Assembly: GCF_041248615.1 (NCBI RefSeq)
Contig: NZ_CP158426.1
Length of the DNA stretch: 64,000 nucleotides
Direction: 5' to 3' (one strand)
Source of the DNA: Escherichia coli
GTDB taxonomy: Bacteria > Pseudomonadota > Gammaproteobacteria > Enterobacterales > Enterobacteriaceae
In this document: positions 1 to 64,000 of the stretch, piece after piece
How positions within the stretch are numbered: the stretch's first letter is position 1
Layout: the number at the start of each line of letters is the position of its first letter
Notes under the pieces: generated by a model
The model's input: the letters and a program-made list of their open reading frames with translations, nothing else
Told to the model about the DNA's origin: nothing
The model's database searches: none
Made by a program: the position numbers and the translations under genes

Positions 1-139
1 GTTTCACGTCTATCAGATATATGCAGTTTGTGAACGTCAGGGCGCAGAGATCCCCGGGCCGTATGCCCGTTTATTTCTGGCGACATTCTTTATGGATTGC
101 CGGGCGCATTGCGCTTACCCGGCTTACAGAACAAAAAGA

Positions 140-697
140 TTAAAACGTGGTGGGCGTATGGGCGCTGATAATTCGGCAAATACCTGCCGACGTATTACTG
201 AAACTGTGCGGGATGCCGGTATTAATGGCATAACTTTGCCCCGCGACGAGGTGGTAATCCTGACCATTAATCGTCAGAACAATTTCACCTTCCAGTACAG
301 TGCCTATTTCCTCACCCTGATGCTTAATTCTTTCCCCAGTGGTTGTGCCCGGCTGGTACGTTTCAAAGATCATCGCCAGCGTGCGATTCGGGTTACCGTT
401 ATGAACCAGCTTCATTGACACACCCTGACTGCCCATCTCAATTAAGTCGTCCTGATTAATGACGACCTGCGGCTCATCAGGTTTTTCCGGCTCGGAAAAG
501 AATTCCGAGAGTGACAGACCATACACCTTCAGCAGCTTTTGCAGCGTACTGATGGCAGGGCTGACTTTATCTTGTTCTATCGTACTGATAGCACTGTGAG
601 TCAGCCCGGAGAGTTCGGCGGCACGACGTTGTGAAAGCCCCTGCTGCTGGCGGATTTCCGACAAGCGTTTTCCTGGCGCCAGTCCCTCATCACTCAT
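140..697 (-). CDS. puuR: HTH-type transcriptional repressor PuuR (putrescine utilisation)
   Basis: 185-aa ORF recognised as E. coli PuuR (N-terminal HTH, C-terminal cupin); position downstream of puuD matches the puuDR arrangement. Confidence 0.9.
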   Translation of the reverse strand: MSDEGLAPGKRLSEIRQQQGLSQRRAAELSGLTHSAISTIEQDKVSPAISTLQKLLKVYGLSLSEFFSEPEKPDEPQVVINQDDLIEMGSQGVSMKLVHNGNPNRTLAMIFETYQPGTTTGERIKHQGEEIGTVLEGEIVLTINGQDYHLVAGQSYAINTGIPHSFSNTSAGICRIISAHTPTTF

Positions 698-723
698 ATT
701 TGCATTTCCTTAAACTGTAGTGG

Positions 724-1488
724 TCAGAGTCGCTGTTTTTCAGCGATATGGTGCTGACAAGCGGTGATAAAGCCCTCGAACAATATACGCGAAAGCGCGT
801 ACTCGCTACTGTTCCATTCCGGGTGCCACTGTACGCCCAGCGCAAAAGGATGATTGATGACGCTAACCGCCTCAACTAAGCCATCCGGCGAGCGAGCTTC
901 AACACGCAACCGTGGGCTAACGACCTTCGCCCCTTGTCCATGCAGAGAGTTTACCCAAAAGTTGCTACATTCAGGTAACAACGCAGACAGTAATCCCCCC
1001 TCTTCAACCAGAACTTCATGCGACGGCGCATATTGCTGCTCCACCGGCAGTTCGGGATCTTCCCGATGTTCCAGCAATTCAGGCTGTTCGCACAGCTTGC
1101 GATGCAACGAACCACCGGTTGCCACCACCAGTTCCTGTAAACCCCGGCAGATGGCGAAAATGGGGATGCGCCTTTCGAGTGCGGCATTAATTAACGCCAT
1201 GCTCAGAAGATCACGCCCGGGATCGGCGTCAGGCTCATCGCCGTTTTCACCATATAGGTGCGGCTGCACATTGCTGGGACTACCAGGAAGATAAATACCA
1301 TCGAGTTTCGGCAAAAGTTGTTCAAGTAATGACGGTTCCGCCAGCGCATGTGGCAGCGCAATTGGCAAGCCGCCTGCGTGGATGATGGCATTCAGGTACT
1401 TTTCTTGCAGAGTCTGGGTCGCATGACCCTTAAGCCTGTTCCTGCACATTACGACACCGATAACCGGATTGTTCATTATATTTTCCAT
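724..1488 (-). CDS. puuD: gamma-glutamyl-gamma-aminobutyrate hydrolase PuuD
   Basis: ORF matches PuuD (class I glutamine amidotransferase-like); start trimmed to the MENIMNNPVIG methionine giving 254 aa. Confidence 0.88.
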   Translation of the reverse strand: MENIMNNPVIGVVMCRNRLKGHATQTLQEKYLNAIIHAGGLPIALPHALAEPSLLEQLLPKLDGIYLPGSPSNVQPHLYGENGDEPDADPGRDLLSMALINAALERRIPIFAICRGLQELVVATGGSLHRKLCEQPELLEHREDPELPVEQQYAPSHEVLVEEGGLLSALLPECSNFWVNSLHGQGAKVVSPRLRVEARSPDGLVEAVSVINHPFALGVQWHPEWNSSEYALSRILFEGFITACQHHIAEKQRL

Positions 1489-1699
1489 GCTCAATCTCAC
1501 AAAGTGGACTAAATTATCGCCATTACTGCGCTTTAAATGACCTTTATGTTCAATATTTTTTCAATCTAGCAGTGGGTTTTCATTTTTGCAAACTCAATTT
1601 AACATTTGACAAACATTTAGTTTGCATACAGATTCGAATGGTGGTCATTATATTTTACGCTTTGATAACGAGCGGAAAACAAACCAAAGGCGAAGAATC
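1489..1699. promoter_or_regulatory. divergent puuD / puuA promoter-operator region
   Basis: 211-bp AT-rich intergenic region between divergently oriented puuD and puuA; the known site of PuuR control in E. coli; exact sites not mapped here. Confidence 0.5.
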
Positions 1700-3118
1700 A
1701 TGGAAACCAATATCGTTGAAGTAGAGAACTTTGTTCAGCAGTCAGAAGAGAGGCGGGGTAGCGCCTTTACGCAGGAAGTGAAACGCTACCTGGAGCGCTA
1801 CCCGAATACACAATATGTTGATGTTTTACTTACCGATTTGAATGGTTGCTTCCGTGGAAAACGTATTCCTGTTTCAAGCCTTAAGAAGCTCGAGAAAGGG
1901 TGTTATTTCCCGGCCTCGGTATTTGCAATGGATATTCTGGGTAATGTAGTAGAAGAAGCGGGCCTGGGTCAGGAAATGGGCGAGCCGGATCGTACCTGTG
2001 TTCCTGTTCTCGGTTCCTTAACCCCTTCTGCCGCCGATCCAGAGTTTATAGGTCAGATGCTCCTGACCATGGTCGATGAAGATGGCGCTCCCTTTGACGT
2101 TGAGCCGCGGAACGTTCTTAACCGCCTGTGGCAGCAGCTGCGCCAGCGCGGATTGTTCCCGGTCGTAGCGGTAGAGCTGGAGTTCTATTTACTGGATCGC
2201 CAGCGCGACGCTGAAGGGTATCTGCAACCGCCCTGCGCGCCCGGCACCGATGACCGCAATACACAAAGCCAGGTTTACTCCGTTGATAACCTCAACCACT
2301 TCGCCGACGTGCTCAATGATATTGATGAGCTGGCGCAGTTACAGCTGATTCCGGCAGATGGCGCGGTCGCCGAGGCCTCGCCAGGTCAGTTTGAAATCAA
2401 TCTTTACCATACCGATAACGTGCTGGAAGCTTGCGATGATGCGCTGGCACTAAAACGCCTGGTGCGTCTGATGGCAGAAAAGCATAAGATGCACGCCACT
2501 TTTATGGCGAAGCCGTATGAAGAGCACGCGGGCAGCGGGATGCATATCCATATCAGTATGCAAAATAACCGTGGCGAGAACGTGCTTTCTGACGCGGAAG
2601 GCGAAGATTCGCCGCTGCTGAAAAAGATGCTCGCCGGGATGATTGACCTGATGCCGTCATCAATGGCGTTGCTGGCACCAAACGTGAACTCGTATCGCCG
2701 CTTCCAGCCGGGAATGTATGTGCCGACGCAGGCGTCGTGGGGCCATAACAACCGCACCGTCGCCCTGCGTATTCCCTGCGGCGATCGCCATAATCACCGC
2801 GTGGAATATCGCGTGGCGGGTGCCGATGCCAACCCGTATCTGGTGATGGCGGCGATTTTTGCCGGTATTTTGCATGGCCTTGATAACGAACTGCCATTAC
2901 AGGAAGAAGTCGAAGGCAACGGGCTGGAACAGGAAGGCTTACCCTTCCCGATTCGCCAGAGCGATGCCCTGGGTGAGTTTATCGAGAATGATCACCTGCG
3001 CCGCTATTTAGGCGAACGCTTCTGCCATGTCTATCACGCCTGTAAAAATGATGAGCTGTTGCAGTTTGAGCGCCTCATCACAGAAACAGAAATTGAGTGG
3101 ATGTTGAAAAACGCGTAA
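1700..3118 (+). CDS. puuA: gamma-glutamylputrescine synthetase PuuA (glutamine synthetase family)
   Basis: ORF matches PuuA; start trimmed to METNIVEVENF giving 472 aa; the ORF-track start at 1622 is a non-ATG upstream extension. Confidence 0.9.
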   Translation: METNIVEVENFVQQSEERRGSAFTQEVKRYLERYPNTQYVDVLLTDLNGCFRGKRIPVSSLKKLEKGCYFPASVFAMDILGNVVEEAGLGQEMGEPDRTCVPVLGSLTPSAADPEFIGQMLLTMVDEDGAPFDVEPRNVLNRLWQQLRQRGLFPVVAVELEFYLLDRQRDAEGYLQPPCAPGTDDRNTQSQVYSVDNLNHFADVLNDIDELAQLQLIPADGAVAEASPGQFEINLYHTDNVLEACDDALALKRLVRLMAEKHKMHATFMAKPYEEHAGSGMHIHISMQNNRGENVLSDAEGEDSPLLKKMLAGMIDLMPSSMALLAPNVNSYRRFQPGMYVPTQASWGHNNRTVALRIPCGDRHNHRVEYRVAGADANPYLVMAAIFAGILHGLDNELPLQEEVEGNGLEQEGLPFPIRQSDALGEFIENDHLRRYLGERFCHVYHACKNDELLQFERLITETEIEWMLKNA

Positions 3119-3420
3119 TACCCCTTGCGGGGTTGTTTCATCGGCCTGAGCGGAGCCAGGCCTGACATTTGCTGGTAATCCAGACATTTCCCGGATGTCG
3201 CGTTATGGAGCGCAGGCGGCAACGGGCTTCCGTTAACGATTAAGACTGTGACGAGGAAATGAGATGATGCCGATGATTAAATCCCCGCATGGCGAGGGAG
3301 GCTGCGTATGCGCCCCTCCTGCGACTGACTGGACTCCGCCCCCTTTGCTTCCCTTGCTAAACAGGTTTGATTTCAGGTCGACACGACCGCAAACCTTATT
3401 ACGCAGGGGAGGCAGCAACT

Positions 3421-4806
3421 ATGGCTATTAATTCACCACTGACTATTGCTGCGCAATCTGGCAAAACCCGTCTGCGAAAATCACTGAAATTGTGGCAGGT
3501 GGTGATGATGGGTCTGGCCTATCTCACGCCGATGACCGTATTTGATACTTTTGGTATTGTCTCCGGCATTAGCGACGGTCACGTTCCGGCGTCCTATTTG
3601 CTGGCGCTGGCGAGCGTGCTGTTTACCGCTATCAGCTACGGCAAACTGGTTCGCCAGTTTCCGGAGGCCGGTTCGGCCTATACCTACGCGCAAAAGTCGA
3701 TTAACCCGCACGTCGGATTTATGGTCGGCTGGTCATCACTGCTGGATTATCTCTTTTTGCCAATGATCAACGTTTTGTTGGCGAAAATCTATCTCTCCGC
3801 CCTCTTCCCGGAAGTGCCGCCGTGGGTGTGGGTGGTAACCTTCGTCGCCATTTTAACCGCCGCGAATCTGAAGAGCGTCAACCTGGTCGCTAACTTCAAT
3901 ACCCTGTTTGTACTGGTGCAAATCTCCATCATGGTGGTGTTTATCTTCCTGGTGGTTCAGGGACTGCATAAAGGAGAAGGCGTTGGCACCGTCTGGTCAC
4001 TTCAGCCGTTTATCAGCGAGAACGCGCACCTGATCCCGATTATTACCGGGGCGACGATTGTCTGTTTCTCCTTCCTCGGTTTCGATGCGGTGACCACGCT
4101 TTCGGAAGAGACGCCGGACGCCGCACGCGTGATCCCGAAAGCCATCTTCCTGACGGCGGTATACGGCGGCGTTATCTTTATCGCTGCGTCGTTCTTTATG
4201 CAGCTGTTCTTTCCCGATATCAGCCGCTTTAAAGACCCGGACGCCGCACTGCCTGAAATTGCGCTATACGTCGGCGGCAAGCTCTTCCAGTCGATTTTCC
4301 TCTGTACCACGTTTGTGAACACGTTAGCGTCTGGCCTGGCGTCGCACGCCAGCGTGTCGCGTCTGCTGTATGTGATGGGGCGTGACAATGTGTTTCCGGA
4401 GCGCGTGTTTGGCTATGTGCACCCGAAATGGCGGACTCCGGCACTGAACGTCATTATGGTCGGGATTGTCGCGTTGTCAGCGCTGTTCTTTGATTTAGTC
4501 ACCGCGACAGCATTGATTAACTTCGGTGCTCTGGTGGCATTTACCTTCGTAAATCTGTCGGTGTTTAATCATTTCTGGCGGCGTAAAGGAATGAATAAAA
4601 GCTGGAAGGATCACTTCCACTATTTGCTGATGCCGCTGGTTGGCGCGCTGACGGTGGGTGTGCTGTGGGTTAATCTCGAGTCAACGTCACTGACACTCGG
4701 TCTGGTATGGGCTTCGTTAGGCGGCGCATATTTGTGGTATCTGATCCGCCGCTATCGCAAAGTGCCGTTGTATGATGGTGACAGAGCGCCGGTGAGCGAA
4801 ACGTAA
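3421..4806 (+). CDS. puuP: putrescine importer PuuP (APC family permease)
   Basis: ORF matches PuuP from [12 protein letters not shown] (461 aa); multiple hydrophobic helices; ATG at 3421. Confidence 0.9.
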
Positions 4807-4939
4807 TAGTCGGATGCGCGGCGCATTATCCTGCCTGAGGGTAATGCACCGCGCCATTAACTATAAAAAGATGTATGACCCGGATCACGAGTGCTATCAT
4901 CCGCCCTTATGCTTAGCGCATTAACCCCAGGGGGAAATA

Positions 4940-5185
4940 ATGAACCACGATATCCCGCTAAAATATTTTGATATTGCCGATGAGTACGCGACCGAATGCG
5001 CAGAGCCTGTCGCAGACGCTGAACGCACACCGCTGGCCCTCTACTTCCAGTTACTGCTCACCCGTTTGATGAACAATGAAGAGATCAGCGAAGAAGCCCA
5101 ACATGAAATGGCTGCTGAAGCGGGGATTAATCCCGTACGCATTGATGAGATCGCAGAGTTTTTGAATCAATGGGGTAATGAGTAA
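4940..5185 (+). CDS. ymjA: small protein YmjA (DUF2543)
   Basis: 81-aa ORF matching E. coli YmjA; conserved position between puuP and sapA. Confidence 0.8.
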
Positions 5186-5218
5186 TTATTTCATTGCAGA
5201 CGCTCGGTCAGTATCGTT

Positions 5219-5249
5219 GCCCGGATAAAGCGTTCACGCCGCATCCGGC
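5219..5249. repeat. REP (repetitive extragenic palindromic) element
   Basis: sequence gcccggataaagcgttcacgccgcatccggc is the reverse complement of the canonical REP core GCCGGATGCGGCGTGAACGC-TTATCCGG; extragenic, downstream of ymjA. Confidence 0.6.
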
Positions 5250-5497
5250 TAACAATGACGCGCACTGCAGCGTGCTTTAATGGGTTTCTCACGATCGTAC
5301 CGCTCTGCTCCTCGCTAAGTTGTTCTGTGAGTTATAGTTATAGAGAAATCACGGGTACGAATGTTGAACAGATGGCGACGTCACCTGTTCAACGACCAAC
5401 CACACGGCCCTCATTACGACCCCTGAACACAAACGGTAATGGCAAATGTCATTAAATATTAGTAAGATAGCCTCTTTACATAAAATCCCTTAATATT

Positions 5498-7141
5498 ATG
5501 CGCCAGGTATTATCGTCTCTTTTGGTGATTGCTGGACTTGTGAGTGGTCAGGCAATCGCCGCGCCTGAATCCCCCCCGCATGCTGATATCCGCGACAGCG
5601 GTTTTGTCTATTGCGTCAGCGGGCAAGTCAACACCTTTAACCCATCCAAAGCGAGCAGTGGGTTAATTGTCGATACCCTTGCCGCCCAGTTTTATGATCG
5701 ACTGCTGGATGTCGATCCCTATACCTATCGCCTGATGCCGGAACTTGCCGAAAGCTGGGAAGTTCTCGATAACGGCGCGACCTATCGCTTCCACCTGCGT
5801 CGCGATGTTCCGTTTCAAAAAACCGACTGGTTTACTCCCACTCGTAAAATGAATGCCGACGATGTGGTGTTTACCTTCCAGCGAATTTTTGACCGCAACA
5901 ACCCGTGGCATAACGTCAACGGCAGCAACTTCCCCTACTTCGACAGCCTGCAATTTGCCGATAACGTGAAAAGCGTCCGCAAACTGGATAATCATACGGT
6001 TGAGTTCCGACTCGCCCAGCCGGATGCTTCTTTTTTGTGGCACCTGGCGACCCATTATGCATCGGTCATGTCGGCAGAATATGCCCGGAAGTTAGAGAAA
6101 GAAGATCGTCAGGAACAACTCGACCGTCAGCCGGTCGGCACTGGACCGTATCAGTTGTCGGAATACCGCGCCGGGCAATTTATTCGCCTACAACGTCATG
6201 ATGACTTCTGGCGCGGCAAACCGTTAATGCCGCAGGTGGTGGTGGATTTAGGCTCCGGCGGCACCGGACGTCTGTCGAAACTCCTGACTGGTGAATGCGA
6301 CGTTCTGGCCTGGCCTGCTGCCAGCCAGCTATCCATTTTGCGTGACGACCCACGCTTGCGTTTAACGCTGCGTCCAGGGATGAATGTCGCCTATCTGGCA
6401 TTTAACACCGCTAAACCGCCGCTAAATAATCCCGCTGTCCGCCATGCGCTGGCACTGGCGATCAATAACCAGCGTCTGATGCAATCCATCTATTATGGTA
6501 CGGCTGAAACGGCAGCCTCTATTTTACCGCGCGCCTCGTGGGCCTATGACAACGAGGCTAAAATTACTGAATATAATCCGGCGAAATCGCGCGAACGGTT
6601 GAAGGCGTTGGGGCTGGAAAACTTAACGCTGAAACTGTGGGTACCAACACGTTCGCAGGCGTGGAACCCCAGTCCACTGAAAACTGCCGAATTGATTCAG
6701 GCGGATATGGCACAGGTTGGCGTAAAAGTGGTGATTGTGCCGGTAGAAGGTCGTTTTCAGGAGGCGCGGTTGATGGATATGAGCCATGATCTGACGTTAT
6801 CCGGTTGGGCGACGGACAGTAACGACCCGGACAGTTTCTTCCGTCCGTTACTGAGCTGCGCAGCAATTCATTCGCAGACCAACCTCGCCCACTGGTGCGA
6901 TCCGAAATTCGACAGCGTATTGCGTAAGGCGCTCTCTTCGCAGCAGCTGGCGGCGCGTATTGAAGCCTATGACGAAGCGCAAAGTATTCTGGCGCAGGAA
7001 TTACCTATTCTGCCGCTGGCGTCGTCATTGCGCTTGCAGGCCTATCGGTACGATATCAAAGGTCTGGTACTTAGTCCGTTTGGTAACGCCTCCTTTGCTG
7101 GGGTGTATCGCGAGAAACCGGATGAGGTGAAAAAACCATGA
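5498..7141 (+). CDS. sapA: peptide ABC transporter periplasmic binding protein SapA
   Basis: 547-aa ORF with N-terminal signal peptide; matches SapA; first gene of sapABCDF. Confidence 0.9.
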
Positions 7142-8103
7142 TTATCTTCACCTTACGCCGCATTTTGTTATTGATTGTCACCTTGTTCCTGCTGACCTTC
7201 GTTGGCTTCAGCTTGAGCTATTTCACCCCACATGCGCCGTTACAAGGCGCGTCACTGTGGAATGCCTGGGTGTTCTGGTTTAATGGCCTGATCCACTGGG
7301 ATTTTGGTGTTTCCAGCATTAACGGTCAACCGATTGCCGAACAGTTAAAAGAGGTCTTCCCGGCGACGATGGAACTGTGCATCCTCGCCTTCGGTTTTGC
7401 GCTGATTGTTGGCATCCCCGTGGGGATGATTGCCGGGATTACGCGCCATAAGTGGCAGGATAACTTGATCAACGCCATCGCCTTACTGGGCTTTTCCATC
7501 CCGGTGTTCTGGCTGGCGCTTCTGTTGACGCTGTTTTGTTCACTCACGCTAGGTTGGTTGCCCGTTTCAGGGCGTTTCGATCTGCTCTACGAAGTGAAAC
7601 CGATTACCGGTTTTGCGTTGATTGATGCCTGGCTTTCGGACTCACCATGGCGGGATGAAATGGTCATGAGCGCAATCCGCCATATGATATTGCCCGTGAT
7701 CACCCTGTCGGTTGCGCCAACAACTGAAGTGATCCGACTGATGCGTATTAGCACTATCGAAGTGTATGACCAGAACTATGTTAAAGCAGCGGCGACCCGC
7801 GGTTTGTCGCGCTTTACTATTTTGCGTCGCCACGTTCTGCATAACGCGTTACCTCCGGTTATTCCTCGCCTGGGCTTACAGTTTTCTACCATGCTGACGC
7901 TGGCGATGATCACCGAAATGGTTTTTAGCTGGCCGGGTTTAGGCCGCTGGTTAATTAACGCTATCCGCCAGCAGGATTACGCAGCCATTTCCGCCGGAGT
8001 GATGGTGTGTGGCTCACTGGTCATTATTGTTAACGTGATTTCTGATATTTTGGGTGCCATGGCTAACCCTCTGAAACATAAGGAATGGTATGCCTTACGA
8101 TAG
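7138..8103 (+). CDS. sapB: peptide ABC transporter permease SapB
   Basis: 321-aa polytopic membrane ORF; 4-nt ATGA overlap with the sapA stop. Confidence 0.9.
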
Positions 8104-8980
8104 CGTATACAGCGAAAAGCGCCCGCCGGGCACGCTGCGTACCGCCTGGCGCAAATTTTATAGTGACGCCTCTGCGATGGTCGGCCTGTACGGCTGCGCG
8201 GGGCTGGCTGTACTGTGTATTTTTGGCGGCTGGTTTGCGCCTTACGGCATCGATCAGCAATTTCTCGGTTATCAATTATTGCCGCCGTCATGGTCGCGCT
8301 ATGGCGAAGTTTCTTTCTTCCTTGGGACTGACGACCTCGGACGCGATGTTTTAAGCCGTTTACTGAGCGGAGCTGCGCCAACCGTAGGCGGCGCATTTGT
8401 GGTGACGCTTGCCGCGACGATCTGTGGCCTGGTACTGGGCACCTTCGCCGGGGCGACGCACGGCCTACGCTCAGCGGTGCTTAACCATATTCTGGATACC
8501 TTACTGGCGATCCCTTCCCTACTGCTGGCAATTATCGTTGTAGCGTTTGCCGGACCGAGTTTGTCTCACGCCATGTTTGCCGTCTGGCTGGCGCTGCTGC
8601 CTCGTATGGTACGTTCGATTTACAGCATGGTGCATGACGAACTGGAAAAAGAGTACGTTATCGCCGCCCGTCTGGATGGCGCATCAACGCTGAATATTCT
8701 CTGGTTTGCTGTGATGCCAAACATCACCGCCGGGCTGGTCACCGAGATCACCCGCGCACTGTCGATGGCAATTCTCGATATCGCCGCGCTGGGCTTTCTC
8801 GATCTCGGCGCACAACTCCCCTCGCCTGAATGGGGAGCGATGCTCGGTGATGCGCTGGAACTGATTTATGTCGCCCCGTGGACTGTCATGCTGCCAGGTG
8901 CGGCAATTATGATTAGCGTGCTGTTGGTTAACCTCCTTGGCGACGGTGTCCGTCGTGCAATTATTGCGGGGGTGGAATAA
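8090..8980 (+). CDS. sapC: peptide ABC transporter permease SapC
   Basis: 296-aa membrane ORF; overlaps the sapB 3' end. Confidence 0.9.
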
Positions 8981-9972
8981 TGCCATTACTCGATATTCGT
9001 AACCTGACCATTGAATTTAAAACCGGTGATGAGTGGGTTAAAGCCGTCGACCGCGTAAGTATGACCTTAACCGAAGGTGAAATCCGCGGTCTTGTTGGCG
9101 AATCAGGTTCCGGCAAAAGTTTGATTGCGAAAGCAATTTGTGGGGTGAATAAAGATAACTGGCGTGTTACAGCTGATCGTATGCGTTTTGATGATATCGA
9201 TTTGCTGCGTCTCTCCGCACGAGAACGGCGCAAGCTGGTTGGTCACAACGTGTCGATGATTTTCCAGGAACCGCAGTCGTGTCTTGATCCTTCAGAACGA
9301 GTGGGTCGCCAGTTGATGCAAAACATCCCAGCCTGGACCTATAAAGGCCGTTGGTGGCAGCGTTTTGGCTGGCGCAAACGCCGTGCCATTGAACTGCTGC
9401 ACCGCGTGGGGATTAAAGATCACAAAGATGCGATGCGCAGTTTTCCCTATGAGTTGACCGAAGGCGAATGTCAGAAAGTGATGATAGCCATTGCACTGGC
9501 GAATCAACCGCGTCTGCTGATTGCTGACGAACCGACAAACTCAATGGAGCCAACAACCCAGGCGCAAATCTTTCGCCTCCTGACGCGTCTCAACCAAAAC
9601 AGCAATACCACTATTTTGCTTATCAGCCATGACTTACAAATGCTTAGCCAATGGGCGGATAAAATTAACGTGCTTTACTGCGGTCAAACGGTGGAAACCG
9701 CGCCAAGTAAGGAGTTGGTGACAATGCCACATCATCCTTATACCCAGGCGCTGATCCGCGCGATACCAGACTTCGGCAGCGCGATGCCGCATAAAAGTCG
9801 CCTCAATACGCTGCCCGGCGCTATCCCACTGCTGGAACAGTTACCGATTGGGTGTCGTCTGGGGCCGCGTTGCCCGTATGCACAACGAGAATGCATTGTG
9901 ACGCCACGTTTGACGGGGGCGAAAAATCATCTCTATGCCTGTCATTTCCCGCTGAACATGGAGAAAGAGTGA
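8980..9972 (+). CDS. sapD: ABC transporter ATP-binding protein SapD
   Basis: 330-aa ORF with Walker A GESGSGKS; start overlaps the sapC stop. Confidence 0.9.
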
Positions 9973-9973
9973 G

Positions 9974-10780
9974 ATGATCGAAACGCTGCTTGAAGTGCGT
10001 AATTTAAGTAAAACGTTCCGCTACCGGACCGGCTGGTTTCGTCGTCAGACCGTAGAAGCGGTAAAACCCTTGAGCTTTACGCTACGTGAAGGCCAGACAC
10101 TGGCGATTATTGGCGAGAATGGTTCGGGTAAATCCACGCTGGCAAAAATGCTGGCGGGAATGATAGAACCTACCAGCGGCGAGTTATTAATTGACGATCA
10201 TCCGCTGCATTTTGGCGATTATTCCTTCCGTAGTCAGCGTATTCGCATGATTTTTCAGGATCCTTCGACCTCGTTGAATCCCCGTCAACGTATCTCGCAA
10301 ATCCTGGATTTTCCACTGCGTCTGAACACCGACCTGGAACCGGAACAGCGTCGCAAACAGATTATTGAAACGATGCGTATGGTTGGGCTGCTACCGGATC
10401 ACGTCAGTTACTATCCGCATATGTTGGCACCCGGGCAAAAACAGCGTCTGGGGCTGGCGCGCGCGCTGATATTGCGCCCAAAAGTCATTATTGCCGATGA
10501 AGCCCTCGCCTCACTGGATATGTCGATGCGTTCGCAGTTGATTAATCTGATGCTGGAGTTACAGGAAAAACAGGGCATTTCGTATATTTATGTTACCCAG
10601 CATATCGGAATGATGAAGCACATTAGCGACCAGGTGCTGGTGATGCATCAGGGCGAGGTTGTCGAGCGAGGCAGCACCGCAGATGTGCTGGCATCGCCGC
10701 TGCATGAACTCACCAAACGGCTGATTACCGGTCATTTTGGCGAGGCATTGACGGCGGATGCGTGGCGTAAGGACCGTTAG
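9974..10780 (+). CDS. sapF: ABC transporter ATP-binding protein SapF
   Basis: 268-aa ORF with Walker A GENGSGKST. Confidence 0.9.
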   Translation: MIETLLEVRNLSKTFRYRTGWFRRQTVEAVKPLSFTLREGQTLAIIGENGSGKSTLAKMLAGMIEPTSGELLIDDHPLHFGDYSFRSQRIRMIFQDPSTSLNPRQRISQILDFPLRLNTDLEPEQRRKQIIETMRMVGLLPDHVSYYPHMLAPGQKQRLGLARALILRPKVIIADEALASLDMSMRSQLINLMLELQEKQGISYIYVTQHIGMMKHISDQVLVMHQGEVVERGSTADVLASPLHELTKRLITGHFGEALTADAWRKDR

Positions 10781-10787
10781 TGTTTTG

Positions 10788-10824
10788 CACCTCATCCTGA
10801 CAGGGCCCCCCTCAGGATGAGGTG
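10788..10824. terminator. bidirectional hairpin between the convergent sapF and MFS genes
   Basis: perfect inverted repeat cacctcatcctga ... tcaggatgaggtg with a short loop. Confidence 0.6.
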
Positions 10825-10828
10825 TTCA

Positions 10829-11992
10829 TTACTTTTGATTGTCGATTCTGGTGAGAGCAACCAGCAATGCCAGCGTATAACACACCGTAATTGCCAGACT
10901 CATTTTTAACAGTGTTTCTCCGCCAATTCCCGACAATGGCGCGGCTATACCGCCGAAGACAAACATGCTCATCCCCATCAACGCAGACGCCGTTCCAGAT
11001 TCCTGCGTCCCTACTGCACTCATAGCCTCTGCCCCGCCAACAGTGCCGATGCCGCTACAAAATGCGATGGTGAAAAATAATGCCACCAGTGCCGGAATGG
11101 GCAATTGTATCCATGCGCATAAGACCGTGAGCAATGCACACAAAATTGCCGCTATCAGGCCACCTCGCAACAATGTCATCGCGTTAATCCGTCGCGCCAG
11201 GCGCGAGAAGATCCATGAAGCAATGATAAGTCCGATGCCGTTAAGGCCAAACACCAGGCTAAATTGCATTGGACTAAAGCCAAATTCCTTCTGCAACACG
11301 AACGACGAAGAGCCGATATATGCAAACAAACCGGCCAGCATAAAACTTTGAATCAGGCAAAAGCGCATAAAACGGCGGTTCTGCACCACGCTTCGTCCGG
11401 TTAATAGCAATGATGAGCCCCTTTTATTTTCTGGCAAGGTCTCATTAATAAATAACAGGCAGCCCAGCAACAGTACGGTGCTAATTTCAGCCATTACCCA
11501 GAATAAAGTGCGCCAGTCAAAAGTGCTGACAATGTACCCGCCCAGCACTGGCGACAACACCGGTGCCAGGCCATTCACCGTCATTAACAGCGCAAAAAAC
11601 TGGGTCAACGTTACTCCCTGATATTTGTCACGAGCAATAGAACGAGAGAGCACCGAACCACCCGCCCCCGCGATCCCTTGAATAAAACGCCAGACCACCA
11701 GCCAGTAAATATTGTTCGTTGTCGCGCACAAAATGGAAGAAACAATAAACAATAGCAACGACAAGATTAACGGACGTTTACGCCCTATTTTGTCGCTCAG
11801 AGGGCCAAATAACAGTTGTCCGACGCCAAGACCGATCAGCGATGCGGTCAGGGTTAATTGCGTTATGGTCGTGGTTGCCGCCAGTTGCTCAGACATCTCC
11901 GGCAAAGCCGGCAAATAAAGATCGGTACACATCGGGCCGATACCGGCTAAAAGACCAAGAATCAATGCCCATGAAAGAGAGACTCTAGCCAT
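10829..11992 (-). CDS. MFS drug efflux transporter (Bcr/CflA-like, DHA1 family)
   Basis: 387-aa ORF with about 12 predicted TM helices and MFS-type motifs (GPLSDKIGRKRP); last gene of the accessory efflux cluster. Confidence 0.75.
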   Translation of the reverse strand: MARVSLSWALILGLLAGIGPMCTDLYLPALPEMSEQLAATTTITQLTLTASLIGLGVGQLLFGPLSDKIGRKRPLILSLLLFIVSSILCATTNNIYWLVVWRFIQGIAGAGGSVLSRSIARDKYQGVTLTQFFALLMTVNGLAPVLSPVLGGYIVSTFDWRTLFWVMAEISTVLLLGCLLFINETLPENKRGSSLLLTGRSVVQNRRFMRFCLIQSFMLAGLFAYIGSSSFVLQKEFGFSPMQFSLVFGLNGIGLIIASWIFSRLARRINAMTLLRGGLIAAILCALLTVLCAWIQLPIPALVALFFTIAFCSGIGTVGGAEAMSAVGTQESGTASALMGMSMFVFGGIAAPLSGIGGETLLKMSLAITVCYTLALLVALTRIDNQK

Positions 11993-12000
11993 ATTATTCC

Positions 12001-13374
12001 TTACTTGAGTGATGACATGCCGCCGCCCAGCGACTGCCAGAGCGTGATTCGGTTTGTAAAATCAGTCAGTTGCAGTGCCAGCAGCTCCTGCTGTGCGCTC
12101 CACAAGCTGCGCTGCGCCGTCAACACGGTCAGGTAATCACCAACACCCGCCTGATAGCGACGCAAGCCAACATCGACCGTTTGTTGCTCAGCTTTAACAT
12201 ACTGGCGCTGTGCATCCAGTTGCTCTTCAAGCGTGGTCCGCCGCGCCAGTGCGTTAGCGACATCTTTAAATGCGCTCTGAACGGTTTTTTCATAGGTGGC
12301 AATGAGTCCACGCTTTTGTGCTTCTGCGTAACGAAGCTGCGCCAAATTACTTCCGCCAGTGAACAGCGGTAATGTGACCGATGGCGTAAATGACCAGATC
12401 TGCATTCCGTAGCTGAACAACGACGACAATGCGTCACTGCCAACACCAGCGCTGGCAGTCAGCGAAATCGTCGGAAAAAAGTTAGCCCGCGCCGCGCCAA
12501 TATCGGCATTGGCGCTCTTCAAATTATGTTCCGCTTCCTGGATATCCGGGCGACGCAGCAGAACGTCAGATGACACTCCCGCAGGAACCAGACTTATCAT
12601 CTGTTCCGGCAGGCTTTCCAGTGTTCCCGGTAGCAAATTTTCCTCAAGCGTTGTACCTGCCAGTAAGTTCAGCGCATTTTTATCCTGCATCACTTGTGTC
12701 TGATAGCTGGCAACGCTGGCGCGCGCTTGCTGATAAACACTCATCGCCTCACTGACATCTGTCGCTGCCGCCGTGCCAACCTGTTGCTGGCGCTGGATAA
12801 TTTTCAATGAGTTTTCTGCACTGGCCATCGTTTCTTTTGCCAGGGCCAGGTTGCTGTTATCAGCCGCCAGTGTCAGCCAGGCGGTGCTGATTTCAGCAAT
12901 CAGCGTTAAACGAGTGTTCTGGGCTGTAAATTCACTGGCAAGCCAGGTTTCCCGCGCCGCCCGAGATAAACTCTGATTACGACCAAACAGATCTAACGTA
13001 TAACTGGACACCGTGCCGTCAGCCTCGGCAGTTGTTCCCGTACCATTCGCCAGCGAACGACTGCGAGTCGAACTTAAGGCCGCATTCACCGTCGGGAATA
13101 ACGACGCATTAGTTTGCCCATAGAGCGCCCGTGCTGAGTCAATATCAGCAATCGCTTTTTGCACATCGCGGTTACTGTTCAGTGCAATGGTTACTACCTG
13201 CTGCAATCGGGGATCGTGGATCACCTGCTGCCAGTCATGGCTGATTGCCTTCCCCTGGCCCTGTGCTCCCGGCAAGGTCGCCGGGATTGGGGATTCAGGC
13301 GTACTGTAGTGGGGATCGAGCGAGACACATCCCGCACTCAACAGCACCAGAAAAATAAGAGAACGACGCAACAT
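12001..13374 (-). CDS. efflux outer-membrane factor lipoprotein (NodT/OprM family)
   Basis: 457-aa ORF with lipoprotein signal (LLSAGC); two-repeat architecture typical of TolC-like OMF proteins. Confidence 0.8.
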   Translation of the reverse strand: MLRRSLIFLVLLSAGCVSLDPHYSTPESPIPATLPGAQGQGKAISHDWQQVIHDPRLQQVVTIALNSNRDVQKAIADIDSARALYGQTNASLFPTVNAALSSTRSRSLANGTGTTAEADGTVSSYTLDLFGRNQSLSRAARETWLASEFTAQNTRLTLIAEISTAWLTLAADNSNLALAKETMASAENSLKIIQRQQQVGTAAATDVSEAMSVYQQARASVASYQTQVMQDKNALNLLAGTTLEENLLPGTLESLPEQMISLVPAGVSSDVLLRRPDIQEAEHNLKSANADIGAARANFFPTISLTASAGVGSDALSSLFSYGMQIWSFTPSVTLPLFTGGSNLAQLRYAEAQKRGLIATYEKTVQSAFKDVANALARRTTLEEQLDAQRQYVKAEQQTVDVGLRRYQAGVGDYLTVLTAQRSLWSAQQELLALQLTDFTNRITLWQSLGGGMSSLK

Positions 13375-13377
13375 AAC

Positions 13378-16300
13378 TTACTCCTGACGGCGCGGTTTAC
13401 CGGCAAACAAACGTTTCACCAGTACAAAAAACAGAGGAACAAAGAAAATAGCCAGCAACGTAGCGGTCAGCGTACCGCCAATAATGCCCGTACCAATGGC
13501 GATGCGGCTGTTCGCCCCTGCGCCGGTTGCTATCGCCAGCGGCATTACCCCCGCAATAAACGCCAGCGAGGTCATGATGATTGGGCGTAAACGAGTCTGC
13601 GCCGCGCGTAATGCCGCACGACTCAAGGAATAGCCCTCTGCAACCGCCGCTTCAGCAAATTCCACAATCAGAATGGCGTTTTTCGACGACAAGCCGATAG
13701 TGGTTAATAGCGCCACCTGGAAGTAAACATCGTTGTTTAAATCACGCATCCAGGCCGCCAGCGCCGCGCCAAGAAGCCCCAGAGGGATCACCAGAATGAC
13801 CGAGAACGGGACTGACCAGCTTTCGTACAGTGCTGCAAGGCAGAGGAAAACCACCAGAATAGAAACTGCATACAGACTTAATGCCTGACCGCTGGCCAGT
13901 TTCTCCTGCAATGACAAACCACTCCAGGCCCAGGTTGTTCCCGCAGGAAGACTGTTTGCCAGTTCCTCCATTTTTGTCATTGCATCGCCGGAACTAAAGC
14001 CAGTCGCATTTTCCCCCTGAATTTCATAGGCTGCAGAACCGTTGTAGCGCACCAGTCTTTCCGGTCCATACAGCCAGCGGGTGGTCGCAAAAGCAGAGAA
14101 TGGTGTCATGGCGTTATCGCTACCGCGCACAAACCATTTACCTAAGTCTGACGGCGCGGAACGAAATTCACTGTCGCCCTGAATGTAGACTTTTTTCACA
14201 CGACCACGGTCAATAAAGTCATTCACATAAGTACCGCCCCACGCACTGGACAGGGTGTCGGTGACATCATTCAAACTCAACCCTAATGACACCGCTTTAT
14301 TACTATCAATATCTACCTGCAATTGCGGCATTTGTGGCAAATCATTAGCACGCACAGAATGTAACTCCGGACTTTGATTCGCTTTTTCTATCAACTGATT
14401 ACGCATTTGCAGTAGTGTTTCGCGATCGGTTCCACCGTTAGCTAACAATTCAAACGTAAAACCATTGCTTTGCCCCAGCCCATCAACGGCTGGCGGCGTC
14501 ATCGCAAATACCGTGGCATCACGAATTGTGCCCAGCTCTTTGGTTGCCCGTAGGGCGATAGCCTGGGCGGTGTTTTCTGCCCCTTTACGTTGAGACCAGT
14601 TTTTCAACGAAACAAACGCCATCCCGGTGTTCTGTCCGCTGCCGCTAAAACTGAAACCATCAACGGTAAAAATAACATCGGTATTTGCTTTCTCATTAAT
14701 CAGGAACCAGTCAACAATCTGGCGATTCACTTCTGCTGTACGGGCAGCGGTCGCCCCGGCCGGCAGCGTGTACTGCACCATGATTTCGCCCTGGTCTTCA
14801 GTGGGTAAGAAACTGCCCGGCAGTTTCCACATCATCAGGGCCATTCCACCACCCAGTACGACATAAAGCCCCATCGTTCGAGCAGCACGGCGCAGGACAT
14901 AAATTACGCCTCGCTGATATTTATCTTCAGTACGGCGGTAAAAGCGGTTAAATGCGCCGAAAAAGCCTTTTTTATGTGGCGGAACATGCTGGAGGACGGA
15001 ACCGCACAGGGCGGGAGTCAAGGTCAATGCCACTACCACGGAAAGCAGCATTGCGGAGATAATGGTTATCGAAAACTGACGATAAATTACCCCCGTAGAT
15101 CCCCCAAAGAAGGCCATAGGCAGGAATACGGCTGATAACACCAGCGCAATGGCAACCAGTGCGCCAGAAATCTCGCCCATTGATTTTTCCGTGGCTTCAC
15201 GCGCGGGCAACCCTTCGTCACGCATAATGCGTTCGACGTTCTCCACCACCACAATGGCATCGTCCACCAGCAAGCCGATCGCCAGGACCATTGCAAACAA
15301 CGTCAGGGTATTAATCGAATAGCCAAACAACGCAAGAACGCCGAATGTGCCCAGCAAAACGACGGGGACAGCTAACGCCGGAATCAGTGTGGCACGCAGG
15401 TTTTGCAGGAATAAATACATCACGCAAACCACCAATACGATGGCTTCAAACAGCGTCTGAATTACGTCCTCTACAGAGATTTTAATAAATTCAGTGCTGT
15501 CTTTCGGGTATGCGATGTCGTATCCCTGCGGCATGTTCCGCTGGAATTCGGCAATCTTATCCTTGACCAGCGTCGCCGTATTCAGCGCATTCGCACCGGG
15601 CGAAAGCATTACAGCAACCCCGGCAGACGGGTGACCGTTAAGTTTGCCGATAGCGGTATAATCTTCACTGCCCATCTCAACGCGAGCCACATCTTTTATA
15701 CGAACAACTGCGCCGTCTGACTGGCTTTTCACGATAATATTTTTGAACTGATCCACCGTCTGCAAGCGAGACTGCGCACGTACCGTTGCGGTCAGTTGCT
15801 GAGTATTCGGTGAAGGCAATGCCCCTATTTTCCCGGCAGTAACCTGCACGTTTTGCGCTTCAATAGCACTTTGCACGTCTGAAGGCATTAGCGAGTAAGA
15901 CGCCAGTTTGGCCGGGTCAAGCCAGATGCGCATAGCGTATTCCGCGCCAAAGACTTGCAGACTCCCCACACCTTCAACACGCGCCAGCGGGTCCTGAACG
16001 TTACTAACCAACCAGTCGGCGATATCCGAACTGGAGGCTTTATCAGTGGTGTCATACACGGCAGCAATCAGCAAAAAGTTGCTTTGTGATTTCTCCACCG
16101 TAACACCCGTTTGCTGCACTTCGCTGGGTAGGCGCGACTCCGCCTGCTGAATTTTATTCTGCACCTGAACCTGTGCAGTATCTGGATCGGTACCTTGTTC
16201 AAAGGTCACATTAATACTGACCGAACCATCAGAGCTACTGGTTGAGCTGAAATAGAGTAAATTATCAAGCCCAGTGAGTTGTTGCTCGATAACCTGAGTC

Positions 16301-16485
16301 ACGCTGTTCTCCAGCGTTTCGGCAGAAGCACCAGTATAAGTGGCTGAAATTTTAATGGTCGGCGGTGCAACGTCAGGATATTGCGCGACGGGTAATGTGC
16401 GAATAGCCAGAATCCCCGCCAACATAATCAAAATGGCGATAACCCAGGCAAAGACCGGGCGGCGAACAAAAAAGCGCGAAAACAT
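13378..16485 (-). CDS. RND multidrug efflux pump, inner-membrane permease (AcrB/MexB-like HAE1)
   Basis: 1035-aa ORF; N-terminus MFSRFFVRRPVFAWVIAILIMLAG is the hallmark AcrB-family start; 12 TM helices and two large periplasmic loops. Confidence 0.9.
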   Translation of the reverse strand: MFSRFFVRRPVFAWVIAILIMLAGILAIRTLPVAQYPDVAPPTIKISATYTGASAETLENSVTQVIEQQLTGLDNLLYFSSTSSSDGSVSINVTFEQGTDPDTAQVQVQNKIQQAESRLPSEVQQTGVTVEKSQSNFLLIAAVYDTTDKASSSDIADWLVSNVQDPLARVEGVGSLQVFGAEYAMRIWLDPAKLASYSLMPSDVQSAIEAQNVQVTAGKIGALPSPNTQQLTATVRAQSRLQTVDQFKNIIVKSQSDGAVVRIKDVARVEMGSEDYTAIGKLNGHPSAGVAVMLSPGANALNTATLVKDKIAEFQRNMPQGYDIAYPKDSTEFIKISVEDVIQTLFEAIVLVVCVMYLFLQNLRATLIPALAVPVVLLGTFGVLALFGYSINTLTLFAMVLAIGLLVDDAIVVVENVERIMRDEGLPAREATEKSMGEISGALVAIALVLSAVFLPMAFFGGSTGVIYRQFSITIISAMLLSVVVALTLTPALCGSVLQHVPPHKKGFFGAFNRFYRRTEDKYQRGVIYVLRRAARTMGLYVVLGGGMALMMWKLPGSFLPTEDQGEIMVQYTLPAGATAARTAEVNRQIVDWFLINEKANTDVIFTVDGFSFSGSGQNTGMAFVSLKNWSQRKGAENTAQAIALRATKELGTIRDATVFAMTPPAVDGLGQSNGFTFELLANGGTDRETLLQMRNQLIEKANQSPELHSVRANDLPQMPQLQVDIDSNKAVSLGLSLNDVTDTLSSAWGGTYVNDFIDRGRVKKVYIQGDSEFRSAPSDLGKWFVRGSDNAMTPFSAFATTRWLYGPERLVRYNGSAAYEIQGENATGFSSGDAMTKMEELANSLPAGTTWAWSGLSLQEKLASGQALSLYAVSILVVFLCLAALYESWSVPFSVILVIPLGLLGAALAAWMRDLNNDVYFQVALLTTIGLSSKNAILIVEFAEAAVAEGYSLSRAALRAAQTRLRPIIMTSLAFIAGVMPLAIATGAGANSRIAIGTGIIGGTLTATLLAIFFVPLFFVLVKRLFAGKPRRQE

Positions 16486-17606
16486 CAGGCGTTGCCTCCA
16501 TTAGCCTGAACTTCAACAGCCTTGACGGTCTGCCCTGAAGTGACTTTGGCAGAACCTTCAACAATCAGTCGGTCGCCGTTGTGCAGGCCGTTCAGCACCA
16601 GCCATTTATCACCATACGTTTCTCCCGTTTCGAGCGTTCGCTGCTCTACTTTATTGTCTTTATTCACCACCAGCGCAGTTGCATTGCCTTTAGCATCGCG
16701 CGTGACGCCCTGTTGCGGCGCGAGAATAGCGTCTTCCATCACGCCTTCATCGACACGAGCGCGAACAAACATTCCCGGTAATAACTGCTGTTGTGGATTG
16801 GGGAAAATCGCCCGTAATGTCACCGAACCGGTAGACTCATCTACAGCGACTTCGGTGAGTTCCAGACGCCCTTTTTCGCTGTAGGTTGTGCCATCTTCCA
16901 GAATAAGTGAGACGCTCATGGTGTCACTGTTGGTCGCCAGTGACTGTTTACGCAGACGTAATAAATCGACACTGGAGCGAGTGAGGTCGACATACATTGT
17001 ATCCAGACCACGAATAGTCGTTAACGCTGTATCTTGCGACGCGGTCACCAGTGCGCCAGGGGTTACCGACGAAATGCCAATGCGCCCTGAAATCGGTGCG
17101 GTTACCGTGGTCCAGTCAAGATTAATGCGCGCAGTTTCCAGCGCGGCTTTTTTCGCCTCTACACTGGCTTTATCTTGTGCACAGGTAGACTGAGCATCAT
17201 CAGCATCCTGTTGTGAAACACCGTTCTCTTTCACCAGTCGGGCATAACGCTGCGCTTTCTGGCAATCGGCTTTTACCAGTGCCTGTGCTTGTTGTAATGC
17301 TGCCCGAGCTTCATTCCATGCAGCCTGATAACTGGCCGCATCAATCTGGTAGAGAGGCTGTCCAGCCTTGACCAGATCACCTTCCTTAAATAAGCGTTTC
17401 TGGATAATTCCCCCAACCTGCGGACGTACTTCAGCACTGAGCGCAGCACTGGTGCGTCCGGTTAATTCACTGACTACCGAAACAGGTTGAGATTTGAGCG
17501 TAACAACGCCGACTTCTGTTTCTGACGGGGATGAATTGTTACTTTGCGTATTATCACAACCCGATAAGAGCAGCATTGCCACTACAGATGTTGCTATATA
17601 CTTCAT
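16485..17606 (-). CDS. RND efflux membrane fusion protein (AcrA/MexA-like periplasmic adaptor)
   Basis: ORF with lipoprotein signal MKYIATSVVAMLLLSGC; start chosen at the ATG preceded by GGAG (ORF track extends to 17639); 1-nt overlap with the RND gene. Confidence 0.8.
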   Translation of the reverse strand: MKYIATSVVAMLLLSGCDNTQSNNSSPSETEVGVVTLKSQPVSVVSELTGRTSAALSAEVRPQVGGIIQKRLFKEGDLVKAGQPLYQIDAASYQAAWNEARAALQQAQALVKADCQKAQRYARLVKENGVSQQDADDAQSTCAQDKASVEAKKAALETARINLDWTTVTAPISGRIGISSVTPGALVTASQDTALTTIRGLDTMYVDLTRSSVDLLRLRKQSLATNSDTMSVSLILEDGTTYSEKGRLELTEVAVDESTGSVTLRAIFPNPQQQLLPGMFVRARVDEGVMEDAILAPQQGVTRDAKGNATALVVNKDNKVEQRTLETGETYGDKWLVLNGLHNGDRLIVEGSAKVTSGQTVKAVEVQANGGNA

Positions 17607-17657
17607 TATTTTCTCCAGGGTGAGAAATACCCTCCTCATTGAAATTAATGAGGATAT

Positions 17658-17736
17658 GTCAGGGATATTCAGTTATAACGAACCCGCATCGCGAAATGAA
17701 TTTCGCAATGAAATAAGGGGGATTAATATCCCCCGC
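17658..17736. promoter_or_regulatory. palindrome-rich region between the tetR-like gene and the efflux operon (candidate operator plus terminator hairpin)
   Basis: inverted repeats cctcatt-N6-aatgagg and gcgaaat-ga-atttcgc, followed by the hairpin gggggattaatatccccc. Confidence 0.4.
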
Positions 17737-17754
17737 TATTGGTTAATTCTGTTC

Positions 17755-18321
17755 TTATTTATTTATCAACATACTAACAATATCCTGATATATTTCCTGC
17801 AGATGTTGTGGATCGCTTTTTTGCGGTGTTAAACGACGATAAACCGTACCTTCCATCATGGTAGCAAACACTTCAACGCAGCAACGAATGTGCTCGTCGC
17901 TAAGATGGGGATGCATTCTTTTCATATGTGCACAACCGTTAGCGAACATTCTGGCGTCAGCTTCTTCAAGCATTGCCATAACCCGCGGGTTGCGTGTGGC
18001 TTCTGCAGCCACTTCCAGCATCAGCGCGTCGTCGTCCTCATTTAAGGATTTACGCAAGGCAAGGACTTCCGGGAAGTGATCGGTACGCGCGTCAATGTCC
18101 ATTTGGGCAATACGAAAGTCGATGATACGGCGAACCATCTCTTCAATAATGGCGTCTTTGTTGGCGAAGTAACGATATATCTGACCCACGCTAAGCTGAG
18201 CTTCGCTGGCAATTTGCGACATACTGGCGGCATGAAACCCGCAGCGACGAAAACACCGACGGGCGGCGTTAATGATTTCATCCTGACGCTGTTTGTGGCG
18301 TATCTCCAGCTTGCTGGTCAT
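17755..18321 (-). CDS. TetR/AcrR-family transcriptional regulator
   Basis: TetR-type HTH (AARRCFRRCGFHAASMSQIASEAQLSVGQIYRYFANKD) near the N-terminus when started at MTSKLEIRH (AGGAGA RBS); ORF track extends to 18420. Confidence 0.75.
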   Translation of the reverse strand: MTSKLEIRHKQRQDEIINAARRCFRRCGFHAASMSQIASEAQLSVGQIYRYFANKDAIIEEMVRRIIDFRIAQMDIDARTDHFPEVLALRKSLNEDDDALMLEVAAEATRNPRVMAMLEEADARMFANGCAHMKRMHPHLSDEHIRCCVEVFATMMEGTVYRRLTPQKSDPQHLQEIYQDIVSMLINK

Positions 18322-18346
18322 TTCTGTCTCCTGGCCTATCACTTGG

Positions 18347-18364
18347 TGAGAATGATCGTTCTCA
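18347..18364. promoter_or_regulatory. 18-bp near-perfect palindrome upstream of the tetR-like start (candidate autoregulatory operator)
   Basis: TGAGAATGATCGTTCTCA, symmetric with 2 central mismatches, 26 bp upstream of the proposed start codon. Confidence 0.4.
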
Positions 18365-18798
18365 TTTTTGCTGATTATACGTTTCTCCAAAGTAATGGAA
18401 AGTATTTTTATCTTATTCATGGTGCATATTCTGATAATGAAGAGATTGTGGAGATTATGTGAAGATAGTTGACAATATTAAGTTGGGGTCAATTCATCAG
18501 AAAGGCTGCTACTTGTTGTCGCCAGTTCTGTTTTCATCATCAAACTTATCGGAGCTAATACGAATAGTTTCAGAGTCAGATTCTATAAGATATTCCCCCA
18601 ACCTACCCCTTGCAGGCGTCAAGAGTAGATAACGCAAAATGCTCTGTACCGCAGCTTCTCTCCGGTACAGAAAGCGCAACTATAGCCACCCACAGCCAGG
18701 TTGATTATAATAACCGTTTATCTGTTCGTACTGTTTACTAAAACGACGAATCGCCTGATTTTCAGGCACAACAAGCATCAACAATAAGGATTAAAGCT

Positions 18799-19587
18799 AT
18801 GGGTTTTCTTTCCGGTAAGCGCATTCTGGTAACCGGTGTTGCCAGCAAACTGTCCATCGCCTACGGTATCGCTCAGGCGATGCACCGCGAAGGAGCTGAA
18901 CTGGCATTCACCTACCAGAACGACAAACTGAAAGGCCGCGTAGAAGAATTTGCAGCTCAATTGGGTTCTGACATCGTTCTGCAGTGCGATGTTGCCGAAG
19001 ATGCCAGCATCGACACCATGTTCGCTGAACTGGCGAAAGTTTGGCCGAAATTTGACGGTTTCGTACACTCTATTGGTTTTGCACCTGGCGATCAGCTGGA
19101 TGGTGACTATGTTAACGCCGTTACCCGTGAAGGCTTCAAAATTGCTCACGACATCAGCTCCTACAGCTTCGTTGCAATGGCAAAAGCTTGCCGCTCCATG
19201 CTGAATCCGGGTTCTGCCCTGCTGACCCTTTCCTACCTTGGCGCTGAGCGCGCTATCCCGAACTACAACGTTATGGGTCTGGCAAAAGCGTCTCTGGAAG
19301 CAAACGTGCGCTATATGGCGAACGCGATGGGTCCGGAAGGTGTGCGTGTTAACGCCATCTCTGCGGGTCCGATCCGTACTCTGGCGGCTTCCGGTATCAA
19401 AGACTTCCGCAAAATGCTGGCTCATTGCGAAGCCGTTACCCCGATTCGCCGTACCGTTACCATTGAAGATGTGGGTAACTCTGCGGCATTCCTGTGCTCC
19501 GATCTCTCTGCCGGTATCTCCGGTGAAGTGGTCCACGTTGACGGCGGTTTCAGCATCGCTGCAATGAACGAACTCGAACTGAAATAA
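18799..19587 (+). CDS. fabI: enoyl-ACP reductase (NADH) FabI
   Basis: 262-aa ORF matching FabI, including the [16 protein letters not shown] start. Confidence 0.95.
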
Positions 19588-19604
19588 TCGTTCTGTTGGT
19601 CAAG

Positions 19605-19630
19605 ACGGGCGGCGTTCTGCCGCCCGTTAT
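19605..19630 (+). terminator. fabI intrinsic terminator
   Basis: hairpin gacgggcggc-gttct-gccgcccgt followed by a T-rich tract. Confidence 0.6.
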
Positions 19631-19730
19631 CTCTGTTATACCTTTCTGATATTTGTTATCGCCGATCCGTCTTTCTCCCCTTCCCGCCTTGCGTCAGGAT
19701 AACGATTTCCTTTACGACCAAGGAGCGCCC

Positions 19731-20858
19731 ATGGAACAACGCCACATCACCGGCAAAAGCCACTGGTATCATGAAACGCAATCCAGTACTGCGGAATATG
19801 ACGTTCTGCCTCTGGTCCCGGAAGCCGCAAAGGTCAGCGATCCCTTTCTGCTCGACGTGATCCTTGATGAAGAAACGCTGTCACCCTTCCTTTCATGGCT
19901 GGTCCCTGCGCGCGTTCTTGCAGTGGAGTTGTTCCCTGACCAGCTTACCGTGACCCGTTCACAGACCTTCACCGCTTATGAACGCTTGTCGACGGCCCTG
20001 ACGGTTGCTCAGGTTTGCGGCGTCCAGCGGTTATGTAACTACTATTCGGCGCGACTTACGCCGCTCCCCGGGCCTGATTCCTCCAGGGAAAGTAATCATC
20101 GGTTAGCACAAATCACGCAATATGCCCGCCAACTGGCTAGCTCGCCTTCTATTATCGACAACCGATCGCGCCAGCATCTGAATGACGTCGGTCTTACTGT
20201 CTGGGACTGTGTGATCATTAATCAAATCATTGGTTTTATTGGCTTTCAGGCGCGGACCATTGCGACATTTCAGGCTTATCTCGGGCATCCGGTACGCTGG
20301 TTACCCGGTCTGGAGATACAAAACTATGCCGACGCGTCACTGTTTGCTGATGAGTCAATACGCTGGCGAAGCAGCTATGAGGTGGAAAAACTACCTGAAG
20401 AGCACACAAAAAGTTCAACTGCAGAACTTTGCCAACTGGCCGAAACACTCTCTCTCCACCCTATTTCACTTTCCCTTCTCGAAAAGTTGCTAAACAGCAC
20501 ACGGGTCAATACACAGCCGGATAATCAGCTTGCGGCGTTGTTATGCGCGCGGATAAATGGCAGTCCTGCTTGTTTTGCCATCTGTATGGATTCATCAAAT
20601 GAATATAAAAAAATCAGCGCCCTTCTGCGCAAGGGCGAAAATGAAATTAACCAATGGGCTGACCGTCATTCTGTTGAGCGCGCTACCGTTCAGGCGATAC
20701 AATGGCTGACCCGAGCACCCGATCGCTTTAGCGCCGCCCAGTTCAGCCCATTACTCGAACACGAAAAATCATCAACGCAGATTATTAATCTGCTGGTATG
20801 GAGCGGGCTGTGTGGCTGGATAAATCGCTTAAAAATCGCGTTGGGTGAGACATATTAA
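19731..20858 (+). CDS. yciW: CMD-domain protein YciW
   Basis: ORF matches YciW; start trimmed to MEQRHITG (AAGGAG RBS) giving 375 aa. Confidence 0.8.
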
Positions 20859-20925
20859 CCTTGCCGCGTCAGACAGATTCGCGTAAAACTGTCAGCCGCT
20901 CTAATGGCCACCAAAATAGACAATT

Positions 20926-22860
20926 ATGTTTCAGGACAACCCGCTGCTAGCGCAGCTTAAACAGCAACTGCATTCCCAGACGCCACGCGCTGAAGGGGTG
21001 GTAAAAGCCACAGAAAAAGGCTTTGGCTTCCTGGAAGTCGACGCGCAAAAAAGTTATTTCATTCCGCCGCCGCAGATGAAAAAAGTCATGCATGGCGACC
21101 GAATTATCGCGGTGATCCACAGTGAAAAAGAACGTGAATCCGCAGAGCCAGAAGAACTGGTTGAACCGTTCCTGACTCGTTTCGTGGGTAAAGTTCAGGG
21201 CAAAAATGACCGTCTGGCCATCGTTCCTGATCATCCACTCTTAAAAGACGCCATTCCTTGCCGCGCAGCCCGTGGCCTGAACCACGAGTTTAAAGAAGGC
21301 GACTGGGCGGTTGCCGAAATGCGCCGTCATCCGCTGAAAGGCGATCGTTCTTTCTATGCTGAACTGACACAATACATCACTTTTGGTGACGACCACTTTG
21401 TACCGTGGTGGGTTACACTTGCGCGCCATAATCTGGAAAAAGAAGCACCAGACGGCGTCGCTACCGAAATGCTCGATGAAGGTCTGTTTCGTGAAGATCT
21501 GACCGCGCTGGATTTTGTCACCATCGACAGTGCCAGCACAGAAGATATGGATGACGCCCTTTTCGCTAAGGCGTTGCCGGATGACAAACTTCAGCTGATT
21601 GTGGCGATTGCCGATCCAACCGCGTGGATTGCTGAAGGCAGCAAGCTGGACAAAGCCGCGAAAATTCGCGCATTCACCAACTATCTGCCTGGCTTCAACA
21701 TCCCTATGCTGCCTCGCGAGCTTTCTGACGATCTCTGCTCACTGCGCGCCAATGAAGTCCGCCCGGTACTGGCATGCCGCATGACGCTCTCCGCTGATGG
21801 CACCATTGAAGATAATATCGAATTCTTTGCCGCCACCATCGAATCCAAAGCGAAGCTGGTGTATGACCAGGTCTCTGACTGGCTGGAAAATACCGGTGAC
21901 TGGAAGCCTGAAAGTGAAGCAATTGCCGAACAAGTCAGTTTGTTAGCGCAAATTTGCCAACGCCGCGGCGAGTGGCGTCATAACCACGCACTGGTATTTA
22001 AAGATCGCCCGGATTACCGCTTTATTCTCGGTGAAAAAGGTGAAGTGCTGGATATCGTCGCCGAGCCTCGTCGCATTGCCAACCGTATCGTCGAAGAAGC
22101 GATGATTGCCGCTAACATTTGTGCGGCCCGCGTACTGCGCGATAAGCTCGGTTTTGGTATCTATAACGTGCATATGGGCTTTGATCCGGCAAATGCCGAC
22201 GCGCTGGCAGCGTTGCTGAAAACGCACGGTCTGCATGTCGATGCCGAAGAAGTGCTCACGCTGGACGGTTTCTGCAAACTGCGTCGTGAACTGGATGCGC
22301 AACCAACTGGTTTCCTCGACAGCCGCATTCGTCGCTTCCAGTCATTTGCTGAAATTAGCACTGAACCCGGTCCTCACTTTGGCCTCGGTCTGGAGGCATA
22401 CGCCACCTGGACTTCGCCGATCCGTAAATATGGCGACATGATCAACCACCGTCTGCTGAAAGCGGTTATCAAAGGCGAAACTGCGACGCGTCCGCAGGAT
22501 GAAATCACTGTCCAAATGGCCGAGCGTCGCCGTCTCAACCGAATGGCAGAACGTGATGTTGGCGACTGGTTATACGCACGCTTCCTGAAAGACAAAGCCG
22601 GGACCGACACCCGTTTCGCGGCGGAAATTGTCGATATCAGCCGTGGTGGCATGCGTGTGCGTTTGGTTGATAACGGCGCTATCGCCTTTATTCCGGCACC
22701 TTTCTTACACGCTGTGCGCGATGAACTGGTTTGCAGCCAGGAAAACGGCACTGTACAAATTAAAGGTGAAACGGCTTACAAAGTGACTGACGTTATTGAC
22801 GTCACCATTGCCGAAGTCCGCATGGAAACCCGCAGCATTATTGCGCGCCCGGTCGCGTAA
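20926..22860 (+). CDS. rnb: exoribonuclease II (RNase II)
   Basis: 644-aa ORF matching E. coli Rnb (cold-shock, RNB and S1 domains). Confidence 0.95.
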
Positions 22861-22868
22861 TCTCCTTT

Positions 22869-22903
22869 CACGGCCCATTCCTTATGAATGGGCCGTTTAT
22901 TTC
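22869..22903 (+). terminator. rnb intrinsic terminator
   Basis: hairpin cggcccatt-ccttatga-atgggccg followed by tttattt. Confidence 0.6.
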
Positions 22904-23093
22904 CCCGCTCTACCTTCATCATATCCCGGCAGTTTTTTAACTGACTTTCGTTTGAAAACTGGCGTTTTTCCAAAACTGGATTACAAATAAATATATAAAA
23001 AAACAATGCGTTTAGCCGCCGTTAATTTCATGTAAGTCATGTTGTTCCTTTTATTTAACCGCGGACTCCGCTGTTAACCGGAGGATATGCATC

Positions 23094-25079
23094 ATGAAAA
23101 CCGTTAGGGAGTCCACAACGTTGTACAACTTTCTCGGATCGCACAATCCATACTGGCGGTTAACGGAAAGCAGCGATGTTTTGCGCTTTTCTACCACCGA
23201 AACCACAGAACCTGAACGTACGTTGCAGTTATCTGCCGAACAGGCTGCTCGCATCAGGGAAATGACAGTCATCACTTCCAGTCTGATGATGAGTCTGACC
23301 GTCGATGAAAGCGATCTTTCTGTGCATCTGGTAGGACGAAAAATCAATAAACGGGAATGGGCTGGCAACGCGTCGGCATGGCATGACACACCGGCGGTTG
23401 CTCGTGATTTATCACACGGGCTTTCCTTTGCTGAGCAGGTAGTTTCTGAAGCACATTCCGCAATAGTGATTCTCGACAGTCGGGGGAATATCCAGCGCTT
23501 CAATCGGTTATGTGAAGATTACACAGGGTTGAAAGAACACGACGTCATTGGGCAAAGCGTGTTTAAACTGTTTATGAGCCGTCGTGAAGCTGCGGCATCC
23601 AGGCGCAATAACCGTGTATTTTTTCGAAGCGGCAATGCATATGAAGTCGAACTGTGGATACCAACACGTAAAGGCCAGCGGCTGTTTCTGTTTCGCAATA
23701 AATTTGTCCACAGCGGCAGTGGCAAAAACGAGATTTTTTTAATCTGTTCCGGCACCGACATTACCGAAGAGCGCCGCGCTCAGGAGCGACTGCGTATTCT
23801 GGCAAATACCGACAGTATCACCGGACTGCCGAATCGTAACGCAATGCAGGAGTTAATCGATCACGCAATTAATCATACAGATAACAATAAAGTTGGGGTT
23901 GTGTATCTTGATTTGGATAATTTTAAAAAGGTCAACGACGCCTATGGGCATTTGTTTGGTGACCAGCTATTACGCGACGTGTCATTGGCTATTTTAAGCT
24001 GTCTCGAACATGACCAGGTGTTGGCGCGTCCAGGTGGCGATGAGTTTTTGGTACTCGCATCCAATACCTCACAAAGCGCGCTGGAAGCAATGGCATCACG
24101 AATTTTGACTCGCTTACGGCTCCCCTTTCGTATTGGTTTAATTGAAGTTTATACCAGCTGTTCAGTAGGTATTTCGCTCTCTCCCGAACATGGTTCGGAC
24201 AGCGCAACTATTATTCGTCACGCCGACACAGCAATGTACACAGCGAAGGAAGGCGGACGAGGACAATTTTGCGTTTTTACTCCAGAAATGAATCAGCGGG
24301 TATTTGAATATCTCTGGCTGGATACCAACTTGCGTAAAGCACTGGAAAACGATCAGTTGGTTATTCACTATCAACCGAAAATCACCTGGCGTGGCGAAGT
24401 GCGCAGTCTGGAAGCACTAGTACGTTGGCAGTCACCTGAACGTGGGTTGATTCCACCGTTGGACTTCATTTCCTACGCCGAAGAGTCAGGGCTAATTGTG
24501 CCTTTAGGCCGTTGGGTGATTCTCGATGTCGTACGCCAGGTGGCAAAGTGGCGGGATAAAGGTATTAACCTGCGAGTGGCGGTAAACATTTCTGCACGTC
24601 AGCTCGCCGATCAAACCATTTTCACCGCCCTGAAACAGGTTCTCCAGGAACTCAATTTTGAATACTGCCCTATTGATGTTGAACTGACGGAGAGCTGCCT
24701 GATTGAGAATGATGAACTGGCACTTTCTGTTATTCAACAATTTAGCCAACTAGGTGCGCAAGTGCATCTGGACGATTTTGGTACCGGCTACTCTTCACTT
24801 TCGCAACTGGCGCGCTTTCCGATCGATGCCATCAAACTTGACCAGGTTTTTGTTCGAGATATTCACAAACAACCTGTCTCGCAGTCACTGGTCCGGGCGA
24901 TCGTCGCTGTGGCCCAGGCATTGAATCTTCAGGTGATCGCTGAAGGAGTGGAGAGTAAAAAGGAAGATGCTTTTTTAACCAAGAACGGGATCAATGAGCG
25001 GCAAGGATTTTTGTTTGCCAAACCGATGCCCGCCGTCGCCTTCGAACGTTGGTATAAACGCTATCTGAAGCGCGCATAA
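23094..25079 (+). CDS. pdeR: c-di-GMP phosphodiesterase PdeR (YciR; PAS-GGDEF-EAL)
   Basis: 661-aa ORF matching YciR/PdeR; degenerate GGDEF region followed by an EAL domain. Confidence 0.9.
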   Translation: MKTVRESTTLYNFLGSHNPYWRLTESSDVLRFSTTETTEPERTLQLSAEQAARIREMTVITSSLMMSLTVDESDLSVHLVGRKINKREWAGNASAWHDTPAVARDLSHGLSFAEQVVSEAHSAIVILDSRGNIQRFNRLCEDYTGLKEHDVIGQSVFKLFMSRREAAASRRNNRVFFRSGNAYEVELWIPTRKGQRLFLFRNKFVHSGSGKNEIFLICSGTDITEERRAQERLRILANTDSITGLPNRNAMQELIDHAINHTDNNKVGVVYLDLDNFKKVNDAYGHLFGDQLLRDVSLAILSCLEHDQVLARPGGDEFLVLASNTSQSALEAMASRILTRLRLPFRIGLIEVYTSCSVGISLSPEHGSDSATIIRHADTAMYTAKEGGRGQFCVFTPEMNQRVFEYLWLDTNLRKALENDQLVIHYQPKITWRGEVRSLEALVRWQSPERGLIPPLDFISYAEESGLIVPLGRWVILDVVRQVAKWRDKGINLRVAVNISARQLADQTIFTALKQVLQELNFEYCPIDVELTESCLIENDELALSVIQQFSQLGAQVHLDDFGTGYSSLSQLARFPIDAIKLDQVFVRDIHKQPVSQSLVRAIVAVAQALNLQVIAEGVESKKEDAFLTKNGINERQGFLFAKPMPAVAFERWYKRYLKRA

Positions 25080-25225
25080 GTAGATGAATATATATACTTA
25101 GCGATATATTCCGTAATTATATATCGTATTCCCGGATGATAATTAGCCGTTGCTGTTAAACACTTCTCTTTTAGCGGCAATTTTTGCATTATTCATTTTC
25201 CCCTTTTGCTATAAGGATGTCCTTG

Positions 25226-25399
25226 ATGTCTGAATTTGATGCCCAGCGCGTTGCCGAACGTATTGATATTGTGTTAGATATCCTTGTGGCAGGCGATTAC
25301 CACTCTGCGATCCATAATCTCGAGATACTTAAAGCAGAACTCTTGCGCCAGGTTGCTGAATCTACGCCAGACATCCCGAAGGCACCGTGGGAGATTTAA
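25226..25399 (+). CDS. yciZ: small protein YciZ (UPF0509)
   Basis: 57-aa ORF from [18 protein letters not shown]; matches YciZ; trimmed from a longer track ORF. Confidence 0.7.
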
Positions 25400-25488
25400 C
25401 AATCGTGCCTTCAGGTTTTCCTATTTGAGGATGCCCGGCGCGTCAGTATTTTTTTATTTAGTATTATAACGTTATAAGAATTACAGCG

Positions 25489-26238
25489 ATGAATTCCCGA
25501 CAACAAACTATTCTACAGATGGTCATTGACCAGGGTCAGGTTAGCGTAACCGATCTGGCAAAAGCCACTGGAGTTTCTGAAGTTACCATTCGCCAGGATC
25601 TCAACACCCTCGAAAAACTGAGTTACCTCCGCCGTGCACATGGCTTTGCAGTATCGCTTGATAGTGATGACGTCGAAACTCGTATGATGAGCAACTATAC
25701 GCTGAAGCGTGAACTCGCCGAGTTTGCCGCGTCACTGGTTCAACCGGGCGAAACCATCTTTATCGAAAATGGCAGCAGCAATGCCCTGCTCGCCCGGACT
25801 CTGGGCGAGCAGAAGAAAAATGTCACTATCATCACGGTCAGCAGCTACATCGCGCATTTGCTGAAAGACGCGCCTTGTGAAGTTATTTTGCTCGGTGGCG
25901 TGTACCAGAAAAAAAGCGAAAGTATGGTTGGCCCGTTGACACGCCAGTGCATCCAACAGGTGCATTTCAGCAAAGCATTTATTGGTATTGATGGCTGGCA
26001 ACCTGAAACTGGGTTTACCGGTCGCGATATGATGCGTACCGATGTGGTCAATGCCGTGCTGGAAAAAGAGTGCGAAGCGATAGTCCTGACTGACAGCTCG
26101 AAATTTGGTGCTGTACATTCATACTCCATCGGCCCCGTTGAGCGATTCAATCGCGTGATTACCGATTCGAAAATACGCGCCAGCGATCTGATGCATCTTG
26201 AGCACAGTAAACTCACCGTTCACGTCGTTGACATTTAA
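25489..26238 (+). CDS. yciT: DeoR-family transcriptional regulator YciT (DeoT)
   Basis: 249-aa ORF with N-terminal DeoR HTH and C-terminal sugar-phosphate-binding-like domain. Confidence 0.85.
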
Positions 26239-26506
26239 CCATTTCCCTTCTCTACGGATGATTTGCTGTTTTGCAAATCATCCGCTCTAAGATGATTCCT
26301 GGTTGATAATTAAGACTATTTACCTGTTATTAACACTCTCAAGATATAAAATTATTATCAGCGATATAACAGGAAGTCATTATCACCTGCGTGATATAAC
26401 CCTGCGCGCGAGCGGATTTCACGGAATAATTTCACCAGGCTTATTCTTAGCTATTATAGTTATAGTGAGCTTACTTCCGTGAATCATAAATTCAGGAGAG
26501 AGTATT

Positions 26507-26725
26507 ATGTTTGTAACGAGCAAAAAAATGACCGCGGCTGTTCTGGCAATTACCCTGGCAATGTCTCTGAGTGCCTGTTCTAACTGGTCTAAACGGGACC
26601 GCAACACCGCAATCGGTGCAGGTGCAGGGGCATTAGGCGGTGCAGTACTGACCGATGGCAGTACGTTGGGTACATTAGGTGGTGCAGCCGTCGGTGGTGT
26701 TATTGGTCACCAGGTCGGTAAATAA
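26507..26725 (+). CDS. osmB: osmotically inducible lipoprotein OsmB
   Basis: 72-aa ORF with lipobox LSAC and Gly-rich body; matches OsmB. Confidence 0.9.
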   Translation: MFVTSKKMTAAVLAITLAMSLSACSNWSKRDRNTAIGAGAGALGGAVLTDGSTLGTLGGAAVGGVIGHQVGK

Positions 26726-26820
26726 TCGTAAATAAATGTCGATTATCGACTCGCAATTATAATACGCTTGATTCTGTTCAGTACGAAATAACTGAATAAT
26801 ACACACAGTAAAATATTCGA

Positions 26821-26847
26821 AAGCCACGGATATATCCGTGGCTTTTT
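26821..26847. terminator. bidirectional terminator between osmB and yciH
   Basis: hairpin agccacgga-tatat-ccgtggct flanked by A/T runs. Confidence 0.6.
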
Positions 26848-26850
26848 ATG

Positions 26851-27180
26851 TTAGCCGCCTGCGAGTTTTACCTTCATCCCTTTCGCTTCAAGCAGTGATT
26901 TTAATAAATCACGCTTATCGCCCTGGATTTCAATAATTCCATCTTTAACTGCTCCGCCGCAGCCGCATTTTTTCTTCAGTTCCGCTGCCAGTTTCGTCAG
27001 TTCGGCATCATCGAGATCGACACCGGTAATCAGGCAAACGCCCTTACCTTTACGTCCACTGGTCTGACGCTGAATACGCACCACACCGTCGCCTTTAGGG
27101 CGTACAGGGGCCGCTTTTGGCTCATCAATACGTCCGGTTTCCGTTGAGTAGACCAGACGGCTGTTGGAATCACTCATCAT
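26851..27180 (-). CDS. yciH: SUI1/eIF1-like translation initiation factor YciH
   Basis: 109-aa ORF matching YciH; 4-nt overlap with pyrF. Confidence 0.85.
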
Positions 27181-27914
27181 GCACTCCGCTGTAAAGAGGC
27201 GTTGATCGCTTTCAGCGTCTGCGCTGGATCTACCGATTGCGTTACCGGGCGACCAATCACCATATAATCAACACCAGCCGCCAACGCCTGTTCTGGCGTC
27301 ATAATGCGGCGCTGGTCACCAGCATCACTCCCCTGCGGACGAATGCCCGGCGTAACCAGTTTGAACTCCTGACCGAATACCTGTTTAAAGCGCACAGCTT
27401 CCTGAGCAGAACACACCACACCATCAAGGCCACATTTTTGCGTCAGTGCCGCCAGACGTTCTGCATAATCTGCAGGTGACAGTGTCACGCCAAGATCGGC
27501 CAGGTCGCTGGCTTCCATGCTGGTCAACACTGTCACAGCAATCAAAAGCGGTGCATCTTTGCCAAACGGAACCAGTGCCTCACGCGCTGCGGTCATCATA
27601 CGCGCCCCACCGGAGGCGTGAACATTCACCATCCACACGCCTAAGTCAGCTGCAGCAGCGACAGCGTGCGCTGCAGTGTTGGGAATATCGTGAAATTTCA
27701 GGTCAAGGAAGATATCAAAACCACGCTGTTGAAGTTCGCGTACAAATTGAGGTCCAAACAGCGTAAACATCTCTTTGCCGACTTTCAGACGACAATCGCG
27801 TGGGTCGATCTTGTCGACAAAGGCCAGCGCGGCATCACGATTATGATAATCAAGGGCAACAACCATAGGAGAATTCGTAACAGCGCGGGAAGAAGATGAA
27901 GCAGTTAACGTCAT
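27177..27914 (-). CDS. pyrF: orotidine-5'-phosphate decarboxylase
   Basis: ORF matches PyrF from [16 protein letters not shown] (245 aa); track ORF has a 20-aa upstream extension. Confidence 0.9.
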
Positions 27915-28104
27915 GACCAGACCTTCTTGATGATGGGCACCGGAAGTGGCGCGAAACAGGTAAACGGCGAGCATTCTACCCGTGGAAATAAAAAATTAAC
28001 AGTTGCGATTTCTCCCCTGGCAGGCTTTTCTGCGCCCGAGTTACCGGAGCACAATGAACATCAATTATTAGTATGTTGTAACTAAATTCAGATTTTTTTA
28101 AAAA

Positions 28105-29274
28105 TTACAGGCCATCAAGACCGCGAATCGGTTTAATGGTTGACCAGGCCCGACAAGACGGACAATGCCAGTAGAGGGTGTATGCGGTAAAACCACATTT
28201 CTGGCAGCGATAACGAGGCTTACTACGCACCTTCTCGCCAACCATGTCACGCAGCACCATCAGACTCTCTTTGGCACGCCCTTCTTCCGCTTCATTTAAG
28301 TGGTAATCCATTAGCTTATGGAACACACGCATGGTTGGATGACGCTGAAGCTGACGCGTAATATAGACCTGTGCGGCCTCACTACCGTCGCGCGCTTCGA
28401 TGATGTCCGCAAGCATCAGTTCAGCATCGGCACCGGTGTTCTCTTCCACCGCGCGCTGCAGGAACTCTGCCCATTCGGCAGTTTTACCCAACTGCTGGTA
28501 GCAGGTTTGCAACATTTCAAGCGTTTCGCTGACCAGTTCTCTGTCCTGGGATATCACGCGTTGCAAACTTTCGACGGCTTTGGCGTATTCTCCTTTCGCC
28601 ATAAACACGCGTCCCATCATGATGGATACGCGGGCGCTGTTTTTATCTGCCGCAGCCCCTTTTTTTAGCAAGGTCATGGCACGATCGAGATCGTCGCTGG
28701 CCATATGCTGCAGGGCTAACTCACAGTAGAAATGGGCAATTTCGACGCGCTGTTTATCTTTACCCAGCTTCACCAGGCGTTCGGCAACATCAATTGCTTT
28801 CTGCCACTCGCTGGTAGCCTGGTAGATTTGTAGCAACTGTTGCAGCGCGCCAATGCGGAAGTCAGTTTCATCGGTCAGCTGATTGAACATGTCTTCCGCG
28901 CGGTCGTATAACCCGGCGGCCATGTAATCACGCCCCAATTGTTGAATCGCCAACAGACGCTGTTCATAGGTCAGCGAGGCGCTTTCCATTAGGGTCTGAT
29001 GGATGCGAATAGCGCGATCAACTTCGCCACGCGAACGGAACAGGTTTCCGAGCGTAAGGTGGGCTTCAACGGTACCCGTATCCTCTTTAAGCATATCGAG
29101 AAACAGGTCTACCGCTTTATCCTGTTGATTACTAAGCAGGAAGTTAACCCCCGCTACGTAATCACGCGACAAGCGGTTGGCTTCATCTTGCTTGTTTTGT
29201 TGCGCACTTCTGCGGCCCATATACCAGCCATAGGCAGCGGCTACAGGCAAAAGCAGAAACAACAACTCCAGCAT
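28105..29274 (-). CDS. lapB: LPS assembly protein LapB (YciM; TPR plus rubredoxin-like zinc ribbon)
   Basis: 389-aa ORF; N-terminal TM helix, TPR repeats, C-terminal CxxC...CxxC. Confidence 0.9.
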   Translation of the reverse strand: MLELLFLLLPVAAAYGWYMGRRSAQQNKQDEANRLSRDYVAGVNFLLSNQQDKAVDLFLDMLKEDTGTVEAHLTLGNLFRSRGEVDRAIRIHQTLMESASLTYEQRLLAIQQLGRDYMAAGLYDRAEDMFNQLTDETDFRIGALQQLLQIYQATSEWQKAIDVAERLVKLGKDKQRVEIAHFYCELALQHMASDDLDRAMTLLKKGAAADKNSARVSIMMGRVFMAKGEYAKAVESLQRVISQDRELVSETLEMLQTCYQQLGKTAEWAEFLQRAVEENTGADAELMLADIIEARDGSEAAQVYITRQLQRHPTMRVFHKLMDYHLNEAEEGRAKESLMVLRDMVGEKVRSKPRYRCQKCGFTAYTLYWHCPSCRAWSTIKPIRGLDGL

Positions 29275-29280
29275 AGAAAG

Positions 29281-29589
29281 TTATTCCTTCGCCGCTGACG
29301 AATGCGGCGCTACAGCCACGTCAGTCGCGGGTGAAAGCTGGTTTTCCAGTCGCTTTATTTTACGTTCAGCGCGCGCCAGGGAAACACGAACTCGCAGCCA
29401 GAACAGACCGCAAATCAGCCAACCGATAGCAAACCCCGCAGCAAACAATACCGCCAGCAATGTGGAAATACGGTACTCCCCTTGCGCTAACAGATAATTA
29501 AACGTCACCTGTTGATCGTTCTGCGCACCTAACGTGACCGAAATCACGAAGATCGCTAACACCAGTAAGAAAATGAGTAAATATTTCAC
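29281..29589 (-). CDS. lapA: LPS assembly protein LapA (YciS)
   Basis: 102-aa two-TM ORF directly upstream of lapB. Confidence 0.85.
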   Translation of the reverse strand: MKYLLIFLLVLAIFVISVTLGAQNDQQVTFNYLLAQGEYRISTLLAVLFAAGFAIGWLICGLFWLRVRVSLARAERKIKRLENQLSPATDVAVAPHSSAAKE

Positions 29590-29737
29590 ATTACTTCCCG
29601 TTATGTGGTTAGAGCGAATAAATTATGGTCAACTTACCGCAATAGCCCTTTAAAGTACCATTTTCGCGCCGTCTGCGAAATGGCATCCACGCGCATTGTT
29701 GATGATTTAAGGGCTAAATTCGGAAAATCAACCAGCG

Positions 29738-30502
29738 TTAACTTTCTTGTTCTCGTTGTGCAATTTCGCGATTTTCTTCCGCAGGTGGTGTTAATGGCCC
29801 ACAAATTCGTTGCGCAAGCCACGTTGCCACCGCCACCAGCGCCCACGAAATCAACGTAGCTACCACCAGATCGCGTGGCCAATGCATCCCGAGCAGCAGG
29901 CGGCTTCCCATGACTCCCGTTGCCCAGACCAACAAGATAGCAATGGTTAATGTTCGCCGACGCGGCCACAGCAAACCAACGGCCAGCAGCGCCCAACTGG
30001 CAGCAAACATCGTGTGACCGGAAGGAAAGGCAAACCCAGTCTCTTTCTGCCAGTGTGAACGCAAATATTGTGGGATGTTTTTCTCTTCAGCCAACTGTTC
30101 TTTCACTAGATTTCCGCGTTCTGCTCGCTTTAAAGTGTAGAACTCATCAACCGGAATATGATGTGTTTTTTCCAGCCAGATAACAAAAGGTCGTGGTTCC
30201 TGGACTTTGTCTTTGATCCAGGATTTAACGCCTTGTCCCACAAGAATTGCCGCCGCCAGAATGGCAAATAACATAATGGCAGCCTTAATGCGAAAACGCA
30301 GACACCAGAGAAACCAACCGAATAAAATCAAATGTGTAATGACGCCCCAGGGCTGGGTGACAGTTTCAGTAACCCAAAAAGCCGCTTTTAGTAGCCAACT
30401 TTGTTCTCCAGGTTGCCAACGCCAGCCAGAAATCCATACGGCTACTGGCATAACAAGCAATAGTGCAGCTCCCACTGCGGTACGTCTGGCAATCGAACGC
30501 AT
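29738..30502 (-). CDS. pgpB: phosphatidylglycerophosphatase B (PAP2 family)
   Basis: 254-aa membrane ORF matching PgpB. Confidence 0.9.
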   Translation of the reverse strand: MRSIARRTAVGAALLLVMPVAVWISGWRWQPGEQSWLLKAAFWVTETVTQPWGVITHLILFGWFLWCLRFRIKAAIMLFAILAAAILVGQGVKSWIKDKVQEPRPFVIWLEKTHHIPVDEFYTLKRAERGNLVKEQLAEEKNIPQYLRSHWQKETGFAFPSGHTMFAASWALLAVGLLWPRRRTLTIAILLVWATGVMGSRLLLGMHWPRDLVVATLISWALVAVATWLAQRICGPLTPPAEENREIAQREQES

Positions 30503-30671
30503 GGCCTCTCCTTTTTGATAAGTCCCACAATCATAACTGAAAATGCCAGTTCCAGGAAAAATTGACAGATTTGTGCCATTCCGTGAACGATCGACGCGTC
30601 GTGATTAGGTGAACCCCTTCTCGTTATGGCAAAATAAGCCAATACAGAACCAGCATTATCTGGAGAATTTC

Positions 30672-31262
30672 ATGCAGCTTAAACGTGTGGCAGAAGCCAA
30701 ACTGCCAACCCCATGGGGCGATTTCCTGATGGTGGGATTTGAAGAACTGGCAACCGGACACGATCATGTCGCGCTAGTCTATGGCGATATTTCCGGGCAT
30801 ACCCCGGTACTTGCACGCGTCCATTCCGAATGTCTGACCGGTGACGCCCTGTTCAGCTTGCGCTGCGATTGTGGCTTCCAGCTCGAAGCGGCACTGACGC
30901 AAATTGCCGAAGAAGGCCGTGGTATTTTGCTGTATCACCGTCAGGAAGGTCGTAACATTGGTCTGCTGAATAAAATCCGCGCTTATGCACTGCAGGATCA
31001 AGGTTACGATACTGTAGAGGCTAACCACCAGTTAGGCTTCGCCGCTGATGAGCGCGACTTCACTCTTTGCGCTGATATGTTCAAACTCCTTGGCGTCAAT
31101 GAAGTCCGCTTGTTAACCAATAACCCGAAAAAAGTCGAAATTCTGACCGAAGCAGGGATTAATATTGTTGAACGCGTACCGTTGATTGTAGGTCGTAACC
31201 CCAATAACGAACATTATCTCGATACCAAAGCCGAGAAAATGGGTCATTTGCTGAACAAATAA
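30672..31262 (+). CDS. ribA: GTP cyclohydrolase II
   Basis: ORF matches RibA from [16 protein letters not shown] (196 aa); track ORF has a 21-aa extension. Confidence 0.9.
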
Positions 31263-31283
31263 CCCTCTTGCATTGTGTAATTC

Positions 31284-31320
31284 ATTTGCTTGCCGGAAGC
31301 AAAATAACCGGCAAGCAAAT
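31284..31320. terminator. bidirectional terminator between the convergent ribA and acnA
   Basis: 13-bp inverted repeat atttgcttgccgg ... ccggcaagcaaat. Confidence 0.6.
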
Positions 31321-31325
31321 ACTTG

Positions 31326-34001
31326 TTACTTCAACATATTACGAATGACATAATGCAAAATGCCGTCGTTCTGGTAGTAGGTCAACTCCGTCGCGGTGTC
31401 GATACGACAACGGCAGGGTACGACATCCTGGCTACCATCCGCGCGCGTAAGCGTCACCGGAACCGTCGCGCCGGGTTGTAGACTTTGCAGATCGACAATA
31501 TCAATCTTCTCTTCCCCGATTAGCCCTAACGTTTTACGCGTCACGCCTTGCGGAAATTCCAGCGGCAGGATGCCCATGCCAATTAAATTCGAGCGGTGAA
31601 TTCGTTCAAACGATTCGGCAATCACCACACGAATTCCAAGCAGACGCGGACCTTTTGCCGCCCAGTCACGGCTGGAGCCTGATCCATACTCTTTCCCGGC
31701 AATCACCGCCAGCGGCGTTTGCTCCTGCTTATAGCGCATCGCAGCATCATAAATAGAGACTACGTCGCTGTCAGGTAAATGCCGCGTCATCCCCCCTTCA
31801 ACGCCAGGCACCATTTCATTACGGATGCGAATATTGGCGAAGGTGCCGCGCATCATCACTTCATGGTTACCACGCCGCGAACCGTAGGAGTTAAAGTCTT
31901 TTCGCTCAACACCCCGACCTTGTAGATATCGACCCGCCGGGCTGTCGGGCTTAATACTGCCCGCCGGAGAGATATGGTCAGTGGTGACTGAATCCCCCAG
32001 CATTGCGAGGATCCGCGCACCGTGAATATCTTCCACAGGTGCTGGTGTTGCCTGCATTTCATCAAAGAAAGGCGATAAGCGAATATAGGTTGAATCCTCC
32101 TGCCAACCGTAGGTATCGGATCGTGCGACGTTAATTTCCTTCCACTCTGCTGTGCCTTCAAAAACTTCTGCGTACTCTTTACGGAACATTTCTGTGGAGA
32201 CTTGTTCTACCGCACGGGCAATTTCTTGTGCCGAGGGCCAGATATCTTTCAGATATACCGGGTCGCCTTTACGATCGTGACCAATAGGCTCAGAAGCGAG
32301 GTTAATATTCATATTTCCCGCCAGCGCATAGGCAACCACCAGCGGCGGCGAGGCCAGCCAGTTAGTTTTAACCAGCGGATGGATACGGCCTTCAAAGTTA
32401 CGGTTGCCGGACAGCACCGCACCGACGGTTAAATCGCCTTTTTTGATTGCCGTTTCGATAGGATCGGGCAATGGACCAGAGTTACCAATACAGGTGGTAC
32501 AACCGTATCCCACAAGGTTAAATCCCAGTTCATCCAGATACGGTGTCAGTTTCGCTTTTGCCAGATAATCAGAAACGACTTTCGAGCCTGGTGCCAGCGA
32601 CGCTTTGACCCACGGTTGCCGCTTGAGGCCCAGAGTTACGGCTTTTTTCGCCAGCAAACCTGCGGCCATCAGCACACTTGGGTTAGAGGTGTTGGTGCAC
32701 GACGTTATCGCAGCAATGACCACCGCGCCATCAGGTAACTGATACTGATGTCCGTTCATAACATAATCGACCGGCTGGCGATCTTTATGCGTGGCATTTA
32801 CTTCCAGTTCGTTACTGGCGGCAAATGCTTTTGGTACATCGGGCAGTGCAACGCGATCCTGTGGGCGTTTTGGCCCTGCCAGGCTCGCTTCAACGTCATT
32901 CATATCCAGTTCTAACGTACTGGTAAAAATCGGTTCATCGCCCGGGTTACGCCACATGCCCTGCGCTTTGGCATATTTTTCGACCAACTCGACCTGATCT
33001 TCGCTGCGCCCGCTTAAACGCATGTAATCGAGGGTGACAGCATCGATTGGGAAGAAGCCACAGGTGGCACCATATTCTGGCGACATATTGGCAATGGTGG
33101 CGCGATCCGCCAGCGGTAGTGAATCCAGCCCATCACCATAAAATTCGACGAATTTCCCCACCACACCATGTTTGCGCAGCATTTGGGTAACGGTGAGAAC
33201 CAGGTCTGTGGCGGTAATACCTTCACGTAATTTTCCGGTGAGTTTAAAGCCCACTACGTCTGGGATAAGCATGGAAACCGGCTGACCTAACATTGCGGCT
33301 TCTGCTTCGATCCCCCCCACGCCCCACCCCAGCACGCCAAGGCCGTTGATCATGGTGGTGTGCGAGTCAGTACCAACGAGTGTATCCGGATAAGCAATCC
33401 ATTCACCGTCCTGCAATTCGCTCCACACTGCTTTGCCGAGATATTCGAGGTTAACCTGATGGCAAATGCCTGTGCCTGGCGGCACGACGCTAAAACGACT
33501 GAACGCCTGCTTTCCCCATTTCAGGAACACATAACGTTCGTGGTTGCGCTCCATTTCCAGGCGCACGTTTTCTTCAAATGCCTCATCATCACCAAAACGA
33601 TCGACGGTCACCGAGTGGTCAATGACCAGGTCGACCGGTGAGAGCGGGTTAACCTTTGCAGTATCGCCACCGAGGCGTTTAACCGCTTCGCGCATTGCCG
33701 CCAGATCAACAACGGCAGGTACGCCGGTAAAGTCCTGCATCAGCACCCTTGCCGGGCGGTAGGCAATTTCACGGTCAGCATGGGCATTTTTCAGCCATCC
33801 CGCCAGCGCGTGGATATCCTCTTCGGTAACCGAGTTACCATCCTGCCAGCGCAGCAGGTTTTCGAGCAAAACTTTGAGTGACTTGGGCAGACGGGTGATA
33901 TTGCCCAGTGATTTGGCAGCAAGCGGCAGGCTGTAGTAGTGGTAAGTTTTATCTTTGGCCTGCAACGTGTCCTTACTGGCTTCTCGTAGGGTTGACGACA
34001 T
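31326..34001 (-). CDS. acnA: aconitate hydratase A
   Basis: 891-aa ORF matching AcnA. Confidence 0.95.
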
Positions 34002-34164
34002 AGCTCCTCCTTAATGACAGGGTTGCGACGCCCTGATTCTCTTCAGGGTGAATATTAAAGATAACACAAACATCGCGTAACGATTTGATAACAACCCAAA
34101 TTGATAAAAGAGGAGAAACCTTGTGGCAAAGCAAATGAAAACCCCGCCGCAGCGGGGTCAGGTA

Positions 34165-34260
34165 TCAGTGAGTAATGATCCAGAGGAATTCGGCCCAGAA
34201 GAGCATCGACAGAGAAAACGCGCCCATCCAGGACCAATATTTCATATTTGTGTTGATCAT
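34165..34260 (-). CDS. 31-aa hydrophobic small ORF upstream of acnA (possibly the small protein annotated as ymiC in K-12)
   Basis: hand translation of the minus strand gives MINTNMKYWSWMGAFSLSMLFWAEFLWIITH with an AAGGTG-like RBS; below the ORF-track length cutoff. Confidence 0.4.
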   Translation of the reverse strand: MINTNMKYWSWMGAFSLSMLFWAEFLWIITH

Positions 34261-34373
34261 AGGCTACACCTTTAACGGTTATTACTTTGTGTTGAGATAA
34301 CTCAACCTGTTATTGCTGCGGTGTATTAAAAGCCCTTTAATTCATTAAAAATGGGTAATAAGAATGATGATAA

Positions 34374-34541
34374 TTATTGTTTCGGCTGATCATCTTCAGC
34401 AAACAGTTCTATAAAGGCTTGCTGCTGCGATGTTAGTTGCCAGTCGTCTGGAATAACGACGGAACATTCCCGTTTCGTTTCTGTGTCATTGTCACTATGC
34501 TGGCATAATGGTGACGACTCCAGTTGCTCCTGACCGACCAT
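34374..34541 (-). CDS. yciX: small protein YciX
   Basis: ORF matches YciX from MVGQEQLESSPLCQHSDNDTETKRE (55 aa). Confidence 0.65.
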   Translation of the reverse strand: MVGQEQLESSPLCQHSDNDTETKRECSVVIPDDWQLTSQQQAFIELFAEDDQPKQ

Positions 34542-34543
34542 AG

Positions 34544-34684
34544 TTATCCCCACACTTTCCAAATCAGCAGTGCGACAACCACCCAGAAAAGTGCAGAACC
34601 AAGAAAAACCGCCAGCCAGGCTTTACGTTTTAATTCAGGATCGCGGCGGGGTTCCTGATTTCCAGAAGGCATTGCTAACCTCAT
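34544..34684 (-). CDS. ymiA: small membrane protein YmiA
   Basis: hand translation of the minus strand gives MRLAMPSGNQEPRRDPELKRKAWLAVFLGSALFWVVVALLIWKVWG; sits directly upstream of and abutting yciX as in K-12; below the ORF-track cutoff. Confidence 0.55.
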   Translation of the reverse strand: MRLAMPSGNQEPRRDPELKRKAWLAVFLGSALFWVVVALLIWKVWG

Positions 34685-34917
34685 ATAATCGCCATCACTT
34701 ATCAGCAAGACGTTGAACGATTGGTGTAATTAATCATACGATGAGACAAATCCTAAAGAAACTTTAGTCAAAAATCCAGCGAATTTACGAATCGTCTCCA
34801 GTGAATAATTCAATCTTTTGACCTGAAATAGATATTTGAAAACTGGAATTTGCGAGGCGGGTAATTAGACACTACTTTACAGGTAATTTACCCTATAAAT
34901 ATGAGGGATAAAAATAT

Positions 34918-34926
34918 TGTGCACGG
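34918..34926. repeat. IS1 target-site duplication, left copy (TGTGCACGG)
   Basis: 9-bp direct repeat identical to 35695..35703, immediately flanking the IS1 ends. Confidence 0.85.
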
Positions 34927-34981
34927 GGTGATGCTGCCAACTTACTGATTTAGTGTATGATGGTGTTTTTGAGGTGCTCCA

Positions 34982-35257
34982 GTGGCTTCTGTTTCTATCA
35001 GCTGTCCCTCCTGTTCAGCTACTGACGGGGTGGTGCGTAACGGCAAAAGCACCGCCGGACATCAGCGCTATCTCTGCTCTCACTGCCGTAAAACATGGCA
35101 ACTGCAGTTCACTTACACCGCTTCTCAACCCGGTACGCACCAGAAAATCATTGATATGGCCATGAATGGCGTTGGATGCCGGGCAACCGCCCGCATTATG
35201 GGCGTTGGCCTCAACACGATTTTCCGCCATTTAAAAAACTCAGGCCGCAGTCGGTAA
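34982..35257 (+). CDS. insA: IS1 InsA (transposition inhibitor / N-terminal part of the transposase)
   Basis: 91-aa ORF with zinc-finger CPSC...CSHC; matches IS1 InsA. Confidence 0.9.
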
Positions 35258-35679
35258 CCTCGCGCATACAGCCGGGCAGTGACGTCATCGTCTGCGCGGA
35301 AATGGACGAACAGTGGGGATACGTCGGGGCTAAATCGCGCCAGCGCTGGCTGTTTTACGCGTATGACAGGCTCCGGAAGACGGTTGTTGCGCACGTATTC
35401 GGTGAACGCACTATGGCGACGCTGGGGCGTCTTATGAGCCTGCTGTCACCCTTTGACGTGGTGATATGGATGACGGATGGCTGGCCGCTGTATGAATCCC
35501 GCCTGAAGGGAAAGCTGCACGTAATCAGCAAGCGATATACGCAGCGAATTGAGCGGCATAACCTGAATCTGAGGCAGCACCTGGCACGGCTGGGACGGAA
35601 GTCGCTGTCGTTCTCAAAATCGGTGGAGCTGCATGACAAAGTCATCGGGCATTATCTGAACATAAAACACTATCAATAA
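35176..35679 (+). CDS. insB: IS1 InsB frame (expressed as the InsAB' transposase by -1 frameshift at the A6C motif near 35233)
   Basis: 167-aa ORF matching IS1 InsB; overlaps insA in the -1 frame; slippery sequence TTTAAAAAAC present. Confidence 0.85.
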
Positions 35680-35694
35680 GTTGGAGTCATTACC

Positions 35695-35703
35695 TGTGCA
35701 CGG
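35695..35703. repeat. IS1 target-site duplication, right copy (TGTGCACGG)
   Basis: identical to 34918..34926. Confidence 0.85.
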
Positions 35704-35779
35704 TATACAAATAAGTAACAAAAGAGAATATATTCCGGCACCTTCGCTACATAAAAGGTGCCGAAAATAACGCAAGAAA

Positions 35780-36778
<999 letters not shown>

Positions 36779-36963
36779 TCAGAACATCGTTTTTTCGTCA
36801 CACCTGGCGGGTGACTAATACGATTTAATAATAAAAAAGGTGCTAACTATAACCACTATATCATTTATAGCCTTAGTGTATAGGTGTGAAGAAAAAATAA
36901 TATGCAATAAAAAAGGGCCGCTTTCGCGACCCTTTGTTTATAAAAACCTGACAGAATTAAAGG

Positions 36964-39561
36964 TTATTTTTTCCCTTCAACCCATTTGCCATCAACATAA
37001 AATGCTGACCAGCCAGTCGCCTTTCCGTCTTTTTCCGAAGAGACATATTGCTGTTTGGTTTTACGGCTAAAGCGAACCATGGTCTTATTACCTTCCGGAT
37101 CCTGCTGTGGCGCATCGGCCAGATAACGCAGTTTTTCCGGCAGACGGTCGCGGAAGCGATAAAGCTCTTCCACCAATGGCGCACGTGTTTCACGCGATTT
37201 CGGGAAGGTATTGGCCGCCAGGAACACACCGGCAGCACCGTCACGCAGCACGAAATAGGCATCTGATTTTTCGCACGGCAGCTCAGGTAATGGCACCGGA
37301 TCTTCTTTCGGTGGTGCCACTTCGCCGTTACGTAAAATCTTACGTGTGTTTTTACACTCTTCGTTGGTGCAGGCCATGTATTTACCGAAACGCCCCATTT
37401 TCAGGTGCATTTCAGAGCCACATTTTTCACACTCAACGATCGGGCCGTCATAACCTTTAATGCGGAATTCGCCCTCTTCGATCTCGTAACCGTCGCAGGT
37501 TGGGTTATTACCACAGACATGCAACTTACGTTTCGGATCGATGAGATAGCTGTCCATCGCCGTGCCGCATTTCGGGCAACGACGTTTTGCGCGCAGCGCG
37601 TTGGTTTCAGCGTCTTCACCTTCCAGCACGTTCAGCACTTCGTTTTCCGGCACCAGGTTAATGGTGGTTTTGCAACGCTCTTTTGGCGGCAGCGCATAAC
37701 CAGAACAGCCAAGGAATACCCCGGTGCTCGCTGTGCGAATCCCCATTTTGCGACCACAAGTCGGGCAGTCAATGCTGGTCAGAACCATCTGGTTCGGGCG
37801 CATACCCCCCTCTTCCGGATCTTTTTCAGCTTTATCTAACTGCTGGGTGAAATCCGAGAAGAAGTGATCCAGTACAGCTTTCCACTCTGCTTCGTGATTT
37901 GCCACCTGGTCGAGGCTGTTTTCCATCTGCGCGGTGAAGTCGTAGTTCATTAACTCGCGGAAATTCTCTTCCAGGCGATCGGTGACGATTTCGCCCATTT
38001 TTTCCGCATAGAAACGACGATTTTCTACTCGCACATAGCCACGATCCTGAATGGTCGAAATGATCGATGCATAGGTAGACGGACGACCGATACCGCGTTT
38101 TTCCAGCTCTTTAACCAGCGATGCTTCACTAAAACGGGCTGGCGGCTTGGTAAAGTGCTGGGCTGGTGTCAGTTCAACGAGCGTCAGAGCATCGCCTTTA
38201 TCGACTGCCGGTAAGATACGATCTTCATCGCCTTTACGCAGTGCAGGCATCACTTTTGTCCAGCCATCAAAGCGCAAAATACGACCGCGTGCTTTCAGGC
38301 GGAAATCGCCCGCACCAACGGTCAGCGTCGTGGAGTCATATTTCGCTGGGGTCATCTGGCAGGCAACGAACTGACGCCAGATTAACTGGTACAGTTTCTG
38401 CGCATCTGCTTCCATATCCTTCAGCGATTCCGCCATCACATTGACGTCAGAAGGACGAATCGCTTCGTGCGCTTCCTGTGAGTTTTCTTTGCTGGCGTAC
38501 TGATTCGGACTTTCCGGCAGATATTTCTTACCAAAATTATCGCTGATATAACCGCGAACCATATTTACCGCGTCCTGACTCAGGTTAGTGGAGTCGGTAC
38601 GCATGTAAGTGATATAGCCTGCTTCATACAAACGCTGCGCCATCATCATGGTTTTTTTCACGCCAAAACCAAGACGGGTGCTGGCAGCTTGTTGCAGCGT
38701 AGAGGTAATAAAAGGAGCGCCAGGTTTACTGGTTGTCGGTTTGTCTTCACGTTCCAGCACGCTGTAGCGCGCTTTTTCCAGCAGACTTACCGCAGCCTGA
38801 GTTTGTTCTTTGTTGACCGGGCGGAACGGTTTGTCGTTCTGATGAGTCACCTGCAACGCCAACGCATCACCAGATGGCGTGGTTGTGCTGGCATCGACTT
38901 CCCAGAACTCTTCCGGTACGAACGCTTTAATTTCACGCTCACGCTCGACCACCAGTCGAACCGCCACCGACTGAACACGACCTGCAGACAGACCACGAGC
39001 GATCTTTTTCCACAGCAGCGGCGAAACCATATACCCCACCACGCGGTCCATAAAGCGACGCGCCTGCTGGGCATTAACACGATCAATATTCAGCTCACCT
39101 GGTTTGTTAAATGCCTGGCGGATCGCGTTTTTAGTAATTTCGTTAAACACCACTCGGCTATAGCGCGCATCATCACCACCAATCACTTCCCGCAGGTGCC
39201 ATGCAATGGCTTCCCCTTCGCGGTCAAGGTCGGTTGCGAGATAGATGTGGTCGGCTTTTTCAGCCAGTTGTTTCAGTTCAGAGACGACCTTCTCTTTACC
39301 AGGCAACACTTCATAGTGCGCCTCCCAATTGTGCCACGGGTCAACCCCCATACGGTTGACGAGAGCGCCACGTTCATCCTTTTTAGGCTTTTTAGCCGTC
39401 TTGGTGGAGGTAGAGTCGGCACTCTTTTTGGCAGCTGAGCCACTGGTCGGCAAATCGCGGATGTGACCGACGCTGGATTTCACCACGTAGTCACTACCCA
39501 GATACTTGTTGATCGTTTTGGCTTTTGCCGGGGACTCAACGATGACAAGAGCTTTACCCAT
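36964..39561 (-). CDS. topA: DNA topoisomerase I
   Basis: ORF matches TopA from [22 protein letters not shown] (865 aa); C-terminal zinc ribbons present. Confidence 0.95.
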
Positions 39562-39940
39562 ATTCACCTTACCTAATTTGATTCTTCCAGGAATGCGTCG
39601 CACGTTGATAAACCTTCCACTGGCAACGAGTTACCGATATGGACTCGCTCTCTGCGGATATCAACCCCTTGTCGTGACTCTGTTCACGAAAATTCAGGTG
39701 ACTGAGTTAACAGGTCTTGGCCTACAGGCGCTATAGCACGACGGAATTTTGGTCGAATGTCAAGCAAATCTATTGCCAGATTGACGAAAGCGTCACACTG
39801 TACCTGATAAAATCCGATACGCAACTTTATTAGCATGCAAAATCCAAAGTTGCCAGTAAGGCGCTCTTGCCACCAGCGTGGTATATTTGTCTGCAAGCCA
39901 TGCCTGGCGTAGACTAATGTCCTTGTTTAAGGAGTAAATA

Positions 39941-40192
39941 ATGAACAAAGAGACACAACCCATCGACCGCGAGACGCTGTTGAAAGAGGCCAACAAAATC
40001 ATTCGTGAGCATGAGGATACGCTCGCAGGGATTGAAGCCACCGGCGTCACGCAGCGTAATGGCGTGCTGGTATTTACCGGCGACTACTTTTTAGATGAAC
40101 AAGGATTGCCAACAGCCAAAAGCACCGCGGTGTTTAATATGTTCAAACACCTGGCCCATGTGCTTTCAGAAAAATATCATCTGGTTGATTAA
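39941..40192 (+). CDS. yciN: small protein YciN
   Basis: 83-aa ORF matching YciN; divergent from topA. Confidence 0.85.
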
Positions 40193-40202
40193 AAATAAAT
40201 AT

Positions 40203-40226
40203 CCTCCGGCATAGCCGGAGGTTTTT
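40203..40226 (+). terminator. yciN intrinsic terminator
   Basis: hairpin cctccggc-ata-gccggagg followed by ttttt. Confidence 0.6.
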
Positions 40227-40227
40227 C

Positions 40228-40905
40228 AAATGCGCCTGTAAGGCTCTGTTACCAGCCGCGCCCTAACAGGCGCATACGATCTGACATTTGCATTCAACTT
40301 CGTTACTTACGGCCCGTAAACGGGCTGCCCGGATAGGGAATCGATAACTGCTCCCCCATTTTATCCTCTTCAAGCTGGTGCTTTATGTAGTCCTGTATCT
40401 TCGCCGTGTTCTTACCCACCGTATCGACATAGTACCCTCGGCACCAGAACTCCCTGTTTCTGTATTTGAATTTCAAATCCCCAAACTGCTCGTAAAGCAT
40501 CAGACTGCTTTTCCCTTTCAGATATCCCATAAAGCCGGATACGCTCATTTTGGGTGGGATTTCCACAAGCATATGGATATGATCTGCGCAGCACTCTGCT
40601 TCCAGAATCCGTACGCTTTTCCACTCACACAGCTTTCTCAAAATACTGCCTATCGCCCTACGCTTCTCTCCGTAAAACGCCAGTCTTCGGTATTTCGGCG
40701 CAAAAACTATGTGATATTTACAGTTCCAGCGGGTGTGCGCTAAGCTCTTTTCGTCCCCCATTGGGACCCCCTTTTGATTTCTTGTTTGACACTTGCAGTT
40801 GCCAGACCGCAAGGTGTTTTAACAAATCAAAAGGGGTTTTAATAACTGGCTCAAAGCTGAAAGCTTTCCGGAACCCCCAGCCTAGCTGGGGGTTTTCTGT
40901 GCACA
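40228..40905 (-). mobile_element. IS200-type insertion sequence (IS200/IS605 family); boundaries approximate
   Basis: contains a Y1 transposase gene matching IS200 TnpA, plus the characteristic 5' structures: an end-proximal hairpin (40873..40893) and a long stem-loop (about 40767..40836) that occludes the tnpA RBS; no TSD, as expected for this family. Confidence 0.6.
40303..40761 (-). CDS. tnpA: IS200 transposase TnpA (HUH/Y1 family)
   Basis: 152-aa ORF from MGDEKSLAHTRWNCKYHIVFAPKYRR with the HxH motif (ADHIHML) and catalytic Tyr region; track ORF has a 17-aa extension. Confidence 0.9.
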   Translation of the reverse strand: MGDEKSLAHTRWNCKYHIVFAPKYRRLAFYGEKRRAIGSILRKLCEWKSVRILEAECCADHIHMLVEIPPKMSVSGFMGYLKGKSSLMLYEQFGDLKFKYRNREFWCRGYYVDTVGKNTAKIQDYIKHQLEEDKMGEQLSIPYPGSPFTGRK

Positions 40906-40910
40906 ACAAA

Positions 40911-40932
40911 ACGCGAGGTCTTAGCCTCGCGT
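40911..40932 (-). terminator. sohB intrinsic terminator
   Basis: hairpin acgcgaggc-taag-cctcgcgt followed on the minus strand by tttgttgtg. Confidence 0.55.
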
Positions 40933-40939
40933 TTGTCTT

Positions 40940-41989
40940 TTACATCAATGGTTTTTGCCCCCGCTGCCACCAGCGTAACAACAATCGATCGGCGCTCTCT
41001 GCCGCGCTGCCGGTGAATCGGTCAATGAGTCGTTTACGCTGCATATAGCGTACATTGACCACTTCACGGCCTTCCATCAGGCTAAGAATAACTTCATCAC
41101 TGGTGTTGATTTCATCAACCAGGCCTTTCTCTACCGCCTGTTGTCCGTACCAGTGTTCACCCGTTGCCACCTGATCAATATTCAGAGACGGACGCATACG
41201 CTTCACAAAATCTTTAAATAACTGATGCGTTTCGTTCAGCTCTTCGCGGAATTTCTCCCGCCCTTCTTCGGTGTTTTCACCCAGCAAAGTCAGCGTGCGC
41301 TTATACTGCCCGGCGGTGTGCAGTTCGATATCAATATCTTTGCTTTTCAGGAAGCGGTTAAAGTTGGGCATTTGTGCCACCACGCCAATGGAACCCACAA
41401 TAGCAAACGGTGCGGAAACAATTTTGTCCGCCACACAGGCCATCATGTAACCGCCACTGGCAGCAACTTTGTCTACCGTAACAGTTAAAGGAATGTTTTT
41501 ATCACGCAGACGCTGCAGCTGCGAAGCCGCCAGCCCGTAACCATGCACCATGCCACCAGGGCTTTCCAGACGTAGCACAACCTGATCCTGCGGTTTGAAT
41601 GCTGCGAGTACCGCCGTTATCTCTTCACGTAGCGAGTTCACTTCATGGGCGTCCATGCTGCCTTTAAAATCCAGCACCCAGACGCGAGGTTTACTGTCAG
41701 TTGCCACCTCGCCCAGTTTGGCTTTCGCTTTTGCTGCTTTCGCTTCTTGCTTGTGCTTTTTCTTCTGCGCTTTGTGCCACTGTTTTTGCTGATGTGAGTC
41801 CATCAGCGCCGCGGCCAGTTCTTCTTTCATCTCCTTATACTGTTCGCTGAGATTGTTGACCCGTAACTCGCCACGCTGGCGTTTATTACGTTGAGCAACA
41901 TTGACAATAATGGCGGCAATCGCCGCAATCGCTAGCACAACGGTAACGATTTTCGCCAAAAACAAACCATATTCAGACAACAATTCCAC
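40940..41989 (-). CDS. sohB: inner-membrane peptidase SohB (S49 family)
   Basis: 349-aa ORF matching SohB. Confidence 0.9.
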   Translation of the reverse strand: MELLSEYGLFLAKIVTVVLAIAAIAAIIVNVAQRNKRQRGELRVNNLSEQYKEMKEELAAALMDSHQQKQWHKAQKKKHKQEAKAAKAKAKLGEVATDSKPRVWVLDFKGSMDAHEVNSLREEITAVLAAFKPQDQVVLRLESPGGMVHGYGLAASQLQRLRDKNIPLTVTVDKVAASGGYMMACVADKIVSAPFAIVGSIGVVAQMPNFNRFLKSKDIDIELHTAGQYKRTLTLLGENTEEGREKFREELNETHQLFKDFVKRMRPSLNIDQVATGEHWYGQQAVEKGLVDEINTSDEVILSLMEGREVVNVRYMQRKRLIDRFTGSAAESADRLLLRWWQRGQKPLM

Positions 41990-42208
41990 GAGTCCCCACC
42001 TTGGTTAAACAACGCTTTGGCTCACAGTTTACAACAGGCATGTTAAGCCGTCTCGCAGAGATGTTATTGCAGCGAAAGTATGACAAAGTATCCATTTTGC
42101 GGTGTTATCGCCCCAGGCTGATTGAAATGCCCTTCTGTTTCAGGCATAAAGCCCCAAAGTCATAAAGTACACTGGCAGCGCGACAGACAACGTCGTTGAG
42201 GAGTAGCC

Positions 42209-42967
42209 ATGCATTACCAGCCAAAACAAGATTTACTCAATGATCGCATTATCCTGGTGACGGGAGCCAGCGATGGTATTGGCCGTGAAGCCGCGATGAC
42301 GTATGCACGCTATGGTGCGACAGTGATTCTGTTGGGCCGTAATGAAGAAAAATTACGTCAGGTAGCCAGCCACATAAACGAAGAAACTGGACGTCAGCCA
42401 CAGTGGTTTATTCTCGATTTGCTGACCTGCACGTCCGAAGATTGCCAACAACTGGCACAGCGCATTGCCGTTAATTATCCGCGTCTGGATGGTGTTTTGC
42501 ATAATGCCGGATTGCTCGGCGATGTTTGCCCAATGAGCGAACAAAATCCGCAGGTCTGGCAGGACGTCATGCAGGTCAACGTTAATGCCACCTTTATGCT
42601 CACCCAGGCACTGCTTCCTTTATTACTCAAATCGGACGCCGGTTCACTGGTCTTTACTTCATCAAGCGTTGGACGTCAGGGACGAGCCAACTGGGGCGCA
42701 TATGCAGCGTCGAAATTTGCCACCGAAGGGATGATGCAGGTACTGGCCGATGAATATCAGCAGCGCCTGCGCGTCAACTGCATTAACCCAGGCGGTACGC
42801 GCACCGCAATGCGGGCCAGCGCCTTCCCGACCGAAGATCCACAGAAACTTAAAACACCCGCTGATATCATGCCGCTCTACCTCTGGCTGATGGGCGATGA
42901 CAGCCGCCGTAAAACCGGCATGACCTTTGACGCCCAACCGGGCCGTAAACCAGGAATTTCCCAATGA
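42209..42967 (+). CDS. yciK: short-chain dehydrogenase/reductase YciK
   Basis: 252-aa ORF with Rossmann motif TGASDGIG; matches YciK. Confidence 0.9.
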   Translation: MHYQPKQDLLNDRIILVTGASDGIGREAAMTYARYGATVILLGRNEEKLRQVASHINEETGRQPQWFILDLLTCTSEDCQQLAQRIAVNYPRLDGVLHNAGLLGDVCPMSEQNPQVWQDVMQVNVNATFMLTQALLPLLLKSDAGSLVFTSSSVGRQGRANWGAYAASKFATEGMMQVLADEYQQRLRVNCINPGGTRTAMRASAFPTEDPQKLKTPADIMPLYLWLMGDDSRRKTGMTFDAQPGRKPGISQ

Positions 42968-43554
42968 GTGATGAACGCTACCAACAGCGTCAGCAGCGAG
43001 TGAAAGAAAAAGTCGATGCTCGTGTGGCCCAGGCCCAGGATGAACGCGGTATTATCATCGTTTTTACCGGCAATGGAAAAGGCAAAACCACCGCGGCATT
43101 TGGTACGGCAACTCGTGCAGTAGGCCATGGCAAAAAAGTGGGTATCGTGCAGTTTATTAAAGGCACCTGGCCTAATGGCGAGCGCAATCTACTGGAGCCA
43201 CATGGCGTTGAGTTTCAGGTGATGGCAACGGGCTTTACCTGGGATACACAAAATCGCGAATCTGATACCGCGGCCTGCCGTGAAGTCTGGCAACATGCCA
43301 AACGAATGCTGGCCGATCCTTCACTGGATATGGTTTTGCTCGATGAGCTGACTTATATGGTGGCGTATGATTATTTGCCACTTGAAGAAGTGGTGAAGGC
43401 GTTAAATGAACGTCCACATCAGCAAACCGTCATTATTACGGGTCGTGGTTGTCATCGGGATATACTTGAACTGGCGGATACGGTAAGTGAATTACGCCCC
43501 GTGAAACATGCGTTTGATGCCGGTGTAAAAGCGCAGATAGGGATTGACTACTAA
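42964..43554 (+). CDS. btuR: cob(I)alamin adenosyltransferase BtuR (CobA)
   Basis: 196-aa ORF with P-loop GNGKGKTTAAFG; 4-nt overlap with yciK. Confidence 0.9.
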   Translation: MSDERYQQRQQRVKEKVDARVAQAQDERGIIIVFTGNGKGKTTAAFGTATRAVGHGKKVGIVQFIKGTWPNGERNLLEPHGVEFQVMATGFTWDTQNRESDTAACREVWQHAKRMLADPSLDMVLLDELTYMVAYDYLPLEEVVKALNERPHQQTVIITGRGCHRDILELADTVSELRPVKHAFDAGVKAQIGIDY

Positions 43555-43557
43555 GTG

Positions 43558-43590
43558 AAAGCACCTCAAAAGAAGCCTCTTGAGGTGCTT
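43558..43590. terminator. bidirectional hairpin between btuR and the accessory cassette
   Basis: inverted repeat agcacctcaa-aagaagcctc-ttgaggtgct flanked by A/T. Confidence 0.55.
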
Positions 43591-43605
43591 TAATCATGAT
43601 TATAT

Positions 43606-43914
43606 TCAAGCGGCAATAGCGAAATTCAGAATACGTGTAATCTCATTCAAATGTCCCGGATATGCTTCATGATTCTCAGCGTCAACATCTTCAATAAATA
43701 ATATCAGTTCAGTAATTAACGCATTAGCATCGTCATAATTTATCCCGGCTAACTCTGGCGAAGTTTCAGTACCATAGTTAATCGTCAGGTTGTTCATAAC
43801 TGTGAGGATATGGATAAAATATTTATGACAAACATTACATGTGGTTTTATTACCCAAAGTATTATACAGCATATCAAGTAATGCCAGTATTCTACGGTTT
43901 TGCACATCGTTCAT
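43606..43914 (-). CDS. hypothetical small acidic protein (102 aa), second gene of the AT-rich accessory cassette
   Basis: intact ORF; strong SD TAGGAGGC 6-7 nt upstream of the ATG; start lies 10 nt after the upstream lipoprotein stop; no signal peptide; no family recognised. Confidence 0.6.
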   Translation of the reverse strand: MNDVQNRRILALLDMLYNTLGNKTTCNVCHKYFIHILTVMNNLTINYGTETSPELAGINYDDANALITELILFIEDVDAENHEAYPGHLNEITRILNFAIAA

Positions 43915-43924
43915 AAAAAGCCTC

Positions 43925-44926
43925 CTATAACATTATTCCGCTGGCAATAAGTAATTTTGCCAGCCCCTCAGACGCCTTTAACCCACTAATGACCTGTGCG
44001 CGTAATATTTCATTTAATCTTTTTTGTTCAGCTGCCGTGCGTGTTTTATTAACGTATAAGCTTTTTAGATAATCACCCTTATCTATAAAGGCATTTAAAG
44101 CCTCAATCGCAGGCATGGCAGGTGCCGATGCCTGTAGTCTGGTTTCATTCACATTGATTACTGAACTTAGAAACTCCTTCCTGTTTTTCAGAGTGTTAAA
44201 CTCTGTATTCTTAGAGTTTTTAGATGCTGTATTATAATAAAACATATTATCATGCACATTCGCAAAGGTATAATTTTCAATCTTATTGCTTTTTGTATAA
44301 ATATCATTGCGCAAAACCGCCATGTTCTTTATAAGTCTTACCCAGTTTTCATCTGCCGTTTTGCCTATTTTTCCAGAATTGACTTTAATTATATATAACT
44401 CATTGAAATAATTTACCAAATCTTTAACCGCTGCTGCAGATTGAACTAAATCTTTGCTATGTGAAACACCAAGTAGTGTTTGTGCGTTGTTTGCGTGATC
44501 CAGAGCCTGTTTAAGTAATGCCACTTGCTGACTTTCCGTAGTTGCCATATCCTTTGTCAGAAGTTCCACATAAGCGCTCATGCTATTAATGACTTCCATT
44601 GAAGCCAGTAATTTTTCTTTCTCGAAAGGGACTAATTGTACTTGTTTTGTATTTGGCCCTGAACGCTGGCATAATTTTCCGCCATTCCCATCACCGCCTA
44701 TATCAATGGTATAATCAGGTCGCAGAGCACAATCCGGATTAGTCGCGTAGAAATTAACAAGGAAGTTTTCACGAGAAGCATAGTATTGTTTAAAGAAACT
44801 TGCATTCGCCGCTACTGCTTTGTTACCCGCAGTAATAACAGTTTCAGCTTGTTCGTTTTTCAATGCTTCAGTTGCACAACCTGAAAGCATTAACAGCGAT
44901 AGAAATATTCCACTATATCTAATCAT
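43925..44926 (-). CDS. hypothetical lipoprotein (333 aa), first gene of the AT-rich accessory cassette
   Basis: intact ORF with strong SD AAGAGGTGGG; type II signal peptide with lipobox LSGC; Ala at +2 predicts outer-membrane sorting; N/K/S-rich composition; no family recognised. Confidence 0.6.
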   Translation of the reverse strand: MIRYSGIFLSLLMLSGCATEALKNEQAETVITAGNKAVAANASFFKQYYASRENFLVNFYATNPDCALRPDYTIDIGGDGNGGKLCQRSGPNTKQVQLVPFEKEKLLASMEVINSMSAYVELLTKDMATTESQQVALLKQALDHANNAQTLLGVSHSKDLVQSAAAVKDLVNYFNELYIIKVNSGKIGKTADENWVRLIKNMAVLRNDIYTKSNKIENYTFANVHDNMFYYNTASKNSKNTEFNTLKNRKEFLSSVINVNETRLQASAPAMPAIEALNAFIDKGDYLKSLYVNKTRTAAEQKRLNEILRAQVISGLKASEGLAKLLIASGIML

Positions 44927-45051
44927 AACCCACCTCTTGACGTTGAGTTTATCTCAGATAATTAAATAGTAATGTGGCTATTTCCGGGTATTATTCATAA
45001 GCAAGTATGAAATTAAATTAAAATACTGCGACTATTTATCATGCTTCAAAT

Positions 45052-45080
45052 GAAGAAAAGGCCCCGCAGGGCCTTTATTT
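45052..45080. terminator. rluB terminator hairpin (bidirectional)
   Basis: ggccc-cgca-gggcc stem flanked by A-run and T-run. Confidence 0.55.
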
Positions 45081-45095
45081 TATACTTATCTTAAA

Positions 45096-45971
45096 TTAAC
45101 CGTTATTATTACGTCCGCCAGAACGGCGACCACCGCTCACCTGGCTATGACGTTTCACCGCACGACGAATCTGATTCGCCTTCATGCGACGACGGTCTTT
45201 TTCTACAGCGACTTTAGAGCTGGTTTCTGGCGGCAGCTCCACCAGTTCGCGCAGGTAGTTAGTCTGGGCGAGGTCCAGCTCCGTCCAGCCACCGCGTGGC
45301 AGACCTTTTGGCAGTGGGATATCACCGTAACGAACACGGATCAGGCGGCTTACCTGCACACCAACCGCTTCCCACAGACGACGAACTTCACGGTTACGGC
45401 CTTCGGTCAGAGTTACGTTGTACCACTGGTTGATCCCTTCGCCGCCGCTGAACTTGATGGTTTTAAAGGCTGCCGGACCATCTTCCAGCTGCACACCACG
45501 GCTTAAATCACGCAGTTTCGCGTCGTCAACCTGACCAAATACACGCACGGCATATTCACGTTCAACTTCACGGCTTGGGTGCATTAAACGGTTTGCCAGT
45601 TCACCATCGGTGGTGAACAGCAGCAGACCACAGGTATTAACGTCCAGGCGACCCACGGCAATCCAGCGTGCGCCACGCAGTTTTGGCAGACGGTCAAACA
45701 CCGTTGGACGTCCTTCCGGATCGTTACGGGTACACAACTCACCTTCCGGTTTGTAATAGGCCAGAACGCGACAAATTTGTTCAGCGGACTCACGTACCGA
45801 AATCAGGTGACCATCGATACGGATTTTCAATCCAGGGGTAATTTCAACACGATCGCCGAGTTTAGCAATTTTGCCATCAACACTCACACGACCGGCTTCA
45901 ATAATAGATTCGATTTCACGGCGAGAGCCGTGGCCGGCACGCGCCAGCACTTTCTGTAGCTTTTCGCTCAT
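45096..45971 (-). CDS. rluB: 23S rRNA pseudouridine(2605) synthase RluB
   Basis: 291-aa ORF matching RluB (S4 domain plus pseudouridine synthase core; Arg/Gly-rich C-terminus). Confidence 0.9.
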
Positions 45972-46181
45972 AGAGCTTCCTTTTGGTGTCGCCTTCCCAG
46001 GCGTCTGATATGCTTTTGTGCAACAGTGAGTCAGAACTTACATCTGACTCACTGATAGTAAAGTCTGTTTGAACTCTTCAGGCCTTAAGTAAACGACTCG
46101 ACGTTTATCGACCTGGCTTTGAGGCGCAACATACTACACTATCTTTATGGTTAAAGCTTGTTTCGATTAACGTCGATTTGG

Positions 46182-48077
46182 TTACCAACCACCACCGCCT
46201 CCGCCACCCGCACCGCCGCCAGCACCACCACCGGAATAGCTTCGCCCCAACAAACTGGTATAGGCCCCGCAACTCAGGTGCGTCTGCAATGAGAATAAAA
46301 CGCCACTACGGGCAATTTCCGGGGCGCTAACAGCCGCTGTGAGTGATGGGGTGATACGTTCTGCCCATTCTCTGCCAAGGTTTGCCGAGACCGCCCAACC
46401 TAACAATGCGTAATCCAGTTTCCGTGTTTCCCCTTTCCGCCGCCGCCCACTGTGTGTTGCCGCCTCTTTACGCGCAAGATAGTTAACGATAGCTTCACCG
46501 TGGGCATAACGTTGCTGCCCAGTTTGGGTAAACTTTGGCAGAAAAATATACCCTATGCCAGTGAGATAACCGGTCAGAAAAACAGCGCTAAAATAACCCG
46601 CTGGCATATACCAGTAAAAGAATACATCTCCGACATTGATATAGAGAGAATAAAAGGCCACGCCTGAACAAATCAGCGGTAAAAACAAAGTGATGATTAC
46701 ACAATTAACGCAAGGCTTGTCATCATCGCGGGCAAACAAAAGCTCAAGGGAACAAAATAAAAAAGGAAGAAGCCAGCAGATCATAATAAACATATCGCCC
46801 ACCAGACTCATTCCTGCCCAGCCTACGGGACTCAGGTTACCGTAGAGAATGACCGCTAATATCGCCATTCCCCCCCATTGCAAAAACGCATCAGGTCGGT
46901 AAAACGAAGACTTTTTACGCGGCAGATAAAATTTCTGCATCCGTAAAAATGCACTGCGTAAGACTCTGTTGCGTCTCCCCGTAAGAACGACCTTATCGCC
47001 TTTACGAAATAACGCTTCCAGTAATAACTTCTCTGCGGGCAGTAATACCGCATTATTTCTGGTCGCGCCTTCATTAACACGAATCAGGATTTGCTGGTTC
47101 TTGTCATACTGATCTTTCAGATGAATTTTGCCTTTCACAATCAGATTTACGATATCGGCACAAAAACCTTTATCGTCGTAAACCAGTTTCGCATCGAGAC
47201 GTAACATGCCGGGTGTGTAATCTGGCGGAATGACATCGGTTTCAATCACATCTACCGGCGTAAATTGCGGCCTGCGCTTCCAGAGATATAACCATCCACA
47301 CGCCAGGAACAGACACGGAAACCAAATTAACAACGATGACGTAGAGGGTAAAAGAAGATGGCTGAAAATATTCGTCGTTTGTGGTGCCGGGGCATTACCA
47401 AGTAAAGCGTGAGGCCAGCGGTAGAGGACCGTGAAGTCTTCACGATAAAACGGATCGCGGGATTCAATTCTTCCGTCCTCAAGGATGCGGCCATTTCGAT
47501 ATGTGTCGCCCTCTTCTCCAGTAAAGAGATCAATTTCGCTAAATGAATTACCCGCAATATCAGGCAACTGGAGAGAAAATCGGGTCTTATAGATTTCAAA
47601 CGGCCACTTGTTACCGGTCACGTTCCAGATTAACAGATCAGAATCTCCCTCACGCAGGAAAGCATTTTTAACCTGATAATGAATTTGATAATGATAGTCA
47701 CCTTGAGGCAAGAAACGTTGTTTATCGCCCACGACAATACTCATTAAACCGATATGCCAGTCAAGATGCCAGGGTTCAGGAACACCATCACGGGTGACGC
47801 CAACAATATGATAGTTCAGCAGTGCAGCGTCACCATTAGGCTGCATCCATAGTCGTGGTAAATCACGATAAAATCCGTGCTTAATCTGCTGATTTCGCGC
47901 CTGAAAATGAATGTTCTCTTTGATGTCGAGCACCCCATCCAGTTGCAGGGTGGCTTCAACATCAAAGAGCGAGATCCCTTCTTCATAAGAAGGGATCTCC
48001 GTGTTTTCTGCATAACTTAGAGATGATACAAACAGCCCTGCTATCAACAGCAAAATGCAGCGAAACTTCCCTGCCAT
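46182..48077 (-). CDS. yciQ: DUF2207-family membrane protein YciQ
   Basis: 631-aa ORF with signal peptide and multiple TM segments; C-terminal Gly/Ala tract; matches YciQ. Confidence 0.85.
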   Translation of the reverse strand: MAGKFRCILLLIAGLFVSSLSYAENTEIPSYEEGISLFDVEATLQLDGVLDIKENIHFQARNQQIKHGFYRDLPRLWMQPNGDAALLNYHIVGVTRDGVPEPWHLDWHIGLMSIVVGDKQRFLPQGDYHYQIHYQVKNAFLREGDSDLLIWNVTGNKWPFEIYKTRFSLQLPDIAGNSFSEIDLFTGEEGDTYRNGRILEDGRIESRDPFYREDFTVLYRWPHALLGNAPAPQTTNIFSHLLLPSTSSLLIWFPCLFLACGWLYLWKRRPQFTPVDVIETDVIPPDYTPGMLRLDAKLVYDDKGFCADIVNLIVKGKIHLKDQYDKNQQILIRVNEGATRNNAVLLPAEKLLLEALFRKGDKVVLTGRRNRVLRSAFLRMQKFYLPRKKSSFYRPDAFLQWGGMAILAVILYGNLSPVGWAGMSLVGDMFIMICWLLPFLFCSLELLFARDDDKPCVNCVIITLFLPLICSGVAFYSLYINVGDVFFYWYMPAGYFSAVFLTGYLTGIGYIFLPKFTQTGQQRYAHGEAIVNYLARKEAATHSGRRRKGETRKLDYALLGWAVSANLGREWAERITPSLTAAVSAPEIARSGVLFSLQTHLSCGAYTSLLGRSYSGGGAGGGAGGGGGGGW

Positions 48078-48104
48078 AGTCTTCCATCCGTGGAACGCAA
48101 TTTG

Positions 48105-48725
48105 TTATAAGAAAGGCTTCACATCACCTACGCCTTCACGCACCACGACCGGCGTATCATCAGTAAGATCAATAACCGTTGTTGGTTTCTGCCCGAGATA
48201 GCCGCCGTGAATAATCAAATCCACCTGTTTTTCCAGACGGTCTTTAATTTCTTCCGGATCGGATTCGGTAAATTCGCTACCTGGCAGCATCAGTGATGTG
48301 GAAAGCATCGGTTCGCCCAATGCTTCAAGCAGCGCCTGCGCAATCGGGTTAGAAGGCACACGCATACCGATGGTTTTGCGTTTTTCCTGCAACAGACGGC
48401 GTGGCACTTCCTTCGTCCCCTTCAGGATGAAGGTATAGTTGCCCGGCGTGTTGTTTTTCATTAAACGAAACGCAACGTTATCGACAAATGAATAGGTCGA
48501 GAGTTCAGAAAGATCGCGACACATCAGGGTAAAGTTGTGACCGTCCGGCAGCTGGCGAATACGACAAATACGCTCCATCGCGTTTTTATCTTCAATTTTA
48601 CAGCCGAGCGCATAGCCGGAATCAGTTGGATAAACAATCACCCCGCCTTTACGCACGATCTCCACCGCCTGGTTGATCAGACGTTGCTGCGGGTTATCAG
48701 GATGAATATAAAAAAACTGGCTCAT
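48105..48725 (-). CDS. yciO: L-threonylcarbamoyladenylate synthase-like protein YciO (YrdC/Sua5 fold)
   Basis: ORF matches YciO from MSQFFYIHPDNPQQR (206 aa). Confidence 0.85.
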   Translation of the reverse strand: MSQFFYIHPDNPQQRLINQAVEIVRKGGVIVYPTDSGYALGCKIEDKNAMERICRIRQLPDGHNFTLMCRDLSELSTYSFVDNVAFRLMKNNTPGNYTFILKGTKEVPRRLLQEKRKTIGMRVPSNPIAQALLEALGEPMLSTSLMLPGSEFTESDPEEIKDRLEKQVDLIIHGGYLGQKPTTVIDLTDDTPVVVREGVGDVKPFL

Positions 48726-49603
48726 AATTCCCTCTCTGTGGTGTTCTGCGGCTGTTCCCATAGCTGCCAGACGCCTTCAACGCCTGCGGGCAGCCAGAGT
48801 TTACGACCCAGTTCGATCCACGGGCATGGCTGATGAAAATCAGATCCTTGTGATGCCCATAAATGATGCTGACGCGCAAGTGTCGCCAGCTGGGTGCGTT
48901 CATTGGGCGATTGCTGGCACTGCGCGACTTCCATCGCGTCGCCGTGGTGTTCGGCAAAATGCGCAACCAATCTTTTCAGCCATTTAGCACTAAGATTGTA
49001 CCGCCCAGGATGAGCTAGCACCGCCTTACCGCCAGAATGATGAATGACATCAATAGCTTGTTCTATTGTACACCACTGTGGCGGAACGTATCCGGTTTTC
49101 CCGCGCGCCAGATACTTTTTAAAGACATCCGCCATTGAACTGGCTTTGCCGCACTCCACAAGGAAACGCGCAAAATGACCGCGCGTCACCGCACCGCCCT
49201 GCGCCAGTCTTTGCGCGCCTTCCAGTGCCCCAGGTATTTGCGCTTTTTCAAGTCTTTCGGCAATCAGCTGCGCCCGCTGATTGCGCCGTTCTGTCTGCTG
49301 CGCGAGGAACTCACGCATTAGCGGATGAGTAATATCAATATTCAGCCCGACAATATGAATTTCATGATTTTCCCAGACTGTGGAAATTTCCACGCCGGGT
49401 ATAAGATTCAGCGCCAGTCCCGAACGTGAAATTTCCTCTCTTGCTGGCGCGATTGCAGCTGTGGTGTCATGGTCGGTGATCGCCAGGGTGCCGACGCGCA
49501 TCTCGACTGCACGGTGCACCAATGCTTCTGGCGTCAGGCAGCCATCGGAAGCTGTGGTATGGCTGTGCAGGTCGTAAATCACTGCGTAATTCGTGTCGCT
49601 CAA
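48722..49603 (-). CDS. trpH: PHP-domain 3',5'-nucleoside bisphosphate phosphatase / RNase AM (TrpH, YciV)
   Basis: 293-aa ORF with PHP motif HSHTTASDG; divergent from the trp operon. Confidence 0.9.
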   Translation of the reverse strand: MSDTNYAVIYDLHSHTTASDGCLTPEALVHRAVEMRVGTLAITDHDTTAAIAPAREEISRSGLALNLIPGVEISTVWENHEIHIVGLNIDITHPLMREFLAQQTERRNQRAQLIAERLEKAQIPGALEGAQRLAQGGAVTRGHFARFLVECGKASSMADVFKKYLARGKTGYVPPQWCTIEQAIDVIHHSGGKAVLAHPGRYNLSAKWLKRLVAHFAEHHGDAMEVAQCQQSPNERTQLATLARQHHLWASQGSDFHQPCPWIELGRKLWLPAGVEGVWQLWEQPQNTTEREL

Positions 49604-49672
49604 GGCGCACTCCCGTTCTGGATAATGTTTTTTGCGCCGACATCATAACGGTTCTGGCAAATATTCTGAAAT

Positions 49673-49715
49673 GAGCTGTTGACAATTAATCATTGAACTA
49701 GTTAACTAGTACGCA
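49673..49715 (+). promoter_or_regulatory. trp promoter with TrpR operator
   Basis: TTGACA (-35) at 49678..49683, TTAACT (-10) at 49701..49706, operator palindrome GAACTAGTTAACTAGTAC between them. Confidence 0.9.
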
Positions 49716-49740
49716 AGTTCACGTAAAAAGGGTATCGACA

Positions 49741-49785
49741 ATGAAAGCAATTTTCGTACTGAAAGGTTGGTGGCGCACTTCCTGA
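49741..49785 (+). CDS. trpL: trp operon leader peptide
   Basis: atgaaagcaattttcgtactgaaaggttggtggcgcacttcctga encodes [14 protein letters not shown] with tandem Trp codons. Confidence 0.95.
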
Positions 49786-49827
49786 AACGGGCAGTGTATT
49801 CACCATGCGTAAAGCAATCAGATACCC

Positions 49828-49857
49828 AGCCCGCCTAATGAGCGGGCTTTTTTTTGA
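49828..49857 (+). terminator. trp attenuator (3:4 terminator hairpin)
   Basis: agcccgcc-taatga-gcgggct followed by a run of 8 T. Confidence 0.95.
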
Positions 49858-49876
49858 ACAAAATTAGAGAATAACA

Positions 49877-51439
49877 ATGCAAACACAAAAACCGACTCTT
49901 GAACTGCTAACCTGCGAAGGCGCTTATCGCGACAACCCGACTGCGCTTTTTCACCAGTTGTGTGGGAATCGTCCAGCAACGCTGCTGCTGGAATCCGCAG
50001 ATATCGACAGCAAAGATGATTTAAAAAGCCTGCTGCTGGTAGACAGTGCGCTGCGCATTACAGCATTAGGTGACACGGTCACAATTCAGGCACTTTCCGG
50101 CAATGGTGAAGCCCTGCTGGCACTACTGGATAACGCCCTGCCTGCGGGTGTGGAAAATGAACAATCACCAAACTGCCGTGTGCTGCGCTTCCCCCCTGTC
50201 AGTCCACTGCTGGATGAAGACGCCCGCTTATGCTCCCTTTCGGTTTTTGACGCTTTCCGCTTATTACAGAATCTGTTGCATGTACCGAAGGAAGAACGAG
50301 AAGCAATGTTCTTCGGCGGCCTGTTCTCTTATGACCTTGTGGCGGGGTTTGAAGATTTACCGCAACTGTCAGCGGAAAATAACTGCCCTGATTTCTGTTT
50401 TTATCTCGCTGAAACGCTGATGGTGATTGACCATCAGAAAAAAAGCACCCGCATTCAGGCCAGCCTGTTTGCTCCGAATGAAGAAGAAAAACAACGTCTC
50501 ACTGCTCGCCTGAACGATCTTCGCCAGCAACTGACCGAAACCGCGCCACCGCTGCCGGTGGTTTCCGTGCCGCATATGCGTTGTGAATGTAACCAGAGCG
50601 ATGAAGAGTTCGGTGGCGTAGTGCGTTTGTTGCAAAAAGCGATTCGCGCTGGAGAAATTTTCCAGGTGGTGCCATCTCGCCGTTTCTCTCTGCCCTGCCC
50701 GTCACCGCTGGCGGCCTATTACGTGCTGAAAAAGAGTAATCCCAGCCCGTACATGTTTTTTATGCAGGATAATGATTTCACCCTGTTTGGCGCGTCGCCG
50801 GAAAGTTCGCTCAAGTATGACGCCACCAGCCGCCAGATTGAGATCTACCCGATTGCCGGAACACGCCCGCGCGGTCGTCGCGCCGATGGCTCGCTGGACA
50901 GAGACCTCGACAGCCGCATCGAACTGGAAATGCGTACCGATCATAAAGAGCTTTCTGAACATCTGATGCTGGTGGATCTCGCCCGTAATGATCTGGCACG
51001 CATTTGCACCCCCGGTAGTCGCTACGTCGCCGATCTCACCAAAGTTGACCGTTATTCTTATGTGATGCACCTCGTCTCCCGCGTGGTCGGTGAGCTGCGC
51101 CACGATCTCGACGCCCTGCACGCTTACCGCGCCTGTATGAATATGGGGACATTAAGCGGTGCGCCGAAAGTGCGCGCCATGCAGTTAATTGCCGGGGCGG
51201 AAGGTCGTCGCCGCGGCAGCTACGGCGGCGCAGTAGGTTATTTCACCGCGCATGGCGATCTCGACACCTGCATTGTGATCCGCTCGGCGCTGGTGGAAAA
51301 CGGTATCGCCACCGTGCAAGCCGGTGCTGGCGTGGTACTTGATTCTGTTCCGCAGTCGGAAGCCGACGAAACCCGTAATAAAGCCCGCGCTGTACTGCGC
51401 GCTATTGCCACCGCGCATCATGCACAGGAGACGTTCTGA
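49877..51439 (+). CDS. trpE: anthranilate synthase component I
   Basis: 520-aa ORF matching TrpE. Confidence 0.95.
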
Positions 51440-53034
51440 TGGCTGACATTCTGCTGCTCGATAATATCGACTCTTTTACTTACAACCTGGCAGATCAGTT
51501 GCGCAGCAATGGTCATAACGTGGTGATTTACCGCAACCATATTCCGGCGCAGACCTTAATTGAACGCCTGGCGACAATGAGCAATCCGGTGCTGATGCTT
51601 TCTCCTGGCCCCGGTGTGCCAAGCGAAGCCGGTTGTATGCCAGAACTCCTCACCCGCCTGCGCGGCAAGCTGCCAATTATTGGCATTTGCCTCGGTCATC
51701 AGGCGATTGTCGAAGCTTATGGGGGGTATGTCGGTCAGGCGGGCGAAATTCTTCACGGTAAAGCGTCGAGTATTGAACATGACGGTCAGGCGATGTTTGC
51801 CGGATTAACAAACCCATTGCCAGTGGCGCGTTATCACTCGCTGGTTGGCAGTAACATTCCGGCCGGTTTAACCATCAACGCCCATTTTAATGGCATGGTG
51901 ATGGCGGTGCGTCACGATGCAGATCGCGTTTGTGGATTCCAGTTCCATCCGGAATCCATTCTTACTACCCAGGGTGCTCGCCTGCTGGAACAAACGCTGG
52001 CCTGGGCGCAGCAGAAACTGGAACCGACCAACACGCTGCAACCGATTCTGGAAAAACTGTATCAGGCGCAGACCCTTAGCCAGCAGGAAAGTCACCAGCT
52101 GTTTTCAGCGGTGGTACGTGGCGAACTGAAACCGGAACAACTGGCGGCGGCGCTGGTGAGCATGAAAATTCGCGGCGAGCACCCGAACGAGATCGCCGGA
52201 GCAGCAACCGCGCTACTGGAAAATGCCGCGCCGTTCCCGCGCCCGGATTATCTGTTTGCTGATATCGTCGGTACTGGCGGTGACGGCAGTAACAGCATCA
52301 ATATTTCTACCGCCAGTGCGTTTGTCGCCGCGGCCTGTGGGCTGAAAGTGGCGAAACACGGCAACCGTAGCGTCTCCAGTAAATCCGGCTCGTCGGATCT
52401 GCTGGCGGCGTTCGGTATTAATCTTGATATGAACGCCGATAAATCGCGCCAGGCGCTGGATGAGTTAGGCGTCTGTTTCCTCTTTGCGCCGAAATATCAC
52501 ACCGGATTCCGCCACGCGATGCCGGTTCGCCAACAACTGAAAACCCGCACCCTGTTCAATGTGCTGGGGCCATTGATTAACCCGGCGCATCCGCCGCTGG
52601 CGCTAATTGGTGTTTATAGTCCGGAACTGGTGCTGCCGATTGCCGAAACCTTGCGCGTGCTGGGGTATCAACGCGCTGCGGTAGTGCACAGCGGCGGGAT
52701 GGATGAAGTTTCATTACACGCGCCGACAATCGTTGCCGAACTGCATGACGGTGAAATTAAGAGCTATCAGCTAACTGCAGAAGATTTTGGCCTGACACCC
52801 TACCACCAGGAGCAACTGGCAGGCGGAACACCGGAAGAAAACCGTGACATTTTAACACGCTTGTTACAAGGTAAAGGCGACGCCGCCCATGAAGCAGCCG
52901 TCGCGGCGAACGTCGCCATGTTAATGCGCCTGCATGGCCATGAAGATCTGCAAGCCAATGCGCAAACCGTTCTTGAGGTACTGCGCAGTGGTTCCGCTTA
53001 CGACAGAGTCACCGCACTGGCGGCACGAGGGTAA
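51439..53034 (+). CDS. trpD: bifunctional anthranilate synthase component II / anthranilate phosphoribosyltransferase
   Basis: 531-aa ORF matching the TrpG-D fusion; start overlaps the trpE stop (TGATG). Confidence 0.95.
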
Positions 53035-54396
53035 ATGATGCAAACCGTTTTAGCGAAAATCGTCGCAGACAAGGCGATTTGGGTAGAAACCCGCAAACAG
53101 CAGCAACCGCTGGCCAGTTTTCAGAATGAGGTTCAGCCGAGCACGCGACATTTTTATGATGCACTTCAGGGCGCACGCACGGCGTTTATTCTGGAGTGTA
53201 AAAAAGCGTCGCCGTCAAAAGGCGTGATCCGTGATGATTTCGATCCGGCACGCATTGCCGCCATTTATAAACATTACGCTTCGGCAATTTCGGTGCTGAC
53301 TGATGAGAAATATTTTCAGGGGAGCTTTGATTTCCTCCCCATCGTCAGCCAAATCGCCCCGCAGCCGATTTTATGTAAAGACTTCATTATCGATCCTTAC
53401 CAGATCTATCTGGCGCGCTATTACCAGGCCGATGCCTGCTTATTAATGCTTTCAGTACTGGATGACGAACAATATCGCCAGCTTGCTGCCGTCGCCCACA
53501 GTCTGGAGATGGGTGTGCTGACCGAAGTCAGTAATGAAGAGGAACTGGAGCGTGCCATTGCATTGGGGGCAAAGGTCGTTGGCATCAACAACCGCGATCT
53601 GCGTGATTTGTCGATTGATCTCAACCGTACCCGCGAGCTTGCGCCGAAACTGGGGCACAACGTGACGGTAATCAGCGAATCCGGCATCAATACTTACGCT
53701 CAGGTGCGCGAGTTAAGCCACTTCGCTAACGGTTTTCTGATTGGTTCGGCGTTGATGGCCCATGACGATTTGAACGCCGCCGTGCGCCGGGTGTTGCTTG
53801 GTGAGAATAAAGTGTGTGGCCTGACGCGTGGGCAAGATGCTAAAGCAGCTTATGACGCGGGCGCGATTTACGGTGGGTTGATTTTTGTTACAACGTCACC
53901 GCGTTGCGTCAGCGTTGAACAGGCGCAGGAAGTGATGGCTGCGGCACCGTTGCAATACGTTGGCGTATTCCGCAATCACGATATTGCCGATGTGGTGGAC
54001 AAAGCTAACGCGTTATCGCTGGCAGCAGTGCAACTGCATGGTAATGAAGATCAGCAATATATCGACGCACTGCGTGACGTGCTGCCCGCAAACGTTGCCA
54101 TCTGGAAAGCATTGAGCGTCGGTGAAACTCTTCCCGCACGCGATTTTCAGCACGTCGATAAATATGTTTTCGACAACGGCCAGGGTGGTAGCGGGCAACG
54201 TTTCGACTGGTCACTGTTAAACGGTCAATCGCTTGGCAACGTTCTGCTGGCGGGTGGCTTAGGCGCAGATAACTGCGTGGAAGCGGCACAAACCGGCTGC
54301 GCCGGACTTGATTTTAATTCTGCTGTAGAGTCACAACCGGGTATAAAAGACGCACATCTTTTGGCCTCGGTTTTCCAGACGCTGCGCGCATATTAA
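53035..54396 (+). CDS. trpC: bifunctional indole-3-glycerol-phosphate synthase / phosphoribosylanthranilate isomerase
   Basis: 453-aa ORF matching the TrpC-F fusion. Confidence 0.95.
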
Positions 54397-54407
54397 GGAA
54401 AGGAACA

Positions 54408-55601
54408 ATGACAACATTACTTAACCCCTATTTTGGTGAGTTTGGCGGCATGTACGTGCCACAAATCCTGATGCCTGCTCTGCGCCAGCTGGAAGAAGCT
54501 TTTGTCAGCGCGCAAAAAGATCCTGAATTTCAGGCCCAGTTCAACGACCTGTTGAAAAACTATGCCGGGCGTCCAACCGCACTGACCAAATGCCAGAACA
54601 TTACGGCTGGGACGAACACTACGCTGTATCTTAAGCGCGAAGATTTACTGCACGGCGGCGCGCATAAAACTAACCAGGTGCTCGGTCAGGCTTTACTGGC
54701 GAAGCGGATGGGTAAAACCGAAATCATCGCCGAAACCGGTGCCGGTCAGCATGGCGTGGCGTCGGCCCTTGCCAGTGCCCTGCTCGGCCTGAAATGCCGT
54801 ATTTATATGGGTGCCAAAGACGTTGAACGCCAGTCGCCAAACGTTTTTCGTATGCGCTTAATGGGTGCGGAAGTGATCCCGGTACATAGCGGTTCCGCGA
54901 CGCTGAAAGATGCCTGTAACGAGGCGCTACGCGACTGGTCCGGCAGTTATGAAACCGCGCACTATATGCTGGGCACCGCAGCTGGCCCGCATCCTTACCC
55001 GACCATTGTGCGTGAGTTTCAGCGAATGATTGGCGAAGAAACGAAAGCGCAGATTCTGGAAAGAGAAGGTCGCCTGCCGGATGCGGTTATCGCTTGTGTT
55101 GGCGGCGGTTCAAATGCCATCGGCATGTTTGCTGATTTCATCAACGAAACCGACGTCGGCCTGATTGGTGTCGAACCAGGCGGTCACGGTATCGAAACTG
55201 GCGAGCACGGCGCACCGTTAAAACACGGTCGCGTGGGCATCTATTTCGGTATGAAAGCGCCGATGATGCAAACCGAAGACGGGCAGATTGAAGAATCTTA
55301 CTCCATCTCCGCCGGACTGGATTTCCCGTCTGTCGGCCCACAACACGCGTATCTTAACAGCACTGGACGCGCTGATTACGTGTCAATTACCGATGATGAA
55401 GCACTGGAAGCCTTCAAAACGCTGTGCCTGCACGAAGGGATCATCCCGGCGCTGGAATCCTCCCACGCCCTGGCCCATGCGCTGAAAATGATGCGCGAAA
55501 ACCCGGAAAAAGAGCAGCTACTGGTGGTTAACCTTTCCGGTCGCGGCGATAAAGACATCTTCACCGTTCACGATATTTTGAAAGCACGAGGGGAAATCTG
55601 A
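54408..55601 (+). CDS. trpB: tryptophan synthase beta subunit
   Basis: 397-aa ORF matching TrpB. Confidence 0.95.
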
Positions 55602-56407
55602 TGCAACGCTACGAATCTCTGTTTGCCCAGTTGAAGGAGCGCAAAGAAGGCGCATTCGTTCCTTTCGTCACCCTCGGTGATCCGGGCATTGAGCAGTCGC
55701 TGAAAATTATCGACACGCTAATTGAAGCCGGTGCTGACGCGCTGGAGTTAGGTATCCCCTTCTCCGACCCACTGGCGGATGGCCCGACGATTCAAAACGC
55801 CACACTGCGTGCCTTTGCGGCAGGTGTGACCCCGGCACAGTGCTTTGAGATGCTGGCACTGATTCGCCAGAAGCACCCGACCATTCCCATCGGCCTTTTG
55901 ATGTATGCCAACCTGGTGTTTAACAAAGGCATTGATGAGTTTTATGCCCAGTGCGAGAAAGTCGGCGTCGATTCGGTGCTGGTTGCCGATGTGCCAGTGG
56001 AAGAGTCCGCTCCCTTCCGCCAGGCCGCGTTGCGTCATAATGTCGCACCTATCTTTATTTGCCCGCCGAATGCCGACGATGATTTGCTGCGCCAGATAGC
56101 CTCCTACGGTCGTGGATACACCTATTTATTGTCACGTGCGGGCGTGACCGGCGCAGAAAACCGCGCCGCGTTACCCCTCAATCATCTGGTCACGAAGCTG
56201 AAAGAGTACAATGCTGCGCCTCCATTGCAGGGCTTTGGTATTTCCGCCCCGGATCAGGTAAAAGCAGCGATTGATGCAGGAGCTGCGGGCGCGATTTCTG
56301 GTTCGGCCATTGTTAAAATCATCGAGCAACATATTAATGAGCCAGAGAAAATGCTGGCGGCACTGAAAGCTTTTGTACAACCGATGAAAGCGGCGACGCG
56401 CAGTTAA
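55601..56407 (+). CDS. trpA: tryptophan synthase alpha subunit
   Basis: 268-aa ORF matching TrpA; start overlaps the trpB stop. Confidence 0.95.
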
Positions 56408-56413
56408 TCCCAC

Positions 56414-56440
56414 AGCCGCCAGTACCGCTGGCGGCATTTT
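56414..56440 (+). terminator. trp operon terminator (trp t)
   Basis: agccgccag-taccg-ctggcggc followed by atttt. Confidence 0.8.
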
Positions 56441-56787
56441 AACTTTCTTTAACGAAGCCGGAAAAATCCTAAATTCATTTTATATTTATCTTTTTACCGT
56501 TTCGCTTACCCCTGTCGAACGTCAACTTACGTTATTTTTCCGCCCAACAGTAATATAATCAAACAAATTAATCCCGCAACATAACACCAGTAAAATAAAT
56601 AATTTTCTCTAAGTCACTTATTCCTCAGGCAATTGTTAATATATCCAGAACGTTCCTCATAATATATTTTCCCACTTTCTTCTCGTTACGCTTAATTTGA
56701 CTAATTCTCATTAGCGACTAATTTTAATGAGTGTCGACACACAACACTCATATTAATCAAACAATGCAACGCAACGGGAGAAATAAC

Positions 56788-56967
56788 ATGGCCGAACATC
56801 GTGGTGGTTCAGGAAATTTCGCCGAAGACCGTGAGAAGGCATCCGACGCAGGCCGTAAAGGCGGTCAGCATAGCGGCGGTAATTTTAAAAATGATCCGCA
56901 ACGCGCATCTGAAGCGGGTAAAAAAGGCGGTCAACAAAGCGGTGGTAATAAATCAGGCAAATCCTGA
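56788..56967 (+). CDS. yciG: KGG-repeat general stress protein YciG
   Basis: 59-aa ORF from MAEHRGGSGNF; two KGG-type repeats; track ORF has an upstream extension. Confidence 0.8.
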   Translation: MAEHRGGSGNFAEDREKASDAGRKGGQHSGGNFKNDPQRASEAGKKGGQQSGGNKSGKS

Positions 56968-57052
56968 TTCACCGTTAATTATTAATATCAGCTGATAAAG
57001 ATAATTTCATCTGCGGGCCGTATGGCTCGCAGTGATTCCACTGGAGAAAAAT

Positions 57053-57553
57053 ATGAATATGAAGACCATTGAAGATGTATTTATTCACCTGCTTTCAGAT
57101 ACCTACAGCGCAGAAAAACAATTAACCCGTGCACTGGCAAAACTCGCTAGAGCAACATCAAACGAAAAATTAAGTCAGGCTTTTCATGCGCACCTCGAGG
57201 AAACTCATGGACAGATTGAACGAATTGATCAAGTTGTGGAATCTGAATCGAACCTGAAAATTAAGCGCATGAAATGTGTGGCAATGGAAGGTCTCATTGA
57301 AGAAGCTAATGAGGTTATCGAAAGCACCGAGAAAAACGAAGTGCGTGATGCCGCACTGATTGCCGCAGCGCAGAAAGTCGAGCACTATGAGATCGCCAGT
57401 TACGGGACATTAGCGACGCTGGCTGAACAATTAGGTTACCGTAAAGCAGCGAAGCTTCTGAAAGAAACTCTTGAAGAAGAAAAGGCCACCGACATCAAAC
57501 TGACTGATCTGGCACTTAATAACGTAAATAAGAAAGCCGAAAATAAAGCCTGA
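57053..57553 (+). CDS. yciF: ferritin-like stress protein YciF (DUF892)
   Basis: ORF matches YciF from MNMKTIEDVFIHLL (166 aa). Confidence 0.85.
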   Translation: MNMKTIEDVFIHLLSDTYSAEKQLTRALAKLARATSNEKLSQAFHAHLEETHGQIERIDQVVESESNLKIKRMKCVAMEGLIEEANEVIESTEKNEVRDAALIAAAQKVEHYEIASYGTLATLAEQLGYRKAAKLLKETLEEEKATDIKLTDLALNNVNKKAENKA

Positions 57554-57598
57554 AATATGAATTTTCACTTTTAGTCATTTTATAAAGAGGACATTTTC

Positions 57599-58105
57599 AT
57601 GAATCGTATTGAACATTATCATGACTGGTTACGTGACGCCCACGCAATGGAAAAGCAAGCCGAATCTATGCTTGAATCCATGGCCAGTCGTATAGATAAT
57701 TATCCTGAACTACGCGCTCGTATTGAACAACATCTTAGTGAAACCAAAAACCAGATTGTTCAACTGGAAACTATTCTTGATCGTAATGACATTTCACGTT
57801 CAGTCATTAAAGATTCCATGAGTAAAATGGCTGCGCTTGGGCAGTCAATCGGTGGTATATTCCCTTCTGATGAAATAGTCAAAGGCTCTATTAGCGGATA
57901 TGTCTTCGAGCAATTTGAAATCGCCTGTTACACCTCACTCTTAGCAGCAGCAAAAAATGCCGGTGATACAGCTTCAATTCCAACCATCGAAGCGATTTTA
58001 AATGAGGAAAAAGAAATGGCCGACTGGCTGATTCAGCATATTCCGCAAACAACTGAGAAATTTTTAATTCGCTCTGAAACTGATGGCGTAGAAGCGAAGA
58101 AATAA
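57599..58105 (+). CDS. yciE: ferritin-like stress protein YciE (DUF892)
   Basis: 168-aa ORF matching YciE; paralogous to the upstream yciF. Confidence 0.85.
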   Translation: MNRIEHYHDWLRDAHAMEKQAESMLESMASRIDNYPELRARIEQHLSETKNQIVQLETILDRNDISRSVIKDSMSKMAALGQSIGGIFPSDEIVKGSISGYVFEQFEIACYTSLLAAAKNAGDTASIPTIEAILNEEKEMADWLIQHIPQTTEKFLIRSETDGVEAKK

Positions 58106-58129
58106 TACCCTTTATACCATGTCCTTATT

Positions 58130-58156
58130 GACCCCGTATATTACGGGGTCGTTTTT
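58130..58156. terminator. terminator between the convergent yciE and ompW
   Basis: gaccccgta-tat-tacggggtc followed by gttttt. Confidence 0.6.
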
Positions 58157-58164
58157 GTGCGGAA

Positions 58165-58803
58165 TTAAAAACGATATCCTGCTGAGAACATAAACACCCA
58201 CGGATCGAGGCGTACGCTATCGTGTTGCTGTGCACCGCCCAGCTTATAATTGGCGGTGGTATCAATATCCATGTACCACACTGACATGTTAACCAACCAG
58301 TCACGGTTAATCAGATAATCAACCCCCACCTGCCCGGCAGCTCCCCAGGAATCTTTCAGACTGAGATCGGAAAGCCCCGCCTCTTTGCCATGATCGTTAA
58401 ATCCATTATCAAAGAAGGTGGTGTAGTTAATACCTGCCCCAACGTAAGGACGGAATTTGCTGCTGGCATCACCAAAATACCACTGCGCCATCAGTGTTGG
58501 CGGCAGATGATGAACGGTTGCAATATCGCCGGTCGCCCGGGTGCCGATTTTATGGCGGAACGGCGTCGCTGCCAGCAATTCCACACCAATGTTATCGGTC
58601 GCCATATAAGTAAACGTCAGGCCCAGTTGCGTGTTATTGGTCACGCTGAATCCACCCAGACTTCCTAACGTACCACCAGCACCTTCTGTTGGACGTACGG
58701 TTGCAGAACCTGCACGCATAAAAAATTCGCCTGCTTCATGCGCAAAGGCACTGCCAGAGAGAAGAGTTGTTACTGCCAAAGCCGCCACTGTTAACTTTTT
58801 CAT
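58165..58803 (-). CDS. ompW: outer membrane protein W
   Basis: 212-aa ORF with signal peptide and C-terminal aromatic residue; matches OmpW. Confidence 0.95.
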   Translation of the reverse strand: MKKLTVAALAVTTLLSGSAFAHEAGEFFMRAGSATVRPTEGAGGTLGSLGGFSVTNNTQLGLTFTYMATDNIGVELLAATPFRHKIGTRATGDIATVHHLPPTLMAQWYFGDASSKFRPYVGAGINYTTFFDNGFNDHGKEAGLSDLSLKDSWGAAGQVGVDYLINRDWLVNMSVWYMDIDTTANYKLGGAQQHDSVRLDPWVFMFSAGYRF

Positions 58804-59159
58804 ATCCGCTCCGTCGTTATGGTTATAAAAACGTGACGAATATACCTACATTGGAGTAACAAATGATCCTACATAGATCACATTACATATGATAATTCAC
58901 CCTTTATTGATCTGGATTAATTTAGAAGTTGCATTGAGAATCCTGGTTAACGTGATTTAAATCAATTTTTAAATATTTTCGCTACGCAAATATTAACTCG
59001 TTCGCCACTTGCCGCGGTTTGCCCACGCCTGAAGGCCAGCAATTACCTCCGCTTTACAAAGATATGCTTTTCCATACAAGACCTGATGCTGCCACCCGAG
59101 GCTTAACCAGGGTACAATTGCCCGCTAATTAACACCTGCATAAAACTCAAGGAGAGTGC

Positions 59160-59903
59160 ATGTCTATCACGGCGCAGTCCGTATACCGTGACACCGGAAA
59201 TTTCTTCCGTAATCAATTTATGACCATTCTGTTGGTATCGTTGCTATGTGCGTTTATCACAGTGGTGTTAGGGCATGTTTTCTCACCCAGTGATGCACAG
59301 CTTGCGCAGCTCAATGATGGCGTGCCCGTTAGCGGCAGTAGTGGGTTGTTCGACCTGGTTCAGAATATGTCACCGGAACAGCAACAAATTTTGCTGCAGG
59401 CTTCAGCGGCGTCCACTTTTTCAGGATTAATCGGTAACGCCATTCTCGCCGGAGGCGTAATATTAATTATCCAGCTGGTGTCTGCGGGTCAGAGAGTCAG
59501 TGCGCTGCGAGGTATTGGTGCCAGTGCGCCGATATTGCCAAAGTTATTTATTCTGATTTTTCTGACTACCCTTTTAGTACAGATTGGCATCATGCTGGTG
59601 GTCGTTCCGGGAATTATCATGGCTATTTTACTGGCCCTGGCACCGGTGATGTTGGTACAGGACAAAATGGGCGTTTTTGCCTCGATGCGTAGCAGTATGC
59701 GGCTGACTTGGGCGAATATGCGTCTGGTGGCACCCGCAGTACTGAGCTGGTTGCTGGCAAAAACACTGTTGCTGCTTTTTGCCTCTTCTTTTGCCGCATT
59801 AACCCCGGAAATTGGTGCCGTACTGGCGAACACCTTGAGCAACCTGATTTCAGCCGTACTGCTCATCTATCTGTTCCGCCTGTATATGTTGATTCGCCAA
59901 TAA
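59160..59903 (+). CDS. yciC: inner membrane protein YciC (UPF0259)
   Basis: 247-aa polytopic membrane ORF matching YciC. Confidence 0.85.
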
Positions 59904-59932
59904 CCTTAAGCATTTGATTACGGAATCGTAAA

Positions 59933-60472
59933 ATGAAGCAGTTTCTTGATTTTTTACCGCTGGTTGTCTTTTTCGCGTTTTACAAGATTTATGACATCTA
60001 TGCGGCTACTGCGGCGCTGATCGTCGCCACGGCGATTGTGCTTATATATAGCTGGGTTCGCTTTCGTAAGGTTGAGAAGATGGCCCTGATCACTTTTGTT
60101 CTGGTGGTCGTCTTCGGTGGCTTAACCCTGTTCTTCCACAATGATGAGTTTATTAAATGGAAGGTTACTGTCATTTATGCCCTGTTTGCAGGTGCCCTGT
60201 TAGTCAGCCAATGGGTGATGAAAAAGCCGCTAATTCAGCGGATGCTGGGTAAAGAACTCACGCTGCCGCAACCGGTATGGTCGAAGCTGAATCTGGCCTG
60301 GGCTGTTTTCTTTATCCTTTGCGGTCTGGCAAACATCTACATCGCATTCTGGCTGCCGCAAAATATTTGGGTCAACTTTAAAGTGTTTGGCCTGACCGCT
60401 CTTACCTTAATCTTCACATTGTTAAGCGGTATCTATATCTACCGCCACATGCCGCAGGAAGATAAATCCTAA
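59933..60472 (+). CDS. yciB: inner membrane protein YciB (intracellular septation protein family)
   Basis: 179-aa ORF matching YciB. Confidence 0.85.
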
Positions 60473-60576
60473 CCAGACTGCCAGTCCTTCGGGGCTGGCG
60501 CTGTATCTCCTCTGTTCTCCTCAGGAAAATCATAGTAGCATCGCGCCTGTGATTTTCCTTTTAAGTCGGTTTTACC

Positions 60577-60975
60577 ATGTCTACAACACATAACGTCCCT
60601 CAGGGCGATCTTGTTTTACGTACTTTAGCCATGCCCGCCGATACCAATGCCAATGGTGACATCTTTGGTGGTTGGTTAATGTCACAAATGGATATTGGCG
60701 GCGCTATTCTGGCGAAAGAAATTGCCCACGGTCGCGTAGTGACCGTGCGGGTTGAAGGAATGACTTTCTTACGACCGGTTGCGGTCGGCGATGTAGTGTG
60801 CTGCTATGCACGCGGTGTCCAGAAAGGGACGACATCGGTCAGCATTAATATTGAAGTGTGGGTGAAAAAGGTCGCGTCTGAACCCATCGGGCAACGTTAT
60901 AAAGCGACAGAAGCATTATTTAAGTATGTCGCGGTTGATCCTGAAGGAAAACCTCGCGCCTTACCTGTTGAGTAA
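60577..60975 (+). CDS. yciA: acyl-CoA thioesterase YciA (hotdog fold)
   Basis: 132-aa ORF matching YciA. Confidence 0.9.
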   Translation: MSTTHNVPQGDLVLRTLAMPADTNANGDIFGGWLMSQMDIGGAILAKEIAHGRVVTVRVEGMTFLRPVAVGDVVCCYARGVQKGTTSVSINIEVWVKKVASEPIGQRYKATEALFKYVAVDPEGKPRALPVE

Positions 60976-60980
60976 TAATC

Positions 60981-61004
60981 AAAAGCCTCCGGTCGGAGGC
61001 TTTT
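60981..61004. terminator. bidirectional terminator between yciA and tonB
   Basis: aaaagcctccg-gt-cggaggctttt, a perfect hairpin flanked by A and T runs on both strands. Confidence 0.8.
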
Positions 61005-61014
61005 GACTTTCTGC

Positions 61015-61734
61015 TTACTGAATTTCGGTGGTGCCGTTAATTTTAAACAGGATATTCACCACAATCCCACTGCCTGGCTTACCCGGCTCATAACGCCATC
61101 TGCGCATCGCATTTTTCACCTCACGCTCAAACATGTTCGCAGGCTTGGCTGAGAGGATTTGCACGTTATCCACGCGACCATCCGGCGTGACATCAAATTT
61201 AACTTTAACCTGCCCTTCAATGCGCAATGCCTGTGCTCGTGCCGGATACTGCGGCTGATTGCGGCTTAATGCGCGTGGTCCTGAAGCCACACTGGTAACC
61301 GGCTTGCTGGTTGTAGCCGTCGCCGTACTTGATGTCGGGCGCGCGGGCGCCGTATTTTCAAACGGTGATGCCGGACGCGACTCTACGGGTTTGACATCGC
61401 GTTTTGGCTGCTCCTGTACCTTTTTCACCGGCTTCGGTTTTGGCTTAGGTTTCGGCTTCGGCTTTTCAATGACCACCGGTGCTTCTTTTGGCGGTTCGGG
61501 GATCGGCTCAGGTTCCGGTTCTGGCTCTACCACCGGCTCCGGTGGCGGCTGAACGGCTTGTGGCGGTTCGAGATCCGCAGGCGCAACCATCGTGACAGAA
61601 ATTGGCTGCGCAGGCGCAGGTAGTTCAATAACCTGATGTACCGAGGTATAGAGCAGACCCGCCACAACAGCACCATGAATGCAGACCGAAAGTAACGTCG
61701 GCCAGGGGAAGCGGCGAGGTAAATCAAGGGTCAT
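61015..61734 (-). CDS. tonB: energy transducer TonB
   Basis: ORF matches TonB from [29 protein letters not shown] (239 aa); Pro-rich (EP)n/(KP)n spacer; track ORF has a 17-aa extension. Confidence 0.95.
61404..61539 (-). repeat. TonB proline-rich spacer coding repeats, (Glu-Pro)n followed by (Lys-Pro)n; coordinates approximate
   Basis: translated [13 protein letters not shown] ... [12 protein letters not shown]; the DNA is a tandem 6-bp repeat. Confidence 0.7.
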
Positions 61735-61957
61735 TGAAGTCATAATCATTTCAGTAGAAAAACCAGGCCTCGATTTTAAATGCAAATAGCAATCATATTC
61801 AATAAGGCAAGACGATCAGGATCAGTGAAAATGTCATTTTTGGCGTAATTGACCTTACTTTTTAAATGGTCTTAACAAAGACATCATCTTTCCGTTGCAG
61901 ATCTTCGCCCTTTCAAATAACGTACTTTACAACTTTCCCGAACAAGGAGTTGTGCCC

Positions 61958-62254
61958 GTGTTGTATGTTATTTACGCTCAAGACAAAGCTGATAGCCTCG
62001 AAAAACGCCTTTCCGTTCGTCCGGCACATTTAGCACGTTTACAGTTACTGCATGATGAAGGTCGATTGTTGACCGCCGGTCCAATGCCAGCAGTAGACAG
62101 TAACGATCCAGGGGCTGCGGGATTTACTGGCTCAACCGTTATTGCTGAATTTGAATCGCTGGAAGCAGCTCAGGCCTGGGCCGATGCTGACCCGTACGTA
62201 GCGGCAGGAGTCTATGAATACGTTTCAGTGAAACCATTTAAGAAAGTGTTCTGA
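61958..62254 (+). CDS. yciI: YciI-like protein (Dabb-type fold)
   Basis: ORF matches YciI when started at the GTG preceding [16 protein letters not shown] (98 aa); AAGGAG RBS upstream. Confidence 0.75.
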
Positions 62255-62276
62255 ATAGAGATTCAATATTTAAGGG

Positions 62277-62303
62277 CACGGTTTTTGCAACCGTGTTCTT
62301 GTT
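62277..62303 (+). terminator. yciI terminator
   Basis: cacggtt-tttgc-aaccgtg followed by ttcttgttt. Confidence 0.55.
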
Positions 62304-62554
62304 TGGCCTTTCCTTATAGGTCGGTCAGTGCATTCACCCCTACAAGCAGATAATAACTTTATCTGTATTTCTTTATATGATGTGAGCATATTCAGGAAAA
62401 ATGCCCTTTCCTGACGCAGAGTTGCTCACTCAAAACCTTTGATTACTGCGGATAAAGTCATCTACTATTGTTTAACACATTCACGCGCTGCATGTATGTT
62501 CAGAAAATGTGCACGCTCAGATAATTAAACAAAATTGTGGTTACAGAGGTATCA

Positions 62555-63808
62555 GTGAGTCACTGGGCTACATTCAAACAAACAGCAACTAATTTATGGG
62601 TGACCCTACGGCACGACATTCTCGCGCTGGCCGTCTTTTTAAATGGATTGCTTATTTTTAAAACAATCTATGGTATGTCGGTCAATTTGCTAGATATTTT
62701 CCATATCAAAGCATTTTCAGAGTTGGATCTCTCCTTGCTGGCAAACGCCCCACTCTTTATGCTCGGCGTCTTTCTTGTCCTGAACTCCATTGGCTTACTG
62801 TTCCGGGCAAAGCTCGCATGGGCAATCAGTATCATTTTGTTGTTGATAGCGCTAATTTACACCCTGCATTTTTATCCCTGGCTGAAATTTAGTATTGGAT
62901 TTTGCATTTTTACGCTGGTGTTTTTGCTGATACTGCGCAAAGACTTCTCCCACAGTAGCGCCGCAGCCGGGACAATTTTCGCATTTATTAGTTTCACGAC
63001 GTTACTGTTTTACTCCACCTACGGTGCGCTTTATTTAAGCGAAGGTTTTAATCCGCGAATAGAAAGTTTGATGACCGCGTTCTATTTTTCGATAGAAACC
63101 ATGTCAACCGTCGGCTATGGCGATATTGTCCCTGTTTCTGAATCAGCACGATTGTTCACTATTTCGGTCATTATTTCCGGCATTACCGTTTTTGCCACCT
63201 CTATGACCTCAATTTTTGGTCCGCTTATCCGCGGGGGATTCAACAAACTTGTAAAAGGAAACAATCATACAATGCATCGTAAAGATCATTTTATTGTTTG
63301 CGGACATTCGATTCTCGCCATCAATACGATCCTGCAACTGAATCAACGCGGACAAAACGTAACGGTTATCAGCAACTTGCCTGAAGATGATATCAAGCAA
63401 CTTGAGCAACGCTTAGGCGATAACGCTGATGTTATCCCCGGTGACAGTAATGACAGTTCAGTCTTAAAGAAAGCGGGAATCGATCGTTGCCGGGCCATTC
63501 TGGCGCTGAGTGATAACGATGCAGATAACGCGTTTGTTGTACTCTCGGCAAAAGATATGAGCAGTGATGTCAAAACAGTTCTCGCCGTCAGTGATAGCAA
63601 AAACCTGAATAAGATTAAGATGGTACATCCGGATATCATTCTCTCGCCGCAACTGTTTGGCAGCGAAATTCTGGCGCGAGTTTTAAATGGTGAAGAGATT
63701 AATAATGATATGCTCGTTTCAATGTTGTTGAACTCCGGTCATGGCATTTTCAGCGATAACGATGAACAAGAAACGAAAGCTGACAGTAAAGAATCGGCGC
63801 AAAAATAG
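62555..63808 (+). CDS. kch: voltage-gated potassium channel Kch (TM domain with TVGYGD selectivity filter plus RCK domain)
   Basis: ORF matches Kch when started at the GTG giving MSHWATFKQTATN (417 aa). Confidence 0.9.
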   Translation: MSHWATFKQTATNLWVTLRHDILALAVFLNGLLIFKTIYGMSVNLLDIFHIKAFSELDLSLLANAPLFMLGVFLVLNSIGLLFRAKLAWAISIILLLIALIYTLHFYPWLKFSIGFCIFTLVFLLILRKDFSHSSAAAGTIFAFISFTTLLFYSTYGALYLSEGFNPRIESLMTAFYFSIETMSTVGYGDIVPVSESARLFTISVIISGITVFATSMTSIFGPLIRGGFNKLVKGNNHTMHRKDHFIVCGHSILAINTILQLNQRGQNVTVISNLPEDDIKQLEQRLGDNADVIPGDSNDSSVLKKAGIDRCRAILALSDNDADNAFVVLSAKDMSSDVKTVLAVSDSKNLNKIKMVHPDIILSPQLFGSEILARVLNGEEINNDMLVSMLLNSGHGIFSDNDEQETKADSKESAQK

Positions 63809-64000
63809 AGTTTAAAGACGGAAGAGTAAACTTATTGGGCACCGCAATGGTGCCCAGTACATTTAGATATTGTAGATCGCAAACAATAACGAGTTACGCT
63901 GTTTGTTTAGAATGCACTTCCTGATGCTGTGGATACGCATATTTCGGCGCGATTGCCCCTCAAGCCAACGCGATTTACGTCGGCTAGCCTGACGCTGCAT

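Follow-up and report, generated by a model that had tools for sequence, protein, structure and literature searches.

A 31-codon open reading frame between yciX and acnA in Escherichia coli is the small-protein gene ymiC, whose messenger coincides with the Rfam family STnc180

Throughout this work, the window refers to the whole stretch of 64,000 nucleotides of E. coli DNA that was analysed. An ORF listing of the window contains an ATG-initiated ORF on the minus strand at positions 34165–34260 (31 codons followed by a TGA stop), the translation of which is MINTNMKYWSWMGAFSLSMLFWAEFLWIITH. The original prediction, made from the sequence alone, had proposed a small ORF with these same coordinates and this translation. 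It had also pointed to an RBS-like AAGGTG upstream, and the minus strand 5' of the start does read ...GTTAAAGGTGTAGCCTATG, with a Shine-Dalgarno-like AAGGTG at 34272–34267, a spacer of 6 nt (TAGCCT) and the ATG at 34260–34258. The ORF is flanked by yciX (34374–34541) and acnA (31326–34001), both on the minus strand, and the predicted order, with the ORF between the two genes, is found in RefSeq and in K-12. The length of the ORF alone is at chance level, as 48 ORFs of at least 20 amino acids overlap the surrounding 2.5 kb. The case for a gene at this locus thus rests on conservation.

The suggestion that the ORF may be the ymiC gene of K-12 is borne out by curated records. RefSeq holds an entry 'ymiC: small membrane protein YmiC' at identical coordinates: in NZ_OW967178.1, a 100% identical record, the ymiC coding sequence WP_001590092.1 maps exactly onto 34165–34260. 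In K-12 MG1655, ymiC is b4741 (YP_009518771.1, positions 1335572–1335667) and is likewise flanked by yciX (b4523) and acnA (b1276). Against the NCBIfam equivalog NF041484 (cut-off 42) the protein reaches 63 bits, and against Pfam PF23694 'YmiC-like' (cut-off 27) it reaches 84.6 bits over its full length (1–31); the UniProt name YMIC_ECOLI is present in its protein cluster. The region 33950–34750 is found by megablast in 5,421 of 5,426 complete E. coli genomes, with at least 80% coverage in 5,396 of them.

The only nuance in this identification concerns one residue. The window's YmiC and K-12 YmiC are identical at 30 of 31 positions, the exception being residue 25, which is F in the window and L in K-12, where the C-terminus is ...WAELLWIITH (PMC6001520). 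This conservative substitution is an ordinary, common natural variant as judged from sequence data, as the F25 and L25 alleles each occur on at least 1000 contigs of the protein collection and position 25 varies across the family (F/I/L/M/V). We regard it as virtually certain that the 31-codon ORF is ymiC and that ymiC is a genuine protein-coding gene. It is an already known one, named since 2018, present in RefSeq, UniProt, Pfam and NCBIfam, and with characterised expression, regulation and localisation.

The conservation of ymiC extends well beyond E. coli. An exhaustive search of representative proteins returned diverged YmiC homologs with 59–64% identity, which have MKYWSW..AF..S.L.W.EL.W in common. 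We also searched a one-genome-per-species collection with a degenerate codon pattern for the YmiC core, which required an ATG at Met6 and fixed 17 of the 26 codons. This pattern matched 21 stretches, in Escherichia spp., Citrobacter amalonaticus and C. sedlakii, Kosakonia, Trabulsiella, Yokenella, Lelliottia, Dryocola and two 'Enterobacter sp.'. Requiring an ATG at Met6 missed the loci of Salmonella, C. koseri, E. hormaechei and Franconibacter, which were reached via YmiA homologs. Among the loci found in this way, YmiC is annotated in E. hormaechei, E. fergusonii and Franconibacter, and uncalled in Salmonella enterica (MLTSNIKYWSWTGAFVLSLLFWAELIWIAV) and C. koseri (MQTVNLKYWSWIGAFSVSLLFWAQLIWIVSF). 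The ymiC frame is present in at least 10 genera (Escherichia, Salmonella, Citrobacter, Enterobacter, Kosakonia, Trabulsiella, Yokenella, Lelliottia, Dryocola and Franconibacter). Separately, a 454-bp low-coverage contig of a Terrisporobacter assembly carries the K-12 ymiC sequence and is evidently a contamination.

The way in which these sequences diverge is that of a coding region. The distance from MKYWSW to the stop is exactly 26 codons in 21 of the 21 unique loci from other species, and mean pairwise differences are 0.26 at the first codon position, 0.13 at the second and 0.48 at the third. Pooled pN/pS is 0.28 overall, 0.46 on the codons left free by the search pattern and 0.56 on the last nine codons. 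The two shifted frames over ymiC give pN/pS values of 1.07 and 1.41 and also contain stops. Chance or overlapping ORFs (such as those at 34055–34237 on the minus strand and 34123–34275 on the plus strand) were considered and rejected, the shifted frames having stops in other species and pN/pS values of at least 1.

Conservation also bears on the choice of start codon. Met6 is replaced by I, L or V in Salmonella, C. koseri, E. hormaechei and Franconibacter, and in other genera the upstream ATG is preceded, with the same spacing, by an element of the GGTG, GGGTG or GAGGT type. As Met6 varies and a Shine-Dalgarno-like element precedes the upstream ATG throughout, M1 is taken as the start of YmiC.

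The order ymiA-yciX-ymiC-acnA is kept at every pattern-found locus with enough flanking sequence, and loci of other species with this order number at least 20. Gene content is less uniform in two cases: in a C. freundii-group genome with ymiA and yciX, ymiC was not found, and the Salmonella locus keeps ymiA and ymiC and has no detectable yciX. As the three genes do not strictly co-occur, their uneven distribution among genomes argues against an obligate three-protein complex.

The prediction of a Trp-rich small membrane protein with a single transmembrane segment agrees with the RefSeq name, the two family matches, a single predicted helix and the presence of four tryptophans among the 31 residues. 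AlphaFold2 models YmiC as one helix spanning residues 2–30 (mean pLDDT 86.7). In a 25-sequence alignment, K7, Y8, W9, S10, W11, F15, S18 and W22 are invariant, M1, A14, L20, F21 and W27 come close to invariance, and only E and Q occur at position 24. Members of the family have about 30–33 residues, an invariant KYWSW...F..S...W core and one hydrophobic helix. Conservation takes the form of an invariant block at the interface, beyond which further invariant residues are scattered, and no single conserved helical face was detected in YmiC (conservation moment 0.105, permutation p = 0.39). We accordingly rejected a single defined binding face, conservation not being confined to one side. On the Kyte-Doolittle scale, YmiC is only moderately hydrophobic (1.48 in the best window of 19 residues), and its membrane insertion thus rests on published GFP data.

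These data, along with other published work on K-12, document both synthesis and location of the protein. The ORF was an unannotated positive in a tetracycline ribosome-profiling (TetRP) screen, and chromosomally SPA-tagged YmiC was detected by immunoblot by VanOrsdel et al. in 2018 (PMC6001520). The original prediction had named two observations that would count against it, namely the lack of a translation signal and a frame not conserved in related species; the first is contradicted by this tagging and profiling work in K-12 (PMC6001520), and the second by the persistence of the frame across genera. In a 2024–25 preprint, YmiC is one of 17 small proteins induced under Mg2+ limitation in K-12, and GFP-YmiC is seen at the cell periphery (PMC11429745). 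In reporter assays of that work, the region upstream of ymiA gave PhoQ-dependent activity and the one immediately upstream of ymiC gave negligible activity (PMC11429745), so that ymiA, yciX and ymiC are read as one operon. Our own scan for PhoP boxes (KGTTTA-N5-KGTTTA, up to 3 mismatches) returned 185 matches for 148 expected, which is not above chance and leaves the published site of the acnA promoter as the one site of note. Neither deletion nor overexpression of ymiC affected growth or morphology in low Mg2+, and overexpression of YmiA led to delayed growth and elongated cells while that of YmiC had no effect (PMC11429745).

Upstream of ymiC, the operon comprises yciX (34374–34541, minus strand), which encodes an acidic product of 55 amino acids with no Pfam or NCBIfam match, and ymiA (34544–34684, minus strand), which encodes a single-pass membrane protein of 46 amino acids (PF22868, 125.9 bits). 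In the promoter-proximal region of the operon lies TAGGATTTGTCTCA (34742–34755, minus strand), identical in sequence to the motif that RcsB binds where transcription of ymiA starts in Salmonella; the motif given for ymiA in the Salmonella RcsB ChIP-seq table is TGAGACAAATCCTA (PMC7913699). In E. coli, a LolCDE inhibitor lowers yciX expression 3- to 12-fold (PMC5105897), a decrease that may reflect repression by RcsB.

An IS1 copy at 34927–35694, with target duplications of 9 bp (CCTGCACA-type CCGTGCACA), interrupts the spacer between cysB and ymiA, at about 235 bp on the upstream side of the ymiA start codon. The published expression data all stem from K-12, a different strain from this one with its IS1. 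NZ_LT599825.1 is 100% identical to the window, and a query spanning such an IS1 is covered to at least 80% by 52 of the 5,426 genomes. As the TAGGATTTGTCTCA motif lies about 170 bp downstream of the IS1, the promoter-proximal region of ymiA is probably intact.

On the other side of ymiC, an intrinsic terminator was detected by a terminator scan at 34131–34159 on the minus strand, 5 nt after the ymiC stop. It consists of a hairpin GACCCCGC-TGCG-GCGGGGTT (34159–34140) followed by a T-rich tail, and its fold has an energy of -17.4 kcal/mol (z = -2.3). A hairpin and T-run follow ymiC in nearly all genera, with stems that differ in sequence through compensatory changes. The distance from stop to terminator is 3–14 nt in most loci and reaches 55, 137 and 144 nt in three Citrobacter genomes, in which the terminator has been displaced by insertions, some of them REP-like. 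In K-12, Adams et al. (2021, PMC7815308) located an RNA 3' end downstream of ymiC, at a distance of no more than 200 nt.

Two further elements precede the coding sequence. The first is a 5'-leader hairpin, GTTGAG-TTAT-CTCAAC (34291–34306, minus strand), located about 30–45 nt upstream of the ymiC ATG. This stem-loop folds in all 16 aligned genera or species, although its stem sequences differ, and the corresponding helix (helix 3) is 92.5% paired in the 16-genus alignment, with double changes at 5 of 5 pairs. The second element, just 5' of the hairpin, is a conserved block TACACCGCAGCAATA (TACACnnCAGCAATA) at 34311–34325 on the minus strand, in which alignment columns T9, A10, C11, A12, C13, C16, A17, A20 and A21 are invariant or nearly so in the same alignment, and which includes a conserved CAGCAATA at about 34317. 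The block is the only conserved part of the upstream alignment, mean identity across genera being 42% further upstream. A consensus scan of the minus strand upstream of the block found no sigma-70 consensus promoter. The block may mark the 5' end of the transcript, a site of processing or a site of binding.

Leader, coding sequence and terminator together correspond to a family that Rfam records as a non-coding RNA. The model RF02079 'Enterobacterial sRNA STnc180' matches the window at 34131–34333 on the minus strand with 198.8 bits (gathering score 50), over all of its 208 positions. All 15 tested loci that carry ymiC are matched as well, and the single locus lacking ymiC is not. The question is then whether the locus is a regulatory sRNA in which the ORF is incidental, as its filing in Rfam implies. 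The strength and full length of the match and the recovery of the family in all ymiC-bearing genera could be taken to point that way, as could the covarying 5' hairpin and the conserved 5' block. When pairs of the Rfam consensus structure are counted in the 16-genus alignment, it is the leader hairpin and the terminator that show double changes. The unsupported helices (1, 2 and 4–6) are 37–81% paired with almost no double changes: of these, the stems pairing with the Shine-Dalgarno region (helices 1 and 2) are 61% and 37% paired, and helices 4–6, which lie inside the ymiC coding sequence, show mostly invariant positions or one-sided changes.

The original description of STnc180 bears on the same question. 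It was placed in the acnA/cysB intergenic region of Salmonella LT2, and its cDNA reads were slightly more numerous in the Hfq co-immunoprecipitation than in the control (5 vs 1; PMC2515195 Table S3). On Northern blots, however, the discoverers detected a band of about 2000 nt and no small RNA, and wrote of a 'likely processed mRNA species' (PMC2515195). Codon-periodic conservation of the ORF with pN/pS below 1, and the documented protein product and ribosome occupancy (PMC6001520, PMC11429745), also speak against an incidental ORF. Moreover, two other candidates of that study, STnc250 (ypfM) and STnc570 (yneM, that is mgtS), were likewise predicted in Salmonella as sRNAs from orphan promoter and terminator pairs and are actually small-protein mRNAs (PMC2515195). 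The reassignment of these two is stated in the literature, unlike that of STnc180, for which we found no link to ymiC in the literature searched. A non-coding sRNA is thus highly improbable here, and STnc180 as the sole explanation of the locus is largely refuted. STnc180 is the leader, coding sequence and terminator of ymiC, in other words a segment of coding mRNA.

Overall, these data are best explained by ymiC being the last cistron of a PhoQP-induced operon and encoding an inner-membrane protein of one helix, which we consider very probable. In this explanation, ymiC is the last cistron of ymiA-yciX-ymiC and is translated from the ATG at 34260 by means of AAGGTG, and the transcript ends at the terminator 5 nt after the ymiC stop, upstream of the proximal promoter that belongs to acnA. 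In K-12, YmiC accumulates in the membrane and is induced in low Mg2+ by PhoQP acting on the region upstream of ymiA. The protein would cross the membrane once, probably with its N-terminus inside; in this topology the K7-Y8-W9-S10-W11 block would be interfacial and F15, S18 and W22 would be located within the bilayer.

A stray tblastn match prompted a comparison of the YmiC and YmiA profiles. With hhalign, YmiC 4–25 aligns on YmiA 16–37 over 22 ungapped residues (probability 80.6%, E 1.3e-5), and conserved residues coincide at K7/K19, W11/W23, F15/F27, S18/S30, F21/F33 and W22/W34, which defines a common motif K-x3-W-x3-F-x2-S-x2-F-W. The observed value of 25.4 was never reached when the columns of the YmiC alignment were shuffled 300 times (shuffled 10.4 +/- 2.7, maximum 21.2), and the coincidence of six residues that are at least 90% conserved at a single ungapped offset has a permutation p of 0.0005. 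The alignment suggests a shared origin (paralogy) or a shared interaction motif, on evidence that is statistical and falls short of proof for such very short transmembrane sequences. No mention of the motif was found in the papers searched. YmiA and YmiC are both small single-pass membrane proteins, encoded in the same operon and induced in the same PhoQP-dependent manner. Unlike YmiC, YmiA has an extra basic N-terminal tail of about 20 residues and a WxxWG C-terminus, and the two proteins belong to separate Pfam families.

One E. coli assembly carries a tandem duplication of 388 bp at this locus, which results in the arrangement ymiA-yciX-[YmiC1-11::YmiA24-46]-yciX-ymiC-acnA. The YmiC and YmiA parts meet at a CCTGG microhomology on the Trp codon that is aligned between the two, in the same register as the motif.

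The most plausible analogues of YmiC among membrane proteins with described partners are MgrB, which inhibits PhoQ, MgtS, which acts on MgtA/PitA, and PmrR, which acts on LpxT. Like YmiC, they are single-pass inner-membrane proteins of less than 50 amino acids, and all four are induced in low Mg2+ via PhoQP and belong to the same set of 17 proteins (PMC11429745). They have no sequence relationship to YmiC and each of them, unlike YmiC, comes with a known partner and phenotype. By analogy, there is about an even chance that YmiC acts through intramembrane packing, with its helix lying against YmiA or against a larger protein of the membrane; the invariant intramembrane residues and the motif common with YmiA lend indirect support to such partner binding. 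A more elaborate reading, which we put forward only tentatively, is that YmiC would be a truncated paralog of YmiA, the two binding a common membrane target or each other, and that the RNA elements of ymiC would in addition provide post-transcriptional control of its own and a coupling to acnA by read-through. Speculatively, YmiC, which is devoid of the basic cytoplasmic tail, might temper or compete with YmiA.

The proposed coupling to acnA leads to another possible role of ymiC, that of a cis-acting uORF. Translation up to the ymiC stop would hinder folding of the terminator and allow PhoQP-driven read-through into acnA, either in addition to the function of the peptide or as the main one, and this would be compatible with a functional protein. 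The gene arrangement is suited to such a role: acnA is co-directional and lies 163 nt downstream of ymiC, and in most genera the terminator hairpin begins so near the stop that a terminating ribosome could reach it. A distal acnA promoter, P1, was reportedly placed by Cunningham et al. in 1997 about 400 bp upstream of acnA, a location that would put ymiC in the acnA leader; the papers searched gave no confirmation of it, and it carries no weight in this assessment. The pair ymiC-acnA is one of nine candidate uORF-dependent regulators selected on the basis of a 3' end no more than 200 nt downstream (Adams et al., PMC7815308), and the band of about 2000 nt seen with the Salmonella STnc180 probe, instead of a short RNA, also fits a longer transcript (PMC2515195). 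In Salmonella, binding of PhoP to the promoter region of acnA has been reported, as has a requirement for PhoP when acnA is induced under antibiotic stress (PMC10294627).

The same region nonetheless provides acnA with an alternative. Downstream of the terminator, acnA possesses its own proximal promoter region, which contains at 34056–34072 an exact copy of the PhoP site published for the acnA promoter, TGTTTGTGTTATCTTTA (PMC10294627). The spacing between stop and terminator is not fixed either, given the three Citrobacter genomes, and an alternative antiterminator pairing (helices 4–6) is unsupported by covariation. Finally, the peptide is itself under purifying selection, has the pattern of a membrane helix and accumulates as a stable protein (PMC6001520). 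No direct data on terminator read-through into acnA were found in the literature searched. Taken together, we consider it unlikely that ymiC acts also or mainly as a uORF.

A small hydrophobic peptide with a single helix, encoded on a short structured transcript, also calls to mind type I toxins, and a Shigella transcriptomics preprint groups ymiC with toxin-antitoxin components, for which evidence is not given (10.1101/2025.06.29.662172). Yet overexpression of YmiC has a negligible effect on growth, unlike that of DinQ in the same study (PMC11429745), ymiC is a single-copy gene whose synteny, in the operon it shares with ymiA and yciX, is fixed, and an Rfam search of the opposite strand revealed no known antisense RNA family. 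A type I toxin is thus contradicted by published overexpression data, and we regard this reading as barely tenable.

Several modest leads on YmiC emerge from its sequence and surroundings, namely the YmiA-like motif, the invariant intramembrane residues and the covarying leader hairpin. Natural experiments are also at hand, in the form of Salmonella without yciX and of the C. freundii group without ymiC. That RF02079 is the ymiC mRNA is a point for Rfam curation, of the same kind as STnc250/ypfM and STnc570/mgtS. More generally, this locus is a case in which a real gene of less than 60 amino acids was recognisable from raw sequence alone.

The Rfam family RF02079, entered as 'STnc180 sRNA' and first proposed as a Salmonella sRNA candidate, corresponds to the leader, coding sequence and terminator of ymiC (34131-34333, minus strand), the 31-codon small membrane protein gene (34165-34260, minus strand) which ends the ymiA-yciX-ymiC operon. 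No link between STnc180 and ymiC was found in the literature searched, and the discoverers of STnc180 saw only a band of about 2000 nt. RF02079 is likely a mis-typed Rfam family, and STnc180 resembles in this respect STnc250/ypfM and STnc570/mgtS, two sRNA candidates that turned out to be small-protein mRNAs. In the ymiC leader (34291-34325, minus strand), the 15-nt block TACACCGCAGCAATA is almost without variation, and after it comes a hairpin whose stem sequence varies among genera while pairing is maintained (92.5% paired, with double changes in all five of the five pairs). A conserved promoter upstream of this block was looked for and not found.

Clear YmiC homologs exist in Salmonella enterica (locus L027, 2848-2940) and C. 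koseri (locus L030, 2935-3030), both overlooked by the gene callers of those assemblies; at the Salmonella locus, yciX is not detectable between ymiA and ymiC. A Citrobacter freundii-group genome (locus L029, 2815-3122) carries ymiA and yciX, and neither ymiC nor an STnc180 match is present there. As only the acnA-proximal ~110 bp of its spacer can be aligned to E. coli, sequence comparison indicates a lineage-specific loss of ymiC in this genome. Finally, a 454-bp Terrisporobacter mayombei contig (coverage 1.3) carries a K-12-type ymiC with E. coli flanks, and almost certainly stems from E. coli DNA that contaminated this Firmicute assembly.

The ymiC gene of Escherichia sp. MOD1-EC7003 (locus L018, 13484-13641) starts with GTG, encodes KR instead of EL at residues 24-25, and has a terminator broken close to the contig end. 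In three Citrobacter loci (L009, L012 and L016), insertions, some of which are REP-like palindromic elements, place 55-144 nt between the ymiC stop codon and the terminator. The existence of P0001, a 63-aa YmiC variant from the search of representative proteins which has lost its stop codon and gained 32 residues translated through the terminator region, shows that rare disrupted or extended ymiC alleles are present in public data.

YmiC also resembles YmiA, the other small membrane protein compared here (ymiA, 34544-34684). The YmiA alignment and the 25-sequence YmiC alignment have in common, ungapped and in register, the helix motif K-x3-W-x3-F-x2-S-x2-F-W, whose residues are the invariant ones in both families. 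The hhalign probability is 80.6%, the alignment score is reached by none of 300 column shuffles, and the motif coincidence has a permutation p of 0.0005. This shared motif and these statistics suggest that the two proteins, encoded by one operon, are distant paralogs. In a single E. coli assembly, GCA_014330495.1 (locus L033, 2089-2984), a perfect 388-bp tandem duplication yields the gene order ymiA-yciX-[YmiC1-11::YmiA24-46 chimera]-yciX-ymiC-acnA. The chimera junction is a 5-nt microhomology, CCTGG, at a Trp codon which aligns between ymiC and ymiA; the duplication could be an artefact of assembly or the product of genuine unequal crossing-over.

In a transcriptomics preprint on Shigella (bioRxiv 10.1101/2025.06.29.662172), ymiC is counted with the 'type I and II TA module components'. 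Support for this classification was looked for and none was found, and published overexpression data (PMC11429745) speak against YmiC toxicity.

In the cysB-ymiA intergenic region, a 768-bp IS1 (34927-35694, insA/insB on the plus strand) is flanked by the 9-bp direct repeat CCGTGCACA (34918-34926 and 35695-35703), and the ymiA ATG lies ~235 bp downstream of the insertion. NZ_OW967178.1 lacks the IS1 and is otherwise identical, NZ_LT599825.1 carries it, and 52 complete E. coli genomes out of 5,426 match at least 80% of a query spanning it. The -35-like hexamer TTGGCA of the IS1 end, oriented toward ymiA, and its partner AATATT in the flank (34940-34913, minus strand) form a possible hybrid promoter facing ymiA.

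Upstream of ymiA, TAGGATTTGTCTCA (34742-34755, minus strand) is identical to a Salmonella RcsB ChIP-seq motif located at the ymiA transcription start (PMC7913699). In E. coli, a LolCDE inhibitor lowers yciX expression 3- to 12-fold (PMC5105897). At the other end of the operon, after the ymiC terminator and before the start of acnA, TGTTTGTGTTATCTTTA (34056-34072, minus strand) reproduces verbatim the site at which PhoP is reported to bind the acnA promoter of Salmonella (PMC10294627), so that PhoP may influence acnA as well as the ymiA-ymiC operon.

Follow-up and report, generated by a model that had tools for sequence, protein, structure and literature searches.

The stretch of Escherichia coli DNA analysed here (64,000 nucleotides, referred to as the window) carries an insertion sequence, IS1, in the spacer between cysB and ymiA. 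Without the element, this intergenic region is 318 bp long and contains 34.6% G+C, compared with 49.9% for the window. The genes around it are arranged as follows.

31326-34001, minus strand: acnA (annotation)
34165-34260, minus strand: ymiC (annotation)
34374-34541, minus strand: yciX (annotation)
34544-34684, minus strand: ymiA, first gene of ymiA-yciX-ymiC (ORF list, annotation)
35733-35766, minus strand: intrinsic terminator hairpin of cysB, intact, with a 13-pair stem and a T-rich tail
35780-36754, minus strand: cysB, intact (ORF list, annotation)
36964-39561, minus strand: topA (annotation)

The right end of IS1 is 85 bp from the stop codon of cysB (35780), its left end 242 bp from the annotated ATG of ymiA (34684). 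The initial annotation had placed the element just downstream of cysB and about 240 bp upstream of the ymiA start, which these distances bear out.

Some observations concern the neighbouring genes themselves. The annotated ymiA ATG is replaced by ACG, GTG or AAG in several genera, while the arrangement of GAGG, seven nucleotides and a second ATG (34672-34670) is invariant. Translation of ymiA thus probably begins at what is annotated as Met5. Between yciX and acnA, the Rfam family STnc180, a small RNA, gives a full-length match of 198.8 bits at 34131-34333 (minus strand), overlapping ymiC. Elsewhere in the window, a 710-bp insertion at 40195-40904, between yciN and sohB, is absent from strain KE55 and contains an annotated IS200/IS605-family tnpA (40303-40761). 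Between sapF and fabI (10829-18321, minus strand) there are genes for an MFS transporter, an outer-membrane factor, an RND permease, a periplasmic adaptor and a TetR regulator. This five-gene block, presumably absent from K-12, looks like an accessory efflux island.

The element, its target and its allele

Few mobile elements have been studied as thoroughly as IS1. Judged by its sequence, the copy described here has all parts of a functional one.

34918-34926, no strand: target-site duplication, left copy TGTGCACGG (repeat finder; present once at the corresponding K-12 position)
34927-35694, plus strand: IS1, an IS1B/IS1D-like allele by comparison with K-12 copies, with IRL toward ymiA and IRR toward cysB
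34927-34949, plus strand: IRL, left terminal inverted repeat GGTGATGCTGCCAACTTACTGAT (repeat finder)
34982-35257, plus strand: insA, 91 aa, GTG start, zinc-ribbon and HTH repressor and N-terminal part of the transposase (ORF list)
35176-35679, plus strand: insB' frame ORF, DDE catalytic part, expressed only as the InsAB' fusion (ORF list, Pfam DDE_Tnp_IS1)
35233-35239, plus strand: A6C (AAAAAAC) programmed -1 frameshift site, IS1 nt 307-313 (motif position)
35672-35694, plus strand: IRR, right terminal inverted repeat ATCAATAAGTTGGAGTCATTACC (repeat finder)
35695-35703, no strand: target-site duplication, right copy TGTGCACGG (repeat finder)

The element spans exactly 768 bp and is labelled in RefSeq as an IS1-like element IS1B family transposase. 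Its 23-nt terminal repeats are complementary at 18 of 23 positions (78%); such an imperfect pair is normal for IS1, and both ends match those of K-12 IS1A and IS1B identically. In IRL, too, the sequence is that of the IS1A end, every difference from IS1A being confined to IS1 nt 262-444. Reconstruction of the frame with a -1 shift at A6C predicts an uninterrupted InsAB' of 232 aa, open to the end. Three Pfam families match it far over their cut-offs: Zn_ribbon_InsA (PF03811, 73.9 bits), HTH_Tnp_IS1 (PF12759, 96.6 bits) and DDE_Tnp_IS1 (PF03400, 260.7 bits), the last of which spans residues 102-232. The NCBIfam equivalog of IS1 transposase, transpos_IS1 (NF033558), scores 243.8 bits against a cut-off of 100. 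The family is characterised by a length of about 768 bp and by imperfect terminal inverted repeats of about 23-30 bp that start with GGT(G/A)ATG. Length, inverted repeats, insA and insB' with A6C, transposase domains, target duplication and near-identity to reference copies all place the element in the IS1 family. With up to three mismatches allowed, no second IS1 end was found elsewhere in the 64-kb window.

The two copies of TGTGCACGG are identical at 9 of 9 positions, for which the chance in a given pair of 9-mers is about 4e-6; the 9-mer is found just once more within the window. The target duplication of IS1 follows a rule of 8-9 bp (PMC12428005). K-12 has exactly one TGTGCACGG, at the predicted homologous position, as the comparison with an empty site proposed in the initial annotation would have it, and differs from the reconstructed empty site of our strain in only 2 of the 318 intergenic bases. 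The flanks of the element are collinear with the empty sites of both K-12 and KE55. With a perfect duplication, this collinearity and all coding features intact, the element is a simple insertion that has stayed unrearranged since. The initial annotation thus proved right on structure: it had described a complete 768-bp IS1 with intact terminal inverted repeats, intact insA, insB and A6C site and a perfect 9-bp duplication, and had concluded that simple transposition took place and that nothing was rearranged afterwards.

The whole window is identical to positions 2915672-2979671 of the chromosome of strain NRZ14408 (NZ_LT599825.1), a German mcr-1/KPC-2 clinical isolate. Among complete E. coli genomes, NRZ14408 is the only one that matches the filled 2-kb region in one piece at 100%, and the only one with IS1 at exactly this position. 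The reconstructed empty site (203 bp) is present in 5416 of 5426 such genomes at a coverage of at least 80%. It is from this uniqueness among complete genomes, and from nothing else, that a recent age of the insertion can be argued. KE55 was considered as a close relative that might date the event, as it is 100% identical at two control regions, but over 45 kb its identity is 99.0-99.6%. It is therefore not a sister strain and cannot date the insertion.

The allele deserves a separate comment. It differs from K-12 IS1B at 2 positions (766/768, 99.7%) and from IS1A at 7 (761/768, 99.1%). These are exactly the seven substitutions at nt 262-444 that are common to K-12 types II and III (PMC12428005). 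With IS1B and IS1C of K-12 MG1655 it shares the length of 768 bp, the inverted repeats, the A6C site and the InsA protein, in which Phe occupies the variable position of NTI(F/L)RHL where IS1A has Leu; unlike IS1B, it lacks the private substitutions at nt 127 and nt 704. Compared with IS1A and IS1E (the "consensus" IS1, IS1R type), length, ends, gene layout and frameshift signal are alike, and the seven substitutions, one of which changes InsA (L to F), set it apart. In strain BW25113, IS1A/E account for more than 99.9% of transposition, and K-12 alleles of the IS1B/C/D type are reported to be almost unable to transpose (PMC12428005). In contrast to these copies, reported as nearly immobile, our allele occurs in identical form (768/768) in NRZ14408, MIN6 and ST540, each time at another site; copies elsewhere occupy 301-1068 of locus L015 (ST540) and 302-1069 of locus L023. 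The MIN6 copy has its own 9-bp duplication CTGTTATTG, and at the ST540 copy the left flank is rearranged or foreign. Because it is identical at three sites in three strains, the allele must have moved in nature, by itself or helped in trans. This is at odds with a simple reading of the published finding that IS1 types other than the consensus hardly move.

The region upstream of ymiA as a target of IS1

For comparison, cysB loci were fetched from 80 species, ymiA, yciX and acnA were located in them, and the cysB-to-ymiA spacer was aligned for 25 species. In these 25 enterobacterial species the length of the spacer is conserved, at about 320-360 bp, and one part of it is conserved in sequence as well.

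34685-34865, minus strand: conserved non-coding block of about 180 bp upstream of ymiA (25-species alignment, loci L029-L101)

The block is strongly conserved from Escherichia to Buttiauxella and Cedecea, in at least 20 enterobacterial genera. The approximately 110 bp between it and the cysB terminator, including the IS1 target, cannot be aligned outside Escherichia. The target is separated from the terminator by about 30 bp on one side and from the block, which lies nearer to ymiA, by about 60 bp on the other.

Within the block there are an invariant TTAGGATT, a PhoP-box-like direct repeat xGTTTx-N5-xATTTx and an IHF-like motif at 34808-34820. In the ymiA leader and block, RNAalifold gave no sign of a conserved structure (-0.39 kcal/mol, no compensatory pairs), and on these grounds a structured leader or riboswitch upstream of ymiA was rejected. 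Rfam likewise had no match in the cysB-ymiA intergenic region or in IS1, STnc180 over ymiC being its only one. A set of protein-binding sites is the more likely nature of the block. The ymiA-yciX-ymiC genes behave as a PhoQP-dependent operon that is induced by low Mg2+, with promoter activity upstream of ymiA, and overproduction of YmiA lengthens the lag phase (PMC11429745). The block is likely to be the control region of this operon.

IS1 is found in this region far beyond NRZ14408. Searching with the filled region returned 29 other genomes with IS1 in the same orientation within the 2 kb, and a synthetic query with the element inverted added 389 more. When 521 bp of K-12 sequence with the cysB-ymiA spacer at the centre serve as the query, 456 of 5421 genomes give a split match, against 18 and 15 genomes in the same test on two AT-rich control intergenic regions of the window. 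The trpA-yciG region was uninformative as a control: coverage falls below 80% in 729 genomes, but only 36 extra places appear, so the loss reflects divergence or absence and not insertions. Within the 318-bp cysB-ymiA intergenic region, IS1 is present in about 8% of complete E. coli genomes; it is responsible in roughly 410 of the 456 or more interrupted genomes.

Representatives of both searches, 22 further IS1-bearing loci (L003-L027), were mapped against the K-12 locus (L017). On the ymiA side of the target, adding 33623 to a K-12 locus position gives the window coordinate. Orientation is stated relative to the IS1 of the window.

K-12 locus 1092-1100: IS1 site, 9-bp duplication, same orientation
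K-12 locus 1124-1131: IS1 site, 8-bp duplication, same orientation
K-12 locus 1124-1132: IS1 site, 9-bp duplication, both orientations
K-12 locus 1146-1153: IS1 site, 8-bp duplication, both orientations
K-12 locus 1147-1154: IS1 site, 8-bp duplication, same orientation
K-12 locus 1148-1155: IS1 site, 8-bp duplication, same orientation
K-12 locus 1170-1178: IS1 site, 9-bp duplication, same orientation
K-12 locus 1172-1180: IS1 site, 9-bp duplication, same orientation
K-12 locus 1295-1303: IS1 site, 9-bp duplication, the window's own insertion

At least 12 IS1 events can be separated in the 318 bp, for example four in K-12 locus 1146-1155 and three at 1124-1132. The hot spots proper cover about 34723-34803 of the window (K-12 locus 1092-1180), with at least four events within 10 bp at CAAAAATCCA, at least three at CAAATCCTA and two at CGTCTCCAGTG. 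Both orientations and several IS1 alleles are represented, alleles at the mapped sites having from 0 to 52 mismatches to K-12 IS1A. All of the recurrent sites fall inside the conserved block, 5-85 bp from the IHF-like motif; in pBR322, IHF reportedly binds close to the main hot spot for IS1. A single junction, inverted IS1 at CAAAAATC (window 34769-34776), is shared by 356 genomes and may represent either one ancestral event or several. An apparent orientation bias was rejected, the first search having joined same-strand pieces only; when the 356 genomes with the shared junction are left aside, the orientations are about equal (roughly 33 versus 30). The window's own site was hit only once and coincides with none of the hot positions.

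Other copies at the locus have more complicated histories. In ECCTRSRTH03, IS1 is accompanied by an adjacent deletion of 107 bp inside the conserved block, and in EC0880B_R4, a laboratory-derived isolate, ymiA and the 5' part of yciX, encoding its N-terminus, are gone; in ST540 its left flank is foreign. None of these three has a target duplication. In XJW9B277, IS150 is nested inside IS1 and the 8-bp duplication CAAAAATC is kept. IS1 was also mapped to ymiC, to two sites in the ymiC-yciX interval and to the cysB-topA interval. In CUVET18-789, IS1 interrupts the last codons of cysB (K-12 locus 1392-1399), and the annotated CysB has an altered, slightly longer C-terminus.

Repeated independent insertion of IS1, in excess over control DNA, makes this region a hot spot, which is a property of the region and not of the window copy. 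Because IS1 makes up roughly 410 of the 456 or more interruptions, its own target preference is favoured over a general selection to break the operon, although selection is possible as well. In the literature library that was searched, no paper connected IS1 with ymiA.

Probable effect of the insertion in NRZ14408

We consider it probable that an intact IS1 entered the AT-rich cysB-ymiA spacer by simple insertion, specifically in strain NRZ14408, and is close to neutral for its host. InsAB', produced by rare -1 frameshifting at A6C, would have bound the inverted repeats and joined the element to the target, presumably chosen for the AT-richness of the region (35% G+C). The insertion itself took place through a staggered 9-bp cut of TGTGCACGG and subsequent repair, with the flanks unrearranged since. 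The consequence is probably close to neutral: cysB and its terminator remain intact, and the ymiA block is likewise intact, now 777 bp further from cysB. At most, a weak hybrid promoter formed by IRL and its flank might add some PhoP-independent transcription toward ymiA-yciX-ymiC. Strain-specific IS1 insertions are common, with about 160 unique sites in 95 ST131 genomes (PMC8764528). What counts against this account is the near-immobility reported for IS1B/C/D types (PMC12428005), which bears on the source of the donor or of the transposase.

Two structural alternatives can be set beside this simple insertion. An IS1 copy might have been misplaced during repeat resolution of the NRZ14408 assembly; the element is multicopy in this chromosome, where 8 places match the 2-kb query, and repeats are a classic source of misassembly. 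However, misplacing a repeat would not produce two perfect copies of a 9-bp sequence that the empty site has only once, and collinearity of both flanks with other genomes also speaks against an artefact, so we assign it a negligible probability. Equally negligible, and refuted by the sequence, is the chance that we see the remnant of a larger IS1-mediated event, such as an end of a composite transposon, an adjacent deletion or an inversion breakpoint. Events of this kind are seen at the locus in ECCTRSRTH03, EC0880B_R4 and ST540, but all three lack a duplication, whereas NRZ14408 keeps its duplication and every base of the empty site, and no second IS1 end exists in 64 kb. The functional alternative, which we hold to be unlikely, is that the insertion is regulatory and rewires ymiA-yciX-ymiC, either by a sigma-70 promoter composed of IRL and flank, giving PhoP-independent expression, or by moving the promoter away from an upstream activator site specific to E. 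coli. The first arm has a concrete candidate.

34913-34940, minus strand: candidate outward hybrid promoter facing ymiA, -35 TTGGCA (34940-34935) in IRL, -10 AATATT (34918-34913) in the flank

TTGGCA lies 8 bp from the end of the element and is spaced by 16 nt from AATATT and by 18 nt from TATTTT, and IS1 ends are documented to form hybrid promoters (PMC8764528, PMC9330008). The candidate has nevertheless only 9 of 12 consensus matches and no extended -10, and shuffled sequence yields comparable matches about as often (4 found versus 3.1 +/- 1.5 expected per region). When three genes with IS1 upstream were assayed by qRT-PCR, transcript was raised, lowered or unchanged depending on geometry, and only one of the three insertions raised it (PMC8764528). 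Like the hybrid promoters of blaTEM, acrEF and, in ST131, afaA, the candidate combines an outward -35 in the inverted repeat with a possible -10 in the flank; unlike them, it is mediocre in geometry and hexamers and 242 bp away from the gene. Also in favour of a regulatory insertion, a PhoP-box-like repeat TGTTACTTATTTGTATA (35720-35704) directly abuts the duplication on its cysB side, the operon is PhoQP-dependent, and overproduced YmiA prolongs the lag phase (PMC11429745). Yet this repeat has three mismatches to the consensus and is unconserved beyond Escherichia, and a better-placed, conserved repeat exists in the block near ymiA. The idea that IS1 splits a PhoP promoter was dropped for the same reasons; the PhoP-box search gave only matches with three mismatches. 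An E. coli-specific promoter or PhoP site may still lie near the target. A near-neutral passenger is rated well above a regulatory insertion.

Because the target lies in the non-conserved spacer, outside the conserved block, no large effect on ymiA-yciX-ymiC or acnA is expected. The mapped acnA promoters are reported to lie about 50 and 407 bp upstream of its start codon; the IS1 target, 926 bp upstream, is well beyond both, and an effect on acnA is thus unlikely. The structural reading of the initial annotation stands in full, whereas its functional suggestion, altered expression of the neighbouring genes, is retained as a possibility only, a strong effect being made less likely by the comparative evidence.

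A further explanation concerns the locus as a whole: the ymiA-yciX-ymiC control region would be a genuine, previously undescribed IS1 hot spot whose insertions are retained for rewiring of the low-Mg2+ response. The response of the operon might be uncoupled or rewired by these insertions, and marginally also by the outward -35 of the NRZ14408 copy. IS1's taste for AT-rich, possibly IHF-bent DNA may explain the insertions as well, and we find this combined explanation rather improbable. A parallel is offered by the IS1 and IS5 insertions upstream of bglGFB, which activate the operon by disrupting silencing in AT-rich DNA: the cysB-ymiA spacer, too, is an AT-rich regulatory intergenic region, and one that is hit repeatedly in populations. 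The window IS1, in contrast, is outside the conserved control block, and H-NS silencing of ymiA would be hypothetical.

Taken together, the probably near-neutral insertion in NRZ14408 is an element already known, an ordinary intact IS1 behaving as expected, and strain-specific copies of this kind are routine. By itself, an IS1 near cysB is of little importance, although it offers a clean annotation marker for the NRZ14408 lineage. Its allele adds a natural case of an IS1B/D-like type having moved, though K-12 copies of the type are reported to be nearly inactive. Only the hot-spot pattern seen in other genomes is mildly new; the map of recurrent insertions in the conserved block supplies ready-made natural promoter-disruption alleles for studying the low-Mg2+ operon or the choice of targets by IS1.

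Follow-up and report, generated by a model that had tools for sequence, protein, structure and literature searches.

A complete IS200 between yciN and sohB of Escherichia coli, inserted without target duplication beside their shared terminator

The window analysed here is a stretch of 64,000 nucleotides of Escherichia coli (assembly GCF_041248615.1, contig NZ_CP158426.1), in which an insertion sequence of the IS200 type lies between the genes yciN and sohB. IS200 is the smallest member of the IS200/IS605 family, and the literature on the Salmonella enterica element reportedly includes the work of Lam & Roth and the regulatory anatomy of Beuzón et al. 1999. The features of the locus are the following (LE and RE are the left and right ends of the element, SD is the Shine-Dalgarno sequence, and element nt 1 is position 40905):

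39941-40192, plus strand: yciN (DUF2498), intact, its stop codon 1-2 nt from the RE
40194-40905, minus strand: complete IS200, 712 bp, with the LE at 40905 and the RE at 40194
40194-40226, minus strand: RE subterminal hairpin region, with the hairpin CCTCCGGCTATGCCGGAGG at 40203-40221, GAAAAA before it and the 9-nt tail ATATTTATT after it
40230-40275, minus strand: inner RE inverted repeat, ATGCGCCTGT...ACAGGCGCAT, downstream of the tnpA stop codon
40303-40761, minus strand: tnpA, 152 aa plus stop, a Y1 HUH transposase with H61, H63 and Y125
40753-40842, plus strand: candidate art200, coordinates transferred from PMC4513863
40766-40773, minus strand: SD AAGGGGGT, element nt 133-140, six of its eight bases inside the stem of the next feature
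40768-40836, minus strand: predicted 5'UTR stem-loop, element nt 70-138, whose 13-bp lower stem would sequester the SD
40872-40894, minus strand: LE hairpin AACCCCCAGCTAGGCTGGGGGTT, element nt 12-34, a perfect 10-bp inverted repeat
40909-40944, both strands: host bidirectional yciN/sohB terminator, AAACGCGAGG-TCTTAG-CCTCGCGTTT, with its hairpin at 40909-40934
40940-41989, minus strand: sohB (S49 peptidase), intact and transcribed toward the LE

The element between yciN and sohB is a complete, ordinary and IS200C-like IS200, that is, an already known element with a known regulatory anatomy; what we establish for this copy are its identity and completeness, its exact insertion point, its structures, its intact catalytic residues and its frequency in the population. 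The sequence-only reading had matched its Y1-transposase gene to IS200 TnpA, and profile searches agree with this, the product scoring 8e-37 and 126 bits against Pfam Y1_Tnp and 144 bits, with a cut-off of 55, against the NCBIfam equivalog transpos_IS200 (NF033573). TnpA matches the solved IS608 and ISDra2 TnpA structures by sequence and was aligned residue by residue to 2EC2 and 2F4F, with the HUH histidines (H61-I-H63) and Y125 all present; Y125F is the catalytic-dead mutant of the IS200 transposase (Ellis et al., 2015; PMC4513863). A catalytic Tyr in GYYVD was considered and dropped, since both the literature mutant Y125F (PMC4513863) and the conserved Tyr of 2EC2 align with Y125. RefSeq has the same CDS, under WP_000502112.1 and the name "IS200/IS605 family transposase", in the genome of E. 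coli isolate 362 (NZ_OW967178), where the 1301 bases compared are 100% identical to those of the window, so that the presence of an IS200 here is a matter of routine annotation. tnpA is the sole ORF of the 712-bp insert that could be assigned to a family, and tnpB is absent.

The ends were fixed with eleven E. coli copies extracted from different loci (downstream of araE, uhpT, sseA, mukB, carB, plaP, dgcZ and others), all of which have TTGTGCACAG...GGATATTTATT in common, also written TTGTGCACAG...CCGGAGGATATTTATT, and diverge immediately outside it. The T-run at the junction equally permits 40195-40906, which makes the span uncertain by one T; we have preferred 40194-40905, a choice that the sequence alone cannot make, as it gives the published nt 12-34 numbering. 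A shift of the ends by one further base is ruled out by the comparison with the other E. coli copies, and a boundary GTGCAC...ATATTTATTT was rejected, the base after ...TATT being C or G in other copies. The two termini, TGTGCAC... and ...ATATTTATT, do not repeat each other in inverted form, and the element has, instead of terminal inverted repeats, subterminal hairpins at both ends (LE 40872-40894, RE 40203-40221). The span first proposed, 40228-40905, was therefore right at its upper limit and too short at the lower one, which is truly 40194/40195, leaving out 34 nt of the element. It had also been considered that the element might turn out truncated or degenerate, lacking one terminus; by the eleven-copy comparison and by that with empty sites it is complete, with both termini present, and the exact ends and insertion point of this yciN/sohB copy are now fixed.

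In E. coli KE55 and ST2747, the empty-site strains with flanks most similar to those of the window, the site reads GATTAAAA directly followed by CAAAACGCG, and the flanks are otherwise identical. Compared to them the window has exactly 712 additional bases, with nothing duplicated and nothing lost, i.e., no target-site duplication, and the insertion point falls after the yciN stop codon and before the one bidirectional terminator that yciN and sohB share. A comparison with the empty site of a K-12-like strain, S17-1, did reveal the insertion and only one hairpin; the loss of one host base (G) that the same comparison suggested was rejected as a polymorphism. A search for the G-less junction gave no exact match, and its best matches, KE55 and ST2747, have A in place of G, so that the insertion is exact and the apparent deletion is an allelic difference. 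The yciN-sohB spacer is indeed polymorphic exactly at the insertion point (window 40193/40194): S17-1, like most strains, has GATTAAAGCAAAACG, KE55 and ST2747 have GATTAAAACAAAACG, and the A allele lengthens the minus-strand T-run used by the element. The hairpin at 40909-40934 is the only one in the empty sites fetched (S17-1, KE55 and ST2747). The LE adjoins the minus-strand T-run of this host terminator, TTTTG(T), and the sohB terminator retains its stem and TTTTG, its distal T's now being IS sequence. The element is intergenic and disrupts no gene, as had been said of it: yciN and sohB are intact, occupied and empty strains have one and the same yciN protein (WP_001031530.1), and the sohB protein (WP_000422048.1) recurs in ST2747, where the site is empty. 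A BLAST search showed an occupied yciN/sohB site in 118 of 5426 complete E. coli genomes; its ~15,600 matches (places) also take in the yciN/sohB flanks.

The main correction concerns the yciN side. The sequence-only reading had placed the element between two pre-existing host terminators, that of yciN at 40203-40226 and that of sohB at 40909-40934, and on the plus strand the former is indeed tempting, CCTCCGGCATAGCCGGAGG followed by TTTTT only 10 nt past the yciN stop codon, which resembles a textbook intrinsic terminator and was flagged as terminator-like by our scan. However, the same 34 nt (AATAAATATCCTCCGGCATAGCCGGAGGTTTTTC...) flank tnpA at ten other unrelated E. coli loci and in Yersinia pestis IS1541, where the hairpin is identical, the empty sites of S17-1, KE55 and ST2747 have one hairpin each and not that of 40203-40221, and the difference in insert size is 712 bp rather than 678 bp. 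That layout is thus hardly credible: the hairpin at 40203-40221 belongs to the IS because eleven independent E. coli copies share it, and it is the RE of the element. Its stem also appears in Vibrio marinisediminis and in a Clostridiaceae element with a compensatory double change, CCACCGG...CCGGTGG for CCTCCGG...CCGGAGG, which we take as sequence evidence of selection on the structure, and the fold of the RE DNA has z = -5.0. An Rfam match to Ysr202 (28 bits against a gathering score of 315) was dismissed, an RE hairpin with a T-run resembling a generic terminator. To judge from its sequence the RE hairpin probably terminates yciN now in occupied strains. The yciN-proximal terminator being transposon DNA, the 3' end of yciN in the 118 occupied genomes would then probably be formed by the IS. 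Hairpins beside IS200 copies should be assigned to host genes only after an empty site has been checked.

The LE carries the structures for which IS200 is known. The end-proximal GC hairpin noticed earlier is found at 40872-40894 as a perfect 10-bp inverted repeat with the arms AACCCCCAGC and GCTGGGGGTT; it is also predicted to fold, and it takes up positions 1-23 of Rfam STnc490. In the published element the hairpin at nt 12-34 works as a Rho-independent terminator in both directions and protects tnpA by stopping ~85% of the transcripts that come in from outside (PMC4513863; PMC5435999), and by family analogy it may also be the subterminal hairpin that TnpA binds. The 13-bp stem described as pairing across the tnpA SD is real as well: CCCCTTTTGATTT (40768-40780) pairs perfectly with AAATCAAAAGGGG (40824-40836), the complementarity extends to 16 nt at 94%, and the 3' arm on the tnpA strand covers AAGGGG of the SD, which is located 4 nt upstream of the ATG at 40761 (element nt 145). 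This agrees with the published map of a stem-loop at nt 69-138 and an SD AAGGGGGU (PMC4513863), where the sequestering of the SD blocks 30S binding (PMC4513863; PMC5435999). The 167-nt left end folds at -65 kcal/mol (z = -4.8), a value that none of 200 shuffled sequences reached. Rfam STnc490 is matched over its full length, without truncation, at 40771-40894 on the minus strand, with 146 bits against a gathering score of 56, and the match follows the consensus structure save for four flagged non-canonical pairs. That these are the known devices of IS200 silencing is hence supported by their positions on the published map (PMC4513863) and by STnc490, while the silencing itself is taken from the literature by analogy.

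The literature applies the name STnc490 to the antisense RNA art200. The match in the window is on the tnpA-sense strand and takes in nt 12-39, which precede the tnpA transcription start published at ~nt 40. As the model includes the LE terminator upstream of that start, it documents conservation of the LE, and we therefore read the match as a mark of the conserved LE, not as a defined transcript or RNA product. In IS200 the transcription start of art200 is nt 153/154, the last base of codon 3 (PMC4513863). The window contains the template sequence of art200 and of the 5'tnpA sRNA, and candidate promoter hexamers for art200 were picked by eye at 40717-40722 (TTTACA) and 40741-40746 (TAAGCT), at only 8/12. 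A consensus sigma-70 promoter scan of the region found none for either tnpA or art200; the tnpA promoter of IS200 is known as weak and undefined. Antisense art200 and Hfq add independent repression of tnpA, and in Salmonella the 5' end of tnpA is processed into a regulatory sRNA (PMC4513863; PMC5435999).

Taken as a whole, the best explanation of the locus, to which we would give a probability of about 0.95, is that of a complete IS200, probably still able to transpose, that was inserted without duplication, carries the known silencing devices and has an RE hairpin which is likely the terminator of yciN. IS200 being described as essentially dormant (PMC4513863), the ability to transpose is meant as potential only. 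For transcription, expression of art200, terminator activity and transposition competence we infer only, and the sequence of events would be as follows. In single-stranded form, and without duplicating its target, the element would have entered the T-run after the sohB-side arm of the shared terminator, 1-2 nt past the yciN stop codon and with the LE facing sohB. Transcription arriving at the LE would then be sohB read-through that had escaped the host terminator; it would be stopped at the LE hairpin (nt 12-34), so that read-through would have to pass two terminators, that of the host and that of the LE, to reach tnpA. The stem-loop of the 5'UTR (nt 70-138) would bury the SD, and antisense art200 and Hfq, going by the work on Salmonella, presumably act as well. 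At the other end the RE hairpin with its T5, on the opposite strand, most likely took over as the yciN terminator, the native one being now 712 bp further from yciN.

A quite unlikely alternative is that the copy is an immobile relic, or one that was domesticated and kept because its RNAs (the sRNA derived from the 5' part of tnpA, or art200) or its terminators serve the host. IS200 is reported to be essentially dormant and the Salmonella 5'UTR yields a regulatory sRNA (PMC5435999, PMC12594629), the insertion is common to 118 genomes, which suggests stable vertical inheritance, and the RE hairpin is probably the terminator that yciN uses now. Against it, the copy keeps intact its ORF, its catalytic residues and its two ends, and two other copies 99.4-99.7% identical to it, with the same or nearly identical TnpA, are located at different loci (ygeA/araE, sseA) in other strains, which argues, from sequence, that this subtype moved recently. 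E. coli is not known to carry SPI-1. The known target of the sRNA, invF, is a gene of Salmonella SPI-1 (PMC5435999).

The position of the LE beside a host terminator is by no means particular to this locus. In all eleven E. coli copies the LE comes directly after the hairpin and T-run of a host gene transcribed in the same direction as tnpA. An exact scan for the LE hairpin, with one genome per species, gave 120 loci from Yersinia, Vibrio, Brenneria, Oxalobacter, Mailhella, Desulfovibrio, Bacillota and other MAGs, and 106 unique LE flanks were drawn from these and the E. coli copies. By a strict rule, 85 of the 106 (80%) have a perfect-stem hairpin with a T-rich tail adjoining the LE, compared to 5.1% of control TT/G sites, and the other 21 are mostly imperfect hairpins. 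The junction is position-specific, with T at 73-91% in positions -3 to -6, an invariant TT, and GC-rich sequence from -8 to -14; no defined tetra- or pentanucleotide target could be separated in these 106 flanks from the terminal T's of the element itself. Folding at -10 kcal/mol or better is reached by 97% of the LE flanks and by 17% of the control TT/G sites. Without exception the T-run of the hairpin is on the top strand of the IS and next to the LE, and in no case at the RE. The RE itself shows this architecture too, a hairpin and a T-rich tail, and GAAAA(A) is found 5' of the hairpin foot at both ends.

Several other arrangements were seen around these ends. In Y. pestis NCTC5923 (four loci) and in a Mailhella massiliensis MAG copies are joined head to tail, the LE coming directly after the RE hairpin and tail of another copy, in two variants in which ATATTTATT is followed either by GTG or by TGTG; such junctions suggest that an RE can itself serve as insertion target. 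The same 19-nt hairpin, CCCCCAGCTAGGCTGGGGG, was also found in MAGs of Ruminococcus and Eubacteriales, in a different conserved context, with …AATAAGCAT before it and TATTTCTT… after it, or the complement, often at contig ends; from this context it would seem to be one end of some other repeated element. Pluralibacter gergoviae and Brenneria roseae have the LE hairpin with a normal terminator junction and no recognisable RE hairpin within ~780 nt, and their elements may be truncated or composite. Among the E. coli copies, that of GmF046 is 714 bp long with a frameshifted tnpA, and in GmF067 the small gene mgtT, which an IS200C copy adjoins with its RE, is annotated by RefSeq as truncated at that point, so the RE side can clip short ORFs.

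One possible, although doubtful, explanation of the LE flanks, being drawn from sequence comparison, is that the IS200-group (IS200, IS1541 and relatives in Vibrio, Desulfovibrionaceae, Bacillota and others) takes the intrinsic terminators of the host as its sites of integration. When the DNA is single-stranded, a GC hairpin with a T-run would mimic the RE of the element itself (hairpin and ATATTTATT), and strand transfer at such a mimic would recreate a junction similar to RE-LE. If true, this would explain the near absence of IS200-group elements inside genes, their position always downstream of a co-directional gene and behind two terminators, the head-to-tail tandem copies, and an element that supplies its own terminator for the one displaced; an LE that chooses sites immediately 3' of host terminators would also bear on how the element stays harmless. 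An unlikely alternative needs no hairpin targeting at all and takes the adjacency to terminators as the outcome of purifying selection only, with random insertion at T-rich sites of which the harmless downstream ones survive. Intergenic positions after terminators are neutral places and IS608 and similar elements need only a tetranucleotide target (PMC7290912), both of which fit with selection; the position-specific junction, the excess of folding flanks over control sites, the constant strand and end of the T-run, and the copies placed with the same architecture directly after the RE of another copy speak against it. Terminator-like sequences have been stated, in aggregate, to be enriched upstream of IS200/IS605 elements (bioRxiv 10.1101/2025.07.22.666184). 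In the literature searched we found no explicit or mechanistic account of IS200 targeting terminators, and older IS1541/IS200 papers may cover it.

Within the family, transposition proceeds through a single-stranded circle and needs the two subterminal hairpins, the LE being inserted 3' of a short target without duplication (PMC7290912), and insertion prefers the lagging-strand template (PMC5027513). The plus strand of the window has a GC skew of -0.03, negative in six of eight bins, with the replication origin outside the window, which is weakly consistent with the top (tnpA) strand of the IS being on the G-rich strand, i.e., the lagging-strand template. In this orientation the element would be similar to IS608 and ISDra2, with which it shares the Y1 HUH transposase, the subterminal hairpins at both ends, the lack of terminal inverted repeats and of target duplication and, as it would seem, an LE placed 3' of a short target (PMC7290912). 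It differs from them in that tnpB is absent, the LE and RE hairpins are unlike one another in sequence, and what appears to be targeted is a T-run with a hairpin before it, not a tetra- or pentanucleotide by itself. To judge from sequence, GAAAA(A), located 5' of the foot of each hairpin, is a candidate guide.

The element also resembles the IS200 of Salmonella enterica (Ellis et al., 2015; PMC4513863), which has the same single tnpA of 152 aa with catalytic Y125, the LE terminator hairpin at nt 12-34 (here 40894-40872, predicted), the stem-loop at ~nt 69-138 and the SD AAGGGGGU; its published length is 707 bp, compared to 712 bp here, and the likeness is drawn from the published map. Y. pestis IS1541 (711 bp) is 86.8% identical in DNA, with 141-142 of 152 TnpA residues the same, an identical LE hairpin, RE hairpin and RE tail ATATTTATT, and LE ends that adjoin host terminators likewise, whereas its LE starts with TGTGCCCAG and that of the present element with TGTGCACAG, and its copy number in its host is much higher. 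The E. coli copies that RefSeq labels IS200C (TnpA WP_000526135.1 / WP_000526115.1) are identical to our element at both ends and of the same length between the shared ends (713 nt when counted as TTGTG...TATT), and it is ~4% divergent from them, with 95.7-96.4% identity in DNA and 146-149 of 152 residues in TnpA; WP_000502112.1 itself is called by RefSeq only an "IS200/IS605 family transposase", and the likeness to IS200C is by way of RefSeq labels.

What the first reader, a model, noticed from the sequence alone, without database searches (positions are those of the whole stretch)
43606..43914. 102-aa acidic partner protein translationally coupled to the lipoprotein gene
The gene starts 10 nt after the lipoprotein stop, behind a near-consensus SD (TAGGAGGC), so the two are almost certainly co-transcribed and stoichiometrically co-expressed. 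The protein has no signal peptide, is acidic (the C-terminal half is rich in D/E), and contains a CxxC-like CNVCH motif. This pattern fits an immunity, antitoxin or regulatory partner of the upstream gene. It is followed directly by a bidirectional hairpin shared with btuR.
Basis: inference. Interest (0 to 1): 0.55.

Follow-up and report, generated by a model that had tools for sequence, protein, structure and literature searches.

The report
Orphan helical partner of accessory lipoprotein
This is a real, conserved 102-residue cytoplasmic four-helix-bundle protein that always travels behind an outer-membrane lipoprotein gene in a small, foreign-looking, deeply polymorphic E. coli cassette; its function is unknown, and nothing links it to known immunity, antitoxin or anti-sigma families.

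Summary
Window 43606-43914 (-) is a 102-codon gene that starts 10 nt after the lipoprotein stop. The SD (TAGGAGG) overlaps that stop, and a -22 kcal/mol hairpin shared with btuR follows.

The gene is under purifying selection (dN/dS 0.08-0.22). The same lipoprotein-plus-small-gene junction recurs in every Escherichia, Citrobacter and Duffyella copy examined.

The product is an acidic (pI 4.6), signal-less protein. AlphaFold2 models it confidently (pLDDT 94) as an up-down four-helix bundle. Cys26, Cys29 and His88 are invariant; His30 is not.

Neither protein matches Pfam, NCBIfam, PHROGs, PADLOC or PDB sequences. Fold matches are generic helical bundles.

The two genes form a 1.5-kb, 35-40% GC insert between rluB and btuR:
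- 1237 of 5426 complete E. coli genomes carry it, and 4183 have the empty junction.
- At least three alleles exist, saturated at synonymous sites and sharply bounded by near-identical flanks.
- A distant copy is AT-rich cargo on a Duffyella ICE, next to an Mrr-like nuclease gene.

Partnership and co-expression are supported. An immunity, antitoxin or regulator role is neither shown nor excluded. The lipoprotein is exported while the small protein stays cytoplasmic, so any contact must precede export. My best guess, at low confidence, is a dedicated cytoplasmic binder of the lipoprotein precursor, possibly using metal or redox chemistry, within a conflict-type envelope module.

The parts
43606..43914 (-). 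Gene for the 102-aa acidic cytoplasmic four-helix-bundle protein (RefSeq WP_001000710.1, 'hypothetical protein')
   Evidence: ORF; annotation; purifying selection; AF2 pLDDT 93.7 with helices 3-21, 27-41, 60-78 and 82-95; no TM or signal peptide
43825..43839 (-). Codons 26-30, Cys-Asn-Val-Cys-His, at the N-cap of helix 2. Cys26 and Cys29 are invariant; His30 is Lys in Duffyella
43651..43653 (-). Codon His88 in helix 4, invariant in all homologues. Candidate third ligand of a Cys2-His metal or redox site (inference)
43915..43927 (-). Gene junction. The lipoprotein stop TAG (43925-43927) is overlapped by the Shine-Dalgarno TAGGAGG (43921-43927), followed by a 6-nt spacer to the ATG
   Evidence: conserved in 35 loci
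43925..44926 (-). Gene for the 333-aa all-helical lipoprotein (WP_001590089.1), first gene of the operon
   Evidence: AF2 gives only low confidence (pLDDT 54), helices plus one beta-hairpin
44876..44926 (-). Signal peptide with lipobox L-S-G-C (Cys17), followed by Ala at +2 (outer-membrane sorting rule)
   Evidence: sorting rule from established knowledge
44597..44710 (-). Hypervariable segment of the lipoprotein (codons 73-110), partly enclosed by the invariant Cys66 and Cys86. dN/dS is about 1 between alleles 1 and 2
43558..43591 (.). Bidirectional terminator hairpin shared by btuR/cobO (+) and the small gene (-)
   Evidence: dG -22.3 kcal/mol, z -3.96
45057..45076 (.). GC-rich hairpin just after rluB. 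It is the upstream boundary of the cassette, so the operon needs its own promoter in 44927-45056 (none identified)
43555..45095 (.). Whole 1.5-kb AT-rich (35-40% GC) accessory insert between the stops of btuR and rluB. K-12 has a 39-bp junction instead

Best explanation
The ORF is the second gene of a two-gene, horizontally acquired accessory operon made of an outer-membrane lipoprotein gene and a small helical-protein gene. Its product is a soluble, cytoplasmic, acidic four-helix bundle with an invariant Cys26-x2-Cys29 ... His88 triad. That triad probably forms a Zn or redox site at the N-cap of helix 2 (inferred). The SD overlaps the lipoprotein stop codon, so the protein is made from the same mRNA and probably by the same ribosomes.

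The mature lipoprotein leaves the cytoplasm, so the only place the two can meet is before Sec export. I infer that the small protein is a dedicated cytoplasmic binder of the lipoprotein precursor. It would act as a holdase, escort or neutraliser, which is immunity-like or chaperone-like rather than a classical antitoxin or regulator.

The module as a whole probably acts at the envelope in some conflict, such as exclusion of phage, conjugative elements or bacteriocins, or host interaction. Pointers to this are a presence/absence polymorphism, ancient alleles apparently kept by balancing selection, a disulfide-framed hypervariable loop, and carriage as ICE cargo.

Shown: gene reality, pairing, junction geometry, fold, predicted compartments, population structure and foreign composition. 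Inferred: metal binding, physical interaction and the conflict role.
For: - The gene is real and constrained: dN/dS 0.08-0.22, frame intact in 34 of 35 loci.
- Pair and junction are conserved in Escherichia and Citrobacter at the same rluB-btuR site. They are also conserved in a Duffyella gerundensis ICE at 26% and 35% identity.
- No homologue of the small gene was found without the lipoprotein gene or its remnant.
- The AF2 model is confident: pLDDT 93.7, pTM 0.86, four helices.
- Cys26, Cys29 and His88 are invariant. Both Cys29 and His88 fall on the hydrophobic stripe of their helices (read from the sequence).
- The acidic C-terminal half is conserved.
- The lipoprotein has a lipobox and invariant Cys66/Cys86 around a hypervariable loop.
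- The cassette is 35-40% GC against 50-57% in the flanks.
- The site is binary: 1237 genomes with the cassette and 4183 empty.
- Alleles differ by 27-58% at the nucleotide level inside sharp boundaries, with 95-100% identical flanks and pS 0.79.
- The Duffyella copy sits in a 27-36% GC cargo block with an Mrr_cat gene.
- The small gene is retained where the lipoprotein gene is broken by a frameshift or by IS1.
Against: - No interaction was tested.
- A dedicated cytoplasmic partner for a Sec-exported lipoprotein is unusual.
- The small-protein allele does not track the lipoprotein's variable centre (L005 mosaic).
- Charge complementarity is not conserved: the mature lipoprotein pI ranges from 5.9 to 8.9.
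- The lipoprotein model is poor (pLDDT 54), so its fold and activity are unknown.
- PADLOC has no hit. The locus is absent from the E. coli defence-hotspot tables and from the DefensePredictor tables that could be searched.
- The link to a nuclease gene rests on a single ICE.
Confidence: 0.33

Rival explanations
1. Toxin-immunity pair. The lipoprotein is an exported or delivered toxin, analogous to myxobacterial SitA lipoprotein toxins or to colicins. The small acidic helical protein is its cognate cytoplasmic immunity protein.
For: - A tightly coupled small acidic helical gene lies downstream.
- The diverged block inside E. coli starts within the lipoprotein gene (codon ~73) and ends just after the small gene, like a CT/immunity module swap.
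- The lipoprotein gene is inactivated in several lineages while the small gene stays intact.
Against: - No toxin domain and no invariant Arg or His appear in the lipoprotein.
- The only hint is a weak HEPN_DZIP3 hit (E ~1e-3), found in three near-identical Citrobacter sequences, without the Rx4-6H motif.
- Alleles are homologous along their whole length, and the small protein diverges less (73%) than the lipoprotein centre (55%). In L005 it is uncoupled from that centre.
- No delivery system for lipoprotein toxins is known in Enterobacteria (established knowledge).
- The asymmetry in gene disruption is expected from gene length alone.
Confidence: 0.17
2. The small protein is co-transcribed but works independently of the lipoprotein. 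It could be a cytoplasmic metal or redox sensor, or a regulator or adaptor, for example controlling expression of the AT-rich (probably H-NS-silenced) cassette or binding a host protein.
For: - The predicted compartments differ.
- The small-protein allele is uncoupled from the lipoprotein's variable centre.
- The small gene persists where the lipoprotein gene is broken.
- A CxxC at a helix N-cap is the classic geometry of redox-active or Zn-binding sites (established knowledge).
Against: - There is no DNA-binding or other recognisable domain.
- Strict pairing and junction geometry are kept across very distant copies, including a move onto an ICE. That argues for joint function.
Confidence: 0.2
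3. A two-gene defence or abortive-infection system. The lipoprotein senses or blocks an invader at the envelope. The small four-helix bundle is a membrane-disrupting executor of the MLKL, plant CC or HeLo type.
For: - The cassette is accessory, AT-rich and polymorphic.
- On the ICE it is cargo next to an Mrr-like nuclease gene.
Against: - Foldseek finds nothing below E 0.2 in AFDB50 or BFVD, so the match reflects topology only.
- The protein is acidic, without a basic lipid-binding surface.
- No transmembrane link connects the lipoprotein to the cytoplasm.
- PADLOC gives no hit.
Confidence: 0.08
4. The CxxCH motif marks a c-type cytochrome, or the protein is a zinc-binding anti-sigma (ZAS) domain.
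For: - CNVCH matches the haem c attachment motif CXXCH.
- ZAS domains are about 90-aa helical bundles with HxxxCxxC (established knowledge).
Against: - There is no signal peptide.
- His30 is Lys in the Duffyella homologue.
- The position four residues before Cys26 is an invariant Asn, not His.
- zf-HC2 and cytochrome Pfam models give no hit.
- No sigma-factor gene lies in the cassette.
Confidence: 0.02

Closest known systems
Nuclease-colicin immunity proteins (Im7/Im9) in colicin operons
   Same: Small (~85-100 aa), acidic (pI ~4.5), four-helix cytoplasmic proteins. They are encoded directly downstream of, and co-expressed with, the gene of a protein that leaves the cell. Homologous allelic specificity groups exist.
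   Different: - The upstream gene is a lipoprotein with no cytotoxic domain.
- Here the small protein diverges less than its neighbour, the opposite of colicin DNase/Im pairs.
SitA/SitI polymorphic lipoprotein toxin-immunity pairs of myxobacteria
   Same: An upstream lipobox-bearing protein and a downstream small cytoplasmic gene. The N-terminus is conserved, and the remainder plus the downstream gene is exchanged as a block.
   Different: - The lipoprotein has no recognisable toxin domain or catalytic residues.
- Alleles are homologous throughout.
- Outer-membrane exchange machinery is not known in Enterobacteria (established knowledge).
F-plasmid TraT/TraS exclusion genes
   Same: An outer-membrane lipoprotein with allele-specific short variable regions, encoded with a second small gene next to the coupling-protein gene of a conjugative element. 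In the Duffyella ICE the pair lies just after the TraG/TraD-like gene.
   Different: - TraS is a hydrophobic inner-membrane protein, whereas this protein is soluble.
- No homology to TraT.
- The E. coli and Citrobacter copies are chromosomal, with no conjugation genes nearby.
Dedicated helical export chaperones (FliS; Tat REMPs such as TorD)
   Same: Small, acidic, all-helical cytoplasmic proteins encoded with the exported protein they bind before export. This matches the mechanism proposed here.
   Different: - No homology.
- The lipoprotein has an ordinary Sec/lipobox signal with no twin-arginine motif.
- No cofactor-bearing or flagellar substrate is involved.
MLKL, plant CC/CC-R and fungal HeLo four-helix-bundle death domains
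   Different: - Identity is only 7-13%.
- De novo designed bundles score the same.
- The protein is not fused to any sensor domain, and it is acidic rather than basic.
- Foldseek is not significant.

Membership tests
Type II toxin-antitoxin system | Both partners are cytoplasmic, with a recognisable toxin domain in the neighbouring gene | tested here: not met
   The neighbour has a signal peptide and lipobox. It has no Pfam, NCBIfam or PADLOC toxin domain.
Type II toxin-antitoxin system | The antitoxin belongs to a known antitoxin family or carries a DNA-binding fold | tested here: not met
   [not shown]
Colicin/pyocin immunity protein (Im) | Match to the Colicin_Pyocin immunity profile or the Im fold | tested here: not met
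   [not shown]
Colicin/pyocin immunity protein (Im) | Adjacent bacteriocin gene with a cytotoxic domain | tested here: not met
   The adjacent gene is an orphan helical lipoprotein.
ZAS anti-sigma domain | H-x3-C-x2-C zinc motif | tested here: not met
   The sequence is N22-x3-C26-x2-C29, with Asn22 invariant. There is no zf-HC2 hit.
ZAS anti-sigma domain | Co-encoded ECF sigma factor | tested here: not met
   The cassette holds only two genes, between rluB and btuR.
c-type cytochrome | Conserved CXXCH plus an export signal | tested here: not met
   His30 is Lys in Duffyella. There is no signal peptide.
Known anti-phage defence systems (PADLOC-DB v2) | Profile match of either protein to a known or candidate system | tested here: not met
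   Zero hits for both proteins and for their Duffyella homologues.
Polymorphic lipoprotein toxin (SitA-like) | Lipobox N-terminus with the following gene exchanged together with the variable part | tested here: met
   Lipobox LSGC. The diverged block runs from codon ~73 to the end of the small gene.
Polymorphic lipoprotein toxin (SitA-like) | C-terminal toxin domain with conserved catalytic residues | tested here: not met
   No domain was found. No Arg or His is invariant across the family.
Bacterial outer-membrane lipoprotein (the upstream partner) | Signal peptide, lipobox [LVI][ASTVI][GAS]C, and a non-Asp residue at +2 | tested here: met
   MIRYSGIFLSLLMLSG-C17-A18. The feature is conserved in all homologues. 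Lipidation itself cannot be tested here.
Zn- or redox-site four-helix bundle (proposed) | Ligand residues conserved and spatially adjacent; metal bound | tested here: inconclusive
   Cys26, Cys29 and His88 are invariant. They lie at the helix-2 N-cap and on the core-facing stripe of helix 4 (sequence reading). No coordinates or metal analysis were available.

The most novel reading that the evidence does not exclude
The lipoprotein plus four-helix-bundle pair is a previously unrecognised two-component conflict system, acting in anti-phage defence, anti-conjugation, or exclusion at the envelope. The hypervariable, disulfide-framed loop of the outer-membrane lipoprotein would be the specificity determinant, kept polymorphic by balancing selection. 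The Cys2-His four-helix bundle would be a new kind of cytoplasmic effector or executor, possibly working like MLKL or CC domains. The system would lie outside defence islands and be shared between chromosomes and ICEs.
Probability: 0.12. Interest if true: 0.75.

Novelty: new variant of a known kind. Interest (0 to 1): 0.4.

Why it matters
About a quarter of sequenced E. coli carry this cassette, including ST131-type strains and other human and animal isolates. Both of its proteins are complete orphans, with no Pfam, NCBIfam, PHROG, PADLOC or PDB relatives.

The locus combines three features that usually mark genes involved in conflict with phages, plasmids, competitors or the host:
- a clean presence/absence polymorphism;
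- alleles as old as the split between genera, sitting between near-identical flanks;
- a hypervariable exposed loop.

If the small protein really binds the lipoprotein precursor, it would be an unusual dedicated cytoplasmic partner for a Sec-exported lipoprotein. If the pair is a defence or exclusion module, it would be a new system found outside defence islands. If neither holds, it remains a well-defined, easily testable orphan operon, and the small protein already has a high-confidence structural model.

Tried and rejected
- **Family searches.** Pfam, NCBIfam, PADLOC and PHROGs on both proteins and their distant homologues gave nothing beyond signal-peptide-level matches.
- **PDB sequence profiles.** Only chance hits.
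- **Lipoprotein structure.** AF2 gave pLDDT 54, too poor for a fold search.
- **Wider homologue hunts.**
  - The phmmer scan of 1.84 billion representatives found one true distant relative plus one repetitive false hit (P0043).
  - The profile word-index search added nothing.
  - The genome-contig scan found only E. whittamii and E. albertii.
  - The viral-contig scan found nothing.
  - The metagenome DNA-pattern scan on the conserved ANxxITELxLFI motif returned only Escherichia-type copies, plus 19 chance matches.
  - tblastn against phages found nothing. The 'plasmid' hits are mis-assigned chromosome pieces or poor assemblies.
- **HEPN lead.** A weak HEPN_DZIP3 hit occurs only in near-identical Citrobacter sequences, without the Rx4-6H motif. 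I judged it chance.
- **L065.** A seemingly lipoprotein-less copy turned out to be a homopolymer-ridden assembly artefact.
- **Literature.** No paper mentions the RefSeq accessions or the locus. It is absent from the E. coli defence-hotspot study and from the searchable DefensePredictor tables.
- **RNA and promoter.** Rfam shows no RNA element in the cassette. No sigma-70-like promoter could be assigned on the operon strand.

Full report
**1. Where we are**

The window is E. coli chromosome. The region is 100% identical to NZ_OW967178.1.

The gene order is topA, yciN, IS200 tnpA, sohB, yciK, btuR/cobO (42964-43554, +), the small gene (43606-43914, -), the lipoprotein gene (43925-44926, -), rluB (45096-45971, -) and yciQ. 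RefSeq calls both cassette genes 'hypothetical protein' (WP_001000710.1 and WP_001590089.1).

**2.

- The 102-codon ORF starts 10 nt after the lipoprotein stop. The minus strand reads ...ATG TTA TAG GAG GCT TTT T ATG, so the SD (TAGGAGG) overlaps the stop codon and lies 6 nt before the ATG.
- The protein has pI 4.62 and net charge -8. The split is +2 for residues 1-49 and -10 for residues 50-102. Its highest 19-residue hydropathy is 0.93, so it has no signal peptide or membrane segment.
- CNVCH is at residues 26-30.
- A 15-bp hairpin at 43558-43591 (dG -22.3 kcal/mol, z -3.96) lies between the btuR stop and the small-gene stop.
- A second hairpin at 45057-45076 follows rluB, so the cassette is bracketed by terminators.

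**3. It is a real gene and a fixed partner**

- Between E. coli alleles 1 and 2, pN is 0.14 and pS 0.79. In unsaturated comparisons dN/dS is 0.08-0.22.
- The frame is intact in 34 of 35 loci. The exception is a 1.8x-coverage metagenome contig.
- Every copy found sits 9-14 nt behind a homologous lipoprotein gene with the same stop/SD overlap. This holds for:
  - E. coli, E. whittamii and E. albertii;
  - Citrobacter, at the same rluB-btuR site;
  - Duffyella gerundensis, the only distant relative detected among 1.84 billion representatives. Its small protein is 35% identical and its lipoprotein 26% identical (E 2e-28).

**4. What the small protein looks like**

- AlphaFold2 on an 11-sequence alignment gives pLDDT 93.7 and pTM 0.86. 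The model is an up-down four-helix bundle with helices 3-21, 27-41, 60-78 and 82-95, plus a short helix at 53-57.
- Residues invariant across all homologues include Cys26, Cys29, His88 and the helix-3 motif A63-N64-x2-I67-T68-E69-L70-x-L72-F73-I74. His30 is Lys in Duffyella.
- Cys26 and Cys29 sit at the N-cap and first turn of helix 2. Both Cys29 and His88 fall on the hydrophobic stripe of their helices (my reading of the sequence). A Cys2-His metal site or a redox-active CxxC is therefore plausible but unproven.
- The CXXCH reading as a haem c site is rejected: there is no signal peptide and His30 is not conserved.
- The ZAS anti-sigma reading is rejected: Asn, not His, lies four residues before Cys26; zf-HC2 gives no hit; and there is no sigma-factor gene.

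**5. No known family**

- Pfam, NCBIfam, PADLOC and PHROGs give nothing for the small protein, and only signal-peptide-level matches for the lipoprotein.
- PDB sequence profiles give only chance hits.
- Foldseek against AFDB50 and BFVD finds nothing better than E 0.2.
- The fold is therefore a generic four-helix bundle and says nothing specific about function.
- A weak HEPN_DZIP3 match (E about 1e-3) occurs only in three near-identical Citrobacter lipoproteins. It lacks the Rx4-6H motif, and no Arg or His is invariant in the family. I treat it as chance.

**6. The lipoprotein**

- It has a classical lipobox (LSG-C17) with Ala at +2. On the established E. coli sorting rule, that means outer-membrane targeting.
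- It is predicted to be almost entirely helical, with one beta-hairpin at about residues 73-97, but the model is poor (pLDDT 54).
- Cys66 and Cys86 are invariant and frame a hypervariable segment (codons 73-110). There dN/dS is about 1 between alleles 1 and 2, against 0.12-0.17 in the rest of the gene.

**7. Population picture**

- The cassette is a 1.5-kb, 35-40% GC insert in a 50-57% GC neighbourhood.
- K-12 has only a 39-bp junction with its own hairpin.
- Among 5426 complete E. coli genomes, 1237 carry the cassette and 4183 have the empty junction, which accounts for 5420. The site is therefore binary and is not a multi-cargo hotspot.
- Of the carriers, 424 have the window's allele. Most others share only the first ~280 bp, namely the promoter region and lipoprotein codons 1-72.
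- A sliding comparison shows a sharply bounded diverged block at roughly 43560-44730. Identity between alleles there is 42-73%, while the flanks are 95-100% identical.
- Synonymous sites between alleles are saturated (pS 0.79), comparable to the E. coli-Citrobacter comparison. Allele 1 is shared with E. whittamii, and allele 2 resembles the E. albertii copy.
- This pattern fits long-term balancing selection or repeated allele import.
- Allele 3 (L005) is a mosaic. Its small gene and the last ~40 lipoprotein codons are allele-1-like (93% and 100%), but the lipoprotein centre is only 54% identical. The small protein therefore does not co-vary with the variable part of its neighbour.

**8. The Duffyella copy**

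- The pair lies in a 2.8-kb, 27-36% GC cargo block inside a 55% GC conjugative element. It comes directly after the TraG/TraD-like coupling-protein gene and a DtrJ-like gene.
- It is convergent with an Mrr_cat nuclease-like gene that weakly hits a PADLOC candidate family (E 5e-4).
- This is one instance of guilt by association with defence and exclusion functions, and no more than that.

**9. Gene-decay asymmetry**

- The lipoprotein gene is broken while the 102-codon gene stays intact in three settings:
  - an E. albertii lineage with a frameshift near codon 243 (L012, L061, L062);
  - E. coli CP146670.1, with an IS1 insertion near codon 60 (L063);
  - a Duffyella-like contig (L009).
- The reverse case, a damaged small gene with an intact lipoprotein gene, was seen only in one metagenome scaffold, whose deletion also removes the 3' end of btuR (L066). 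A frameshifted small gene also occurs on the 1.8x contig L050, which holds only the last ~22 lipoprotein codons, so that gene's state there is unknown.
- The direction fits an immunity model. However, the lipoprotein gene is 3.3 times longer, so the counts are not significant.

**10. Interpretation**

- Firmly shown: a real, constrained gene; obligate pairing and junction geometry; a soluble four-helix bundle with an invariant Cys-Cys-His triad; an exported lipoprotein partner with a hypervariable disulfide-framed loop; foreign composition; a binary presence/absence; and ancient alleles.
- Inferred: the mature proteins occupy different compartments, so any direct contact must occur before export. 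I therefore favour, at confidence about 0.33, a dedicated cytoplasmic binder of the lipoprotein precursor, chaperone-like or immunity-like and possibly dependent on metal or redox state. It would sit within a module that acts at the envelope in some conflict.
- Rivals:
  - a true toxin-immunity pair (0.17);
  - an independently acting cytoplasmic sensor or regulator (0.20);
  - a defence system with an MLKL/CC-like executor (0.08);
  - a cytochrome or ZAS domain (0.02).
- None of these can be settled without interaction, toxicity and phenotype experiments.

**11. Verdict**

- The pair is an orphan family in a familiar two-gene layout of an exported protein plus a coupled small acidic helical cytoplasmic protein. 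I therefore rate it a new variant of a known kind.
- Interest is moderate (0.4). The interest lies mainly in the population genetics and in the chance that this is an unrecognised conflict module.

Noticed in passing
window 40303-40894 (-): An IS200 tnpA gene and its 5' RNA (Rfam STnc490, 146 bits) are inserted between yciN and sohB. K-12 has no insertion at this spot.
   Followed up: partly
window 43560-44730; L003, L005: A sharply bounded hyper-divergent block inside E. coli shows 42-73% nt identity between alleles, with 95-100% identical flanks and saturated synonymous sites. Allele 3 (L005) is a recombinant: its lipoprotein centre is a third type, while its C-terminal tail and small gene are allele-1-like.
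   Followed up: yes
E. coli rluB-btuR junction (L006 4729-4767 in K-12): The site is binary across 5426 complete genomes. 4183 have the empty 39-bp junction with its own hairpin and 1237 have this cassette. No other cargo was seen.
   Followed up: yes
L012 2898-4237; L061; L062; L063 1580-3677: The lipoprotein gene is inactivated with the small gene intact in two settings: a frameshift near codon 243 in an E. albertii lineage (including type strain NBRC 107761), and an IS1 insertion near codon 60 in E. coli CP146670.1.
   Followed up: partly
L007 4600-7350: In a Duffyella gerundensis ICE the homologous pair forms a 27-36% GC cargo block with a convergent Mrr_cat nuclease-like gene (weak PADLOC PDC-S02 hit, E 5e-4). 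The block lies between the coupling-protein/DtrJ-like genes and the RAQPRD (PilL-like) gene.
   Followed up: partly
P0035/P0036/P0038 residues 137-212 (Citrobacter lipoprotein orthologues): A weak Pfam HEPN_DZIP3 match (E 8.5e-4 to 1.5e-3) is absent from the E. coli and Duffyella homologues and lacks the Rx4-6H motif. It is probably chance.
   Followed up: yes
PLSDB records NZ_CP134663.1, CP054253.1, CP054249.1; L017; L065 (CP116919.1): Three 'plasmid' records that carry the cassette are chromosome pieces or frameshift-ridden assemblies. CP116919.1 has a homopolymer-garbled stretch where the lipoprotein gene should be.
   Followed up: yes
window 46182-48077 (-): YciQ (DUF2207) ends in a long Gly-rich tail (SGGGAGGGAGGGGGGGW).
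   Followed up: no
window 34131-34333 (-) and 49762-49855 (+): Rfam matches to the sRNA STnc180 (199 bits) and to the trp operon leader, as expected for this chromosomal region.
   Followed up: no

Follow-up and report, generated by a model that had tools for sequence, protein, structure and literature searches.

The Escherichia coli lipoprotein encoded at 43925..44926 on the minus strand of our window (the whole stretch of 64,000 nucleotides that we analyzed) belongs to an undescribed family, and the sequence indicates that its gene is the first of a two-gene operon. We propose, with a probability of about 0.4, that the lipoprotein and its small partner form a conflict module that works at the envelope, in exclusion or defense. 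What might such a module do? As the larger component of a self-contained pair, the lipoprotein would sit in the outer membrane and extend its helical bundle outward or into the periplasm, and its variable tip would touch a fast-evolving foreign ligand, which could be a bacteriocin on its way in or a phage component for genome delivery or receptor binding. Such contact would let the lipoprotein block entry, in a manner resembling superinfection exclusion, or detect the invader. Its partner, a small acidic protein of the cytoplasm that is made from the same mRNA and has diverged in step, may be a cognate regulator, an antidote or an output subunit. In Escherichia, the module would be an old resident of the rluB-cobO site that exists as two deep allelic types and was lost from about 77% of the strains.

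The lipoprotein gene, its partner and their islet

The 333-aa reading frame begins with ATG in the ORF listing and is annotated in RefSeq as a "hypothetical protein" (WP_001590089.1); an identical CDS is annotated in NZ_OW967178. We could confirm that it is a real gene and more than a chance reading frame, because it has been conserved in E. albertii and Citrobacter as well as in E. coli (dN/dS of 0.10 to 0.23) and because family alignments, from which an AF2 model was built, place its product within a protein family. A Shine-Dalgarno sequence, AAGAGGTGGG, is located at 44929..44938 on the minus strand, 2 nt before the ATG, and the AGGTGGG within it is kept in E. albertii and Citrobacter.

The N-terminus of the protein reads MIRYSGIFLSLLMLSG-C17-ATE. 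Its type II signal peptide (residues 1 to 17; 44876..44926, minus strand) has R3 in a basic n-region, followed by a hydrophobic core, and closes with the lipobox L-S-G-C17; these features agree with the lipobox pattern [LVI][ASTVI][GAS]-C preceded by a basic n-region and a hydrophobic core. Of the distant family members, 97% have the lipobox cysteine as well. Export of the product and its lipid modification at C17 are strongly predicted. Position +2 is alanine and position +3 threonine; the inner-membrane retention signal, aspartate at +2, is absent, and the +2 rule thus predicts delivery to the outer membrane by the Lol system. The protein is basic (pI 8.9), with a mature length of ~316 aa, and contains two further cysteines, C66 (in PDCAL) and C86 (in KLCQR), with the sequence DIGGDGNGGK between them. 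A disulfide between C66 and C86 is probable because the pair is invariant in all 47 aligned family members. A preliminary description of this DNA had reported the 333-aa reading frame with its type II signal peptide and alanine at +2, a Shine-Dalgarno sequence, sorting to the outer membrane and a possible disulfide, and our analysis agrees with it on each of these points. It was silent on the minus strand, the partner gene and the low GC content of the locus.

The partner gene (43606..43914, minus strand) encodes a protein of 102 aa (WP_001000710.1) and is backed by the reading frame itself, by alignment and by a dN/dS of 0.11 to 0.16. It starts 10 nt downstream of the lipoprotein gene, and its Shine-Dalgarno sequence GGAGGC (43920-43925) overlaps the stop codon of the latter. 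The partner is acidic (pI 4.6) and has neither a signal peptide nor a transmembrane segment. In the alignment of enteric copies, C26-x-x-C29-H30 and H88 are invariant. At each of the 20 loci inspected the partner gene directly follows the lipoprotein gene, the gap, computed for 16 loci, never exceeds 27 nt, and the dN values of the two genes shift in parallel.

Partners from different groups are related to varying degrees. The E. coli protein is homologous to the one in a Buttiauxella prophage (hhalign probability 87%, E-value 4e−6), and the Methylomonas and Chlorobi partners share 40% identity. Sphingomonad partners are longer, with 253 to 275 aa and about four transmembrane segments, and at one locus the downstream gene encodes a 773-aa HExxH protein. 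We considered whether the small partner corresponds to the N-terminus of these longer sphingomonad proteins (the 255-aa transmembrane protein and the 773-aa HExxH protein) and detected no similarity; this negative result is weak because the small partners of different subfamilies also lack detectable similarity to each other.

The two genes form an islet with a GC content of ~37% between cobO/btuR and rluB, where K-12 has an empty site of 39 bp. No kilobase of the window is poorer in GC than the islet, and in the enteric loci the GC content of the module is below that of its flanks. Its upstream boundary is the rluB terminator hairpin (45057..45076, unstranded, as are the two elements that follow), which was found in a terminator scan and is kept in all four of the species or alleles aligned. 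In the interval between cobO and the partner gene lies a GC-rich hairpin, AAAGCACCTCAA...TTGAGGTGCTTT (43558..43591), which is probably a bidirectional terminator and stands in place of the intergenic hairpin of K-12. The conserved region upstream of the lipoprotein gene contains the inverted repeat TTCATA-N6-TATGAA (44994..45011), identified by alignment. It is kept in E. coli, E. albertii and Citrobacter (5 of 6 positions in one Citrobacter arm), although synonymous sites are saturated among the three, and we regard it as a candidate operator; the window holds one copy, and at least one match also occurs in 19% of shuffled sequences. Rfam searches identified no RNA family in the islet or its surroundings.

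Predicted structure and database searches

The AF2 model that we used was built from the 47-sequence alignment (pLDDT 75.7; pTM 0.76); an earlier model from a shallow alignment of 12 sequences was discarded (pLDDT 51). The mature lipoprotein is predicted to be all helical, forming a long bundle interrupted by a single β-hairpin at residues 73 to 97. In the model the bundle begins right at the lipid anchor, its first helix spans ~45 residues or roughly 65 Å, and the hairpin sits at the far end of this helix. The geometry of this tip relative to the membrane comes from a model with a pLDDT of 76. Helices had been anticipated in the preliminary description for the C-terminal two-thirds of the protein; the helical character holds in the model, but it would extend over the whole mature protein except the hairpin. 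The model and the physical properties of the bundle gave no sign of a hydrophobic hairpin of the kind present in pore-forming colicins.

Alignment and model together define a segment from residue 66 to 97 (44636..44731, minus strand) that comprises C66, C86 and the two strands of the β-hairpin (residues 73 to 77 and 93 to 97). Residues 73 to 97, between and just after the two cysteines, are hypervariable: E. coli alleles of the 333-aa type differ pairwise by 37% in this stretch versus 3 to 10% in four other regions, and dN peaks at 0.75 in codons 76 to 105. The glycine-rich loop DIGGDGNGGK, to which attention had been drawn before, is present in this stretch and, rather than being a conserved motif, is the hypervariable spot of the protein. 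A second variable region, identified by allele comparison and the model, covers residues 181 to 245 (44192..44386, minus strand) and consists of a long predicted helix (residues 188 to 232) and a low-confidence loop (residues 233 to 245; pLDDT below 50 at residues 234 to 238). Here alleles of the 333-aa type differ pairwise by 19% and those of the 340-aa type by 47%.

Domain libraries (Pfam, NCBIfam, PHROGs and PADLOC) returned nothing useful for the two proteins, their distant relatives or their neighbors. Pfam gave no match to the lipoprotein even at an E-value of ≤10 and none for the 47 family members against DUF3829 or Peptidase_M75; NCBIfam and PHROGs gave only sub-threshold matches to the signal peptide of the lipoprotein, and beyond such matches PHROGs had none for any family member or partner tested. 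PADLOC-DB v2 matched neither the lipoprotein nor the partner, nor did it match six distant lipoproteins, four distant partners and nine neighboring proteins. A search of PDB sequences with the family profile yielded weak coiled-coil noise. These searches confirm the earlier statement that the protein has no recognizable domain. No toxin domain was recognized in the lipoprotein by Pfam, NCBIfam and PDB profile searches, and the family has no conserved enzyme or toxin motif. A weak match to HEPN_DZIP3 was rejected; it appeared in 1 of the 47 members at an E-value of ≤1e−3 and in 3 of 47 at ≤0.1, and the family has no Rx4-6H motif and no conserved histidine. Repeating a second, word-indexed protein search with the family alignment added nothing, and literature searches by locus, accession and topic found nothing on the lipoprotein gene.

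At the level of predicted structure, the lipoprotein resembles periplasmic four-helix-bundle binding or sensor domains and helical-bundle surface lipoproteins. Beyond the family itself, Foldseek matched DUF3829, DUF3080, DUF4142 and unnamed lipoproteins, with TM scores of ~0.5; E-values against DUF3829 and imelysin-like proteins ranged from 1e−3 to 1e−1. Some matches with the automatic names "imelysin-like" or "PilJ/NarX-like" look like members of the family because they align over the full length at 16 to 19% identity. DUF3829 (YiiG) and imelysin-like (Peptidase_M75) proteins share with our lipoprotein a length of about 300 to 350 aa, a lipoprotein signal and, according to the model, a stacked helical bundle. 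The resemblance to TorS, NarX/PilJ and Tar/Tsr is limited to a very common fold; their bundles are parts of transmembrane kinases or chemoreceptors, in contrast to the predicted free-standing lipoprotein bundle without a transmitter.

Could the lipoprotein then be an accessory protein of envelope physiology, which binds or senses a metal or another small ligand in the periplasm and is helped by the partner, with a patchy occurrence that reflects adaptation to niches? These fold matches and automatic names favor such a role, as do its vertical inheritance at a core-genome site in three species and the FecI/FecR/TonB-receptor genes near two of the loci. However, we consider it unlikely. No link exists at the level of sequence: we rejected homology to DUF3829/YiiG (PF12889), since hhalign of the family against YiiG gave a probability of 4.7% and aligned the signal peptide only, a result that also speaks against membership in a known housekeeping lipoprotein family. 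Nor did we find a match to PF09375 of the imelysin-like proteins, and neither their HxxE motif nor any other ligand-binding motif is conserved. A hypervariable tip and deep alleles within one species are not expected of a nutrient-binding protein, prophage and mobile-element contexts speak against this role, and we know of no partner gene or hypervariable alleles in the DUF3829 and imelysin-like families.

Distribution, alleles and genomic contexts

Among 5,426 complete E. coli genomes, we counted ~1,237 carriers of the islet (about 23%), and its site is empty in 4,187 of 5,422 (about 77%). The lipoprotein occurs as two old allelic types, of 333 aa (424 genomes) and 340 aa (776 genomes), which are 65% identical; dS between them is 1.07, compared with 0.135 for rluB. 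E. albertii and Citrobacter carry the islet at the same site, where no defense genes were found in the neighborhood in any of the three groups. The copies in E. coli, E. albertii and Citrobacter appear to be vertically inherited because the dS of the module is similar to that of its flanks. The lipoprotein gene is constrained yet fast-evolving: dN/dS is 0.10 to 0.23 for the lipoprotein and 0.11 to 0.16 for the partner, versus 0.01 to 0.04 for the flanking cobO and rluB. Presence and absence combined with two deep allelic types is a pattern typical of frequency-dependent (arms-race) selection.

Antibody pressure might be another source of such variation, if the lipoprotein were, like TraT, Bor or the helical-bundle lipoproteins of Borrelia, a surface-exposed antigen or a host interaction factor involved in serum resistance, adhesion or immune evasion. 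The hypervariable hairpin next to two invariant cysteines, at what the model places as the end of a helical bundle, would suit an antigen of this type, and many of the carriers among the genomes listed are human clinical isolates. We nevertheless regard this as very improbable. Carriers also come from cattle, chicken, dogs, river water and seawater, the family extends to free-living Methylomonas, Chlorobi and soil sphingomonads, and a cytoplasmic partner is left without explanation; structural matches to Borrelia proteins are generic four-helix-bundle matches, and de novo designed bundles match at least as well.

The family comprises ~35 full-length clusters in a library of 1.8 billion proteins. 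All 47 aligned members share C66, C86 and Y119, and almost all have the lipobox cysteine. The distant relatives, with 15 to 25% identity, belong to other Enterobacterales, Methylomonas, Chlorobi and sphingomonads. The two-gene unit is mobile. In Buttiauxella it occupies the orf30 position of a P2-like prophage, a moron slot flanked by gpS and gpV, and in Raoultella it lies in an integrase/AlpA island with putAbiC and HicB. IS elements, resolvases and VapBC, TacAT, Fic and colicin genes adjoin the modules of Methylomonas, Rahnella, a sphingomonad and the metagenomic contig L027. The contexts in Chlorobi and Pantoea resemble ordinary chromosome. The Buttiauxella prophage is the single prophage example known, since searches of INPHARED phages, IMG/VR and BFVD found no homolog; "plasmid" matches in plasmid collections were mislabeled pieces of chromosome. 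A wider scan for loci yielded three Sphingomonas loci only.

Upstream multi-TM proteins in Methylomonas, Sphingosinicellaceae and Chlorobi have no detectable homology to each other, and orf30 of P2 itself encodes an unrelated multi-TM protein. The published defense hotspot of P2 adjoins cos and is a site other than orf30 (PMC9122126).

The abundance of toxin-antitoxin genes, colicin genes and mobile elements in these neighborhoods would also suit a toxin and its antidote. The basic lipoprotein would harm the envelope of its producer, in addiction or abortive infection, or that of a neighbor, like the SitA lipoprotein toxins of myxobacteria, and the acidic cytoplasmic protein would serve as its antidote, either ahead of export or once the toxin has been imported. 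The order of the genes, and the sizes and charges of their products, fit a toxin followed by an immunity protein; the small cognate gene is obligate in all loci and adjacent (10 nt away in the window), the two proteins diverge in parallel, and the sphingomonad partners with about four transmembrane segments, as well as the 773-aa HExxH protein, fit as well. However, no toxin domain was found in the protein, and its family-wide invariant residues are only two cysteines and one tyrosine. The model predicts one helical bundle, which lacks the hydrophobic hairpin of pore-forming colicins, the module comes without machinery for secretion or exchange, and lipoprotein and partner are predicted to reside in different compartments. 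Strong addiction is hard to reconcile with long vertical persistence at one chromosomal site combined with easy loss (~77% of strains). Taken together, we assign a toxin-antidote function a low probability.

Some observations also run against our preferred reading as an envelope conflict module. Only one prophage example exists, and none of the members and partners tested matched PADLOC or PHROGs. The site in E. coli, E. albertii and Citrobacter belongs to the core genome and has no defense neighbors, and the copies there appear vertically inherited; the Chlorobi and Pantoea modules lie in what look like ordinary chromosomal contexts. Finally, the E. coli module includes no membrane protein, and its cytoplasmic partner has no obvious route to an exported lipoprotein.

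Known envelope systems and significance

Cor of phages phi80, N15 and HK022 and Llp of T5 are superinfection-exclusion lipoproteins of the outer membrane, carried by phages and prophages, that act at the envelope; both are single genes for FhuA blockers of about 60 to 80 aa, and Llp depends on a disulfide. One relative of our module is a moron in the P2-like prophage of Buttiauxella. Our module differs from Cor and Llp in the mature length of the lipoprotein (~316 aa), its predicted all-helical bundle, its obligate partner and the lack of similarity to PHROG lipoproteins, and the E. coli copy is chromosomal and outside a prophage. TraT (surface exclusion by the F plasmid) and Bor/Iss (lambda; serum resistance) are accessory outer membrane lipoproteins that come from mobile elements and vary between strains. 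Our lipoprotein has no sequence or Pfam relation to them, and they are single genes whose products lack a hypervariable, cysteine-bracketed hairpin. SitA/SitI of Myxococcus consists of a lipobox protein followed by a small cytoplasmic cognate, with polymorphic alleles and an association with mobile elements, all of which have counterparts here. SitA carries C-terminal nuclease-type toxin domains and needs outer membrane exchange by TraAB, whereas the module described here has no toxin domain or exchange system and varies in an internal hairpin and not in a C-terminal domain.

Receptor masking or exclusion had been suggested for the lipoprotein in the preliminary description, and the genomic contexts are compatible with this; the suggestion of an effector finds no counterpart in a conserved toxin or enzyme motif. 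We tentatively extend the conflict-module reading to a possible, though rather doubtful, specific version: a hitherto unrecognized two-gene envelope immunity system in which the hypervariable, cysteine-bracketed tip of a lipid-anchored helical bundle would recognize or block a phage or bacteriocin component together with the cytoplasmic partner. Such a system would be scattered over Proteobacteria and Chlorobi on mobile elements, and in Escherichia it would constitute a balanced polymorphism of deeply diverged specificity alleles older than the split of E. coli and E. albertii.

Roughly a quarter of the complete E. coli genomes carry an operon whose two genes are annotated only as hypothetical proteins. 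If it encodes an envelope defense or exclusion module, it would be a new kind of system, one that escapes current defense-finding tools and pairs a cytoplasmic protein with an exported one that senses or blocks, and it could affect the host range of phages used for therapy of clinical lineages. Specificity-swap experiments could make use of the two old allelic types and the hypervariable hairpin, and K-12 offers a clean empty site for tests. Whatever its function, the protein represents a new family of lipoproteins in which a Cys-Cys-Tyr signature is conserved and the partner is obligate.

The lipoprotein gene and its partner

The lipoprotein gene (43925..44926, minus strand) encodes 333 aa and is preceded by a Shine-Dalgarno sequence, AAGAGGTGGG, at 44929-44938, as read from the sequence. 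A dN/dS of 0.10-0.23 between the E. coli, E. albertii, and Citrobacter copies indicates that the open reading frame is a real gene. Its N terminus, MIRYSGIFLSLLMLSG-C17-ATE, is a textbook case of the type II signal peptide with alanine at +2 proposed in the preliminary description. The absence of a recognizable domain also held up, with no usable match in Pfam (none even at E ≤ 10), NCBIfam and PHROGs (sub-threshold signal-peptide matches only), PADLOC (none), or the PDB sequences, where the family profile retrieved only coiled-coil noise. Upstream of the gene lies a perfect inverted repeat, TTCATA-N6-TATGAA (44994-45011), which may be an operator. The region around the repeat is conserved out to Citrobacter, though synonymous sites between the species are saturated, and no sigma-70-like promoter was called there on the minus strand.

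The partner gene (43606-43914, also minus strand) starts 10 nt past the lipoprotein stop codon, which its GGAGGC ribosome-binding site overlaps. It encodes a protein of 102 aa that is acidic (pI 4.6) and lacks a signal peptide and a transmembrane (TM) segment according to its computed properties, and it is under purifying selection (omega 0.11-0.16). A CxxCH string at residues 26 to 30 (C26-x-x-C29-H30) and H88 are invariant in the enteric partners and could form a metal site. The CxxCH motif is not present in distant partners, and the partner at L015, a locus carrying a related pair, has no cysteine at all.

The AlphaFold2 model of the lipoprotein, built on the alignment of 47 family members (pLDDT 75.7, pTM 0.76), has eight helices (residues 30-62, 103-124, 131-153, 158-184, 188-232, 246-266, 271-292, and 298-330), the first of which is continuous with residues 18-27 directly after the lipid-bearing cysteine, and a beta-hairpin with strands 73-77 and 93-97. 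The two cysteines of the preliminary description, C66 (PDCAL) and C86 (KLCQR), are present, as is DIGGDGNGGK; what had been listed as a Gly-rich loop turns out to be the hypervariable spot, flanked by never-changing cysteines, because 37% of residue pairs differ at residues 73-97 among the alleles of the 333-aa type, versus 3-10% in four other measured regions (residues 181-245 differ at 19%). As the hairpin comes after a helix of ~45 residues, the modeled variable tip should stand ~65 Å from the lipid anchor. A surface antigen or host-interaction factor might also carry such a tip, although we consider this reading of the lipoprotein quite improbable.

In a Foldseek search, the first matches were family-like proteins, some automatically named "imelysin-like" or "PilJ/NarX-like," followed by DUF3829, DUF3080, and DUF4142 lipoproteins at a TM score of about 0.5; viral models gave no matches. 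We rejected kinship with DUF3829/YiiG at the sequence level, and also a HEPN assignment, for which 1 of the 47 members gave a weak HEPN_DZIP3 match and the Rx4-6H motif is not conserved. That the protein is an accessory periplasmic binding or sensor lipoprotein is unlikely in our estimation, even with "PilJ/NarX-like" names among its closest structural matches.

An islet between rluB and cobO

The window is E. coli chromosome, and the lipoprotein and partner genes form an islet in it between cobO/btuR (42964-43554, plus strand) and rluB (45096-45971, minus strand), bounded by a hairpin beside cobO (43558-43591) and the rluB terminator hairpin (45057-45076). With a GC content of 30-40%, versus 50-57% in the flanks, it is the lowest-GC kilobase in the window. 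Further low-GC kilobases are 57001-58000 (0.415) and one (0.418) that contains a full-length match to the STnc180 sRNA (34131-34333, minus strand, 199 bits); Rfam also matched STnc490 at 40771-40894 (minus strand, 146 bits). NZ_OW967178, which matches the window at 100% identity over the islet segment, has an annotated IS200/IS605 tnpA between yciN and sohB, where K-12 carries no such gene.

In K-12, rluB and btuR are only 39 bp apart, and this spacer is a different hairpin; cobO and rluB are adjacent in 4,187 of 5,422 complete E. coli genomes. Islet DNA was found in 1,237 of 5,426, mainly as the 333-aa type of the window (424 genomes at ≥80% coverage) or a 340-aa type (776 genomes; lipoprotein WP_000622024, partner WP_001000715). 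The two lipoproteins share 65% identity. The promoter and first ~60 codons are nearly identical (dN 0, dS 0.16-0.41) and beyond them synonymous divergence is at or close to saturation, so that dS over the whole gene (1.07) exceeds that of either flanking gene. Because dS between carriers of the two types is 0.42 in cobO versus 0.135 in rluB, an old allelic divergence or recombination tract appears to extend into cobO. The 340-aa type and the E. albertii copy differ by a dS of 0.82, similar to the flanking genes (0.62-0.96), and the same site holds the gene pair in E. albertii and Citrobacter. The islet is thus old at this locus, has disappeared from the majority of E. coli, and survives in strongly diverged allelic forms. 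Neither the Citrobacter locus (L003) nor that of E. albertii (L006) has yciQ (DUF2207) at the position equivalent to the one it occupies in E. coli, between yciO and rluB. IS1 has inserted in the empty site of one E. coli strain and inside the islet of another.

No copies of the module were found in genuine plasmids. Three PLSDB records filed as E. coli plasmids, NZ_CP134663.1, CP054249.1, and CP054253.1, seem to consist of chromosomal DNA or to include it (one has 4.9 Mb, a 33-kb record carries trpL, and CP054253.1, of 252 kb, is a suspected case), and a 33% identity match in CP054249.1 probably reflects assembly errors.

A wider family with an adjacent partner

When 1.84 billion cluster representatives were searched with a profile, 58 matched, and about 35 of these are full-length proteins (324-357 aa, 15-25% identity). 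A lipobox is common to the family members, and C66, C86, and Y119 are invariant. The relatives with a named source come from Buttiauxella, Raoultella, Klebsiella, Rahnella, and Pantoea among the enterics and from Methylomonas, a Chlorobiaceae MAG, Sphingomonas, Novosphingobium, and Sphingosinicellaceae, and all are annotated "hypothetical." A co-oriented partner gene directly follows the lipoprotein gene in every locus inspected, with a gap of ≤27 nt in all 16 loci where it was computed. The partner has 96-113 aa in ten lineages. In four Sphingomonas loci its place is taken by a protein of 253-275 aa whose N-terminal part is soluble and which has ~4 TM segments (L016, 7032-7799, and the downstream ORFs of L023, L024, and L025), and at L017 by a 773-aa HExxH protein (7035-9356), after which come genes for a trypsin-like protein and a Trypco2-domain protein. 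The E. coli and Buttiauxella partners are homologous (hhalign 87%, E 4e-6) and those of Methylomonas and Chlorobi share 40% identity; similarity between partners of different subfamilies was not detectable. Directly upstream of the lipoprotein gene, a multi-TM protein of 348-413 aa is encoded in the same orientation in Methylomonas, Sphingosinicellaceae, and Chlorobi (L011, 4719-5960; L015, 4752-5990; L013, 4864-5910); the three are alike in size and topology, with no sequence similarity detected.

In Buttiauxella the module occupies precisely the orf30 slot, a non-essential position that separates tail genes S and V in a P2-like prophage, and in Raoultella it belongs to an island with an integrase, AlpA, an IS, putAbiC, and HicB. 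Other copies adjoin VapBC, Fic, and a Y1 transposase (Methylomonas), IS110 (Sphingosinicellaceae), resolvases and transposases with a pore-forming colicin gene 2.5 kb away (Rahnella), or a colicin/pyocin DNase-immunity pair, IS3, and TacAT (L027, a metagenomic contig). The module has thus been moved by a prophage and other mobile elements. The Chlorobi and Pantoea copies lie in chromosome of ordinary appearance, and phage genome collections held no copies. Even with immunity and toxin-antitoxin genes as neighbors, we doubt that the two genes are themselves a toxin-antidote pair.

A possible role in envelope conflict

The family is predicted to comprise exported, lipid-anchored, disulfide-containing helical-bundle proteins with an obligate adjacent partner, and the lipoprotein gene is fast evolving, most variable at one tip, and variably present. 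The module best fits a role in envelope conflict, namely, keeping out or sensing components of phages or bacteriocins, to which we assign a probability of roughly 40%; the partner would then be the cytoplasmic cognate of the lipoprotein. Against this reading, the prophage example is single, the Escherichia copy is in the core genome and apparently vertical, and an exported lipoprotein has no obvious link to a cytoplasmic partner. The closest proteins by analogy are the mobile-element-borne envelope lipoproteins Cor, Llp, TraT, and Bor, whose specific membership features the family lacks. Neither the family nor its two-gene architecture is in any of the libraries searched, and we found no paper that mentions either. 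The module is not yet a discovery, but it is a clearly delimited candidate that would be easy to test.
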